In this document: positions 1-64,000 of the stretch, in pieces
How the letters are laid out: the number at the start of each line of letters is the position of its first letter
Position numbering within the stretch: the stretch's first letter is position 1
Source: Podarcis gaigeae
Taxonomy: Eukaryota
Length of the DNA: 64,000 bases
Strand: one strand, 5' to 3'
NCBI GenBank assembly: GCA_964106915.2
Contig: OZ066916.1
The notes under the pieces: generated by a model
What the model was told of the DNA's origin: nothing
The model's database searches: none
What the model saw: only the letters and a program-made list of their open reading frames with translations
Made by a program: the position numbers and the translations under genes

Positions 1-454
1 GAAAACAAGGTAGCCAATTGGGAGGTGCTGCCTTCCCCTCATGCTGATGGAGAACAAGGCAGCTGGTTGCCCTCACTTCAAGGCACCATAGTACTACCTT
101 CCCCTGGCAGTGAGGCAGAGCAGCTTTTCTCAGTTAGCAGGACAGCAGCAGCAGCCACAGTGTCCAGTACATTTTCGCTGGCTACCACCACTGGCTGTCC
201 GCTGTCCCCCTATCCCCATCCCTTCCAACTCAAACCATGCAGTGGAGGTGACTCCACTTTGTCTCCTTCCCCCACCTATCCGATCTCCATGGCTGCTCCT
301 TCCTTCATCCCCACACCTGGTCTCCAATTTCAGACATCAGGATATATCGGAATATCAGGATGTTTAACTGCTGATATATCATGATGTTGAAAACCAGATA
401 TCACTCAGCCCTAGTCTGCTTTTTGGTACAGTGGTACCTTGGTTCTCGAACATA

Positions 455-1603
455 ACGTTAGCAGTAATGAGGAAAAGTCCTTTTGTGGATCAGGAACTGG
501 TTACCGTTATATAACAACATGCAGAGAGTAGGAGTAAATGAGGCAGTTCTCCCAGTGGAAGGATGTAGAAAGTGGAGGTCCCTCAAGGGTCAGTAATGAG
601 ACCTGTACTTTAATGTTCATACATAATCTATAGTTAGAAGCGAGGAGTGAGGTGACCAAGTTTTTTACGATACTGAATTGCTCAGGGTGGTTCAAAAGTG
701 ATTGTGAAGAGCTCCAAAAGCACCTGAGAGAATGGATAATAAAATGCCAAATACAATGCAATGTAAGCAAGTGTAAAGTGATGTGTGGAGGGCAAACAAA
801 AATCTTAATTTCACATATATGCTCAATGGGTCTGAACTGCTGGTCACTGACCAGGTATGAGACCTTGGCGTCATGGTAGATGGTTCAGTCCAGTGTGTGG
901 CAGCTGTGAGAAAGGCAAATTCCATGCTAAGGATCATTAGAAAAAGGGATTGCTATCGGAATGCCATTATAACAAATCTATGTTGCAGCTGCATTTGGAA
1001 TACTGCATACAGTTCTGGTCACCTCAAAAAGGATTTTGTAGAGCTAGAAAAGGGTAACCAAAATAATTATGGGGCTGGAGCAACTCCCCTACGAGGAAAG
1101 GTTGTAGCATTTGAGCCTCTTTAGTATAGAGAAAAGGTGAGGAAGAAGCATCATGATAAGAGTGCATGAAAATTATGCAGGGCATAGAGAAAGTGGAAAG
1201 GGGAAAGTTTTTCTCTCTTCTCATAACACTTTAAGTCATTGACATCAAACAAAGCTGAATGTTGGAGGGTTCAGAATAGACAAAAGAAAGAACACGGTGC
1301 ATAGTAAGTTTGCTCCCACAGGAGGTGCAGATGGCCACCAACTTGGATGGCTTTAAAAGAGGATTAGACAAATTCATGGAGGACAAGGCTATGGTTGCTA
1401 GCCATGATGTCAGTGTTACACCTCCACTGTCTGAGAAGAGAAGCCTCTGAGTGCCAGTTTCTGGGATTCACAAGTGGGAAGAGTGCTCTTGTGCTCAGGT
1501 CCTGCTTGCAGGCTTCTCACAGGCATCTGTTTGGTCACTGTGAGAACCGGATGCTAGATAGGCCATTGGCCTGATCCAGCAGGTTCTCTTTTATGTTCTT
1601 ATG
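455..1603 (+). mobile_element. CR1 LINE, 5'-truncated and degenerate (RT C-terminal region plus 3' UTR)
   Basis: Frameshifted RT motif SG-VPQGSV..PVL near 571-610, decayed KFADDTKL near 655-680, and a CR1-type 3' end (ggcctgatccagcagg...ttatgttcttatg). Confidence 0.85.
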
Positions 1604-3069
1604 TACACTGTGAATTAATTTAAACAGTATGACCTTCAGCAAAGTGCTGCAGTGCATCTGCTCCTCCTTAGAGGAGAATTCCTGTTGAGGGTTTTAGGTA
1701 ACCAGCTCACCAGCCATGTGTTCCTTCAAGATATTCCATCCCATCCCCTCAGCTTCAAGTTTTCTTTTCCAGCAGACACTTAACCTTTGTGGTCACTGAA
1801 TGTGTTCTGCTCTCATAGTGTTGTCCCTTTAGGGCTTAAAAAAAATATTTTGTATACTTCTGCAAACCACAAGGTTATCTATAATATGTTGATGCCAGCT
1901 TCTTGTTTCTCAGTGGACATGTTTGGGCTGCAAAGTTGCTCAGTACTCACCACCTGAGATCACTGGTAGAGGGAGTCCTCTAGCTTAATCGGTTTGATTA
2001 AGCTGTTTTTCTTTCTTTCTTTTAAATAACAACATAGTTCAGATCCAAAAAAATTACAACTAAAGCAATATTTTAAGGACTTTTAGCATAAGTGAAGAAG
2101 AACTAAATTAATACTTCCACCCAACCCTTGATACCACACAAATTCAGCCAAAACAGATGAAAAAACCATGAAAATTCCTATAAGGATGATGGAAAAATCG
2201 TATTTCCCCTTTTTAAAATACCACCAAGAGAGTGCATCTCAGGTAACTCCTGCAATGTTTGATACTGTCATATGCTAAGGAGGTTGAGCACAGCTATTAT
2301 TATACTACACTAATGAAAGGAGAAATCTTGCCGGCATGGGCTGTGTTTTTGTCCTTTCCTCTTGTGTGGTGTTATGCAGGGAATCACAGGGTGTTTTTTA
2401 AAAGAAAAGAAAAGATCTGAATATGATGATGACATGAGGAATCAACTATTATGCAATCATCATAATGACTGAGGTAATTAAGTAGTACACAAAAAAATCT
2501 ATTCTAAACTCTGCCTCTTGAAAAACTGCAGGAAACCAAAATCTGCAGGGAGCTGGGCACATTTGATTTTGTCTTTCTTCCCATTTGACTCCTGTTTAAG
2601 TCATAAATTTCTCCTCTGCATATGAAATGTGCCAGTTATGAAATTTCATCTCCAACAGTCTTCCCTGTGCCTGATGTTGCACTGATGTGCCAAGACAAAG
2701 GGCTGTTTGTGTAAAACTTGCATCCATGCTGGCTGACTTCTGCTTCCCAGTTTACCTTGCAAAATAAAAAATATACAAGATCCAATTTTTCAAAGTACAG
2801 GGCATTGTAAGCAGGATGGTGGTGCCTATATCACTGAGTTATGTAGAGTTAATACATTCTGAGAAAAAAACTTCTATTCTGTTTTATGCAGCTGTGATGT
2901 TCAGCGAAAAGATACAGTACAACTCTTATGGAATAGTGTTTAAAATAGCACGCATTTCCAGTAATCCCATAAGCAGCAGGATCCTCTCTCAAGATCTTAT
3001 TAAAATAAATGAACCATTCAGTGCCCATCAAAACACCGTAGAAATAAAGAGCTAGTGTAACTTTTGCAC

Positions 3070-3150
3070 TGCAGTCCTATGACACTTACTTGGGAGCAAT
3101 CCACCAACCTCAATAGGACTTACTTCTGAGTATACATGTATAGGATTGCA
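3070..3150. repeat. Short palindromic (MITE-like) dispersed repeat, about 85 bp
   Basis: Inverted ends tgcagtcctat...ataggattgca; related degenerate copies near 21385-21481, 22828-22910, 28283-28352, 29535-29622, 44195-44272. Confidence 0.6.
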
Positions 3151-4366
3151 CACTGTTAATGCACACACACACTACCAGCTTCATGCTGTTGTTTTCACTT
3201 TAGTAGTCTTCAGATGGGATGCCAGATTTAACTTGCACAACAGAGAGAAAGTCACATATTCATCGAAATAGATGAGTTGCTTTTGCTCTCTCTCTCTCTC
3301 ACTCTTTTAACTTTTGTGTTCTTGGAGACATAACATTAAAGCATGAGAGAGACAGCCAGGGAGAGCATGACGTCCTCTAATCCAACAAGTCACCTTCCCC
3401 AGCTCAAACACCAAGTGATTTTCTCTCTCTCTCCCTCTCCCTCTCTCTCTTTCTCCCCTGCCTTATAAGAAAGAAATTGACTTTTGTTTGGAGTTTGTGA
3501 AAAGTGGGACTCGGGGCCCAGTCAATGGGGCTCCCCGCAGCGCACTCTGAGTGGAGCCATCTCAAACCAGTCAGCCACGGCACCAATTAATCCGCCCTTT
3601 GTCAGAGGCCCAGGCCCAGCAGTAGCAGTGGCAGCAAAGGCAACAGCAACCCATTTGGCCATTGTTCGGGCCTTCATGCAATGGGATTTATCCTTTCAAA
3701 GAGCCAGTTTTGTCCCAAAGAGTTCGAGCGGAAGTTTCTCACTGACAATTTGCCCCAAATAGATAGATTTGTCAGAAGCAACCTTTAAAAGGAAAGAAAA
3801 AGGGAAAAAATGCCACATAATTATTATTTTTATAAGATGCATCACTCTCTCTATCTCTTTGTAGGCCTAGTCTGGGCAGGTGCAGTAGGCTAAGAAGAGC
3901 CCATGGTCTGAGGTAGTGTTAAAAATGGGATTGGTGGGATAGATGAGGCGGCTCTGTTCATCTCAAGACAGATGTAGCAAGCAAGCTTCTTTGTACAGCT
4001 GCTTTGACTTCTTAAAGCCGGGAAGGGGGTAGGTTTAGAGTCTTTTACATGTCATTGTCATGATTACTACATAGCATTGCATTAGGCCAGGCAGATTTGG
4101 CAGCCTCCAAATGCTTCCCTAAGAGGTCAATAAGAATGATCCAAACAGGTTCCTCCAAGACTGTACACCAGACATGGTGTTGGCATTTTTGCATAACTTG
4201 ATGCAGCTAAGGAGAGTCTGCCCAGCACAAGAAAAACTGAAAATAGGCCTTTGCTATGTTTTTGAGACTTGTTGTTTTACTATTGCCACTGAATACAGCA
4301 ACTTGTTTGTTCCCAGCAGGAATTACGGAGCAAAATTTGCAAAATCTATAACTCGCTACAGTGGAG

Positions 4367-4521
4367 AAGGGGACAACAGAGGATAAGATGGCTGAACAGT
4401 GTTCTCGAAGCTACCAGCATGAGTTTGACCAAACTGCGGGAGGCAGTGGAAGACAGGAGTGCCTGGCGTGCTCTGGTCCATGGGGTCACGAAGAGTCAGA
4501 CATGACTAAACAACAACAACA
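4367..4521 (+). mobile_element. RTE-BovB LINE 3' end (5'-truncated)
   Basis: BovB 3' signature (aaactgcgggaggcagtggaagacagg...gcctggcgtgctctggtccatggggtcacgaagagtc), (CAA)n tail, TSD acagtggag at 4358-4366 and 4522-4530. Confidence 0.85.
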
Positions 4522-6656
4522 ACAGTGGAGTGAAAGTGGGAGCATCCATTTGGTAAGCTTTGTAGCTCATACAGAACAGCACGTACCTGAACACATGCAC
4601 ATAGGCTAGCAGAAAGATATTGAGATCTGTGAGCTATAAGTCACTTCAAGTAAGATGCAACAGAAGGGCATGGTAGAGACCCAGTACTTGAAATGACAAG
4701 TAGGAAGTCAGGTGCTTATATGCTCTTCAACACAAAAACAAACAAACAAACAAATCATTTTCATACAGAAAAGCTAAATTTCAGAGAGAAGGTGCTTCTC
4801 CCAGCCTTCTCCCTGACCTAGTTGCTCTCTATGTGCAAGAATGTTTTTATAATCATACAGAGGAACATTCAGTTCGGTGAAATTCCAACTGCAATCTGAA
4901 ATTATACACAGGTTTATCATTGTGAGAATAGGCCACAGAGAGAGATCAATTGTTTTAGGGTGACTTCTAGTTCTTTCCTTTCAGAACGAAAAGATATTTT
5001 ACAAATCTCTTCCCCCACCCACAAAGGAGGAACTGGGAGCGATTGTACTTTGTGCCTCAAACACAAATTTTCTGGTAGAAAATTTACTTAACATTCATAT
5101 ATTTTAAAGCGAGTCTCTGAGATCTCACATTTGAAGGGAAGAGATTAAGACAGTCTCCAAAACCAGATAAAGGTGTGAAAGATTTCAAATGATCAGTGGA
5201 GAAGTGGCATTGGCTTGAATGGCTTCCTGGTGCTCTCTGAAGGTTGTTTGGTTGGTCCTAATAAAAATATTTCCCAACTGCAGATCTCAAAGAGTGCTGT
5301 ACGGCTTGATACTTCCTGCCTTAAGGATACATGTGATTCTTTCTCACGTGTATCTGTGGTTATTGTGAAGTATAAGTAGTGACCACAACAAATGTTCTTA
5401 AAATTCATTATGATTGATTGACTGCAATTTAGTCTAGCAATGCCTTTCGGCATTACAGTGAATCTTGTGCCCCGCTACAAAAATTGCTTCTCACCACCCA
5501 CCCCAAATATAAAATTATGTCTTTACATGAGTCCTCACCACCACTTCCCAACAGAAAGACTTATTCCAAGACCCCAGTGCACAGATTTCCCATCTAAATG
5601 AAGCAGATGTTTTACTGGTTGGTCCCGCTTGTACGTTGAGCATTTCCTGACTCTTAGTGTTCATATAATGCACCGGTCTATGTCATCTTTATGAGAAGCA
5701 AACTTTTAATACCACAAAATGTGGTCAAGACGTAAAGAAATGACTTACATAGCAAGTATTACAACTTTTCACAAACTTGTAGCTACTGGAATTTAATGGA
5801 AAGCTTTTGATCTGTCATATAAAAAATTGAAAGATGTCAAGCTTCAAAATTCTGATGCCTCCTATAACCTGGTTTCAGAGAGTCAGGCTGTCAGAATAGT
5901 TGAGTGTGCAGGAAAGGTGGGCTGTGAATAAGTCAGGGGTTACTCAGTTTCAACATGTGCACACTGTGTACGATGTGTGAATAGCAAGTGGGGGTAAATT
6001 TGTGTTTGCCAACTCTCTCCTGAGAGATATCTGTCTCCTCCTATACTAGTTTTTAAATTGGACTTAGAGATCTTTTAATTTTGATCTGCTTTTAGTTATG
6101 ATGCTGGGCTTTGTGGCTTTAATTGTTTGACATCTCACATTATCTGTCTTAAGTTGTTTTACCTGGTTTGTTACGCTAGCCAGAAGAGTGTTTTAGATGG
6201 TGGGTTTTCGTTTTGGATTTTTTTATTCCTAAATGAAATCCACTGTGGTGTTTGAGCTCGTGGTGCCTTTTCTGTTGAGGTCCTTGCTGCTGACTGTGTT
6301 GGCTCAGCTCATTTCCTCCCTCTAGTGAAGAAGTAGGCACCTTGGTTACATATTGTTGAGAATATTTCTTTCACATATGCAGAAAAGACAAAACAGAAAG
6401 GCAAGGACCTGTTGTTTATCCATGAGGTGATTTGCTCCTTTAGTCTCATACAGAGCAAAACCCCAGGTGGCCTTTAACAAGTATTCACTAGTTCAAACCA
6501 CTTGCTGTTAACAGCCTTAAATGCAACAATACTGTATTTAAACAAACAGGGGGAAATGGTTAAGTACTAATCTTCTTGGTGCATTTGCAATCATATTTTG
6601 CTTGCAAAATATTGTTTCACTACATGATGATAATCCTTCACAAATGAACCATTATA

Positions 6657-6875
6657 CAGTGGTACATCGGGTTGAGTACTTAATTCGTTCCAGAGGTCTG
6701 TTCTTAACCTGAAACTGTTCTTAACCTGAAGCACCACTTTCGCTAATGGGGCCTCCTGCTGCTGCCGTGCCGCAAGAGCACAATTTCATCCTGAAGCAAA
6801 GTTCTTAACCTGAAGCACTATTTCTGGGTTAGCAGAGTCTGTAACCTGAAGCATATGTAACCCGAGGTACCACTG
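6657..6875 (+). mobile_element. Tc1/mariner (Tigger-like) MITE, copy A
   Basis: TIRs cagtggtac(a)tcgggtt...aacccgaggtaccactg flanked by TA; internal taacctgaa repeats. Confidence 0.85.
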
Positions 6876-7100
6876 TACCTAGAATGAAAAGTGCTTATGA
6901 CAACACATACCTCTTTGCTGTGACGCCTTGCAGTTGCTTAATAGATATTATGACTTTACACCATGCTCCTCCCATAACTCTGGTTCATTGGCATTCTTGT
7001 TAAAGCAAATAAATTAGAATCTCATGTGTGCTTTACCCATGTGTTTACCATGTCAAATTGTGCTATGATCTGTTATAATAGCAGTACAACCTCTGCTCAT

Positions 7101-7258
7101 ATACCTGTGCTGCAATGAATCAGTGCCACTGGCCATTAACCAGAAGGTTGGTGGTTCAAGCACACCCAGGGAAGGCTGTGGGCAGGATTCCTGCATTGCA
7201 AGGGGTTGGACTAGATGCCTCCTGGGTTTCCTTCCAACTCTACAATTCTATGGTTCTT
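7101..7258 (+). mobile_element. tRNA(Asn)-headed SINE with CR1-like tail
   Basis: Head aligns to vertebrate tRNA-Asn (ttaaccagaaggttggtggttcaagcacacccaggga); tail attcctgcattgca-ggggttggactagatg...cttccaactctacaattctatg. Confidence 0.75.
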
Positions 7259-9232
7259 TGAATGAGTATGCTAAACATACAATGTAAAATTATACATGCC
7301 ACCATAGATCATGGTCTTGTAGTCTCCCTCCGTCATTCTCTCTCACATACGTACACCAGTTTTTTAAGTAGTGAGAAATATTGTACACTTCATTCCACAT
7401 CCTGAATATGGATTTAAATGGAACTTCTACATAATTTCAGACATTGATGAATATATGAGGGCTTCAACAAATAAATGGTACTTTCTATATGCAACAAGGA
7501 CTTCTTTTCCCGGGAAAGATGCTGTGCAGCAGATAGGATGCAGAATCTTTCATCTTCCACAGAGTGTATTCTCCATTTCTGAAAGCTGAGCAGGTGTGCA
7601 TGCAGAGTTCTGTCGCATCACAAATACAGAGCACTCTATAAGCACATCACTGCCTTATAGAATTTTGGGTCATACGTGCCTAGTATGCTTAGAGTGTTTT
7701 CACATCATGCATCGTCTTCTGGAACTTGATTCTCTGTGATCACAAACATACTGAAGCTGTTGTTTATGTAACAGCCTTCCTGGAGGGAGTTAATAAGAAT
7801 TCAGGTGACAACAATCACAGACAAATATTTGTTAGTGGACCTCGTTCCTTTCTAATAGATCCCATAATGTCAGCATATAACATGACTTTTAGGAATTAGA
7901 AAATGTTTTAAATATTATTGGTCATGAATTTCAACACCATAGTAAAAGAACAGTGCCATGAAGATGGAACATTGATCTAACAGTAGCTGTGATATCATGA
8001 GGATAAAGGCTGCTGATTCATTGGCTCTTTGGTATATGACCATACATACAAGCTGTGGGTGTTTTTCTGATTTGATTGTTGTAGGTCTATTAGCTAAGTT
8101 TTAATTGATTATTGGCTGCTGTTTCAGATGGCAATTGTAAGTATTGTGAGCATTATTGACCACCGATAATGGAAAGAACAGAGGAGAAAATTTTAAATTT
8201 TAAGTTGCACGGACCTGATAAGTGAGTATTAGCCATGTGGGTTATTGCGCCAAACAGAAGCAATTTAAAATTGCATTTATTAAATAACTTTGAAACCTGA
8301 TACTTAGGGAGATGCTGTAATATTGCAACCAATTAATTGGCTGAAAGCTGGGTTGCTGGAGGATGCTCCCAAATGTTAATTTGCCCAAATTTTAAACATT
8401 TAAGAAATATTGCTTAGCCTGCAGGTGCCACTGAGTGAAGCTAAAATTACACCCAGAGTCTTTTGCCATGCCTTTGCCAGCCTGACAGGCAGGATTTTAG
8501 TTGCTCCCCGCCCCGCCCCGCCCCCCAGCCCTTGCCCCTGTGCCAGTGCAGGGAGCAGGGAGCAGGGAGCGCTTCACCTGCATAATATCTGTGTGTCAGC
8601 CTGTTGTGCTGTCAAAGGCGGAGAGCCAGGGCCAGGACAAAGAAGAAATAAAAGGTGATAGCAGCCTAAGTGAAGCACGGCTTCCCCCTCTTTTAGCAAA
8701 CACTGAGAGGCTGTTACCCACACGAGGTCCATTTTCTCTGGAAGTAACCTTGGCTGAAGTCACCCATTGAATCAATAAATATACTCCTCAAAGAAGTGAA
8801 TTAACCAGTCAATCCAGACCCCTGTTAGAAGGGAATTTGTCTCCCGATGTACTGGCAGGTCAGATACCAATGGAGGCAGACAAGCCAGTGCAGGGCTGGC
8901 ATTTCCTTTTCTGAAGGCATATATGTGATTAATGGGGCGTTTCATTGCTGCAAGTGAACTGTGGCTGAATTGCCTGCACTGCTTCATCTCTGAATGGAGG
9001 GAGCAGGAGAATGCTTGGTGACTGATAGCTTTTGTTAGCGCAGGCAGCCTGGACTCTGGTATTACTCCTCCCCTTGCCTCTCCTTGAAGATACATTCACA
9101 GAGAGCGAGTGCTTTGCAACTGGTCCTCATGCTTGCCCTGCTGTCAGGCAGCTCAGCTCACCTGGGACTCACTTCTGCACACTTTGGATTCTTTGGACTC
9201 GACTTCCCAAGAAGCTTCTGTCTTGTCCGACA

Positions 9233-9256
9233 GAATGAATGAATGAATGAATGAAT
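9233..9256. repeat. (GAAT)n microsatellite
   Basis: Direct reading. Confidence 0.9.
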
Positions 9257-10006
9257 GGGTGTAGGGTTCCAAAAAGATTCTGTACTTACAATGGAAATTT
9301 GAGGCCAAAGTAGAAGTTATCCTGCCGCAAAAATGGCCTGTCCTTTCCCCTCCATAATCTCTCACAGAACTTTCCCTGTCTCTTGACATCAGGACATTTT
9401 TCCTGCAGCTGCTGTAGGGATATGTATAGAAACTTGGAGAGGATATATTTATTCAATATTATCCTTCCTTCCTCATGTTTGTGAGTTCAGCAAAGTGCAT
9501 CTATTTGCAGCTTAAAATAAGGAAGTTTTGATAGTCTAGTTTTAGTCTTTTAGTTTAAGTGATCCATGATGCTTTAGTGCAGACTGGATTCTCCTGGTAT
9601 TTCCCCTTTTCTCCCCTTAACGCAATCATCACACAGTCTTGTAAACAGTAAATATAACATTTACTCACTTAGAATACTTGTTGAAGAGTAACAGATACTG
9701 CAGCCTCATTCAGGCAGGCTTAAAATGATCATCAGGTTACAAAGACATACTTTAGTCTAGTTTAAAGTGGTGTCTGAGTAATGAAGCTTTTACATTGGTG
9801 AGATGAAGTGCAAAGAGGAAGTGCCCAGCCAGGTGAAGAGGTTGTATGTATGTATGTATGTATGTATGGTCCCTCCCCCTAACAAGGCACTGTGGGTGTG
9901 TCTCTCTGGGTCCTCTCTAGGAAATTTACAGCACTCTGAGCTTCTGCTCCTCTCGTGTGCCTATCCAGCAAACATGCATGGTTGGTTTTTGACTGCATTG
10001 TAAATA

Positions 10007-10215
10007 CAGTGGTACCTCGGGTTAAGTACTTAATTCGTTCCGGAGGTCTGTTCTTAACCTGAAGCACCACTTTAGCTAATGGGGCCTCCTGCTGCTGCCG
10101 TGCCGCCGGAGCACAATTTCTGTTCTCATCCTGAAGCAAAGTTCTTAACCTGAAGCAATATTTCTGGGTTAGCGGAGTCTGTAACCTGAAGCATATGTAA
10201 CCCGAGGTACCACTG
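10007..10215 (+). mobile_element. Tigger-like MITE, copy B
   Basis: TIRs cagtggtacctcgggtta...taacccgaggtaccactg with TA flanks; nearly identical to copy A. Confidence 0.9.
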
Positions 10216-11608
10216 TATCTCACAGCTACTGCTGATCCAAGCAAGGAATTGTGGACTCGAGGGAAATTCTACATATGCTGCTGAAAGGGAACATGGACCT
10301 GCCGTTACCATTTTCAATAGCGCAATGGATTGGGGAATAACATTTGGTTTGGTCTGAATTCCATGCAGCTCAAAGAGCACATAAGCTTAGGTCTGTGGAT
10401 CCATTCTAATCATTCTGATGGATTCTAATCAACCAAAACTTTAATCACCAATTATAATCCTGAATTGCTTGTTTCTCATTCCCTCTGTTTTTGGTTCAAG
10501 TCTTTATTTGCTTGCGCAAATGTAACCAATATGGAACCACCACACACACACAAAAGAGTAAACCCAAACTCCACATAAGTACCAAAAAATCTGTAGGAAA
10601 GAACCATAATTGTGGAAAGGGGTGGGGGGTGTCAAAACAATCCAATGATGACTCAGTGTGCATAGAGTCCACCCCGTGGATGTTTGATAGATGAATGTTG
10701 TTGCATGTCAGGGTGGCCTCAACTCTGCAGACAGGGATTTGCCAGATAGCTGGCAGAGGACATATTTCTACCTGCATATTGCAAGGTCCAGCCCAAGAAG
10801 TGGTGTTCCTCTACCTACGCATCAGACTGTTGGTTTGTGGACTCGGATGACACAGGGCGGTTCCATAAGGCTTCATACACCTGAATCAGAATCCCTCCCA
10901 ATAACCTTTTGCTTTGTTAGGGGGTTGATTCTGGTGGCCACATAGCAGAGGTGACCACAACAAGGCCGTGCAGTCTGGAGAAGCTTGCTGCTGCAAGCGC
11001 CTGAAACAAAACATAACCTGCCATCTCACCTATGCAGTTGATCTCTCCTTTCCCCCTCTTCTTTAAAAGAAAGAAAGAAATCATTTCCTCTTTTAAGCAA
11101 AGGGATTATTTACTGCAAATCCGAAAGCAATAAATACACCATGACCAATTCCGCAAAGAGGCTCACAGCCAAAGGATCTCCCCTCCTCGTTATGTCGTTA
11201 GAGAACTGTAGCCGATTTAATTAAACGTGCTGACTGCTGATCCGCAGCAAGATCTGCGGCGCCTGGGGTAAAAACATCCCCTTGACATGCACGCGAAACA
11301 ATGCCGCCAACCCTTTACATCCCCCCATCGACTGATGGGATTGAACGGGAGGGTCTCTCTCCAGACTCCCCTCCTCCTTTCCGCGCGGACACCCCCCCTA
11401 TCGAAGCGATGTAAAGCCCCCCAAAGCAGCCCCCTTCCCTGGGAGAGGTTAATAAGCTCTTGTTCTACTGACAGAGCCTCTGATTGGGTTTAAAGTTCGA
11501 GTTTAGTAATCTCTTAAAGATCAGGGGCTCGGATAATGGCTCTCTTTGACTAGGTCCTTTTTTATCGTTTGGGGGCTGAGAAGATGGGGGGGCAACTTAG
11601 GACGAGCC

Positions 11609-11610
<2 letters not shown>

Positions 11611-11640
<30 letters not shown>
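11611..11640. repeat. (GT)n microsatellite
   Basis: Direct reading. Confidence 0.95.
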
Positions 11641-11644
<4 letters not shown>

Positions 11645-12175
11645 GAGGGACTGCTGCAGATCTGGGTAAGAGCCCCCCATCCTCTGAGCAGAAGGGTCTA
11701 CTTTGGTCCCCTGTGGAATGAAGCGGCAGAATTGGAACCACAGCTTCCACTTACTGACTGTCTGAGGGTATCCTGCAGAATTGCTTGATCCCGGGATCCC
11801 AAATAAGGAGCTTCCTTTAAGAGGCTGGTGTTAGTTCAATGAAATTTTCTGAAATCGTGGTGGCGCTGGGGTTACCTGCTAGGAAAGGTTTGTGTTCTGG
11901 AATAAGAATTCATTGCGTATCTTACGATGGATTGTTAAATCTATTGTTTTAACCATTCGCTTTGGTTGCATTATAACAAGCCTTCGGGGTTCAAAAGATA
12001 AAAGACGGGGGATAAATATCCAAGTTTGCATAAAGTACATTAAAAAACTTTCTCATCCAATTGAAATAAATCTCAAGTACAGTGGTTTGTGGAAATGGGA
12101 TCAGATCTGTTGCCCGTTGGTGTTCAGTTCTGTGGGGATGTCCAGTCTTGATGAATAAACTCTTCCCCCTGGGAT

Positions 12176-12545
12176 CAAAACAAAAAAATTCCTTCCAGTA
12201 GCACCTTAAAGACCAACTAAGTCAGTTCTTGGTATGAGCTTTCGTGTGCATGCACACTTCTTCAGATACACTGAAACAGAAGTTTCCAGACCCTTCTATA
12301 TAGTGAGAAGGTGGGGAGGGGTATTACTCAGAAGGCTGGTGGGAATGGGTGATTGGCAGATAGCTGTGATGAGCCTGTTGATAACGACTGCAATAGGTCT
12401 TACAGGAAGAAGCAAGGGGTGAAAAGGTGAAAAATGGCTTTGTCATGTATAATGAGATAAGAATCCAAGGTCTTTGTTCAGGCCAGGTTTCTCCATGGTT
12501 TTAAGTTTAGTGATAAGTTGTAATTCAGCAGCTTCTCTTTCCAGT
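12176..12545 (-). mobile_element. Penelope-like element 3' fragment (GIY-YIG endonuclease C-terminus plus UTR with hammerhead)
   Basis: Minus strand 12544-12443 translates LEREAAELQLITKLKTMEKPGLNKDLGFLSHYT*, typical of the PLE endonuclease end; probable TSD ccccctgggat (12165-12175) / ccctctgggat (12546-12556). Confidence 0.8.
12232..12269 (-). ncRNA. Minimal type I hammerhead ribozyme motif
   Basis: Minus strand GUAU-CUGAAGA-A-GUGUGCAUGCACAC-GAAA-GC-UC-AUAC: conserved core, stem I GUAU/AUAC, hairpin stem II, palindromic AGCU stem III. Confidence 0.8.
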
Positions 12546-12719
12546 CCCTCTGGGATATCAGAGATGGCTACCATTAGAACTCAGCCATAGCAGGAGATGG
12601 GGGCTCGGGGAGGGACGCAGGATTAAGGCCACCTGTTTAGAGCGAAGACTCCGCGTTTCGGAGTGGCTGCTTGTTCCAGGTTGGGATGAGATGGGGAACT
12701 TAGATCATACGGACTAGTC

Positions 12720-12856
12720 CAGGCGTAGGCAAACCTCGGCCCTCCAGATGTTCGGGACTACAATTCCCATCATCCCCGACCACTGGTCCTGTTAAACTAG
12801 GGATTATGGGAATTGTAGTCCCAAACATCTGGAGGGCCGGAGTTTGCCTATGCCTG
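12720..12856. mobile_element. Palindromic hAT (Buster/Charlie-type) MITE
   Basis: TIRs caggcgtaggcaaac...gtttgcctatgcctg; perfect 8-bp TSD gactagtc at 12712-12719 and 12857-12864. Confidence 0.9.
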
Positions 12857-13499
12857 GACTAGTCACTTGGGGAGATTTTGCCTGCTGCTGTGTCCTGATG
12901 GCTCAGTTCACCATTTGCTGGGTCGGTCGCTTGAACGAAAGAAGCATTTCTAGCGGGTGGGAGAATCATTTCTTCGGCTACTGCAGCGACCTGATAGTCG
13001 TAACGTGGGGGGCGAGGGGGAGAGCATTGCTTGCGGTGCGTAATTTCTCCAAGAGGACATGTGTAGACTGGGAAGATCTTTGGACATGCAGCATCACTAT
13101 CATTCTAAGCCAGCCTCCTTCAACCTGTTGCCCCTCAACCCAGATGATCCGGACTCCAACTCCCATCAGCCCCAGCCAGCACGGCCAATGGTCAGAGATC
13201 TTACGGGAGTTGTCGAGCAACATCCGGAGAGCACCAGCTAGGGGGATGCTGTGCTGGGCAAACCAGATCAGTTGTGTTCACATAATCGTGCTTCAGTCTT
13301 GGGAACCAGCTATGCACACATAAGTATATAGACAGATGCCCAGACACACCTGCATGCACTTCTGCTTTGAACGCCTGTCCCTGAAGAACAGCCGGGGAAG
13401 CCATTGGCTGTGGGGGGGGGGGCGCACTGGCTTTTGGCATAGGAAAGGTCCCCTGCAAATGGTCTGATTCAGTTTTCCATGTTCCTTAGGAATCCTGCG

Positions 13500-15900
13500 T
13501 AACCTAGCGAAGTACTTCGAGGGCGGGCAGATGATCCAATCACAGCCCTGACTAAAGGGAGACCATTATTTTTCGAGTGTTCCCGTCACTCGCCAGTCCT
13601 TACAACAGCCTTAACTTGTAGGCCGACAGCATCAGCAGCGCCCACGTGGCTGCGCAGCAAACGCTGAAGACCTCGCAGGAGGAGCTGCCTTGGCGCTGGG
13701 GCCCAGGGCGAATTGCAGGCCGAGCTTCACCACCGGGAGGGGACTTTCCCGCCCCAAAACTCAGGACGAGGAGGAATCGCAAGACCACCACCACCTGAGC
13801 ATCATCATCCAGGCTTCAGAAGCTGGTGGGGCCCGATCCACCATGCACGTTTCTGCAGCAGCAGCAAAAAAAAAAGAGCCACTTCTGTTTCCTACAGTGG
13901 CTTTCTTCAAGGGAGTGCGCGTAGAATGGAAGCCTGGAAGAACTCTCGGGATCGGGAGCAAAATGGAATGAGGTGGAGGGAGTTAGAAGCAATTCCCCCC
14001 CCCCCCATCGCCGCTTCCCTTGCTCCCCCCAACCTGGGCGAAGAGGCTGGAGCCTCGCGTACAGGCCATCTCTCGCCCCCTGGACTCTGGAGTGCGCCCC
14101 CGCCTGGCCGGGAGGGACGCTTTCCTTGGAGAAAGTCCCGAGGGAGGCTGGTGGACCATTAACAAGTCAACCACGCCGCTAAAGAGGGAAATCGGATTGT
14201 AGGAGAAGAGATCCCTATTTTTAAAAAAAACTTTTTTAAAAATATGTATTTATTATTTATTTGTTTGTGTTTGCATCCAAAGCTGGTAAGAAGCGAGAGT
14301 GAGAAGGAGAGAAACGCTCCGGACTCGCCTTTTCCAAACTCCTGTGCAGAAGCCGCTGGGAGGTTCATTAATAGCATTAGAATTTAACACCCCCTCCCTC
14401 CAGCTGACGTCACGCACATCGCCCAGAACTGGCTCGCTGTGAAGGTGGTTGGAGGGAGGGGGGGCGAGATGGAGGAAGAGGAGGGACGGAGGCGAGAGGA
14501 GCCCCCTCCCCCCTCCCGACGGGCTGCCTGTCAGCGCTCCCGGGGGGTATGATAGGCGCTTCAGGCTGGAGGCTCAAAGCACAAAGTCAGCCCGTGTGGT
14601 GAACTTCTGGAAACCTTTCACTTTTTTTCCTCTCTCCGCTCGGTGCCATTCACTTTCTGAGCACCAGACCCTGCCTCTTCTGACGTTGCCCCCCCCCCGC
14701 ACCACCGCCACCCCCGGTTCCTTTTTATGATTTACCCGCCTCTGATCTCTGCCTCGGCGCCCTGAGCCGCGCAGCGCAGCTCCGGCGTCCTCCTCTCGCC
14801 GTGGGGCTCTTCATGCCGAGCCCCCCCTTCTTCTCGCCAGCCCCACCGCGCCGCCGCCCCCTTCCTCGAAGCCTCCGGAGGGACGACGACGACGAACTTC
14901 TCCTCCTTCTGAAGAGCCACTGGCGTCTCCCTTCCCTTGGAAAAGAAGCAGCAAGCGAGCGAAGCCAAACTCTCTCTCCCCCCTCCCGCCGCCCCGCGCC
15001 CCGTCAGCTCCTCCCGCCAAAAAAAGAAAAGTTTCCCCTCTCTCTGCCCGGCAGGACCGTCCTCTGAGGAAAGTGGTTTGGGGAGGCGGGAGGCGGGCGA
15101 GGAGGAGGAGGAGGAGATGCGTCGCTTTCGCCCGCGGGAGGAACCCTGAGGCAGCTGCCCCGAGGGAGCCGGAGGAGAAGCCGCAGCGCCCGCTCGCCGC
15201 CTCCGGGAAAGAAGCCCCAGCCGGAGGCGCCGCCGCCCCGAGGGACTCCGCCATGAGCAAGCCGGCGGGATCCACAAGTGGGTAACGCGCAGCGGGGAGC
15301 GGGGGCGCGGAGGGGGGCGAGTGGCTTCGCTGCCCCCGGGCCAGGCTGGGTGCCTCTGAGGCGGCGGGGCGGGGGGTGTCCTCTCGCTCCGAGTCTGGAT
15401 CTTCCGCAAAGCGCGCTTCCCGGGAGCAAGCCCACGCGGAGGGGCTTTCCTCGCAAGGGGGTCTGCGGAGGATCGCGCTGCGTGGCTTTGGGATTTTGGA
15501 GGTTGTTTTCTCCGGGCCTGTAATGAACTTCAGATTTCCCCTTTCTGATCGCGGTGGGGGGGGGGGGTAAGGATGGGGCGCTGGTAGGTCGCGATCGAGT
15601 CAAAGAGTTGCGCACGCGGGTCGCTTTCCCACGGCGGAGATCGCGATGCCGATCGACCTGCGCAACTTCCTTCTGCTGCTCTTAATCCGTTTTAGAAAGA
15701 GAAGGGAGAGCAGCCCGAAACTTCGGAGTTGAATGCCAAGGAGGAGGAGGGAGGGAGCCGTTCTCTGGAAAGAGGATTTGACGGGAATACTTTGCACACC
15801 ATTTCCAGCCTTACCGAATAATCCTGCGAAAGGGAGAAGCAGAAACAACTTAAAAGTCACATTTCCCTTAATCCTAAATCCGGGTACACCTCATAACGGA
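13500..15900 (+). promoter_or_regulatory. NR2E1: NR2E1 CpG-island promoter, 5' UTR and start of intron 1
   Basis: High GC and CpG density around the start codon; full CRE tgacgtca at 14405-14412; island boundaries and TSS approximate. Confidence 0.8.
15253..15277 (+). CDS. NR2E1: NR2E1/TLX coding exon 1 (MSKPAGST-S)
   Basis: gccATG Kozak context, matches the TLX N-terminus, donor gtgggt at 15278. Confidence 0.95.
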
Positions 15901-16354
15901 GGGATTTCTTTCTTTAAGTCTGATTGACCGCTCGGGCTTGGAGTTGGCTTCAGACTCCAGAAATCCAAGAAGGGACTTTGGGGTGGGTGTCCCCCCTCTT
16001 TTTTTGGTCGTAATATACATAATAGGGTCAGTAATGTACACGATCTAGTTTGATGTAAGGCGACGGGTGGACCAGGTCATTTTAGGGCGAGAGCGTGGGG
16101 CCACGGTGACTTTTTTTTAGCAACATCAAAAATGCCTTTGGAGAAAGAGAAGCACGTGCGTGTAGAAATGCCTCCCCCCCAAAAAGGGCGCATTTGAGCT
16201 CACGAATCGTCTCCCTTTATTTCCTCTCCACCCTCTTCTTCCTCCTCTTCTAGCGCGCGTGTTGCTTGCTGTAACTGCAGACTAACTTTATTCCGAGTTA
16301 TCTGGCATCGCTCGATATTGAAACTTTTCCCCAGCGAGCAAAATATATAAAAGA

Positions 16355-16357
<3 letters not shown>

Positions 16358-16419
<62 letters not shown>

Positions 16420-16428
16420 TGTGTGTGT
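16358..16428. repeat. Compound (CT)n(GT)n microsatellite
   Basis: Direct reading. Confidence 0.95.
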
Positions 16429-17116
16429 ACACCACCATCATCACAGCAAAAAGAGAAAGTAAAAGTTTTTTTTTCTGTATTTGAGGATCACCAAAATATA
16501 GTTTGGGGCTGGGAGCGGGGAGGTTAGCGGGATTGATCTGGTAGCAAAATCCCTTTGGATCCATCTAGAGCAAACCTCTCCCGTCTGTTTTCCCGCAATC
16601 TTTGGAGGGGTCAGGGGACGGGACACCTGCGTTGCTCTTGCCAGGGGACGTGCAGACTGTTATCTAAAGAGAGGTGGAAATTATTCTCGGGCCAACTTTG
16701 TGAAATTATGGAGGCTATGGATAATTTGCTCGAGAGTAGTTCTACTTTCAATGGAGCTTCCTCCAGGTCATCGTGCATGGAACTGCCGCCTTACAGCTCG
16801 ATTCTTTATATCTGTTACCTTAGAATTTAGTCGCCAGGATCCAGTGGGCGTGTGTTCAAAGTTGATGCAGCTTTTTGCCGCAGCCCCCTGAGTTTGGCCT
16901 TGTTGTTCCGCTAGTCCCTGGGGTTGAACCAAACTGCCTCGGGGAGATGGGCTCCCCGAGTGTCCCCGTTACCTCCCCTTCTTGGGACTCTGTCGCTTCT
17001 TACACTGAGGGCCGTCACAGGTTCTCTCGGATAACTTTATCCCTAAGGAGAAATAAAGAATGTGGTGTAAACCGGGAAGGGATGTTTGTGTGTGAGAGAG
17101 AAATGTGTTAGGACAG

Positions 17117-17117
<1 letters not shown>

Positions 17118-17160
<43 letters not shown>

Positions 17161-17178
17161 TTTCTTTTCTTTTCTTTT
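17118..17178. repeat. (CTTT)n microsatellite
   Basis: Direct reading. Confidence 0.95.
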
Positions 17179-20100
17179 TAACTAAATGCGATTTCTGTGA
17201 CCTGGGAATGAGATCCCTAGTGGGGTCGGGATGTTACTTGGAAGTAAGTTTCCGTCATTTCAAGGAGGCGAGACGGACTTCTCCTGCCCCGTCTGCAGCC
17301 CGCCCGGGATAGCTTAAAAACAAAATTAACTTGGCATAACGGAATAAACGCCGCTGGAAGATTAGCTCCGGAGGAACTCCGTCCCGGCCAGTTTCCGTTT
17401 GCTTGCATCTAAACTTGCCATTGATCCGCCTTAAGGCTCCAGAAATGATCCAAACGCAACGTTTTTGCAGCTAGGAGAGTTTTATTACGTGGTCAGCGAG
17501 TTCTTTCCTCCAAACAAAAAAACAAAACCGGACTCTGTTCACAATCCTAACTGATATCAATAAACAAAAACCAAGCGCCGTTGGTTTGAATGACATTGGC
17601 ACGACAGCCTTGATTTTAGGTGACTGGTCTCAATCTGCGGTTTGGGGGGATTCAAATGGATTAAAAAATAATAATCAATCCACAGACTTTAAGCTGCTCG
17701 GCTCTATTTGGATCGTCCCCTGTTTATGAGTTGGGGAACATTTTCTATTTCGGGGTATGCGGAAACTTGGTTATTTATTCTGCAGGATAGAAGCTGTGGC
17801 TTCTCACGCCATTTCCCCCCTGGCGGACCCCTCCCCACTGATCCCTCTGGCCTTTACTCCCCCGCAGGACCTCGGCCCTGCCTTGAGGAGGACTGGGGCG
17901 ATCTCCTGCGCCCCTTGGAGGGAGGGCGCCCCTCGCCAGGCCTTGAACAGCCCGTCTAGTCCCGAGCCGTGGCGCAGAAGCGGCCGCGTCTCCTCCGGCC
18001 TTTGGCGCTGGCTCCGCTTTCCCTTCCGCCAGGCTGGAGTGATGTCAGATGTGATCTCTCTGCTTGGGTGGTAACAAGACCCCGTCGAGGAGTCCTCGCA
18101 AAGCAGCCTAACTTCTTTCAACAGCCTCTGATGGTAATTACAGTAATCGAAGCTGCCATATATCTTTAAGCAATTAGGAGGCGCGCACACACACACAAAA
18201 AAAGTGCCCCCGCCCCGGACGCCCCGTCGAGGGATGTTCCAAACGGTTTCCCAGCGCCGCCCGAGCCGCGTTTGTCTTTCCCGTTAGACTTCTGGGGCCT
18301 TTAAACAGGGGTTAATCAGTTATCTGGTGACCTCGTGTCAAGTTAACGGGGTCCCTCGTTCGCCTGGCATCCTTCGGAATTTTATTCTCAGCACAGGAGC
18401 CATGGTTGCTGGAGGTGGGGGGAGGACACATTAATGGGCTGAGAGACTGACACCCACCCTCTCCAAATGCCATTAAAATGGTGGAGGGGGTAAGCGGAGG
18501 GCAGGGAGCCAAAGTTTGCAGCAGAAGAGTACGGTGGCGAAGGCGAGAAAAGAGGCACTGCCGAAGTTGAGACCCGCAGGGTTTCAATGGCGAGAGTTTT
18601 TAAGCTTCTCCTTTCGGAATTCGTAGGATTTAAACGCGCTGGATTGTGGCTGGATTCCCCCCCCCCCCCCGCGCGCGCAATTATAGTAGGCTATTCTGTT
18701 GCCTATTTCGGTGTGCAATGTTTAAGCTAGCAATGGAAGGAGAATAAGGAAATTAAAGAGACAGCGAATCTAATATCCAGCTTATCCTATCTCCTGTCTG
18801 AAGTGGGTGCCTGGTTGCCAAATAAGCAGGCATATTCAACGGCACCAATACAATATAAGCACTTAATATAGAGCAGAAACAAGAGGTCAGATATAGCTAG
18901 CTACGTTGGGCGTCGGAGATAGGAGAAACAATACAAGAACAGAGCAGAATCGATCCCGAATCTGGGCAGGGCGAGCGGATCCGGAGGTGTTTAGAGGAAT
19001 CCTCCCGGGCATTAATTAAGGCCATTAGTTTTTCCGCAGGCCGCGGGAAGAAATTCTGTGGGCGGAGGTTTAATATAAACAAACTTAATGCAAATAAGGA
19101 ATATACAATGTGGTGGAATACGTGGGGGTCCCAGTGAAATTAAAAGTTAAACTGTGGCTGAATTGGCTTGTCAAAATTGCACGCCTGTTCGGGGACGCTA
19201 AAACAGTTGTGCATGTTCCGTTATTCTGTATTCGCCGCTGGAATATTTTGCCGCCCTCAATTTTCCTAGGCACTTTTACTCTGGATTAGGATACCAGAGC
19301 AGCTTACTCCCAAGTAAACGAACAAAGTTTTACCATCTTAACCCTGTGCGCGCCCGCGCGTGTAAAAATACACGTGGAAATAAATCCATTTGAACTTAGA
19401 ATAACTTTTTGCTCAGAATAAATATTATTAGAAACCGGCTACAAGTATGTAATTGCACTTATCCTGCATTCAGCCCCTGAGGAGTAAATTGGGCTGCTCT
19501 GAAGTAAGAGCTATACATTTTTAAAATATTTAAATTTAGGAATTTAATTTTTAAAAATTTATTCTAGATATACAACTAGGGGCTTTAATGGTTATACCTC
19601 AGGTACTCCTAAAAGCGCTATTTCAGATTTTCTAAAATAGTTATGACTCTCAGGGTCATAACTATTTTCCTATTTTATTTCCCCTTTTCTTTTTCTTCTT
19701 TTTTAAGCAAAACCCTAGAACCAAGGTGCTACGATTTGGGGAATGGTATCTCCAGAAATACTGGGAAGTAAACTGGTTATTTACTTTACACTTAATATGA
19801 TGTTTACCGCCCTCTGAATATATTTACGACTAGATCCTCTGCTGGCTCAGAAAGAAATCCGATGGATTTCAACGCGACTGGAAGCCTGGTTAGACTATTT
19901 CAAGCCAGCGGCTCGTAGTCACAGGGACGGCTTTGGGTCGGACGCCTTGGGGGACAGAGCCACCAAAAGGACGCCCCCCCCCGCTCTGGAGAAATGTCGC
20001 GCCCTCAAACTCGACCCTCTGAGGTTTTTTAACTCGGAAGTGAGCTCAAGGATCCCCCCCCCGCCCCGTGCAGGGGGATCTCATCCTCGGTGGCGTGGCA

Positions 20101-21679
20101 CCTCCCGCCTGCACTTCGACGTGAAGTCCTATCGATCGAGCCTTTGAAATCGGTTTGTGGGGCAGAGGCAGAGAGAGATGGGAAAGAGCGAGTCTGAGAT
20201 GCGCAAGTGGAAAAAAACAAACAAACGAGGAGCGGGGGCAGAAGCCCAGAAGGCGAGTTTGGGATTTGCATAAGGAGTTGCGCGCGTTTTGTCCGATTAA
20301 GGAGCGATGAAATCCAACGCCGGGCGATGGCACCGTGGCATGTCCGATTTCCTTGCCTTTTCCCCTCTTTGAGAGTGGAAAGTCCAGCAGTGGCTGCCTG
20401 GAGGACGTGCGGGGGGGGGGGGGGGGGCTGAGAGAGAGCGAGAGCCGGCCAAGAGCGGTGTGAGAGGCAGGGGAGGGGCGGGAGGAGGCGGGAGGGGGAG
20501 TCGAGTGCTCTCCCCTGTGGCCATTGTCTGCAATGCGAATTCCCATGCTACTCTTTTTGACGGGTCACTGGTGACCCAATAGGCAGGTGGCAAGGAGGGC
20601 GTGTAATTACACAGCTCCAGAAGCCAAGCTTGGCTCGCCCGGCTCTCCTGGAGATCGCTTACCTTCCCGCTCCCCCCCCCCCCCGCTCCGCAAACCACCA
20701 CCCACATTCACACGGCAGCCAAACTTCACTTTTCATCTCGAGGGGGAGGGCTGAAGATTCCTGAGCGTTGTCCTTTCCCCGGACCTGTTGTGACTGATTC
20801 CCCCCCCCCTCTCTCTTTCCCTCCTCCTCCTCCTCCTTGGAAGGATCCCTCCTCCCTCCCTCGCGCCCCCCTCTCTCCGCTTCCCAGCGCGCCCCACCAC
20901 CTAATCCCCCTTCCTCCCGCCGGCCCCGCATATAGCAGCTGTCGGGTTTCATTTGGAGGAGAAGCGGGCCGCGGCTGGCAGCTTGCGCTGATTGGAGGCA
21001 GTCAAACGAGTTCTCCATAGGGGGAAATCATTAAGTTAACACGTTATCTAATGTCCCTATTGTCTGCCGGGGAGGCATTGTTTCAGGGCCCCGCCCCAAG
21101 CCCAGAAGCCAGGTCTCGGAGCAGCGCTCTCGCCGGCCTCGCTGCTCCAGAAAGCGGAAGAATCTGCTCGGAATTCCGTGCCCCCCCCCCCCGACGACGC
21201 CATTCGGGCAACCAGCCATCCCAGTCACACACATAGGTAAAGGCTGGAAGCCCCGTCTCCTTTTCCGAATATTCCTCTTGCTCTCTGCCCGCTCAGCTGC
21301 AAAAAGATGGTGCCTTGCGCCTAAATCTTCCAAGTCCCTTAGACTTCATTGCGCCCCATCTTAAGAGGTTTACAGCTTTCAGGCTGCCCTCCCTGCAAAC
21401 ATATGCCTGCCCACTCACAAGGGAGCCCCACTGAGTTCAATGGGACTTACTGCCAGGTAAGTGGAGACTGGATTGCAGCCTAACTTGGAAGCAGGCCCTC
21501 TGCTGCAGTGCAAAGGCCGCACACCTCCGCCCTGCACCTGGGAAGTAAGCCACCTTGAACAGAGCACGTCTTTCCTCCGGGTTGCAAATGTATGGGACCC
21601 GGCACGAATCCGATCCGAAGTCCTCCTCACTTTTTACAATGCCATTATTATTATATTCTAACAAATACATTTGCTCCAG

Positions 21680-21835
21680 AGGATGGAGTGAAGGGGGGAC
21701 AGCTGCCCCCACCAAATCAAGTAAATAAATAAAAAATACTTAACTAACTGACCAATTGCGTCGTAGATAATTCGGTTCTGTCCGTCCCCCCCACGAAACC
21801 GGCTCCCTCTAAAATAAGTCCAGGCTACGCCCCTG
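21680..21835. mobile_element. Non-autonomous DNA transposon fragment (gctacgcccctg end); related inverted copy at 61343-61503
   Basis: Both copies share aaatacttaactaactgac and a (c)ctggctacg-type terminus, in opposite orientation. Confidence 0.55.
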
Positions 21836-22924
21836 CAACCCTCTTAGGCGCAACGCAATCCTTCGAATGCCTTTGCTGTTTGCAGAGTATATTAGCCCGC
21901 AGTCCGTAGGATTGCGGTCTCCGTGGGGCCTCCCGTTGTAGCGGGGCTAGAAGGGGCTGCAGCTTCAGAGATGAAACTGCCGCTGGGACATTCCCAAACT
22001 TTTCCTCGAGAACTACCCGTTGACCTTTGAAATGCTGCTCTCACTTTTGAATAGCCCGATCCTAAGCGCCTTGAATTTTGCCAGCAAGCTCCAGCGGCTG
22101 TAACGTAGGTTTGCCCACCATCGCAGGCTGACGGCTAAACTTTATCCCAAAGGCATTTGCAAGGAGGGCTTGGGGTCCCCGGAAACGCCCCGGGGCTGAG
22201 ATGTTAGACCAGTAGATGCTGGTGCTTGCGGGTATCAGTTTTGAGCCTGTTCCTTTTAGTCAGCTGAGGACGCGCTTACTTGAGCGTAAGGACCGTTGGC
22301 ATCAGTAGGACTTTCTGACTGAGAAAGTGGGGCGAGAAGAGAACTGGGGTGTATTATTAGGTGAGCGGTTCTTCTGCGACACAGAACATTAAGGCATAAC
22401 CCACCTAATGCGAAGTTCCCGTTTCCTTAGTCTGGGTCTGTAAAGCACCGGCTGTGCACCAGAGGATGGCGTAGCGCAATCCTACAGGTGTTTACTTAGC
22501 AGTTTCCCCAGAGTATGACTGGGCTTTGCCCAAGTCATCGGACAAGCCTCTGCCTGCTTTCTCGTAAGCAAACCCCATTCGTTCCCTTAGGACTTAACAC
22601 CTGACAGGTTTAGGTTTGAGCCTCATGTCTTTAGGAATGTGCCCTTAATCGAAATAAAACCTGGTTGATTTTAAGAGCTGTTCCACAGTGGCTGCCTCCG
22701 AGAAGGTGGTAGATTCTCCTTCTTTACCAGGTTTCAGTATGAGCAGATTGGACACTCGATGCTCTTTCGGTTTCCTGCCAGCTCAGGATTAAATATCATT
22801 ACTTCTAACCAGAGCTAAAAGAAGAAGGCTGCACTCCCAAGCAAGTTTACTTGGAAGAAAATTCCCTGGGCTTCAATCTTGCTTCTGAGTAAACATGGAT
22901 AGACTGAACTATAAATCTGTTTAG

Positions 22925-23135
22925 TGTAGCAGCGGCGTGTTGGATTAAGGGCTGGGGAGGCACCAATTCAAATCCCCACTTAGCCATGAAGCTTCATGAG
23001 CGACCTTCTGCTAATCGCCATCTTTCAGAGTAACCCACCTCGCAGGGTTGTTGTTAGAAAAATGGGATGGGGAAAGAAACTATGCACACTGAGCTCCTGG
23101 AAGTTAAGGCAGCAGATAAGTGTAAGGCATAAATC
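22925..23135 (+). mobile_element. Old MIR/Squam3-like tRNA SINE
   Basis: ttcaaatccccacttagccatgaagct...acctcgcagggttgttgt core, shared with the copy at 25245-25708. Confidence 0.65.
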
Positions 23136-23180
23136 AAATCCATGCTTGTTCGAACAAGGAGTAAGCCAGTGAAACTATTT

Positions 23181-23323
23181 GGATGGCTCAGTTGGTTAGA
23201 GTATGGTGCTGATAATGCCAAGATTGCCGGTTCGATCCCCGTATGGGACATCTGCATATTCCTGCATTGCAGGGGGTTGGACTAGATGATCCTCAGGGTC
23301 CCTTCCAATTCTATTATTCTATT
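23181..23323 (+). mobile_element. tRNA(Ile)-headed SINE with CR1-like tail
   Basis: Head gctcagttggttagagtatggtgctgataatgccaag...ggttcgatccccgtatggg matches tRNA-Ile; same tail as the 7101 copy. Confidence 0.85.
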
Positions 23324-23940
23324 TCCTAGTCACTTGAGGATCCTGTACACATTTGCCCAGAAGTCCTGCTATTGCTTCATTCCCAGGGAAGGTGCAGAGG
23401 CCGGGGGTGCAGGAGAGCTTAGGGTAGCAACACTAAGGAAGTACAAGCTTCTGTTTCCAGAGGGGAAGTGAGGACTTAATGGTCTTGTAGAGGGTAGTTG
23501 TCTTTAGATAGGCAAAGGCTTCTTACTTCACTTCCTCCACAATGTGATGTGCCAACCCTGCTGCGTTTGAGGGTCCTTCTCCTGCTGAATGAGACTCTGG
23601 ACTTCTGTTCCAAAGTCCTGCCTGAGTGTACCACCGTCTAATTCCCGCCCCCTCCAGCCAGAATTTCTGCTGCTACTCCTGTAACATGGCAGGAGAGGAC
23701 TTGCAGATGCTGGGCTCCTGATCAAAGCAAATGCAGCCAGAAAGAAGTCCCTGAAAAGCTGGGAGTGGTGCAACAAGTTGATTTTATACTCTGGGCTCAA
23801 TGTTGTTGTTTTTAAAAGGAGCATGTGTATTACTTTAGTTGTGAAGCCCACAGTTAACACTGATCTTCTCACCACTACCATCACCTCCTGACCATTCCAT
23901 GTTTTACAATTGCTTCTACAATCCTAATATGTAGGATGGC

Positions 23941-24563
23941 TTTATTTATTTTATTTATTTACTAGTCACTTCCTTTTTTACCAAAGTAACTCTTAAGTTA
24001 CTTACAATATAAAACAAACAAATACATTAAAGTCAGGTTAAAATGAAACAAACAAAAATATCTAAAAGACAATTCTATTTTTAAATAGGTGGATTGAAAC
24101 ATCCCACTCAGTCATGGAAGCCATGATAATGAAAAGCCAAAGACCTAAATGTCCCGTCCCCCCGGGTGCCTAAAAGCTATGCAGTGATGGAGCCAGGCAA
24201 GCTTCCCTGGAAAGAGATATCCATACACAGGGAGCCATCACTGAAAAGTCCTGCTCTTGTGTTGCCACCCTCCAGACCTACAAAGAAGAGCCTCACATGA
24301 TGATCCCAGGGTCTGGGTCAGTTCATGTGGGGAGAGGTGGTCCTTGAGATTTGGGGCTCCTGAGCTTTATACATCAGAACCAGTGCTTTGCATTGGGATC
24401 AGAAACTAACTGGTAACCAGTGCAGTCGAGCCAGGATTGGTGCAAGGAAATAAACAACTTAGGAAGTTTTTAATGACTGATGTTTTAATGTATTTTTAAT
24501 ATTTTGTTGGAAAATGCCCAGAGTGGCTGGGGAAACCCAGCCAGATGGATGTGGTATAAGTAA

Positions 24564-24611
<48 letters not shown>

Positions 24612-24985
24612 TGCTCAGGCTATCTTGCCACAGTGAGCAACCTGGCTGCTGAATTCTGCACCAGCTGCAGTTTCTAAACTGTCTTCGGAGGCAGATCCAT
24701 GTATAAGCATTGCAGTAATCTAACCAAGAAGTTACCAGAGCATAGTCAACAGAAATCAGAAGTTTGCTGGGCCACCAGCCAAAGCTGATGGAAGGCGTTC
24801 TGTGACCCTGAAGCCACTTGAGCCTCAAGTGACAATGATGGAACCCAAAGTAACCCCAAGCTACTGCCTGCTCCTTCAGAGGGAGTGTAACCTCAACCCA
24901 TCCTTCCAGTCTGGGGAACAATTCACTACCAGTGCCTCAGTCTTATCTGGATCCAGTTTATTGGCTCTCATCCAGTCCATTACGA
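23941..24985 (-). mobile_element. L2-type LINE fragment, interrupted by a + strand L2-type 3' end with (TTA)n tail (about 24447-24610)
   Basis: Minus-strand peptide ALVTSWLDYCNA and nearby QLVQNSAARLL are L2 RT C-terminal motifs; (TTTA)n tail at about 23941. Confidence 0.75.
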
Positions 24986-25272
24986 TTAAAAAAATGGAAA
25001 ATAAAAAATAACAGCATGTGCATTTAAACTCACTTTAAATCACAGCACCACCATGACCATTGGAATAAAATGTGTCTGCTGCCCTGGTGCTAAGCTCATT
25101 CAGTTGCAGAAAAGGGCAGCACTGTATATTTTTAAATGACTATAAGTTTTTAAAAGACTATAAGTTTTTAAAAGAAGAAGAAATACTGATGCCAGTCCTC
25201 TTTGATGTGCCCCCTCTCCCTTCATCTGTCAATCCCTGAGTAGAGAGAGCCAGTGCGGTGAGGTGGTTAGAG

Positions 25273-25409
25273 CAGGCTTCCTCAACCTCGGCCCTCCAAC
25301 TGTTTTGAGACTACAATTCCCATCATCCCTGACCACTGGTCCGGCTAGCTAGGGATCATGGGAGTTGTAGGCCAAAAACATCTGGAGGGCCACAGGTTGG
25401 GGAAGCCTG
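25273..25409. mobile_element. Palindromic hAT MITE nested in a SINE
   Basis: TIRs caggcttcc...ggaagcctg; TSD ggttagag (25265-25272) / gattagag (25410-25417). Confidence 0.85.
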
Positions 25410-25442
25410 GATTAGAGGGTCAGCCAAGGTCCAGGGAGACAG

Positions 25443-25549
25443 CTCAGGATCATGGGTTGGAGCCCCACATGGGGCAAAAGATTCCTGCATTGCAGGCAGC
25501 CGCATTAGATCACTCTCGTGGTCCCTTCCAACTCAACAATTCTATGAAA
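25443..25549 (+). mobile_element. 5'-truncated tRNA(Lys)-headed SINE with CR1-like tail
   Basis: ctcaggatcatgggttggagccccacatggggc resembles the 3' half of tRNA-Lys(CTT); followed by attcctgcattgca...gtcccttccaactc..caattctatga. Confidence 0.7.
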
Positions 25550-25880
25550 TCTTCACCCAGCTATAAAGCTAATCTGGGTGACTTCAGGCCAGTCACTGTC
25601 GCTGAGTCTAACCCTACCTCGCAGGGCGGTTGTGAGGATGAAACGGGGAGGGGGAGAACCACGTAAGCCGCCTTGAGCTCTTTGGATGTTAGGCGTGGGA
25701 TATAAATGTCCTCATCAGAGTCATCATCAGAGTACTTGCCTGGACTTGGGCCTGAGGTCGAGCTGCGTCCCTGGTCACTGGAGATGCCCCCGTTATCCTG
25801 GCTGTGATGCCCATCACGGACTTAACCATGCCAGAGGGCTGACCTTCTTTTCTTTCTCTTTCTCTCGCCTTCGCCCTCAG

Positions 25881-26026
25881 GTCGGATTTTAGACATCCCG
25901 TGCAAAGTGTGTGGGGACCGCAGCTCCGGCAAGCACTACGGCGTCTATGCCTGCGACGGCTGCTCCGGGTTTTTCAAGCGAAGCATCCGAAGGAACCGCA
26001 CTTACGTCTGCAAATCTGGGAACCAG
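25881..26026 (+). CDS. NR2E1: NR2E1 exon 2 (zinc finger 1, P-box CDGCSG)
   Basis: [48 protein letters not shown]; AG/GT boundaries; 146 nt. Confidence 0.98.
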
Positions 26027-27580
26027 GTATTCACCCCCAGCCTCCTTCCGCCCACTTGCCCTCCGTTCGGGGCCAAAGCCATTCCTCGCTTTTCTGGGCG
26101 GGCGCAACCAGGGAGGAGCTCGCGATCTCCACCCCCCCGTCTAGTGGGGCGGGAGGTCGAGGGGGCGGAGTGAAGCCGGCTTCGGAGACCGAGGAGTCTG
26201 GAGTGGCTGGAAGAGGAACAGCGAAGGCACAATCACGTGGAGGTGACTTAAGCAGAAGAGGGTCGGGAGGTTGACTGCGGAAAGAAGGAGCTTTTTGTAA
26301 GCCGCCTGGAGTTTCTGTCAGGGGAAAAGGCGGCTTCCAAATATTAGACCACTTCAGAATTCAGGCACAGGTCGGAACGCTCCCCAATAGAAAAAGAAAA
26401 AAACTCCCTGCAAATAGAAATCTAGTATAGCAGGCTGGACTGGAACATTTCTCCTCGTTTTCTACTTGCAGGAAATTTTGCTTTTTTTCAGAGGGGCTTT
26501 TCAAAGCAGGGCATCCAGCCTGCAGCATATTCGACCAGCTTTAGGACCCCGTTTCCACCATCTAGTTCTGCTGCAACTGCAGACCAGGCCAGAGAGAGAG
26601 ACTTTGCTCTCCCGGAACGTTGCGCTGGGTGTTTTCCATCGCTGCTGCCGAGTCCCTTGTTCCTGGGGGGTGTGCATGGAAGATTCCTGGTAAACCATGG
26701 GATTTCCAACCACCAAGTTTAGGGTGGGGCTGCCAAACTCAGTTGGAACCAAATTTAATTAAAACTCCCTTTGCAAGAAACCAAAGAGGTTTTTTTGAGC
26801 ATTTAACTGGCATAGTTGCAACTTTGGTGGTGGGTTTTTTTTGGGGGGTGTTTTAAAAAGAAAATCTCAAAAACATCCATATTTTGATCTCTCTTTCTCT
26901 CTCCACCCCCGCCTTTCCCCCCTCCACAAAAGTTAAACAGCCCTCGAACAAAGGAGAAGGATTCTTACAAAATGAATGGAAGGATTAGAAGGGAGCTCGG
27001 GGGCTCGAGAACAATCCAAAACTCATTGTAAAACAAGCTACTTTAAATACTGAGCATTTCTTCATTGCCTCCACTCACAGCCCAGTGATCATTTCAGCCT
27101 CTAACAGCCATACTCACATGCCCATTATCCCCTGAGAAAACGGAGCAGAACCAGTGATTGATTCCAAAGTAACCGATTACCGCTGTTGGACAGCAGTATG
27201 TGTACCAGGAAAGGAGCCCTGCTGGAAACCAAAGGGGACTTGCTTCTGAGTAGACATGCAGGGGATCCGGGTGCAGATCTTTTACAAAACAACTCTTTTC
27301 CTCTGCATGCTTTGGCCACGGGGTGCGGGGAGAAGCCCTCAAAACAGAGTCAGATTTGCTTCCGAGTAGAAAGGTGCTTAAGATTGGGCTGCAAGCCACC
27401 ACCCTCTGGCAGTTCACTCTCGCTCATACCCTGGCAGGCGACTCTCCCCTGCCTTTAACCGAGGTGTGGCAAATGGAGGTTTAAATGGGTGCAGCTCGCT
27501 TCGAATTGTGGCGCAGCGGTTGCATGTATAGATGAACTCTGGCCAAAATCCATCGGACCTTGCTTGGCCAGAGGATGGGA

Positions 27581-27755
27581 GGGAGCGTAGCTCAGCGGCA
27601 GAGCGTCTTCCTCGCCCATAGAAAATCCCAGGCGCAATTCCTGGTGTCTTCAGGAAGGTCCTGCCTGAAACAGGAAAGCAGCTGCCAGGCACTCTGGACA
27701 AAGCTAGACGAACCTGTGGTCTGGCACAGTCTAATGCAACTGCCTCTGTTCCTAT
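27581..27755 (+). mobile_element. Older tRNA-derived SINE; related minus-strand copy at about 62095-62265
   Basis: A-box-like gtagctcagcggcagagc, degenerate B-box, tail ending ctgcctctgttcctat. Confidence 0.55.
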
Positions 27756-27825
27756 GGCTGTTCTCTTGGGTTGCAATAGGAGGAAGCCTTGTTTTGAGCC
27801 AAGTAATGCAGGGATTCCAGTATAG

Positions 27826-27952
27826 CAGGGATGGGGATGCTCAGCTGGGGCGCTCCAGATGTTGTTCAGCCTCAGCCTGTATAGCCATTACTCGAGGATG
27901 GTGGGCATTATGGTCCAGGAACATCTGGGTGGCCACAGGTTCCCCATCCCTG
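27826..27952. mobile_element. Degenerate palindromic hAT MITE; similar copies near 13145-13245, 29970-30096, 30200-30327, 42740-42860, 51153-51290, 60137-60250
   Basis: TIRs cagggatgggga...tccccatccctg and the family ccagatgtt/aacatctgg arms. Confidence 0.65.
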
Positions 27953-29137
27953 AAACAGAGTGCAGTAGGGGAAGTGATGCTTTGGAGGGCATTTAATAAA
28001 GGAAAACAGTTTCTTTTGGTGATCGTTAAAGAGAACATCATCGTATCCAACTGCCTTGCTCAAATAAGCTGAGGGATGCACGAAAGTGGGTTCAGCTTTG
28101 ATGGCTTGGATTAATGTTCCCAGGCTAATACATCTGATATTACAGTGAAATAATACAGCGGGCAGCTTAGCCTTTCTGGTCCTTTGCTCGATTTTGAAAG
28201 GGAATGGGGGACTGAGAAATCAGAGGGCACAATCTAGCGAAAGTGAAGCGTCATTGATTTCAGTAGGGGAGTCTGAGTAAAGCTTACTGAGGAGTAAGTC
28301 CCACTGAGGACCCTTGGCCTTTCTCCTAACTAAGTAGGTATAATGATTGCAGCTTCCATCTAACCTACTTAAAGGTGACTTAGCGGCCCTTAGCTTTGGT
28401 TGGATCCTGCCCCAAGTTCATGCCAGCTCCCTCCGAGCCTGAACCCTCAGATTTCAAACACCCACCCACAGCTCAGCAGGTGATATATTCTGCACACCAA
28501 ATCATAGCGTCCACGCAATCCTATAGGACTGCACCCTCAGTCTGTAAAGCCTATTTAGTAGTCAGGTTCAGTTGAGATCTGGACGCCTAGGGCTCAACTG
28601 AAACCAAATCTCTAGGGAAATTTCTCGAAAGAAAGAGGTCCGGGATTTTTATTTTGTTTTTCTGGCAGCCACGTTGTTTGACACAGAAGTCCTGCTCTTT
28701 ACCTTTGGCGGTTAGGTGGAAATCAGTGGGACCATTTATTTATGACTCTGCGGGAAAAGCAAGGGGCAAGAAACCGAGGAATACGCGAGAGGAAGAAGAT
28801 ACTTTCTAGGGCGGCAGGTGGGTAGCTGGAGGATCGTGATCAGTCAAAGGCTCCAAGTGCCAGGGAGCTGTCCCGGGTGCTGAAGTCCATATAGAGATTT
28901 TAGAACGCCCCTTTAATGCTTACTCTTCCCCAGGGAATTTTCATAGAGCCCTGGGAGGGCATCATTCTTATTTTTCTGGCAATCATCCAGCACAGGTTCA
29001 AAAAGAAGTGAGAGTGGCAGAAGGGAGAAAGGGTCTACACATCTTAGTAGGATCCCCAGACACCTTCCTGTTTCAGAATTTCCTTACTGAGACTCACGTT
29101 TTGTCCCCCTTTTCAGAAATATGTCTCTGTTTTTTAG

Positions 29138-29225
29138 GGAGGCTGCCCAGTGGACAAGACGCATAGGAATCAATGCAGGGCATGTCGGCTGAAGAAATGC
29201 TTGGAAGTCAACATGAACAAAGACG
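29138..29225 (+). CDS. NR2E1: NR2E1 exon 3 (zinc finger 2)
   Basis: [29 protein letters not shown]; 88 nt; frame consistent. Confidence 0.98.
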
Positions 29226-31227
29226 GTACTTGTGCATCCTTCCTCCACCCCTCAGAAAAAAAACCAGAGAGAAATGGATAGCAAACATATCATGGGCTTG
29301 TGAAAACTATTGTCCAGAGAATGGATCTGTCCTTAGGGTTCCTATCAATATTGGCAGTCTCCCAAAATTCTCTTCCTGTGACCCGTCCTAAGTAACTATC
29401 TTTCCACTTTACAAAGCTAAACCTCTTAATCTGCCTATATTTTTGGCTTGCAAGTAACTGTCCACAATCAGACCCTTTGAAATACAACTACTGACGAGGA
29501 AAAGGATTGCTATCCTAAATGACACTTTTAAAGGCTGCAATAGTATGCAATCTTGCCTGGGAGTGAGAATCACTGAACTCAGTGAGACTTATTTCCAAGC
29601 AGACATGCATGGAAAGATTGCATACAAATAAAAAATGAAGAGCTCCCAGGTATGTCAGTAGGACAGTATATCAGGAAATGGACCCAAGAACCTCAAACAA
29701 ACAAAAGCTGTTAAATATCTACACTGACAGGGTCCCAGAATTCTGAACAGTCATCCTTCCAGCAGGGCACAATTTCAACTTATCCTGGCTGATAAAGCAA
29801 ATCCAGCTGCCCCATCAAGCAAGCGATTGCTACTCACAGGGTATGCGTGTGCAAGTGCAGGTTTGCCTTGGACGCTTCTACCTGCAGTCCAAAGATCTGC
29901 CTTTTCCATGCGCATATTGGTTATAGATGCCGCTGCACATAGGAAAGCCAACAAGCCAACATCTTAATCAGTGATAGGGAGCCTTTGGATCTCCAGATGT
30001 TATTGGACTAGAAATCCTATCAGCCCTGACAGCTGGCCGTTCTACTGGGAGCTGAAGCCCAAAGATATTTGGAAGGTCCCGGGTTTCCCATCCCTGATGA
30101 AAGTGTAGATTGGCAAGGACAATATGCACCTGTGCATCTAGAGGAGCATCAGCTAACTGATATTACATTATTGCTGCATTAGTGTTGATCAGGTTTGGGT
30201 TACCTTTGGCCTTCTAGATGTTGCTGAATTACAGCTCCCATCATCCCTGGCCATTGGCCATGCTTCCTGGGGCTGATGCAAGTTGCAGTTCAGCAAGCTG
30301 TGGACGGCCAAATGTTCTCCACTGCTGGTAGATGAAAGTACATATCTTCATTTCCCTGAAGTTGTCCTGGTAATCAAACACTTCTTTTCTCCACGCTCTA
30401 AAATGGGGCTAGGATGCTTTACTTTTCCCTGTGTCAGGCAATTAATTTGAATCAGAGCTACAAAAATAAGAGATTCTCTGCTGCTCATATCAAAGTTACA
30501 ATAATCAATATATATTTGAATACCGACTACCTGAAAAGAAAAGCTGTCAATTTTCTTTGGTGATATTCCTGTTGTGGTTGTGGTTGTCTATATTGGAATT
30601 ATGTTCATTTCCCTTTGAAGACTAGTGAGACTGCTTAATTTGTCAGTTATTCAGTTTTGTAAGCAGCAAGTGTTTGTCTCTTTATGCTTTTTATGTTTCA
30701 TGTGGTCACTGAATATTTGAATTCTCCCTTAGTCATAATTTAAAATTGTTCAATATCACTGGGGATTTGACGCTGAATATTTGATCAGTTAGTTCACATT
30801 ACTACATGAAATTCAGCTCCTACCCTAAAACAAACTCTTTATTCCTCCCCCCCCCCTCATTCCACATCTTTAATTCTGTAAAGATCCCTTGTCTAACACA
30901 TTCTTTCTTTCCCTCAACATAGAATTGCTGTATGAGTTTCCTTCCTAGCCAAATTAATGTTTCACTTTTCTCACAGAAGTTATATCTTGTATTCAATTGC
31001 TCTTCACTCTCAAGAATTAGAACATATATGAGCATGTCATGACATCACAGCAAGTAAACAAATAGTGAAGTGGTGCTTGCATATAGCAAACCACCACCAG
31101 AGTTTAGCGTCTTTATTAGAGATGTATCACACAGCAAGTTAATCCCATTAGAAGTTTTCAGTGGGCTTCAAAAAAATTTTTTCCTTCAAATTCCAAGTAG
31201 CATGCTAATGCAGGTTTTTATTCTCAG

Positions 31228-31463
31228 CTGTTCAACATGAAAGGGGACCAAGAACTTCCACAATAAGGAAACAAGTCGCTCTGTATTTCAGAGGACACAA
31301 GGAGGATAATGGAGCCACACCACATTTCCCCTCTGCAGCTCTACCTGCCCCAGCTTTCTTCACTGCTGTTACTCAGCTGGAACCTCACAATCTAGAACTG
31401 GCTGCAGTTTCTACAACATCTGAAAGGCAGACCTTGGTGGGTCTGGCTCAACCAACTCCAAAG
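31228..31463 (+). CDS. NR2E1: NR2E1 exon 4 (T/A box and hinge)
   Basis: AVQHERGPRTSTIRKQVALYFRGHKEDNG...LAQPTPK; 236 nt. Confidence 0.97.
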
Positions 31464-33889
31464 GTCAGCTCCTTCTCCTTCTTGATTCAGGGGAAATGCA
31501 TCATTATCCTGAGAGACTTTAGAAAAAGAAACCAGACCTTGTGATATTGGTATGGAATGAGGCCTCCTCAATCTGATTCCTCTTCATTTGGCTTGTGTAG
31601 CAATTACTTCCTGGTAAATTAATGATGCTATATTTGTGAAAGCAAGACTTTTGCACAATGCGTTGGAGTAAAAATGAAGGAAGTCTCAGTGGTGTTTACT
31701 TCTTCGGAAGCCTCTTCAGGATTGCAGCCTAAATCAATAGTAAATTATTTACCGTATGTCTTAAAATATTATGCATATTGCAGAGTTAGATGATTGACAT
31801 GTCTGGTGTACAATGCGGGAGTAAATTGGTCAAGCCATATGAACCATACTGCATATTGGTTCCTTTTCAATGCGAGCAGTTATCCTGGTAGGTGTTCCAA
31901 ATTGCCAGATAGTTCCAAAGTCACCAGAATGCCTTTAGGATGGAGCACAGATGTGTGGTCTTCATTCTTACTACTTATTCATTGACTGTATTTAATTAAA
32001 GTGTTTATATGCCATCCTCTCACAAAAGATCAGAGTGGTGTACAGCAATGTAAAAACCTTTAAAAGCAATATGAACCCATCATTAAAATTGTTAAACCAT
32101 ACGATTGTCATGCTCAGTTTCCACCCATTAATGTATGGAGGAATTGTTTCACATGATGGCACTGCTGCAAACTTGTTGCCAAGGGCTCCAGCCCAGGCAT
32201 AGGGCGTGGAATTCAAGGTACCACTATTACAAACGTTCCAACTGTGCAGGCATATCAGCTTGAAGGATAGAATCCTACCACTACCCCCCTGTGTGCTATT
32301 CTGGGGGTTTTCCTGACCCCAAGGGAACCAATTTCCTGGGGCACTTGGAGGAGGAGAGGGGGAAAGTTCCACCTTCTTGCCAAGTTAAATCAACATCCCT
32401 CACAAACTGAGTCAGGACTGAGAACCAAGATAGATGAGATGCCAATTAGGTGGTTTTTTTTGGGGGGGGGACATAAAAGGGGGGGCAATCTGTAATGGGA
32501 CCAAGGGCAAGGGCTAGGGGGGCTTAAATCTTTTGCCTCTTGCTGTGGTCCCAATCTGAATCAGCCCCCAACACTATTGGCTGGGATTTAAAAAAATTAT
32601 TTGCTGCCTGCCATGTGAGCATTTCAAGGTGCTACGTATCACAAAACATTTCAAGATGCTGTATATCATAACGTATACAATTGCATTTAGAATCAAGTTC
32701 AATCAAGCTGTCAGTGGAATGCTTAAAATGCATCAGATAGCAAAGGCCGTGGTGAACAAAAACCTTTTACCTTGCAGTAAAAATGTTTCAGTCAGTGAGT
32801 GCCTTATTTCTGAGGGAGACATTTATTCTCTTGCATTTATATTCTACCTCTCTTCTTGTCATGGAATGCAAGCGGTTGTCAGGTGCTCCTCAATCCAGGC
32901 ACCCATGAGACCCAGATCTGCTCAGCTTCACCAAGATGGTGGCCCCGTGTGCCTTCATGGGAAGCATTATAAGACATCCGGCAAACCTGAATTACCTTGC
33001 TTTGAGAAACGGAGTTTTACAAATACCTCAGGATGTCCCAGTTTTATTCTGACCAGTTTTAAACTGTTACAGTATTGACAGTGGAATCCAAATATTGGAA
33101 GTACTCACATAATACTTATTGCTGAAGTGATGGTTACGGACATTTCCCTCAACCACAGTAATGTTTCCCCCCTGTAATCCATAACTGCCCATTTTCGCCC
33201 AAATTCACCTCTGAGGTCTGGACTACATATGCAGCAGAATAAGAGAAGGGGTGCATTTTTGAATGCTTCACCACATAAGAAAAATAAATCCCCTTGCAAG
33301 AGGAAAATGAGCACATCAGGGACAGAAAACCCAGCATGGTCCTTCCTCTGACTGTGCTAGTTTTTTACTTACAGGGAGAATGTTATGTCAGGAAGCATTT
33401 TAAAACACCCTTCACCTATAGTCTGGAATGGTAAAGTATATTCTACTAAAACTTCATTCTGTTGCACGTGTAGATTTAGTCTGAGCATCAACCTTCCTAA
33501 ATACAGGATCCACTTACTATGCATGAAGTGGGAAAGGCAGGATGTGGTGCCATTTTAGCACATATTCAGTTCTTCAGTTTGACTTTTAATTGTGTATTGC
33601 CTTGATACTTGTCCAAACCAAACAAAATATTTACCACTCACCCTACCAAAATTGAGTATCTATGTAAATCAGCTTGGGGGGGGGGCATATCTTAAGGTAG
33701 TTGGTTAAGCCAGTGGTTCCTAAAATCTCCCCCTACCATTTTTCTTCTTTCTTTTGTTTTGCTGATACCCTCCTTTGTAAGACCCAGATTCAATAATCAA
33801 GTACTTAATTAAATAAGCAGCTCTTTGTCAAACATAAGCTCCTGCCTATTACCTTCTGAAATATTTTTCATGCAACCTTTTAATTTTAG

Positions 33890-34036
33890 TACCCACACGA
33901 AGTCAGTGGCACTCCCATGTATCTCTACGAAGTGGCTACTGAATCTGTTTGTGAGTCTGCGGCAAGGCTTCTCTTCATGAGCATCAAATGGGCTAAAAGT
34001 GTCCCTGCTTTTTCTACTCTATCATTACAAGATCAG
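33890..34036 (+). CDS. NR2E1: NR2E1 exon 5 (start of LBD)
   Basis: YPHEVSGTPMYLYEVATESVCESAARLLFMSIKWAKSVPAFSTLSLQDQ; 147 nt. Confidence 0.97.
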
Positions 34037-34231
34037 GTAAGATTTATATGGAATTGGGGGGGGGGGAGGAAATGACAACATTTCTGTTAAGATGATTGCT
34101 CAGGATTGATTTAGACCATGTAATTATCAGTGCTGTTGTTAGCCAAGTGATGGATTAAAACATATACTTCATCCAGTATAATTTAAAAGGTTCCTTTTCA
34201 GTTGCCTTCTGGTCTTGGCTTACTTAATTAT

Positions 34232-34445
34232 ATAAGATGAGCCTAGTGGATCAGGCCAGCAGTCCATCTAGTCCACCATCCTGTTCTCACAGTGGCCAAC
34301 TGGATGCCTGTGAGACACTGGCAAGCAGAACCTAAGCAGAATAGCACCATCCGCTGCTGCTGCTGCGGTCTCCAGCAACCAGTATTCAGAAGCATAATGC
34401 CTCTGACAGTGGAGGCCGAGCAAAACCATTGTGGTTAGTAGCTTC
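34232..34445 (-). mobile_element. CR1 3' UTR fragment
   Basis: Reverse complement resembles 1390-1600 (ggatcaggcc...catcctgttctcacagtggccaac). Confidence 0.7.
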
Positions 34446-34811
34446 ACCTTCATGAACCTGCAGCTGATTGCAGAGCAAAACCCCTTCTGCAGAGCACCTG
34501 CTCTTTCTTTGTAGCACACCATGTACTGCTGTGAGTTGCTTGGTTGGAGTTTGTGGTTAATATTCCTGGCTTTTAGTAGGGAATTAGTCTGGCTTTATTT
34601 GTAAAGGGTTAGGCGGGTACAACATTCAGAACAATGGGGGGTGGAATAGTCAAGGTCATAGCATAACTGAAAACAAAGGCAATCATTATCACGAAAGGTT
34701 ACCAAACACAGTTATAAGTCCCTGCCAATGCCACTTGCCTATTCTCTACAGTTTTATGTGGGGGGCAAGTCTTGGCAAGCCTCCATGGAAGGTGAAAGAG
34801 AAAGCCTCGCT

Positions 34812-35030
34812 TAGGGTTGCCAGATGTCTGGAACTTCCCGGACATATACAGAATCAGCAGCAGTGTCCAGGCGAAAATTGGTAAAATGTGCAGGAAAATC
34901 TGGACGTACAGCAGCCCATGTTGGCAGCTCAAAAATGGCATTTTATTTTATTTTTTGCAGTTTTGCCAAAACTAAAAAAAAAGTTCAACAACTTTTCTGT
35001 CCAGATATTCGCTGAAATATGGCAACCCTA
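34812..35030. mobile_element. hAT MITE with tagggttgcca TIRs; related elements at about 37168-37341 and 37370-37466
   Basis: tagggttgcca...tggcaacccta; 8-bp TSD gcctcgct / gtcttgct. Confidence 0.8.
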
Positions 35031-38000
35031 GTCTTGCTTCATGTCTTAGTTCAGGGGTGTTCATTTTAAAATCTTCAACAAGGCCATAAGAGTTAATCAA
35101 ACTGATTGGGTAATGCTGGCAGATTATTGATGTTAGCACATTCCATCGCCACCCCAAAACCAACTTGGTTGGCAGAAACTCCCACATGATCCCTTGCAGG
35201 AAGGTGTGGGGCCTCCAGCAGACTGCCAACTCAATGGGGATTGCATGAAGGTGTCATTGTTTTTTATTTTTTTGAGATGATTCCTCCAGGTGGGGGTATG
35301 CAGGACTGCTGAGAATTGCATACAAAAGGTGGCTCCAGAAAGAGCATCTGGAAATGCAGAAACCATGTTAGCAACATATATGCCTCCACATGGAGCTAAT
35401 GTTTAATACAACTGGCTTCTCCAAGTGATCTGTTGGAGCAAGAGTTCAGTGGTGCCCTGTGCACTCAAGGCAGACTATATGTGTTGGAGCCCCTAAGCAT
35501 CAGAACTGTGGTGGTGTTACACTCATGCACTGTTGAAATCAGTGGAACTCGAGTTAGTCATGTGCCTCCCTTCTCCCACTGATGTCAACAGAACTTAGGC
35601 AAAACTACTTGCATCATTGATTCAGATTGGTATAGGAGTGGACTGTGTTTCTCAAAACCAGTGGTTCTCAATTGGTGGTCCAAGGACCCAAGGGGGACCA
35701 TGTAACCCACCCATGGCACCATTCACATAACAAAAACTACCAGAGATTTCAAAAGTAGGGGGTCCATGGCTTGGCTTTTGAAAAACAGGGGGTCCACAGC
35801 ACTTAGCTAATTTATATTTTTTTGATAGTTATATTCCCCCTCCCTCACCTCCCAAAAACCTGACTTGTTTTAAACTATGTCAACTTAAATTGGATGTGAG
35901 CAATAAGAGCATTAGCAATCCTAACCATGCCTACTCCCGTTGAATTAAAATGGTGCTTACCTTAAAGCAAGCAATCATCTCTCTGCTTCTTCCTGTCTTA
36001 TGGAAAAGACTACGTATTCCCCTAATTAAATTAGTTGCAACACCCCATCCTCCACATTCTTCCTTCCAGTGCAAATGCCCTGCCACCAGCATGGGTGACT
36101 TCTAATTAAGGCAAGGCTTCGTTTGCTCTACCACAGAACTTTCTCCAAAGCACATACTAACTGAGGAACTGAGACCAAGAAAAGTAAAGGGGGAAGAAAC
36201 TTTCTCAGAAATGAGAGTCCCATCAATATACAAGGAATGGCTTAGTGCAGATTAAAGTGATCACTGAACAGATCTCTGTAAAATAGGCCTATTATCCATG
36301 TCAGGAATCAGATTATCCTGTCATTTTAAATGAACTGGCTGCATATCTAACATTCAAAATTAAAGGCAAGTTGCATGAATTGTTACATGAAATTAATCCC
36401 TTTTAAAGCCCAAGGATTTCATTAACTGCACCATTATCCTCTCTGGGCTTTATAGACCAGACTGTGAGTTGCAAAGTTTCGGCTTACCCAAAATTCTCAA
36501 CTGTGGATTTTTGTTTAGACATTTTTCTTCTGCTGTCCTCCCACTTACATCAAATGCAAGTCATAGTTCCAATAATCACAGTCAGTAATGAAGGAGACAG
36601 AAAACAAAGAAGGTGTTCTTTATACTTAAATTATTCTGTTGTTTTTAACTTAGTCATTTGCACCTTAACTTGAGAACAGCAAAGACTTTACCTGCCTACT
36701 GCACACCTCCTATTATTGTAGATGCTGCACTCAGCTATGGGGGAAGATGTTGTGGCATCTTCAGTGCCAAAGTAAGATTCAGCTGCCTGTCCAATTGGAT
36801 TCTGTATGTGGAACAGGAATGCAGTGTCTGTCTTCTCCTTTGCTCCAGACGGCAAAATATTTTGGGCAGGCAGAGTGACTGGTCCTCAAAACACTGGAGA
36901 TTGACTTTGTCAATATGGGAAGGTTGTCAAATGTTGAGTCCCAAGGGGCTATCAGGAATCTCAAAGTCAGATATGAAGGTCACCTCTAGGTAATTTTGCC
37001 TCCCCAAGGCTGGGAAACTTGTGTTTTGGCCTTCTCCTGACCAGTGGAGAATGGGGTGGGGCTTCATACACAGCTGAGCAGCTTTGTAGCAGGTTAGCCA
37101 ACATTACCACCACCTGGTGGCTGAATACCATCATTATCCATAGAAGTGGATGTCAGTGAAACCATAGTAGGGTTGCCATATTTCAGAAAGTGAAAATGTG
37201 GACACAAAAGTAAAGTTACCAGATTATTTTCAATGAATCTGGGGACATTTTTCAACTTCCTACTAAACAGATGGATTTGGTCAGGGGACTGATTTCTAAA
37301 TCTGGGGACTGTCCCCGGGAAACGGGGACATCTGGTAACCTTACACAAAAGTTGTTGTGTGCCGGCATGGGCTGCCATAGGTCTGGATTTTCCAGGAAAT
37401 TTCAGCGATTTCCTGACCGGATGCTGCTTAAGGGTGGCTTATGTCCAGGAAATTCCAGACAGCCCTATTGTACAGCAGTGAGAACAGCACCAAGGGATGC
37501 AGGAGGCCCAGTTAATTACAATGTCTTCTGGTCCCTTTTGTCCAGTATTTGACAAGCTTTGTGTGGATCTATACTGACAAAAGACTTGCATAACACCAGC
37601 ACAACCTGTGCAGTCCATGCAACTGCTTTAGCCCAATGGGCCAGGCCTGTCCTGGAGAGAAGAGAAGGTACCTGGAACCACATGCGGCTACCTAAAGAAA
37701 CCCAAGGAGAAATGATTATCTGCAAGTGCTATACAAATTATAATAAAACTTGTATGGTAGTCATATGCTTCCCTAACCAGATCAATTTATTACATTACAT
37801 TGCAACTTATTTGGGACAAATGTTGGTAAGAAGGTTGCAAAAACAAAGAGGATGCTTGGTTGTGGAAGTCAAATTCAGTCTGGAAAATAGGTGCCCCCCC
37901 CCCCCCCAATATTTTCAGTGGTGGGAGAAGGAAAATAGCCTGGATGGGCAATGTTCATTTTATATAAAGAGTGGCGCTTTTGTGCAACTCTCACATGTGG

Positions 38001-38292
38001 AGTGCAAGAAGAGTTTCATGTATTTTTGGTTTTATGCAGTACCTTACAGCTGAAGCCATACCTTTCAAGCAGCACCCCAGCATTAAACAGGTGGTGTTTT
38101 ATAATATCCATGGATGCTCTTAATCAAGATGAGAAAGCGAGAACTAAAATGTCCCCGGCAGGAGTGGAGATGGGAGAAAACAGTGCAGGCATTTTAAAGC
38201 CATTTCTAAAACAACAGAAATTTACATAGTGAAATTGTTTATCAATCTATAAATTATACACCATGTTATATCGTACCTCTATTGTATGACAG

Positions 38293-38389
38293 CTGATGCT
38301 TTTGGAAGATGCTTGGAGGGAACTGTTTGTTCTAGGAATAGCACAATGGGCCATTCCAGTTGATGCTAGCACTCTACTGGCTGTATCTG
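38293..38389 (+). CDS. NR2E1: NR2E1 exon 6
   Basis: LMLLEDAWRELFVLGIAQWAIPVDASTLLAVS; 97 nt. Confidence 0.97.
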
Positions 38390-38785
38390 GTAAGAACTGC
38401 ACAATTTAATGACTTTGTTATAGAAATTACCATAAAAATACATTACTGAAAAAAAGGACAACATGTAAAGAATAACAAATCCCTTCCGAACAATAGAGTA
38501 TACCTGTCATTTATAAATCTATATTTAAATGCAAATAATGTTGTTTTGTTGCATTCACGACTGCTTGCATTGTCATTTAAATGCAAATTACTGTGTTTGT
38601 TATCATCCAACAGAAGATTTCATACTAACTTTCCTACATTATAGTTAGTTTTGTGTTGAAGCGGATCTCAATGTAACAATGGAATAGCTATTGATACATG
38701 TGATTTTTATTTTTTGCAGAAATCAATCCATAAAATACATTCAGATGACCTATTAGTGTATTTATTTCACATGTTTGTGTTCCAG

Positions 38786-38935
38786 GAATGAACGGAGACA
38801 ACACAGATTCTCAAAAGCTGAATAAGATTATCTCAGAAATACAGGCTTTACAAGAGGTTGTGGCTAGATTTAGACAGCTTCGGTTAGATGCTACAGAATT
38901 TGCCTGTCTCAAATGCATCGTCACTTTTAAAGCTG
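38786..38935 (+). CDS. NR2E1: NR2E1 exon 7
   Basis: MNGDNTDSQKLNKIISEIQALQEVVARFRQLRLDATEFACLKCIVTFKA; 150 nt. Confidence 0.98.
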
Positions 38936-39807
38936 GTAAGGGGAATATAAAAATAGCCTTTGGGGCATCTATCAGTAGGCTGTGCAGTGGCCAAGTATCC
39001 TACCTCCAATAGCAGACTACAACGAACATCATAGATTAATGATGTGGGCTGAAGGACAGAGCCACTTCTCAACTGGGACACCCAGAAAATTCCAATATAA
39101 AATGAGTACAAATCCTTGTTCCTTGAGATGGGCTCTTCTAAAATTCCATGGATTACAGGGGGCTTTTTCAGGAAAGCAATTGTCTTCTCAGTTGCTGAAG
39201 AATTTAGCATATTGGTATCTTGATGTGTCTGAGCAATTTTGTATTGCAGAGACTACTGGGGGCAGACCTATAAAACCCTCAATAGCTTGGGTCCATCATA
39301 CTTAAGAGTCATGTCTCCCTTTTCATCCTATTGTGAACTTTATGATTGACCAAGACTGGCCATCTAAATGCTGCCTTCCACACACCATATTTGGTGAGAA
39401 TAAACATTCGAAGATGGATTCCATTATATTCTCAGCCCTTTAATGTTCGCCAAGGCCCAAGCCTGAGTATCTTGTCAAAGGAAGTCCGCAAGGTTTTTAT
39501 TTGGTTGGCCATTGGAGGTTGAAATGAAAACAAGTAACAGTGTTGGGCTCATCTGTTTAATGCTGCTAACTGAAAATGTGACACTGCTTTACACTTATTA
39601 AAATTTGCGGGAGCTTTCAGGGTGGGACACATGTTGACAAACTGAAATTCTAGAATGCCATAAGCAGTGAAATGGAATCACCAAGATGTGCCTTCATGCT
39701 TGTAGGTGGTGCTATGGAGTTAAGTGGTGAAGTGTAACATTAGTTGGCATCGAGTTAATATTGACTGTTCTGATTAATAAGTGAAGAGTGGTCAATCTGC
39801 TTTTCAG

Positions 39808-39913
39808 TACCTACGCATAGCGGTTCTGAACTCAGAAGTTTTAGAAATGCTGCAGCCATTGCAGCTCTTCAAGATGAAGCTCAGCTCACCCTGAACAGCT
39901 ACATTCATACTAG
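39808..39913 (+). CDS. NR2E1: NR2E1 exon 8
   Basis: VPTHSGSELRSFRNAAAIAALQDEAQLTLNSYIHTR; 106 nt. Confidence 0.97.
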
Positions 39914-40113
39914 GTGAGGACACTAGATTTGAATACATTTTTTTTCCCAAGCTCTTAATTTGCTGTACCTGCAGTAAGTTTATTCATCCCAGGCAAATAA
40001 TTCAGATGAAAGGGGGAAGAGAAATAAAGGGCGTAATGTTTAATACCTGATGAGAAACAAAATGAATTTAAAACAACAGCACAGAAAGCTTCTCTCTCTT
40101 CACAACCAGATTA

Positions 40114-40357
40114 CAGTCATACCTTGGATCCCAAACGCCTTGCAAGTCAAACGTTTTGGCTCCCGAATGCCACAAACCCGGAAGTGAGTGACTGTGAACT
40201 ATTTTTGGAAGCCGAATGTCCAATGGGGCTTCCGCGGCTTCTGATTGGCTGCAAAAGCTTCCTGCAGCCAATCCGAAGCCATGTTTTGGTTTCTGAATGT
40301 TTTAGAAGTCGAACGGACTTCCGGAACGGATTCTGTTCGACTTGCAAGGTACAACTG
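40114..40357. mobile_element. Second Tigger-like MITE family
   Basis: Imperfect TIRs cagtcataccttg...caaggtacaactg with TA flanks; internal palindrome gattggctgca...tgcagccaatc. Confidence 0.75.
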
Positions 40358-41159
40358 TATTAGCATTTTTAAGACACTTTGCTTCTGTGAAGTGGCTTTT
40401 AATCTGTTGTGTAAATGAGAGCTGGTTTTAGCCTGGAATTTCAATCTTGTTGAGTTTTGGAATGCTTTCATGGGTGAAAATTTATATTTTTAGAATTTTG
40501 ACTGATTATTTTTTTTGGGGGGGGGGAGCATGTTACATCATCAAAGTGTAGAATCAAGCTACAGTTCTGCAAGTAACCAATCCCACTGATTTCAAATGGG
40601 AGGACCTCATGGCTGTGCAGAGATCTGAGCCAGTCCAGCATTCACTCCATCCACTATACTAGCAGTGGGCAGCAGATAAATTGAAATCTACAGGAAGATC
40701 TCTGGAATTTGTAGAAGGTTGGCAAGGGCTTCCAATTCCCGATTTTCTGATATCAAGAGCAAAAAGCCCTCCTCTCATTAGGCTGCTGAAACAAAGAAGG
40801 GGGACAGAATACTGGAATGGCATTGTGGGCAGAAAAGACTGGGGAGCAGTTCTGGTACTGCAAATTTCTGGGCTGATCATGTGTTCAGAGGTGCCCATAA
40901 GTGTAATTCTAATGTGTATCTATCCCATGAGTTACTATTGTGTACATTAGTCTGATTGATTTCTAGTAAAAAAAAAAAAAAGTAGATTCTACAAGCCTGA
41001 AGTCTGTCCAGCTTTGCACTTTACCACATTCAGATTTCTTAAAGTATACTATTTTGCTGGCATTTTGATTGTTGGCTTTCACAAAGGCAATCAACAACAT
41101 GAAAAATATTATGAGTGTTATTTATATCCATAGCATTAACTCTCATGCTTGCCTTCCAG

Positions 41160-41322
41160 GTACCCCACACAGCCCTGTCGCTTCGGGAAACTCTTATTGC
41201 TTTTGCCAGCTTTACGTTCGATTAGTCCCTCCACAATAGAAGAAGTATTTTTCAAAAAAACCATTGGGAATGTGCCAATCACAAGACTGCTTTCAGATAT
41301 GTACAAATCCAGTGACATCTAG
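41160..41322 (+). CDS. NR2E1: NR2E1 exon 9 coding part (AF helix, stop TAG)
   Basis: YPTQPCRFGKLLLLLPALRSISPSTIEEVFFKKTIGNVPITRLLSDMYKSSDI*; spliced total 1158 nt. Confidence 0.98.
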
Positions 41323-42625
41323 ACTGACCTGGGGGGGAGCAAATGAGAATGATCAGGGTCACCATTTCTGAAGAACTTCTTGATCAATGGAGAGCAAGCC
41401 TCAGCTAACAAACTCTACGAGAAGCTGGAGCCTGGAAATGTTTTAACCTAGTGACAAAATACACCCAATAGATACGGTTTTGCAGCCTTGAACAGAGCAA
41501 CTTTGAGTCCTTGGGGATGTGGGTGGGGAAATACTGTGCTCCGCGGAAAAACCTGCTGTAGAATGAACTTGGCTGCTGCTTCTCCCGGTGGAGCCAATTC
41601 AGTTGTCATTCATAGTTAACAAAGGCTGTGCTAGTCTGCCATTTAGTTGGCAGATGTGACAAGGTAAAGAAGAAGGTCCTTTAGGGTTGTTGTTTCTTCA
41701 TACTTTAAAAAATGGGGTAACCAAACATTGTTCTGTCGTCATGTGTCATGAGGTGGCCTTCAAAAATGGTTTTTGTTTTTTTAAAAGTAGCTTGTTTAAG
41801 TGAATGCTTTTTATATGAGAGGCAACACTGAATACCAGGTTATAGAAACATTTGCTTCATCTGTAACGTAATAATAAAAGTGGCCTTCATCATGGATTTT
41901 TAAGAAGTACGCCAGCAAATACCTTTTGAATTCAATAGGCTATGCCTCCTTGTTAAAAAAAAACCACGAAGGGGTGGACTTCACGTCTAAGTCTGGCCAA
42001 CATTTCAGTTCCGATTACCATCTCAGACAAAAGAGCTTTAAATAAAAAGTTGTTTTTCTTTTCATTTTAAAAAATGCATGTTAAGCGAAGACTAAACAGC
42101 AAAACCAAATAAAAGAAAAAGGAGAGGATTGATACAGCGAACTAATAGCTGTCCCACTGGCATAGTGCTGAAACCAAAGGCAACGGTGGTCAAACTCTTT
42201 GTCAATGAGATGTGCAAAAAAGGTACCTGACTTATAATAAAAACAGTTTTGAACCATCTTACAATGAAAGAAAAGGATGGTTGATCAATACAAACCTAAT
42301 ACTCTAGCGGCTTTTTAGAAAAGTCCAGGTTCTAATAAAAGCCTCTCTCTCTCTCTCACCACTCCTCACACAACACACATATTATGAGCTGCTTAATTTG
42401 ATGAGAATACACTTATGGAAATGTAGGGGGGAATTAAAAGATAACTGCTGTACTTTTCAAGTTTTTATTTGTTTTAGGAACTAGCACTGAGAAAGGAGAA
42501 CCAGCACTTGAAGTATCATAGAATGAGTAAAACTTCTCTTGTACAAAAATGGATTAACTGATTTGTGAAGTTAAGGTTGTACTCATTGTATTTACAAAGA
42601 ATAAAAAATATATTAAGTTTAAAAT
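41323..42625 (+). other. NR2E1: NR2E1 3' UTR with distal polyA signal AATAAA at 42600-42605 (proximal candidates near 41873, 42041, 42237, 42334)
   Basis: AT-rich, no interspersed repeats, TGTA elements just upstream of AATAAA; exact end inferred. Confidence 0.7.
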
Positions 42626-43156
42626 GGTACGGCTTTTGATTAAACATTACTCCCCACTGATGGTGCAATTTCCAAGAAACAGGTAAAAAAATATAATGGG
42701 GTGAGTATACTGCTATGTTTTATTTAAAAGTGAACAGGTGTGGAGTACTTTGGCTCTCTGATGTTGCTGAACCACAGATCCCATCAGTCCCCATTAGCAA
42801 CTGCAAGGGATGATGAGAGTTGCAGTTCAGCAACATATAGAGGGCCAAAGGTTACCTGCAGTTGCAGTAGCCCTACTGAGCAATTGCTTGCACGAAGGGG
42901 CAACACAAGTCGCAAGAAGCTCTGCCTTTAGTCCTATCCCCCAGTCACACAGCTCCATCCCACATGCTCATGGCAACTGTGCGCAGCCTGCTACAGAAGG
43001 GTAGGCTCCCAGTACAATTTAGGACCTTATCACACAAGGTTGTAGATAGTACAGGAGGCTCACAGCAGCACCTCGGTGCTTAATGCTGCCCCTCCATGCT
43101 AAGTGTGCCTGGACACAAAAAGATGCCTACAGCACCATTCTAACACCACTGGAATA

Positions 43157-43253
43157 AACAAAAAAATTCCTTCCAGTAGCACCTTAAAGACCAACTAAGT
43201 TAGTTCTTGGTATGAGCTTTCGTGTGCATGCACACTTCTTCAGATACACAGAT
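43157..43253 (-). mobile_element. 97-bp Penelope terminal fragment
   Basis: Nearly identical to 12179-12271; perfect 14-bp TSD acaccactggaata at 43143-43156 and 43254-43267. Confidence 0.85.
43210..43247 (-). ncRNA. Minimal type I hammerhead ribozyme motif (second copy)
   Basis: Identical to the 12232-12269 motif. Confidence 0.8.
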
Positions 43254-44454
43254 ACACCACTGGAATAGTTCCTTCAGAAGTAGTTCTTCTGCTCCACTAA
43301 TTTCTATAGCTACCCACCAATAAGCATTACTTGAGCATCTCACATAGAAAATAGTAAATATGTAACTGTGGTGAAAGTTAGTTGGGTCTCAGCTAGAGCT
43401 GCAGAGGAGTATGTACAAGAGATGATTTAAAACTATCTAGAAAAACCATCTTAGCTCATACTGCTGAAATAAACTGGCATGCAAGACAGTATTATATACA
43501 TAGTGTAATGAACCTGGAAAGCAAAGCTATTCATGGTAGTCATGCTTTTTTAAAAAAGCGTGCTTATTCTGTCAGCTTTAGAGAAAAACTCCTTGTGGGG
43601 CCCTGCATTGACTTTATACTCCTCTTGAGCTGTCCTATTGTCTACGGCAAACAGAACCTTTGGGGGCAAATGCCCTCAAGGAATGGGGAAAGTTTTAGCG
43701 GTAAACCAGTGTTGGTCCTCATCTGGAATGGCACATTTCTGGAGTGAAGCTCTGCTGCTGCTTTTTCATCGGAATTAAAGGAATGGCCAGGTATTAATGC
43801 TTAAAAAAATAAAATGTGAAGGGTTACTCCTGATTCCAACCCTACATGGGTTGCCTTCCACCATGGCACACTTGATAGCTGTTAAAACACACACATCTGA
43901 GCTATTAAAATTTGGTTCACCATGTTGACAGAACCTACAGATTGGCTCCTTATGCGGTTAGATCCTAGGACATGGGAGTGTTGCAAAGGGTTAGTTATGT
44001 TAAGTTCAAGGAAATCATTGACATACTAATGGATGCAATTAATCATTCAGATGCAGAAAACTCATATTCAGAGCTATAGCATGATGATTCTAGCTTACAC
44101 TGAGTATTGTTACCCAGAGTAAGAGAAAGGAGTACTATAATTTTGATTCAGTACTCCATAAACTGTAACTGCACGACCATATGAAGGAAACCAACAATCC
44201 TATCCCTGTTAACTCAGGAGTCCCAAAGATTTATGTAGGACCTGCCCCGAAGCAATAACACATAGGACTGTAACTTACAATGGGCGTTTTAGTATTTCAA
44301 GCTGAATGAAGTCAAGTAATTCAGAACCATTTACTTAAGTGGAAGGTACAGCCAGTATAAAACACAGTGCAGTGGGGCATTTATCCAGGGAGATAAGCCA
44401 GCCCAAGGTATAGAGAGAAGGACTATTTTTTCCCATCATAGCAGGAAGGACATG

Positions 44455-45060
44455 CTAAGTGCATTTTTACATTTTATTTCAAAACAACTTTTAGACAAAT
44501 GTTCTTAGTATACAAATCTGTTTTCTTTTTACACAATATAAAGAAATGCTCCCTCATTGCTTCTCAGTACAAAGGCTGCCCCACCCCCACCCCGCCCCTC
44601 GCAAGCTTAAAGATACAACTACAGAAGTGCTTATTTTATACAAGGGGGTATTGAATACAATGCACCATGTTAGTCACCAAATTGCAGGTTGAATACTAGT
44701 TGTTGTACAGAAATATTCTAGTGTTTAAAATCAAAGAAAAGTGAACGTGCGACACCATAAACAGTGCAAGTTCGAGTAAGGCTGAGTCAGTAACCACCAC
44801 AAGGGTCATTGCAAAAGGAAGAAGGGAAGAGTTTCAAAATACTGAGATTTTTAAAAGCCATTTAATCAACAGTCTGACAGCAGGTTTACCTAGAGTTCTT
44901 TAATGCCATAAAGATCAATGCAAAGAACACGCAGTGCTGTTAGTATATCGAAGGCTTCTGGTGCCAGTTTGTTTGCAGCATGCTAAAAACCTTAAACTAC
45001 ATATCTTAGACGAAGTATGTCACCACTAACATTTATGCCAGTTAAAGTGTTGTGCAGCAT
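44455..45060 (-). other. SNX3: SNX3 3' UTR; polyA signal AATAAA (minus strand) at 44473-44478
   Basis: Follows the stop codon; tttatt on the + strand; exact end inferred. Confidence 0.7.
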
Positions 45061-45166
45061 TCAAGCATGTCTTATTTTGGAGGGCGTGTAGGTTTTGTCT
45101 ATTACTTCATCCTGCAAGAACATATGAAGACAGCGTTCGTTCTGCGCCAAGGGATGGCCTGCAACT
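45061..45166 (-). CDS. SNX3: SNX3 exon 4 (final coding exon)
   Basis: VAGHPLAQNERCLHMFLQDEVIDKTYTPSKIRHA*; acceptor ctag; 106 nt. Confidence 0.96.
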
Positions 45167-46488
45167 CTAGAATTTGAGAAGAAAAAAAATTAGACTTCCA
45201 GTTTTAAAAATCACTCTCCCACCCCGAACTTTCAGGAAGATTTCCAATTTAGACTTGCTTTTAAATACCCCACAACAACAAAAACCAAACTCTCCCCTAT
45301 CTTAAGTGGCATTTAAACAACTCCACCAACGGCTAATGGGCTACCACCCACCCACCAGTTACCAGAATTAGCATCCTATCAGCATGACTGCTTTCAGAGA
45401 GATCATACTGTATACAAGTCAACATTCCTGACAAAGGTTAAGGGGGGCAGGTCTGTGGTAGGACTCTAATGTACCCTCCCCCACCCTCAAGGAGAATAGA
45501 GCAAATGACATTATTAGCCATTTGAAATTTTGAGCACATCCTATATGCAAAGACTCAGCAGCAAACCTACTTTCCCAAGAAACAGCTGCCAAGTTAAAGA
45601 CAGTCTTAGAAGGCATCCAAAAATCTGGGGCTGTATTTAACTGTGCAACTAATCCTTTTCTTTCACATCTCCTCCACCTCCCACTCAGCTGCGTGCAACT
45701 CAGCCTCCAGTATTCAGTAGGTCCACCTGTCTTCGGAGAGGGAAAGATTGCTTACAAAAGCTGCCACTCCCCTCCTGCAGCCACTGGATGCCATCTGAGA
45801 TGTTGAGAGCTCATGGATGATAGAAGCCAGCTATAAAAGATCACTGGCCCATCTTGCCTAGCACTGTTAATTTTCTTCAGACTCTGCGCTGTCAAGTCAG
45901 ACAACCCTTCACAAGTCCTGCTACCTAAATTCACTTCACTAGAGACAGGCCACATTCCCACAGCAGTTTATTACATTTTCCCTACGTTCTCCTCCTAATT
46001 TCCATGTTATATTGAAGCTTTCCACAAGATAAAAGCCACATCCAAAAAGGTATGACAAGTTTAGTGCCAATTCCTGTGTCATTTGCAAACAAGTCCCCCA
46101 CCCCCACCCCCCGGAAGCAATCTGTTTGCAAATAACATGAAAACCTCAGCAATATTACACTGTATTTCTGGAAGTGGCTTTGACATTCTGTGAAAGCTCA
46201 AATATAATGTGGAAATTAACAGGGCAACGTCAGGAAAACAGAATCAACAGCCGTGTGGCTGAAGCCACGGTCTAATCAGATGTCATAAGCACAAATTTAA
46301 TGCCATTGAACTGCAATTATGAAGCTATTGGGACAAATACTAAAATGACAATGAGAAGCATTCTCATATTCCTATTTTATATGCAAATAAAGTCCATGCA
46401 CAATTAAAGGTGACCATCATGTCCAAATAAGTTATTACCAAATGAGCTGGACTTTCAGAACTGTGTTTTTGATTTGATAATGTTCATC

Positions 46489-46603
46489 TTCTCCTTTGAT
46501 TTATTAGAGGGAGGATGACCAATATTGGTTCCAAGAAGCAAAATGGGATGGGGAACTATGGAACCAATCCTGGTAATCCTCCCTCTAATAAATTAAAGGA
46601 GAA
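46489..46603. repeat. Inverted repeat, 45-bp arms, 25-nt loop
   Basis: Arms 46489-46533 and 46559-46603 complementary at 41 of 45 positions. Confidence 0.9.
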
Positions 46604-47359
46604 CTAGGAAGTAGTAGGCCCAGCCTTCTTCCAGCAAAATAAAATAGTTTACACTTTATATCCAGAGGCCTTAAAATAAGCAGGTTTCAGAAAACAGGAT
46701 GGAGAAACACGTGAAAAATGCATTCCCAACTACCTGTTATATCCCCCTCCAACTTCAGGATTGGAAAGCTTATAGGCAACTGCCAAGGAGGCAAAACTAC
46801 CATGGAACTCCAGTCACTGCCCCCTCTGACCTAATATGGAAGCCAAGGCTTAACTGTTCCAGTAAGCAAATCTGAAGAGACGGCCACCCTAGCCAAGGCT
46901 ATGTGTAAAAACCGTTTTGCCACATTACGAGCATCAGCTTCTCAGGCTGCGTAGTCAGATTGTAACCTAACTGTTCCAGCTGATGAATCACAGCCCCTCC
47001 CCACCTCCCCCCAGCCTTATTTGTATGATTCTATCTTTACATGCTGTAATTTTAGCAATTTGCATAAATTAAGCAAAACTGAAACAAAACCCAGGTCACG
47101 ACAAATACTTCAATCATTGCAGCAAATGTTAAAGCATTTGTACACTGTTCAGCTTGGATGCTGATCGCGCTTAGATGCTAGTTCAACCCTGAAAGTAGTT
47201 CAGGTGCATTTAAAAAGGTGAACTGAGCTTTGCGTGGTACGAGAGCAACTGCATTGCTAAACCCACCGGAGCCAATGACAGATGTAAGCATGTATAATGT
47301 GGTTGCCTTTACACAACTGACATTTCTACACAACTCAAGAAATAGAATAGTGCACTTAC

Positions 47360-47484
47360 TTGTTTATGAATTGTTCAAGCCCTTGCTTCCTTTCCTCTAT
47401 AAAAGAGTCATCAAATATCCCATCGTCTCCTCTAAAAGGCAATTGGCGGAAAAAAGCTTTTCCAGGCAAGGGAGGCACTACAAC
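47360..47484 (-). CDS. SNX3: SNX3 exon 3 (PX domain)
   Basis: VVVPPLPGKAFFRQLPFRGDDGIFDDSFIEERKQGLEQFINK; 125 nt; cag/gtaagt boundaries. Confidence 0.97.
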
Positions 47485-47844
47485 CTGAAAGACAGTTGTG
47501 ATCTAAATTACTAACACACTGAAAAACAGACTGCTTATTTTATGTAGAAAGCATCTAGCTTTTAATACAGTGCCTAGAAAATTTGTTTTAGGGGTACATG
47601 GGCTGTACCCTTCCCTTAGACATGGCACTCAAGATGGATGGCTGATTTAATATGGGATGCACAGAAGTGCCAAGCTTAAACACAGCTGCAAGGATTCAGA
47701 ATGACCTGTGCTCGGGTCACAGTAAATTTCAGAACTGAGTTGGCAATCCTTACCACCACCACTGACACCACATTACTTAACAGCCCAGGGCAACCTTTTT
47801 CAGTGCCACAACACCTTTGTATCCAAGAAAATGTTTTGCCTTAC

Positions 47845-47940
47845 CTTACTCTCTCTTTCTAGTTCACTTCGAAGCCATTCAAAGTCACTGTATCTTCGCC
47901 TGACACAAGACTCCTTCAATTTGAAAATAGGAAGGTTTGT
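47845..47940 (-). CDS. SNX3: SNX3 exon 2 (PX domain RRY motif); exon 1 is outside the window
   Basis: [32 protein letters not shown]; 96 nt; NR2E1-SNX3 tail-to-tail synteny. Confidence 0.96.
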
Positions 47941-48514
47941 CTAAAGAAAAGGAAAGGGGGGGGGGGAATGTTCCATCACTGTTCATCAACAATAGAGTAC
48001 ACAGGCTGGATTATGCTGAGACTGTCTACCTTCCTAACACTGCGTTCAGGATGTATTGCTCATACACTACAAGCCCAAGTGCCAAACTTAACATCACTGT
48101 GAGGGCTAAGTATAGAGATTTTACTATTTTAGCTCTAATTGTTGTCCACAAAAGGTAAGCATCTGTCCTACCCCTTCTGGATGATAAGTACTTATCTCCA
48201 GGCTGATGCTGGCATTGCAGCACTGCCTATCCTAATCATAAAAAGTTCATACTAACAACTAATCACAGCCTCACTCTTGAACATATTCTGAACACTTTTC
48301 TGCACAAAGTTTCATTTCATTTCAGGGAGCCTGTAGACTTCACTCTTGAAGCAGCCATCATTCCCTCTGTCCACTTCTTGGTTAGGTCATCCAGCATGAC
48401 GAAGGAAGCTTGCTCCAAACTGGGCCCGAATCCAGAATTTATAGCTTGTTGGATTCTAGACTGATGTCCTCTTTGATGTACAGAGCAACACTGTCAATCT
48501 GGCTTTTCCTACAC

Positions 48515-48990
48515 TTTATTATTATTATTTAAAACTTACATCCTGTACTTGGTTGGAAAGCCCTAGGACAAGTTACAACAAATGCATACATAACACAATA
48601 GCAAAAGCTTCGCAGTACACAAGCATGTGTTACTGTTTTTAAAAGCCAGCCTGAAAACAGGTCTTCAGGCAGCACCAAAGCGTGTATGATGTTGGCACCA
48701 GCCTACCCTCCAGCCAGGGAGATATTGTTAAGAAAACCTTCAGGTGGACAACTGATCCCTCATTTTCCCTTTAGGCTGGGCTCTCCGCCCCCAGCAGATC
48801 TCATTTCATGGACTAGATGTTAGAAGAGAGGTGTTCCTGAAGTAAACTGGGCCCCAAGCCATTTGGGCACTATTTAACAAAAATTGTACCCTAAAAATTA
48901 AAAAGAAATCTAAACAGAACTAGTCCAAACATGTCCACAATACAACCTTGAATCTGGTTCAGTGATAGATTAGCAACCACTGAAATTCAT
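48515..48990 (-). mobile_element. Degenerate L2-type LINE 3' fragment
   Basis: (TTA)n tail and similarity to 23941-24445 (gagaggtg.tcct, gggccccaagcc). Confidence 0.5.
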
Positions 48991-50281
48991 TAAGAGTCCC
49001 TGTTGTATGGGGCATGGCAAAGTTGCACACGTTTGCAAGGATGACCACTAGTCAACAGGACTTCCTCTTCCTGCCCCCTGCACCATCCCCAAATCTGCTG
49101 TGGGGGGGGGGGGACCCAGAACAGATTTGGGAGGATGCAGGGGGAAGATGAGAGGAGAGAACATCCCATTATGCAAGGAGAATGCCTGCCTTAGCACTAT
49201 GTTGAATACAACCCGTGAGCTCTTGGTATTAAACCTTTTCTTCCCCCCCCCACCCCCACCCCAAAACTGGCTCAGGAGGTCAGGAAAACCATTAGAAGAG
49301 TGGGGGGGGGAGAAGGGAGATTGCTCAGTACGGCAATCCACAATGCTTGCCCTGACTAAACGATCACCTTAGTGTGACGCTGAAATCCTCCCACTGTGCT
49401 CCATCATGTACAGCAACATCTGTATGTACATGGTGTGAAACCCAACCCAAGCAGAATTAGGAAGGCACTTGCATTTTCCCAGGTAAGCACAACACTGTTC
49501 ATTGTATTATGTCTTAAGGCATATTTTTTCTCTTAACGAGTTCCTTTATGCTAAAAAGTCATGCTTGCATTGAAAGACGCTGGCTTTTGTAAAGGCATTT
49601 TTGTCCCAGGCAGGGAACACCACTATACAGTTTCCCCAGAGCTGAGGAGTAAAGATTCCCAGAATAAAAACAGTGGATTATTGCTCTCTGATTTCACCTT
49701 TTGGCTTCTTAGCAGAGTTCCAAATTAAGTCATTGTAAGTGTGTAAGGCCTGTAGAGTTTTAGTGTTTTCTGCAGGTGAGATTTTCACCTTTAACATTCC
49801 ATTTGCTCAAGTTACTTAATCCTTCTTGTTAACTGCTCTTTTATTCAGTAAGTTAAGATAAAGCAGTGAAAGGAGTGCTCGGAAATTCTTATTTCTTGGT
49901 ACAGGAGCCTATAAAAGTTAATCTCCAAGCAATATATAAGGCTTAGAAGTACAGTGTTAGGTAAAATGAGCTGGCCCAATATAGGTACCCCTCCATTTTT
50001 CCTCCTTTGAACTTCTGACACAATCATGATTTAGACTTCCAACACATTTAGCTGTTTCACTCTTGCCAAATCGTTTCCTGTTAAGATATAAGCTACCTCA
50101 AGACAGCTGCTTAGAGAACTGCAAAGGAGCGTGAGACTTTCTGCCACACTGATTAACACTTCAGTTACATGCTTCTAGTACGTAGTCTGCAGCAGTGAAT
50201 TTATCTCGGATTCATCCTAACCACTGTGCTTTTTTCTTTTTTTTTCTTTGCTTTTCTTTGCAATTACCTTAAAACCGAGTA

Positions 50282-50482
50282 CAGTGGTACCTCAGATTAA
50301 GAACTTAATTCATTCTGGAGGTCCGTTCTTAACCTGAGGTACCAAATTAACTAATGGGGCCTCCCACTGCCACCGCAGCACGATTTCTGTTCTCATCCTG
50401 AAGCAAAGTTCTAAACCTGAGGTACTATTTCTGGGTTAGCGGAGTCTGTAACCTGAAGCGTCTGTAACCCGAGGTACCTCTG
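50282..50482 (+). mobile_element. Tigger-like MITE, copy C
   Basis: Same TIRs and body as copies A and B; TA flanks. Confidence 0.85.
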
Positions 50483-51099
50483 TATTGAGTATGTGAGAGG
50501 GAGAAATTACTTGAAATATAGAACTGAGCAGCTAAAAAAGCTATTCATGATTCTTGCAGGATATCTGCAAGACGGCAAATGAGATATTCTACATCACTGA
50601 TATTCAACTGGTGGGTTGGGACCTTCTATATGGTTGCAACAACAGTGCTAACTTCATACAAATATGGTGGTGGTGGTGAGAATTAAGAAATGGCTTCAAT
50701 ACATGTTTGGGTTAAAGGCGGGTCCCAGGTCTGAAGACTACTGATCTATTCCAATGAGATATGTATAAGTGATAAGGGCTGCACTGCTCCAACCTTGAAG
50801 TTGATAATTTGCTCTGAGGTAGCAGCAATTCATTCCAGCAGACCAACTGCTAAAACTACATTACAGCCTCAAGGACAGAGAAGGTGTAACTTTATATGTG
50901 TCAGCAAGGCTGGATTACACTTGGATCCATCTCAAGTAATGAAAGGGAACACAAAGGTCTCAGTCTGATGAATTGTATGCTTTTACAACACTATAATGTA
51001 GGATCAATGGTGCAGTTTAGGCGCTGACCTCCCAAACCTATTTTGTTGCAACTCAGGGGTTTTTTAATTAAACAAGCACCTATTTATATTGACATTTAG

Positions 51100-51386
51100 T
51101 TACAAAGTTTACATCCCACCCTTCTTCCAGAGAGCTCAAGATGATTTAGCATTGAGGGATGGGGAACCTGTGGCCTTTCAGGTGCTGTTTAACCACAATT
51201 TCCATCCTCCTTTGCCACTGGTGATGCTTGCTGGGGCTGGTGGGAATTGGAAATTGTAATCTCCTAAAGAGCCATAGGTTCCCCGTGATGCCCTGCTTTA
51301 CCTTCATAACCAGCTCCATGGCTGAGTAGGGATTAGATCCTGGGTGTCTCTAGCTCTAGCCCAGAACTAACCGCTACACTGGCTCA
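51100..51386 (-). mobile_element. MIR/Squam3-like SINE with nested hAT MITE (about 51153-51290)
   Basis: Ends aaccgctacactggctc (reverse of SINE head); interrupted by gggatggggaacctgtggcc...aggttcccc. Confidence 0.6.
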
Positions 51387-51631
51387 CTTGACATACTGGC
51401 ACTTAAGAGTCAATGCAGCGTTGTAGCCATGTGTTAAGTATCTGGTTCAGGATTCACATCAATGGCAAATTCATTTGTAACCACCTCATCAGCTGCCTTC
51501 TGAAACACTGGGATTAAACACCAACCTTCCTCACATTTTTACCAACAATCTTTGCAGGAGATTTGCACTTGCACACTGGAAAATAGACTAGAAGGTTCCA
51601 TGTCCTAAACAGCCTCAAGGTAAACCCATAA

Positions 51632-51858
51632 CAGTGGTACCTCGGGTTAAGTACTTAATTTGTTCTGGAAGGTCCGTTCTTAACCTGAAACTGTTCTTAA
51701 CCTGAAGCACCACTTTAGCTAATGGGGCCTCCTGCTGCCGCCGTGCCACCAGAGCACAATTTCTGTTCTCATCCTGAAGCAAAGTTCTTAACCCGAGGTA
51801 CTATTTCTGGGTTAGCGGAGTCTGTAACCTGAAGCGTATGTAACCCAAGGTACCACTG
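51632..51858 (+). mobile_element. Tigger-like MITE, copy D
   Basis: Same TIRs and body. Confidence 0.88.
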
Positions 51859-53207
51859 TAAATCTATAACACACCTGCAATAAAAGACTCCCTGAAGAGT
51901 CTCTGGACAAAGCCATCGTGTAACTTACACCAATTTTGATGCCACCTTCATAGTAGCTAGCCTTCCTACAACTCAGTTGCCAACAGGGAGGTGTGGGTGT
52001 TTCTAAAAGCAACCAGGTGCTCCAATAAACTTTCTATAGTTAGCTATCAGGTATGTATGGTGTATGGTGTAAAACAAGCATATCTGAGACTCTCTTGCAT
52101 GTGCCACCTACACATTATGAAGGAGTTTAGGAGAAGTTACAATGCTCTTCTACTGCCTCCTGCTGGCAGATTCTCTCTGGTTAACATTATTTGGATACCT
52201 GGTGAACCTTTCTTAAGTCTGCTAAAGAGATGTGATTGTTGTTAAAAAGGTTTAAATTTAAGAGGGAGCCAAAGCATTTTTGTAAGCCACTCATCCGTCT
52301 TGACTAACAGGTGGGGCGATATCTTTCAACAAATAAATTTTAAAATGTGCTTTTATGTGGGCCATCACATACTCGCCCCCCAAGGAGAATTTCCATCTGG
52401 AAAAGCCAGTCCGCCCCCCACCCTGATCTTCATTTATACACCTTTACTTGTATCTGTTATGCATGTTGGAAAAATACCACCACCACTGACCAGCATCATC
52501 ACTTCCCAACATGTTGAAGTGGCAAGATTCCTTTTTCAAATACTATGCAAAGATGTTACAATATATAAAACCAGATTCAAAACTGACCTTCCTTTTAAGT
52601 GCATGGCAAGCACTGGAAGACGGAGTGAAATTATCTAGATGAGTCGAGAGTTCTCTTATGCTACTCTCTTCATGAGTCAACAACCCTTAACACACCATCA
52701 ATGGTAGTTCCAATTTAAAAATGGAAGGTATATTAATCAGTTCCTCCCAAACCTGAGTTTTTTCCATCTTGCATGACATGCCATAAGATGATGCAAGTGG
52801 GAAAGTCAAAATGATGTACAGCAACAAGAAGCCCTTTAATAGGTTCTGAGATATGAAACCGAAGGGAGGTTCTAAAAAAGGCCCTTTTTCTAAAAGATAA
52901 CTAGAATAAGTGCTAACTGATTGTAGCCTATACAAACACAGCACTAGAAAGATCAAGTACTCATAGATTGGGCTTTGATACAAGATGCCATTCTGAATTA
53001 TTAGAAGCGCAAGGCTATTCATCACGATTGTGTGATATTTCCACTGACTGATCAGCAACGCTACCAGATACTTATGATAGAAAAATAACCTTGAATCACT
53101 TTGCCAAATGTGTGTTGCCAAACCCATGATTACGGGGATAGAAGAGATGTTTGTAAGAGAATTGGTAGAATTCTCAGAATTAGTGCTGCCAGGTCTTAAA
53201 CTCTAAG

Positions 53208-53344
53208 CAATGTTTCTCAACCTTGGGTCCTCAGATGTTGTTGGACTACAACTCCAATCATCCCTGAGCTCTGGCCTTGCTAGCTAGGGGTGATGGGAGT
53301 TGTAGTTCAACAACATCTGGGGACCCACAGGTTGAGAAAGGCTG
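53208..53344. mobile_element. Palindromic hAT MITE
   Basis: tttctcaacct...aggttgagaaa TIRs; cagatgttgttggactacaactcc / ggagttgtagttcaacaacatctg arms. Confidence 0.8.
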
Positions 53345-54545
53345 CTAGAGGCATTACAAAAAGGAAGTTCAAAGTACCCACAGCAGTACTTCAGGGCAAA
53401 TCCATAACGGCCGTACTAGAGGACAACTTGCAGAGCTTCCGTAAACTTTTACCACTGGGTACCCATTCTGTCACCTATTCAACAAATTTGTACATGTTTT
53501 ATTTATGTGGAGGCAGCCTTTGGAGGGTGTTCATGTCACCCATCAAGCCAATATTTCGGATTGGGAAGTTATTTGGACACTTGCAACAGTGATAATAAGC
53601 CTTAGTCATTAAAAGAGAAATAAGGCTCACACAGGGGGATTTTAAATTCTTGACATTAACCACAGTTTAGAACACTGTACATATCAGAATCCCAGAGGGC
53701 CACACATATTGTTAACAAGGACTACAGCATATTTTTGGAGAGTATAGTAGCCTTGCAGGCTAAAAGCCTGCTATAACCAAGGGCCTAATGTGACAGACAT
53801 TCAGTATCACGTTGGTCAAGGTCACGATTGTTCAGAATGGTGCAAAATTACAAGAAACAAGTGTAAGCAGAGCTTCAAAGGTTTCATCAAGTGCAGGAAG
53901 GTTGAATTTATGCCTTTGCAATTGTCTACAGAAAAGAGATTTCTCTCCTCCCTGTGTCTACCCTCTCCCACGTTTCTTAATTTGAATTATTTATTACCTG
54001 CCCATCATCTTAAGTGATCCCAGAGTGGAGTACATCAAAGCAATTTGAAATCCAACAATGGCAACCATCAGCACAATGTCACCATAAAGCAAAGAGCAGA
54101 TAAACAATGGTAAATGGCAGCTAATACCGTATTTCAAAATTCAGGCTATGGGAGAAATCTGCAGCAGGAACAATACCAGAAATCAAACAGCAGCGGCACA
54201 TTTAGGAGGCTAAAAATCTTAAGCACTCACAGTGTAAGTGGCCTGACTCTCAAATCCTAGTAGATAACTAGGGATAGATCAACTTGATGCAGTGTGGGGC
54301 ACCAACAGAATGTTCTGCCAGCTGTCAAGGGCAATCCAGCCTCTTATGTAGGTTGCATCTGCAAAGAGATTCCTTACTGGAAGTCAGCAATCAGATGAAG
54401 ATATCTGAAGGTGTATCTAACGTGGGTTCTTTAAAGCTTTTGAGAAGCTATCTGCTCTAACAGATAGCTAGCTGGATTCTTTCAAATATTAAATTTTGTA
54501 TACTCCCGGAAACCAACAACCTACTGGAAATTTCCTTACTGCATC

Positions 54546-54760
54546 CAGGGGTTCCCAAACTGTGGTCTGTAGACCATCAGTGGTCTGTGAGTTTCATTCA
54601 AGTTGTCTGTGGTGCATCTGTAAAAATACAATGAAAAACCATGCAGCATCTAGCACAGTAGAGTATGGTTGCTACAATAGGCTGAAAAAGCATTAAGCGG
54701 TCCTCCAGGACCCTCTGCAATTTTTCAAGTGGCCCTTGGGGAAAAGTTTGGAAATTACTG
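54546..54760. mobile_element. hAT/Charlie-like non-autonomous element
   Basis: caggggttcccaaac...gtttggaaattactg imperfect TIRs. Confidence 0.6.
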
Positions 54761-57700
54761 CTCTAGTAAAAGGTCACCATGGCAGCTGGCACAACAGAGG
54801 CAGCAAATAAAATTCTCAAGCAATAGCCTCTGAGAATCCAGGAGGCACAAACTGCATTCCCTTTAAAATGCAGGTCAACAGTTTAGGAGTGAAATCTCTT
54901 CTCAAACAGACAGTTCAACCACTTTTGTCCATCAAAAGAAACTCCTTCATACATGGATTGTTTCTGCTTATTTCCCCTCCATCCAACCCATCATAGGCCT
55001 CAGGTGGTCGGTCATTCAAGGACTACCATCATACTTGATTAAGATGGAAAGGAGCAACAGCTGGGCATCATTAAGATACCAATGATAATCCACTGAAAAC
55101 ACACATTTCAGAAATCCTTCACCAGAAGTGTAATGTGAAAGTTAAGGAATGAGAGACTGAATGGAACTTTTACAGAATGTTGCATGAAGGCTCCCAGGGA
55201 TCTGCAGGTGAAGTATGAGCAGAACTACTGCAAAGCAATGTTCCCTACTCAGAACCCCAGTTGGATCAGGGGGCTACCAGGACCAATGGTACCAAACATG
55301 GCTAAGCAGTCTGGGAAAACAAAAATTATTACATTCCTCCCCCAACGTCTCTCCTGGGGTAAGCTGCATGAAAGTTGCAAGAGAATCAGAACAAGCATCT
55401 TGTCCACAACCTTGAGTGTCAGTAATTGACACTTATCCAATAAAAACCAATCCGAAGAGAATCTTAACACCTCTTCTGTATTGACTTCAGTGTCAGTACA
55501 GATGCAAACTTTTTTGTCTGCAAAACTGTGACCTGCTAGACACATGTAATGATACCTGCATATGCAGAAATTTTCAAAAGCTTTAGTGGCCCTGCAGATG
55601 TTGAAACGTCACCCCTCAGCTCCAGGCACCATAGCTCAACCAACCCACTGCTGATGTAGAAGCACTTAAAAGCTGCAAAGCTACTCCTAAGAAATCCCCT
55701 TCCCAATATAAGCCCTCCAATTTGCATCAATAGTCAGCTATTGAGCATGCTAGCTCCAGCCATGGCCAAAGGATAGCCACCTACGATATTCTGGGGGAAG
55801 GAGGAGGAGGAGGAAGAGAGAAAACCACCAGAGACGTAAGACCACTCAAGGTATGTTAACCAATGACAGGAAAAAGGAGCTTCCGAGACTCACAACAAGC
55901 ACACGCTTGCGCCAAACAGCTGAGTCATCAAGAAGGGGATGGTCCCTTCGCACTTCTGTTTTGCTAGATCCATCACTACAGTTGCTCAATTCTGAAGAGG
56001 ACTCCAGCCTCCAGGGACAGTTCCACTTAATGCTGTCAACACATGGGCTGAACTGCTTCTCTGTGCAGACTTCCTTCACCTCACGTCATATCACAACAAC
56101 TCTGCTTTGTACTGTTTTTAACAGCAGGGGTGGCATTCAGACCTGCTTGCAAGAAAGCTCACAATCCTTCTGAGAAAAGGAAGGTGTGTGATGTGTGGCA
56201 TCCTGCTGATGGACTCTGGACCACTGATTTCCAATGAAATATTTTTAATCAGCTAAGTGGCCTTACCCATGTAGGAGCAGCTGTAAGCCCACCCAACAAG
56301 CCACCAGTTATATTATCCTCTAACACAGGTCGAGGAGACTTCATAGCCTAATGGTCATTTAAGCATTTGTCTAGAACAGATCCACGTTTTCAAACTTTTA
56401 TTCATATTGAATTATTGGCCCATGTTGCAGAACAGATTCTAGAATGGAGGTCCCAAGCAAAAATCATTAACTGATTCTGTAGAAATTGGTGACTATTAGC
56501 TGGTGGTCAGGCCTTCAAAGCACCTTGCAAAGGTCTTTGCAGGGGCTACCAAATAACTTATCAGTGGTGCCTGCAAACCCCCTTTTGCCTCAGCCACCTA
56601 ACATGAGGTGTGGGGCAGGTGGGTGTGGCCCGTGGACCAGAGGTTCCCCACTGCCAAATAGGAGAGTCATAGGGTTCTGTGTACTTAGCAGCTGTATGGA
56701 ATCGTACTTTCTTTATCTCAGAGAAAACCAAGGTCTTTTTACATTAATTGATTAGAAATAATTTCTGGCAACACTAAATGGTCTGGCCTCAACCATGAAA
56801 AGTCACAATTTTTCTTGATATCTAGAAAATCATTATGAAGTTGCTTCAGTTAATTTACCAGCTGATTGTACATTCTTCCAAGTGTATAATCAGTTGAAGA
56901 ACAGGTCTAAAGTGTTTTCAGGAAGTCTCTTCTTAAAAGGCCAGAGAATTTTAGTATAAACACTGAAAATACTTAGGGTGGGATTCAACTAATGAGTCAT
57001 GTCAGCTGTGCAAGGACTTCTGCTTGCACAATGGGGCTTTCCCCTCTCCTTGCAAACTCCCCACCCCACCCCACCCTGCGACTGGCTGTGGAGTTAAGAG
57101 ACGCCCCAGAGCAGTGCAGAGGGGAGGGATCATTCTGTCTGACAAGCTCAACTTGCCCGACAGAACGATAATCTTAGCAAAACATCAAATTCCCTCCTTA
57201 GTATTTACATAAGTATAGCTTTACATTATTTTTCTGTCACCAAAGTGAATTATTCAATATATTACTTTTTGAAATTATTTAATATTTGAGTGTCATGATG
57301 TATTGATTGCATTTGTGTTGTGAGCCACACTGGGCCTCGTTAAAATGGAAAAGGAGCATACAAATTGAAATAAAAATAATACACCAGGGACTTCTATCCC
57401 ATGACTAAGTATACTTCAGACAGAGCAAGCACATGCTCAAGTAAGTGTTGCTTAATATTGTTGCCACCCGCATCTCTCCAGAAAGACTTTCACTTGGCTC
57501 TTCAAAGTTGCTGAACAGCAGAAAAGGAAGGAAAGAAAAAGCAGAAGGAAATATAGAGGGTATAGAACTGTTCAGCTTGGCCCCTCAAATCAGCAGAATT
57601 TGCAAGAGCATCATTCCAATGACAATTTAATTAACCTGATGCTCCGTTCTTAAAGAGATCATTTGACTCAGGACAATTGAGAGAAAGAAACACGCACCCA

Positions 57701-60277
57701 TATCACCCAGTTTGGAAGAACACAGTAACTGGGAGAGTAACCTGAAAGGAAAATACCTGGTTCTAGGACAGCATATCTAATATCAGTGGAATCAGATACT
57801 TTTGTTCGATTCAGAGATGAACATTTTATCCCACCTTGCAACTCTAAGATTGTGTAGTTCTATGACATGCCAAGGCAGTAACTCATCAGCAGCACCAAGG
57901 TATATTAATCCCAATTGAGACATATACTTTTCTCCTTTGTAATTTTTGATCAGAATGCAACTTCTACAAAAGATGCTGACAAAAATAAAAAAATAAAACT
58001 ATTTGATTTGATTGTTAGTGTTTAAGCTACAATATTTTAAAACTAACCTGAACTTTAAACTCTTTAAAACTCTATGATCCTCTTATGAACAACTACTTTT
58101 CTTTAAAGGGAATGAATTGTGAAAAAACTAACTTTGTCAGTCATCATACAAGTACACAACATTGATACTGGTGGACTGGCAAGTCACAAGCTTCACCCAC
58201 CAAAGCAGCTAAGTGACCTTAAAACTTGCTTGATAATTGGCTTAATTCTTCTGTATTCATGATGCAAGCAATTCTAATGCAGTGTGACAGGATTATGAGT
58301 TATTTGGAAAAAAGCAATTATTCATCATTTTCTAAATAATAGGAAAAACAGTGCAGTCTTCAAGGTTATATAAAGGCTCTAAAGTTTAAAATCAACGTTT
58401 AAGATTATAGTAACCAGTTTGCATGCACTTTTACATAGGAAATATCTAAGTAAGTGGAAAACTCTGATTTAAATCAATGCTATGTTTTGGCCTTTTTTCT
58501 TGCCATTTAACTCTCCTTGATCTAAATCAATCCAGCCAGGCTTGTGATGACAGAATGAACCATCTGCTGCTACACTGTTAAAATATCTGACTCTTAGTGC
58601 TGTTTAATCTTTGTGGTATAAACCACTTGAAGCAATATTCTATTACATTGATATTTCTGTTGCATCAATCTAGGGTACCTTTGCTTGATGGAAGAAGTGA
58701 AAGTAGACAAGTGACTCAATTCCTACTCTAGTTTTTAACTAATCAACTGTATGCTTCATGATTTGAGAGCAACTTTGTTGTTTAGAGTGGCATTTCATAT
58801 TTCATGCTTGTCACTGTCAATGGGGAATACCTGACCTCTACGGTTTTCACTGTAAACAAAATATTACTCACTCAAAAGGAGCATTTAGTAGAACCAATTT
58901 TTTTTATCTGACTACAGTGCAATCTTCCAAGTCCAAGCAGAGCTGGAAATACAACAGTAGAGAAACACGGATATATGCTAGAGACCAAATAAATGTGAGT
59001 GGTGCAGATCAGATCCTTTTCAGGATTCAATCCTTTTCACAAATTTGAATGGAAGACTGCAATCCTGTGCACTTCTGAATAGACAAGAATATATTGGGAA
59101 AGCCTAAATGGCTTTGAGAGACAGAAAAGTTCTAGTCTCAGAGAGGACTGAGACAATTCAAGAGTTTCTCGTTGTGCCAGGAATGGTGCCCCACTCTAAA
59201 CCTTCTCCTTTCCCACTTCACACAACGGAATGGGAGGAAGGTGCCATCTCACCCTTTGTCTCACAATGCTTTGGTCTAGACCCAATGAAAGCAAGTTTTT
59301 GAATCCACTATTTTAGGAGTGCAGCTCCATAAGAAAGCATGCACTTGCCACAGTACCACAAAACAACGCCACTGATGTGTGCAAAGAACCGCTCTAACTG
59401 AAAGCTCACCCCACCCACTACTAATCTGCAGTTACAGTTCTTGTCCATTTCAGATAAAAAGAAATCCTAAAGTGCTGTTAAAGTGGACTTTTATGCCTTC
59501 CTCACCTTCAATTTCTTCAGCGCCTGGATTCGTTAATAATGGAAAGCCAAAAAGGGTACAAACAGGATGTGTGTTTAGTTAGAGCATTAAGCCAATTCAA
59601 TGAAGCTTTTCTTAGGTGGAGTGTTTAAGGCAGCAATTTATTTCTAAAAAATTGTGAACATGAAAGATTAAATCTACGTGCTTTATATTAAAAGTTAATA
59701 CAGGTTAAGTGGTAAATGCAATATATAATAGCTTTTAAGTATCTAATCTGAGGCTTGCCAAGAAAAAAGGAGCTTCCATTAGAAAGGCTCAATAGTAACT
59801 TTTAGTTTAGTCTTAGAAATGCATCTGTCCTTGTCTTTTGTGAAAGCAATGTACTCAAGTTACGTGCAAATTCACGTTGTTGATACCTTCCAAGCTCTCA
59901 AATCAAGTGTGGTCTACAAATTAGTTTTAGCCTTGGGATTCTGAGACACTTAAAGATCTTCCCATAGAAACAGCACCAACAGCATAAAAGCAATAAAAAA
60001 AAACCCTCATTTCCCATTAGTTTGGTGGCTCAGGAGCTGGGGAGAGTAGATTTAGCAGGCAGGCACATCAACCAAAGCTTGTTAGGAATCATCAACCACT
60101 GGCTGCTTCAGATGTGATGCTAAGCCATAGTTACAGCAGTTTTCTTCAACATGGGGCCCTCCAGATGTTATTGAACTCTAATTCCCATCAGCTTTGGTCA
60201 GCATGGCCAGCATTGAGGGATGATGGGTGTTGTGGTCCACAACATTCATGATGATGAAGGCCAAGATGAGCCTAGAC

Positions 60278-60412
60278 CGGCATGGCCAAACTTGGCCCTC
60301 CAGATGTGTTGGGACTTCAACTCCCACCATCCCTAGCTAACAGGACTAGTGGCCAGGGAAGATGGGAATTGTAGTCCTAAAACATCTGGAGGGCCAAGTT
60401 TGGCCATGCCTG
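60278..60412. mobile_element. Palindromic hAT MITE
   Basis: ggcatggccaaacttggccctccagatgt / acatctggagggccaagtttggccatgcc; TSD gcctagac / gcctaggc. Confidence 0.88.
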
Positions 60413-62786
60413 GCCTAGGCAAACCTCACATATATATTCACCACACCACCCCCAGCAATGATCACAGGTTCAGAAGCTTTCACTTCTGTTTTATATGAAA
60501 CACATCTTGCCATATCATTTGGACTCAAACTGTGGTTACTCTTACCTAAGGTCTGTTTGAGCAAACCACCTTTAACTCATGGATTAGGAAGCTGACTTGT
60601 TTCAGCAAGCTATAGTTAAGATTAACCAGTCTGGAGTAATCTAAAACTGAAGTGAAAATTTCCAGTTTCCTTGAAGCTGCATCTAAGAACATTTCACCAG
60701 TGTTTAGTGTGTTGTGTGTGAACCGGTGGGTTTTTCCAATAATAATAATAATAATAACAACCATCTTGTTATCTCAGTTTCTAATTTCCTTGAACACTTC
60801 CTCAGGGCCCTTTCCCCTCACAAGAAGGAGATCCTTCTCCCCCCTCCCCCGCATACCAAACTTCTGTCTCTCGGCCACCTTTGCTCAGCATGCAGGGAGT
60901 TGCTGGTGTTGGCCCTGGTCTAACCATAAGGGAATGACCTGACTAGAAGACAGGATAGGCAGGTGAGGTACTGGGCTGGCTGAGGTACTGAAGGCCCACC
61001 TGAACATGGCTCAAGGCGGTGGTTGAGAAACACTGAAATAGTGTTTGCCTTGGGCGATACCACATTTCTCCCACATGATAGGACTGTGAAAAAGAAATGG
61101 GATAACCCTCTTCACAACAGGCTCTTAACCTTGAAGAGAAAAGGCAAGATACAAATGTAATGAAGTCTGGTTAAATGCAATGAAGCAGGCTAAATGCAAG
61201 GAAGTCACTGAAACTAAGTCCAGGTGAAACCAATTCGTTTGCAAGGCAAACTGTAGTCCTCCAAGCATTTCATGGGTCCCCACGAATCACAACTTTGCTG
61301 TTTTAGGAACCACTATTGGGCCAGTGTGTTCTTAGTAGTCATCATGGACGTAGCCAGGATTTTTGTTAGGAGGGGCAGGACTTGGTTGGGGGGGACAAGA
61401 CTTTTGTTCGGGGGGGCAGAACCAACGTGATTAGTCAGTTAGTTAAGTATTTCTACTGTTTTACTTGATGTGGGGGCTGCTGCCCCTCAGGCTACGCCCA
61501 CGGTAGTCATGGCATGGCCATGAAAATAAATTAATAAACAGCAAGAAATTCTTTTTGCTATCACCATCTGCTGAAGGGGGTGCAGTCTTATATTTTGATC
61601 TGACAATTTTGTCCTTCAAAATCTTCATGATAATACTGCACTCCGCAGCTTTCAAGGCAGCTCTAGCAACTGGTACACAACATCAACAAGTCTTGTGATG
61701 GGGTAGTACTAGAAGGGCATATTGTAGAGGTGCACTGAGGTTGGCACTGCCAGGCACAATTCACTAGTGTGAATGCCAGTTAGTACCCAAAGTAGGCAAT
61801 ATCCACAGGTCATACATAAGCATTTTCTGAAGGCATGGGTTATACCTTGCTTTCTAAGAGCCTACACTGCATCAGCAAGCATAGTTCATCAACTGGATCA
61901 GTTAAAAACATCGAGCCTTTCAGCTGGAACAGGATACGAGTGACATGCAGGCCTGCACAGACAACCAAGTGCCAAAGAAGCAATCCAATGGATTAAAAGG
62001 AAAACATGACTGTATTCGGTAAAACTTTCCCACACTAGCACATCCTCAAGCAAAAGTTCTTCCTCAATTCATTAAGCTACCTTATTCCTAATTACTGTAC
62101 TGGTCAATGATCTAGTACCCTCTTCACTAACTGGCAGCAGCAGCTCTCCCAAGATCTTAGGAAGAGGTCTTCCCAGCCCTACTACATCAAGAGTTTTTCA
62201 ACTGGCAATGGAAGGGATTGAATTCAGGACCTTTGGAATGTGAAGCAATGTGCTATGGCTCCCTCTCTGAGTTATCTAACCTACACAACCTAAACACATA
62301 CATTCTTTCTCCAGTCCCACTTATGTACACAACCAGTTAAGATAACATTAGGCCATCTATTACCCTAGACCTTACTTACTTTCAGCAATCCATAAACATA
62401 TTGTCCAATGGCTCTAGTTTGCATTATCACCCTCAGCTTTCTTAGAAATGCACAACCTGGTCCAGAGTAAATAGAAGCAACAAGAAATTTGTTACTTGTT
62501 TCAGATCGAACCTACTTTTACAACATTTATCATAAAAGGAAAAACAAATTGATAAACAAATGACAGTGGAAAACAGCTTCGGACAAAGTGTTATTCTTAA
62601 TAAATTCAAGAACTGTACATTCAAGGAGATGTAACGTAAAATTATTATTTCCTCAACCCTTGCATGACAGTTCTTCCATTACCTGAAAAGTGGGAGAGGG
62701 AAAGAGAAAACAAAGATAAACCCTTATTTTCTCCTGCCAGGTTGTCTAAAACCCACAAGAGACAAGTGGTGGGCCCTGATCCACTA

Positions 62787-63016
62787 CAGTGGTACCTCAG
62801 GTTAAGAACTTAATTCGTTCTGGAGGTCCGTTCTTAACCTGAAACTGTTCTTAACCTGAGGTACCACTTCAGCTAATGGGGCTTCCTGCTGCCGCTGCAC
62901 GATTTCTGTTCTCATCCGAAGCAAGGTTCTTAACCTGAGGTACTATTTCTGAGTTAGCGGAGTCTGTAACCTGAAGCGTCTATAACCTGAAGCGTCTGTA
63001 ACCCGAGATACCACTG
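62787..63016 (+). mobile_element. Tigger-like MITE, copy E
   Basis: Same TIRs and body; TA flanks. Confidence 0.88.
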
Positions 63017-64000
63017 TACTGCAGTTATAGAAGACCTTAAAGCCTTCCCCAAAGAATGAGATGCCACTATCTTAACTCTGTCAACTGCACAACCTTGAGA
63101 TTATCTTTTTGTTATCATGTAGACACAGTTAAAACTATGAATTCGAGGTATTCCACCAGAGAATAAATTCCCTTGTTAGCCTTTAAGTTATAGGAATGCA
63201 GAGAATGTTATTATCACATGAGAGTGAGAATCAGAGAACAATGTATTTCCTTAATGTATAAGGCTGCTGTGGGCTTCCTTTTGCAGTTAAAGGCAGAGTA
63301 CAAATACAGTAACATGAAAAGTGGACCAAAAGAATTACCATAATTGTTCAGAGGCAGTGACTACTACCAGTTACTAGACATTATGTAGGGAAGCATCACA
63401 ATTTAAAGCTTTTGAAGGATGTATCACTGGTCACTGGAGGCCCTTCTCACAGCAGTTTTCTTTGTTCTCACATATCAGTAGGTACCCATAAGAGTATTGT
63501 GACTAACCAAAGTAGAGCCATATCATGAAGACCAAACAAACAATGAGTATAGGAAGCCAGCTACACAGACTACTTAGCATAACTCTGGTGTGTGATGAGA
63601 GACATGGGGCCAGTATGGAACAGCACCAAGCTGAAGCACACTGCATTTCTGGACTGCAGAGATAAGGAACATTGAAACACACACACACACAGTTCCAGTT
63701 ACAAGCATCTGAAGGAAGCCAAATTGGGATCTACATGTGCATTCAAGAACCTTGGCATGCGCAGGCTCTGCATCAGACCTTTCATTCTGTATGAATATGG
63801 TGCTAACGGCATTCGGCATTCATATAGGAATCAACACTAGAAGATACTGAGAAAATGAACAGCTTAAAATATCTCTCCCTACACACACACACACACACAC
63901 ACCCCTCCCCCACCCTCAACTGCACAGGATGTCACTGTCAACCTCAGCTCAGCTTGCCAGATCAGAGTGCTAACGACATATTGGTTATGTATATGGAGCT

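Follow-up and report, generated by a model that had tools for sequence, protein, structure and literature searches.

Three SINE families in the genome of Podarcis gaigeae probably arose when the reverse transcriptase (RT) of one CR1 subfamily jumped, on separate occasions, onto unprocessed tRNA, placing heads derived from tRNA-Asn, tRNA-Ile and tRNA-Lys on the 3′ UTR of the same LINE. A copy of each family lies in the window, a 64,000-nt stretch of contig OZ066916.1 (assembly GCA_964106915.2), which contains the following features:

7101–7174, + strand: tRNA-Asn-derived SINE head of the variant isodecoder type (57/74 positions to the variant gene)
7175–7193, + strand: 19-nt spacer of a dicistronic tRNA-Asn/tRNA-Ser gene, whose last 8 nt (7186–7193) equal CR1 3′ UTR and hold the junction
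7186–7257, + strand: CR1 3′ UTR tail of the Asn SINE, with predicted hairpins and a ATTCTATG-type end (profile E 8e-18; fold)
23177–23250, + strand: tRNA-Ile-derived SINE head, anticodon GAT at 23211–23213 (59/74 positions to tRNA-Ile(AAT); Rfam tRNA 28.9 bits)
23251–23322, + strand: 7-nt joint followed by the CR1 3′ UTR tail of the Ile SINE; tail position 33 carries the T of the Ile family
25246–25712, + strand: older unrelated tRNA-headed SINE in pieces 25246–25272, 25418–25443 and 25550–25712 (uninterrupted relatives at loci L108 and L240)
25273–25409, no strand assigned: MITE with 16-nt terminal inverted repeats (165 BLAST matches in 1.33 Mb of loci)
25444–25476, + strand: 3′ half of a tRNA-Lys(CTT)-derived SINE head, 5′-truncated copy (alignment; family copies)
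25477–25549, + strand: AAAG joint followed by the CR1 3′ UTR tail of the Lys SINE; tail position 39 carries the T of the Lys family, and the hairpin is damaged

Three tRNA heads on one LINE 3′ UTR

An exact 14-mer is common to the three elements (positions 7187–7200, 23258–23271 and 25481–25494; three matches, each with 0 mismatches); in shuffled sequence searched at a looser setting of two mismatches, the mean was 0.91 matches, and three were reached in 4 of 100 shuffles. A tail profile matches the window at these elements only (E 6e-20 to 1e-10), confirming the CR1-type 3′ end that the original prediction had given to all three. Its tRNA assignments held as well: the stretch called Asn-like (7101–7175) resembles a variant tRNA-Asn gene of the same genome, the Ile-like stretch (23181–23250) extends to 23177 and aligns with tRNA-Ile(AAT), and the remnant read as the 3′ half of tRNA-Lys(CTT) (25443–25475) is indeed closest to that tRNA. 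The 5′ parts are unrelated, as predicted: the heads fit tRNA-Asn(GTT), tRNA-Ile(AAT) and tRNA-Lys(CTT), not one another, and the family majorities stay separate, at 45–50 of 74 positions head versus head, instead of collapsing to a single consensus. ARAGORN finds 0 tRNA genes in the window.

The shared motif had been described as a linker, a SINE module of its own; it is instead where the 3′ UTR of a CR1-type LINE starts, 5 nt past the ORF2 stop. The upstream majority sequence of the LINE copies forms an open frame whose stop lies 5 nt ahead of the motif. In a sister LINE subfamily, a search with the C-terminal protein stretch encoded there recovers a 951-aa frame containing Exo_endo_phos and RVT_1 domains. 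The SINEs share their 3′ end with this CR1-clade LINE: the tail is continuous with the end of the LINE ORF and terminates in ATTCTRTG, an end described for CR1 (PMC5729268) and the signature on which the clade label rests. Nor do the data support a SINE-specific tail module that captures heads, as had been proposed: the common part is simply the LINE 3′ UTR, carried mostly by LINE fragments, with tRNA heads at 6 of 30 loci and on 11 among the first 100 matches listed. LINE tails are dense in the genome (11,461 matches). A long hairpin is predicted in five of six folded tails (z-scores −0.4 to −1.9), the exception being the damaged Lys copy of the window. SINEs and LINE overlap in their time of activity, with non-CpG-like mismatch of 10–14% in the SINE families versus 11% in the LINE (samples of 30, 30, 30 and 15).

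Exact junction matches, found genome-wide over many contigs, number 1257 for Ile, 1198 for Lys and 59 for Asn; the Asn and Lys heads are both multicopy and not chance juxtapositions. The expectation that each head type is abundant holds for Ile and Lys (a rough ~15,000–18,000 copies) and fails for Asn (~1,000), ~20 times rarer by exact junction matches, so that the presence of all three heads within 19 kb is a matter of chance. Elements of these families are ~150–165 nt long, without a body and with a CR1 end. The family majorities match tRNA genes of this genome at 65/74 (Asn variant), 67/73 (Lys(CTT)) and 66/74 (Ile(AAT)) positions, and all three thus have the head derived from Pol III RNA that defines a tRNA-derived SINE in SINEBase (PMC3531059). 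Unlike plain tRNA pseudogenes, they are dispersed and multicopy, with extra sequence and family-specific changes. Among 100 listed of 1023 matches to a pattern excluding the LINE, no recurrent fourth head appears (by hand count, 23 Asn, 28 Lys, 20 Ile, 6 LINE-like and 23 one-off), a pattern that misses heads with A at the second base upstream of the motif and heads joined at another site.

The three head–tail joints differ between families. T33 of the tail is private to the Ile family (37/58 copies) and T39 to the Lys family (34/50 copies), both being atypical of Asn and CR1, and no derived tail site absent from the LINE is common to two SINE families, T33 occurring among the SINEs in Ile only and T39 in Lys only. 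In passerine birds, by contrast, the tails of TguSINE1 and PittSINE have four derived sites in common, and a SINE-to-SINE head swap from TguSINE1 to PittSINE is proposed (PMC5729268). This difference argues against a single ancestral tRNA–CR1 SINE whose head was later replaced when the RT switched template from SINE RNA to another tRNA, a history we consider unlikely in Podarcis. Head swaps would fit the position of all three joints within ~8 nt at the start of the 3′ UTR, the CR1-identical tails of the oldest Lys and Ile copies, and the Lys(TTT)-like 5′ end that the Lys and Ile heads have in common, together with an A at tRNA position 7 that is absent in both parent genes. They fit poorly with the joints themselves: Ile retains LINE-like bases upstream of the motif that are missing in Lys and Asn, whereas the G before the motif is retained in Lys and Asn and missing in Ile. 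At the diagnostic tail sites the CR1 state persists in minorities of Lys (10/50) and Ile (14/58) copies, so an early swap could have preceded T33 and T39.

The Asn head and its putative dicistronic donor

The Asn head can be traced back to a variant tRNA-Asn found in dicistronic Asn–spacer–Ser units, three of which are intact. The window copy, whose anticodon has mutated to ATT, agrees with the variant gene better than with canonical Asn (53/74) or with Lys and Ile (39–44). Two compensatory pair swaps in the anticodon stem are common to the Asn SINE (40 copies scored of 1239 genome candidates) and the variant gene of the cluster, and are absent in six canonical Asn genes. The SINE also retains the 19-nt spacer, which agrees at 18 of 19 positions with that of one intact dicistron and exactly over the first 16 with that of another; its final 8 nt are identical to CR1 at the junction and stop directly before the start of tRNA-Ser. 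When the spacer was shuffled 20,000 times, the terminal 8-mer occurred in the CR1 end in 0.5% of cases and an 8-mer from anywhere in the spacer in 4.4%. The exact donor was not found among extant Asn genes: all three intact dicistrons differ from the SINE in the variable loop (A, against T in the SINE), and the variant paralog closest in its tRNA part has a decayed spacer.

A T4 run is absent within 90 nt of eight of the nine variant Asn genes and present within 16 nt of all 20 other tRNA genes in the same 200 kb. The Asn–Ser unit may be transcribed and processed as a putative dicistron. Words from the dicistron stretch were present at 41–65% in 14 DNA or unlabelled sequencing runs with seven organism labels; this is a word share only and is not used as evidence. 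The cluster, C2, was rejected as the home of all three donors, none of its 29 genes being an Ile or Lys gene.

The spacer common to SINE and dicistron could also be read in the reverse direction, the dicistron being a domesticated Asn-SINE copy that inserted in front of a tRNA-Ser gene and whose tail disappeared. We find this hardly credible, as the dicistron genes are full cloverleaves with intact CpGs, hold canonical-tRNA states where the SINE is derived, and carry compensatory stem changes; moreover, the loss of the tail would need to have stopped exactly at base 1 of tRNA-Ser.

The Ile and Lys heads and a proposed route of origin

The Ile SINE head reads GAT, whereas all seven tRNA-Ile genes found read AAT. 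The 44 Ile pattern matches comprise these seven genes, one SINE copy with AAT and 36 GAT matches, every one of which (36/36) is a SINE copy. G occupies the wobble position in 47 of 51 copies scored, and in 29 of 33 after loci picked on that site are left out. GAT in the SINE copies, with no GAT gene found, is as expected from an inosine-edited RNA template, and I34 is described as being made on tRNA precursors (PMC4446420). The wobble A-to-G change could also be an ordinary mutation in the Ile master, which would have about four non-CpG changes in all. A search for a variant Ile gene sharing the 3′ end of the SINE gave 6 matches, all 6 being SINE copies or fragments. Target-site duplications in young Ile copies were not convincing.

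In the Lys family the tail motif is present in 25 of 30 copies selected by head. The window copy is 5′-truncated, lies inside the older unrelated SINE and adjoins the MITE; its remnant aligns at 51/73 positions with tRNA-Lys(CTT) in a gapped alignment of which only the 3′ half is real. The older SINE, which hosts both the MITE and the Lys copy, is presumably MIR/Squam3-like, and the MITE, flanked by an 8-nt duplication with one mismatch (25265–25272/25410–25417), is by duplication length presumably hAT-like. None of 30 examined of 44 matches to the 5′ end of the Lys SINE is a Lys gene. By eye, no donor emerged for the Ile or Lys joint among the trailers of seven Ile and six Lys(CTT) genes, which match over 4–6 nt at most.

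RT template switching, the route originally thought likely, gains direct support from the Asn donor, the microhomology and the GAT anticodon. We propose that the CR1 RT would copy the LINE 3′ UTR and then jump onto an unprocessed tRNA. For Asn, RNase P cleavage at the tRNA-Ser 5′ end would release a pre-tRNA-Asn with precisely the 8 nt of the junction at its 3′ end, and the nascent cDNA end would pair with them before copying continued; for Ile, the RT would read inosine 34 of a pre-tRNA as G. Each chimera would be transcribed by Pol III from its A and B boxes and mobilized by CR1 ORF2 through the hairpin tail, both steps being established SINE biology. In this specific form, with an 8-nt match to an RNase P-released Asn/Ser precursor end and a separate jump onto inosine-edited pre-tRNA-Ile, so that new SINE families are built from intermediates of tRNA processing, the proposal is plausible but tentative.

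The chimeras might instead have formed at the DNA level, by microhomology-mediated repair or gene conversion involving a tRNA gene and a CR1 3′ end close to it, or by a very short CR1 insertion immediately behind a terminator-less tRNA gene. The 8-nt microhomology also fits end-joining, the cluster is prone to duplication, LINE tails are dense in the genome, and Asn genes without a nearby terminator would make read-through automatic. A DNA-level origin nevertheless seems improbable to us: it leaves unexplained both the G at the Ile wobble base and an Asn joint flush with the first base of tRNA-Ser, and a LINE tail follows none of the Asn genes in the cluster.

Relation to known SINEs and implications

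Several tRNA heads on one CR1 tail are already known as a concept from birds, where TguSINE1 (tRNA-Ile head) and PittSINE (tRNA-Asp head) have been published (PMC5729268). As described there, these elements resemble the Podarcis families in having a tRNA head directly on a CR1 3′ end, a hairpin, an ATTCTRTG microsatellite, more than one tRNA head per tail and a proposed template switch; they differ in that Podarcis holds three heads within one genome. The passages on TguSINE1 and PittSINE name no donor gene, and a term search of that paper returned no mention of anticodon, inosine, microhomology or trailer.

Among reptiles, the founding tRNA SINE with a LINE-derived tail is the turtle CR1/SINE partnership, a different lineage compared here by description (PMC5381603). 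By description also, tuaCR1-SINE1a/b of tuatara is a CR1-mobilized, tRNA-like lepidosaur SINE with more than 10,000 copies (PMC7116210, bioRxiv 867069). The squamate families Squam1/Sauria, Squam2 and Squam3 are tRNA-headed like ours (PMC10702118, PMC7983390), but their descriptions set them apart, at ~190–350 nt with a body, and in Squam3 a CORE and an L2 end where the present elements have a CR1 end.

The three families were not found described in the literature, and Repbase, Dfam or SINEBase may already hold the Ile or Lys family. Ohshima 1996 reportedly treated the tortoise Pol III/SINE with its CR1 partnership. By its title, Fantaccione 2004 (listed among the references of PMC5063351) is said to pair a tRNA-derived SINE, presumably the one named P.s.1/SINE, with a CR1-like LINE in another lacertid lizard, Podarcis sicula; the title speaks of one SINE–LINE pair, against three heads here, and this element may well be our Ile or Lys family.

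As a rule, the birth of a SINE has to be reconstructed from the shape of its consensus, the donor gene and the junction having been erased. Here the spacer of the Asn family implicates a particular type of gene and a particular processing cut, and the Ile family keeps a probable mark of RNA editing; with such marks, template switching becomes a reaction that can be tested on defined substrates. The search found no description of a vertebrate Asn–Ser dicistron or of a traced SINE donor of this kind, and the Asn family exposes an apparent tRNA–tRNA dicistron in a vertebrate nuclear genome. With roughly 30,000 elements, these families will inflate annotated counts of tRNA-Ile(GAT) and tRNA-Lys genes.

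The shared tail and its LINE source

The 14-nt motif common to the three elements is exact at 7187–7200, 23258–23271 and 25481–25494, and these are the sole matches in the window to a tail profile derived from 30 copies in the genome. The motif had been taken for a linker, a SINE part in its own right, but it is LINE 3′ UTR: a stop codon lies 5 nt upstream, and the LINE majority sequence is in frame up to it, so that the tail represents essentially the entire 3′ UTR. In the 1.51-Gb genome, a 31-nt tail core has 3172 exact matches; among the first 30 loci, two carry the Ile head, four the Lys head, and the remaining 24 continue into LINE sequence or break off near the motif. For a 16-nt core, a hand count of the first 100 of 11,461 matches, which come from a LINE-rich contig end, gave six Lys, five Ile, and no Asn heads. 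The LINE C-terminal protein stretch has 29,871 candidates in the genome, one of which (locus L339), a frame of 951 aa, has endonuclease and reverse transcriptase domains and belongs to a sister LINE subfamily with a different tail. A hairpin together with an ATTCTRTG end is given as the CR1 signature in PMC5729268; a hairpin is predicted in our tail, with no significance relative to shuffled sequences.

One MITE family (window 25273–25409; loci L094, L105, L107, L168, and L197) recurs at a single position within the CR1/SINE tail and is also inserted in the A-box of an older SINE, which suggests a target preference. Its hairpin accounts for the weak Rfam mir-5408 matches at 12746, 25299, 42761, 53234, and 60303. 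The window contains a further SINE:

27581–27750: tRNA-headed SINE without a CR1 tail (Rfam tRNA model, 31.3 bits)

This Ala-like type, also present at L133–L148, is presumably Squam2/AnolisSINE2.

tRNA heads and their parent genes

As originally noted, the 5′ parts of the three elements are dissimilar and each tRNA-like, and they do not collapse to one consensus (45–50 of 74 positions shared between heads). The Rfam tRNA model detects the Ile head alone in the trio (28.9 bits) and ARAGORN calls no tRNA gene among the three heads, as expected because the copies are old. Parents were sought among tRNA genes located in the same genome: six Lys(CTT), seven Ile(AAT), six canonical Asn(GTT), and several Lys(TTT). 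The Lys family majority matches the Lys(CTT) gene at 67/73 positions and the Ile majority matches Ile(AAT) at 66/74, while the Asn majority is closer to a variant Asn (65/74) than to canonical Asn (61/74).

The wobble base is G in 47 of the 51 Ile SINE copies scored. A pattern allowing both wobble states returned 44 matches, namely seven AAT genes, one AAT SINE copy, and 36 GAT matches, all of which were read and proved to be SINE copies. A34 of tRNA-Ile is deaminated to inosine, a G mimic, and several G34 genes are missing from most eukaryotes (PMC8072771); deamination occurs already on precursors (PMC4446420). Copying of an inosine-bearing template may account for G34; a chance A-to-G change in a master copy is another possible origin.

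A tRNA cluster at C2:117.161–117.185 Mb contains nine variant Asn genes, in which two anticodon-stem pairs are swapped with pairing kept, a state identical in the Asn SINE. Eight of the nine lack a T4 run within 90 nt of the gene; all 20 other tRNA genes in 200 kb have one within 16 nt. Two variant genes are followed by a spacer of 19 or 22 nt, an intact tRNA-Ser(GCT), and a T run; most others retain Asn with apparent decayed Ser copies downstream. With a third intact unit at C2:116.68 Mb, the apparent dicistronic tRNA-Asn(GTT)–tRNA-Ser(GCT) units (spacer 19–22 nt, single terminator after Ser) are:

G000:C2:117165602 (L219)
G000:C2:117177991 (L220)
G000:C2:116680000 (L331)

We propose that Asn and Ser would be transcribed and processed as a dicistron. 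Such units would be unusual for a vertebrate nuclear genome; a literature search on them gave only yeast- and RNase P-centred papers. A divergent gene resembling tRNA-Gly(CCC) and equipped with a terminator lies at the cluster edge (G000:C2:117185061, L221), and zinc-finger-like coding repeats flank the cluster.

The Asn SINE runs from the tRNA into the dicistron spacer, matching one unit at 18/19 positions and another exactly over the first 16. The switch to LINE falls within the last 8 nt of the spacer, which are identical to LINE sequence and abut Ser base 1; among 20,000 shuffled spacers, the terminal 8-mer occurred in the last 183 nt of the LINE in 0.5% of trials. That the dicistron is itself SINE-derived seems highly improbable. 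Two features argue against an exact donor assignment: a variable-loop A in the intact units is absent from the SINE, and the paralog closest in its tRNA part has a decayed spacer. Because no unit matches exactly, the donor would be an ancestral or since-changed paralog.

Joining of heads and tail

We propose that reverse transcriptase would copy the LINE 3′ UTR first, and the cDNA end would then anneal to the 3′ terminus of a pre-tRNA intermediate, on which synthesis would go on; the resulting chimera would combine A and B boxes with a LINE recognition tail and so be amplified. Joining at the DNA level is improbable.

The joints are unlike, consisting of donor spacer in Asn, 4 nt in Lys, and 7 nt in Ile, the last resembling LINE bases around the stop. 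T33 occurs in 37/58 Ile tails and T39 in 34/50 Lys tails, the LINE state being dominant at each site in the other families; the sister LINE subfamily likewise has T39 but differs at its other tail sites. Bird SINE tails have four derived sites in common (PMC5729268). Since the lizard changes are family-private and those of birds shared, the bird argument for a SINE-to-SINE head swap fails here, and we consider such a swap unlikely; an early one is conceivable, as a minority of Lys and of Ile copies retains the LINE state. Lys and Ile heads both carry A at position 7. The 5′ ends of Ile and Lys SINEs resemble tRNA-Lys(TTT) more than their own parent genes, and full-length Ile copies start as tRNA-Lys(TTT) genes do (A7, C2, and two leader bases). 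Such possibly mosaic heads could reflect a second jump inside the shared A-box.

Abundance, age and known systems

Exact junction matches number 1257 for Ile, 1198 for Lys, and 59 for Asn genome-wide. Scaled by the fraction of head-selected copies with an exact junction (3/36 Ile, counted by hand; 2/30 Lys), these correspond very roughly to 15,000 Ile and 18,000 Lys copies. All three heads thus belong to genuine multicopy families, not single-copy juxtapositions; the expectation that each is abundant holds for Ile and Lys and fails for Asn, with ~1,000 copies (1239 candidates). A 64-kb stretch should hold one Asn copy ~4% of the time, and the trio within the window is therefore due to chance.

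The SINEs show 10–14% non-CpG-like mismatch to their family majorities versus 11% for the LINE, crudely 80–110 My, probably too high, at 0.0013 per site per million years (rate quoted in PMC13295347). A young Ile subfamily has 91 exact matches (L289–L308 among them); 12 of 20 fetched copies lie 0.7–3.5% from their own majority, whereas truncation or indels raise the distances of the other eight, since the alignment was ungapped. This implies recent CR1 activity. Alongside it, the 951-aa frame of the sister CR1 subfamily is open.

A Podarcis lizard element with a tRNA head and CR1 tail has reportedly been described (Fantaccione 2004). tRNA heads on CR1 tails are also described in birds (PMC5729268), tuatara (PMC7116210, bioRxiv 867069), and turtles (PMC5381603), and ACASINE is named without structure (PMC7561263); further SINE sources were PMC3531059, PMC10702118, and PMC7983390. 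The literature comparison returned no description of the three families, a traced donor, or the dicistron. The elements belong to a known class, and the evidence on their origin is unusually direct.
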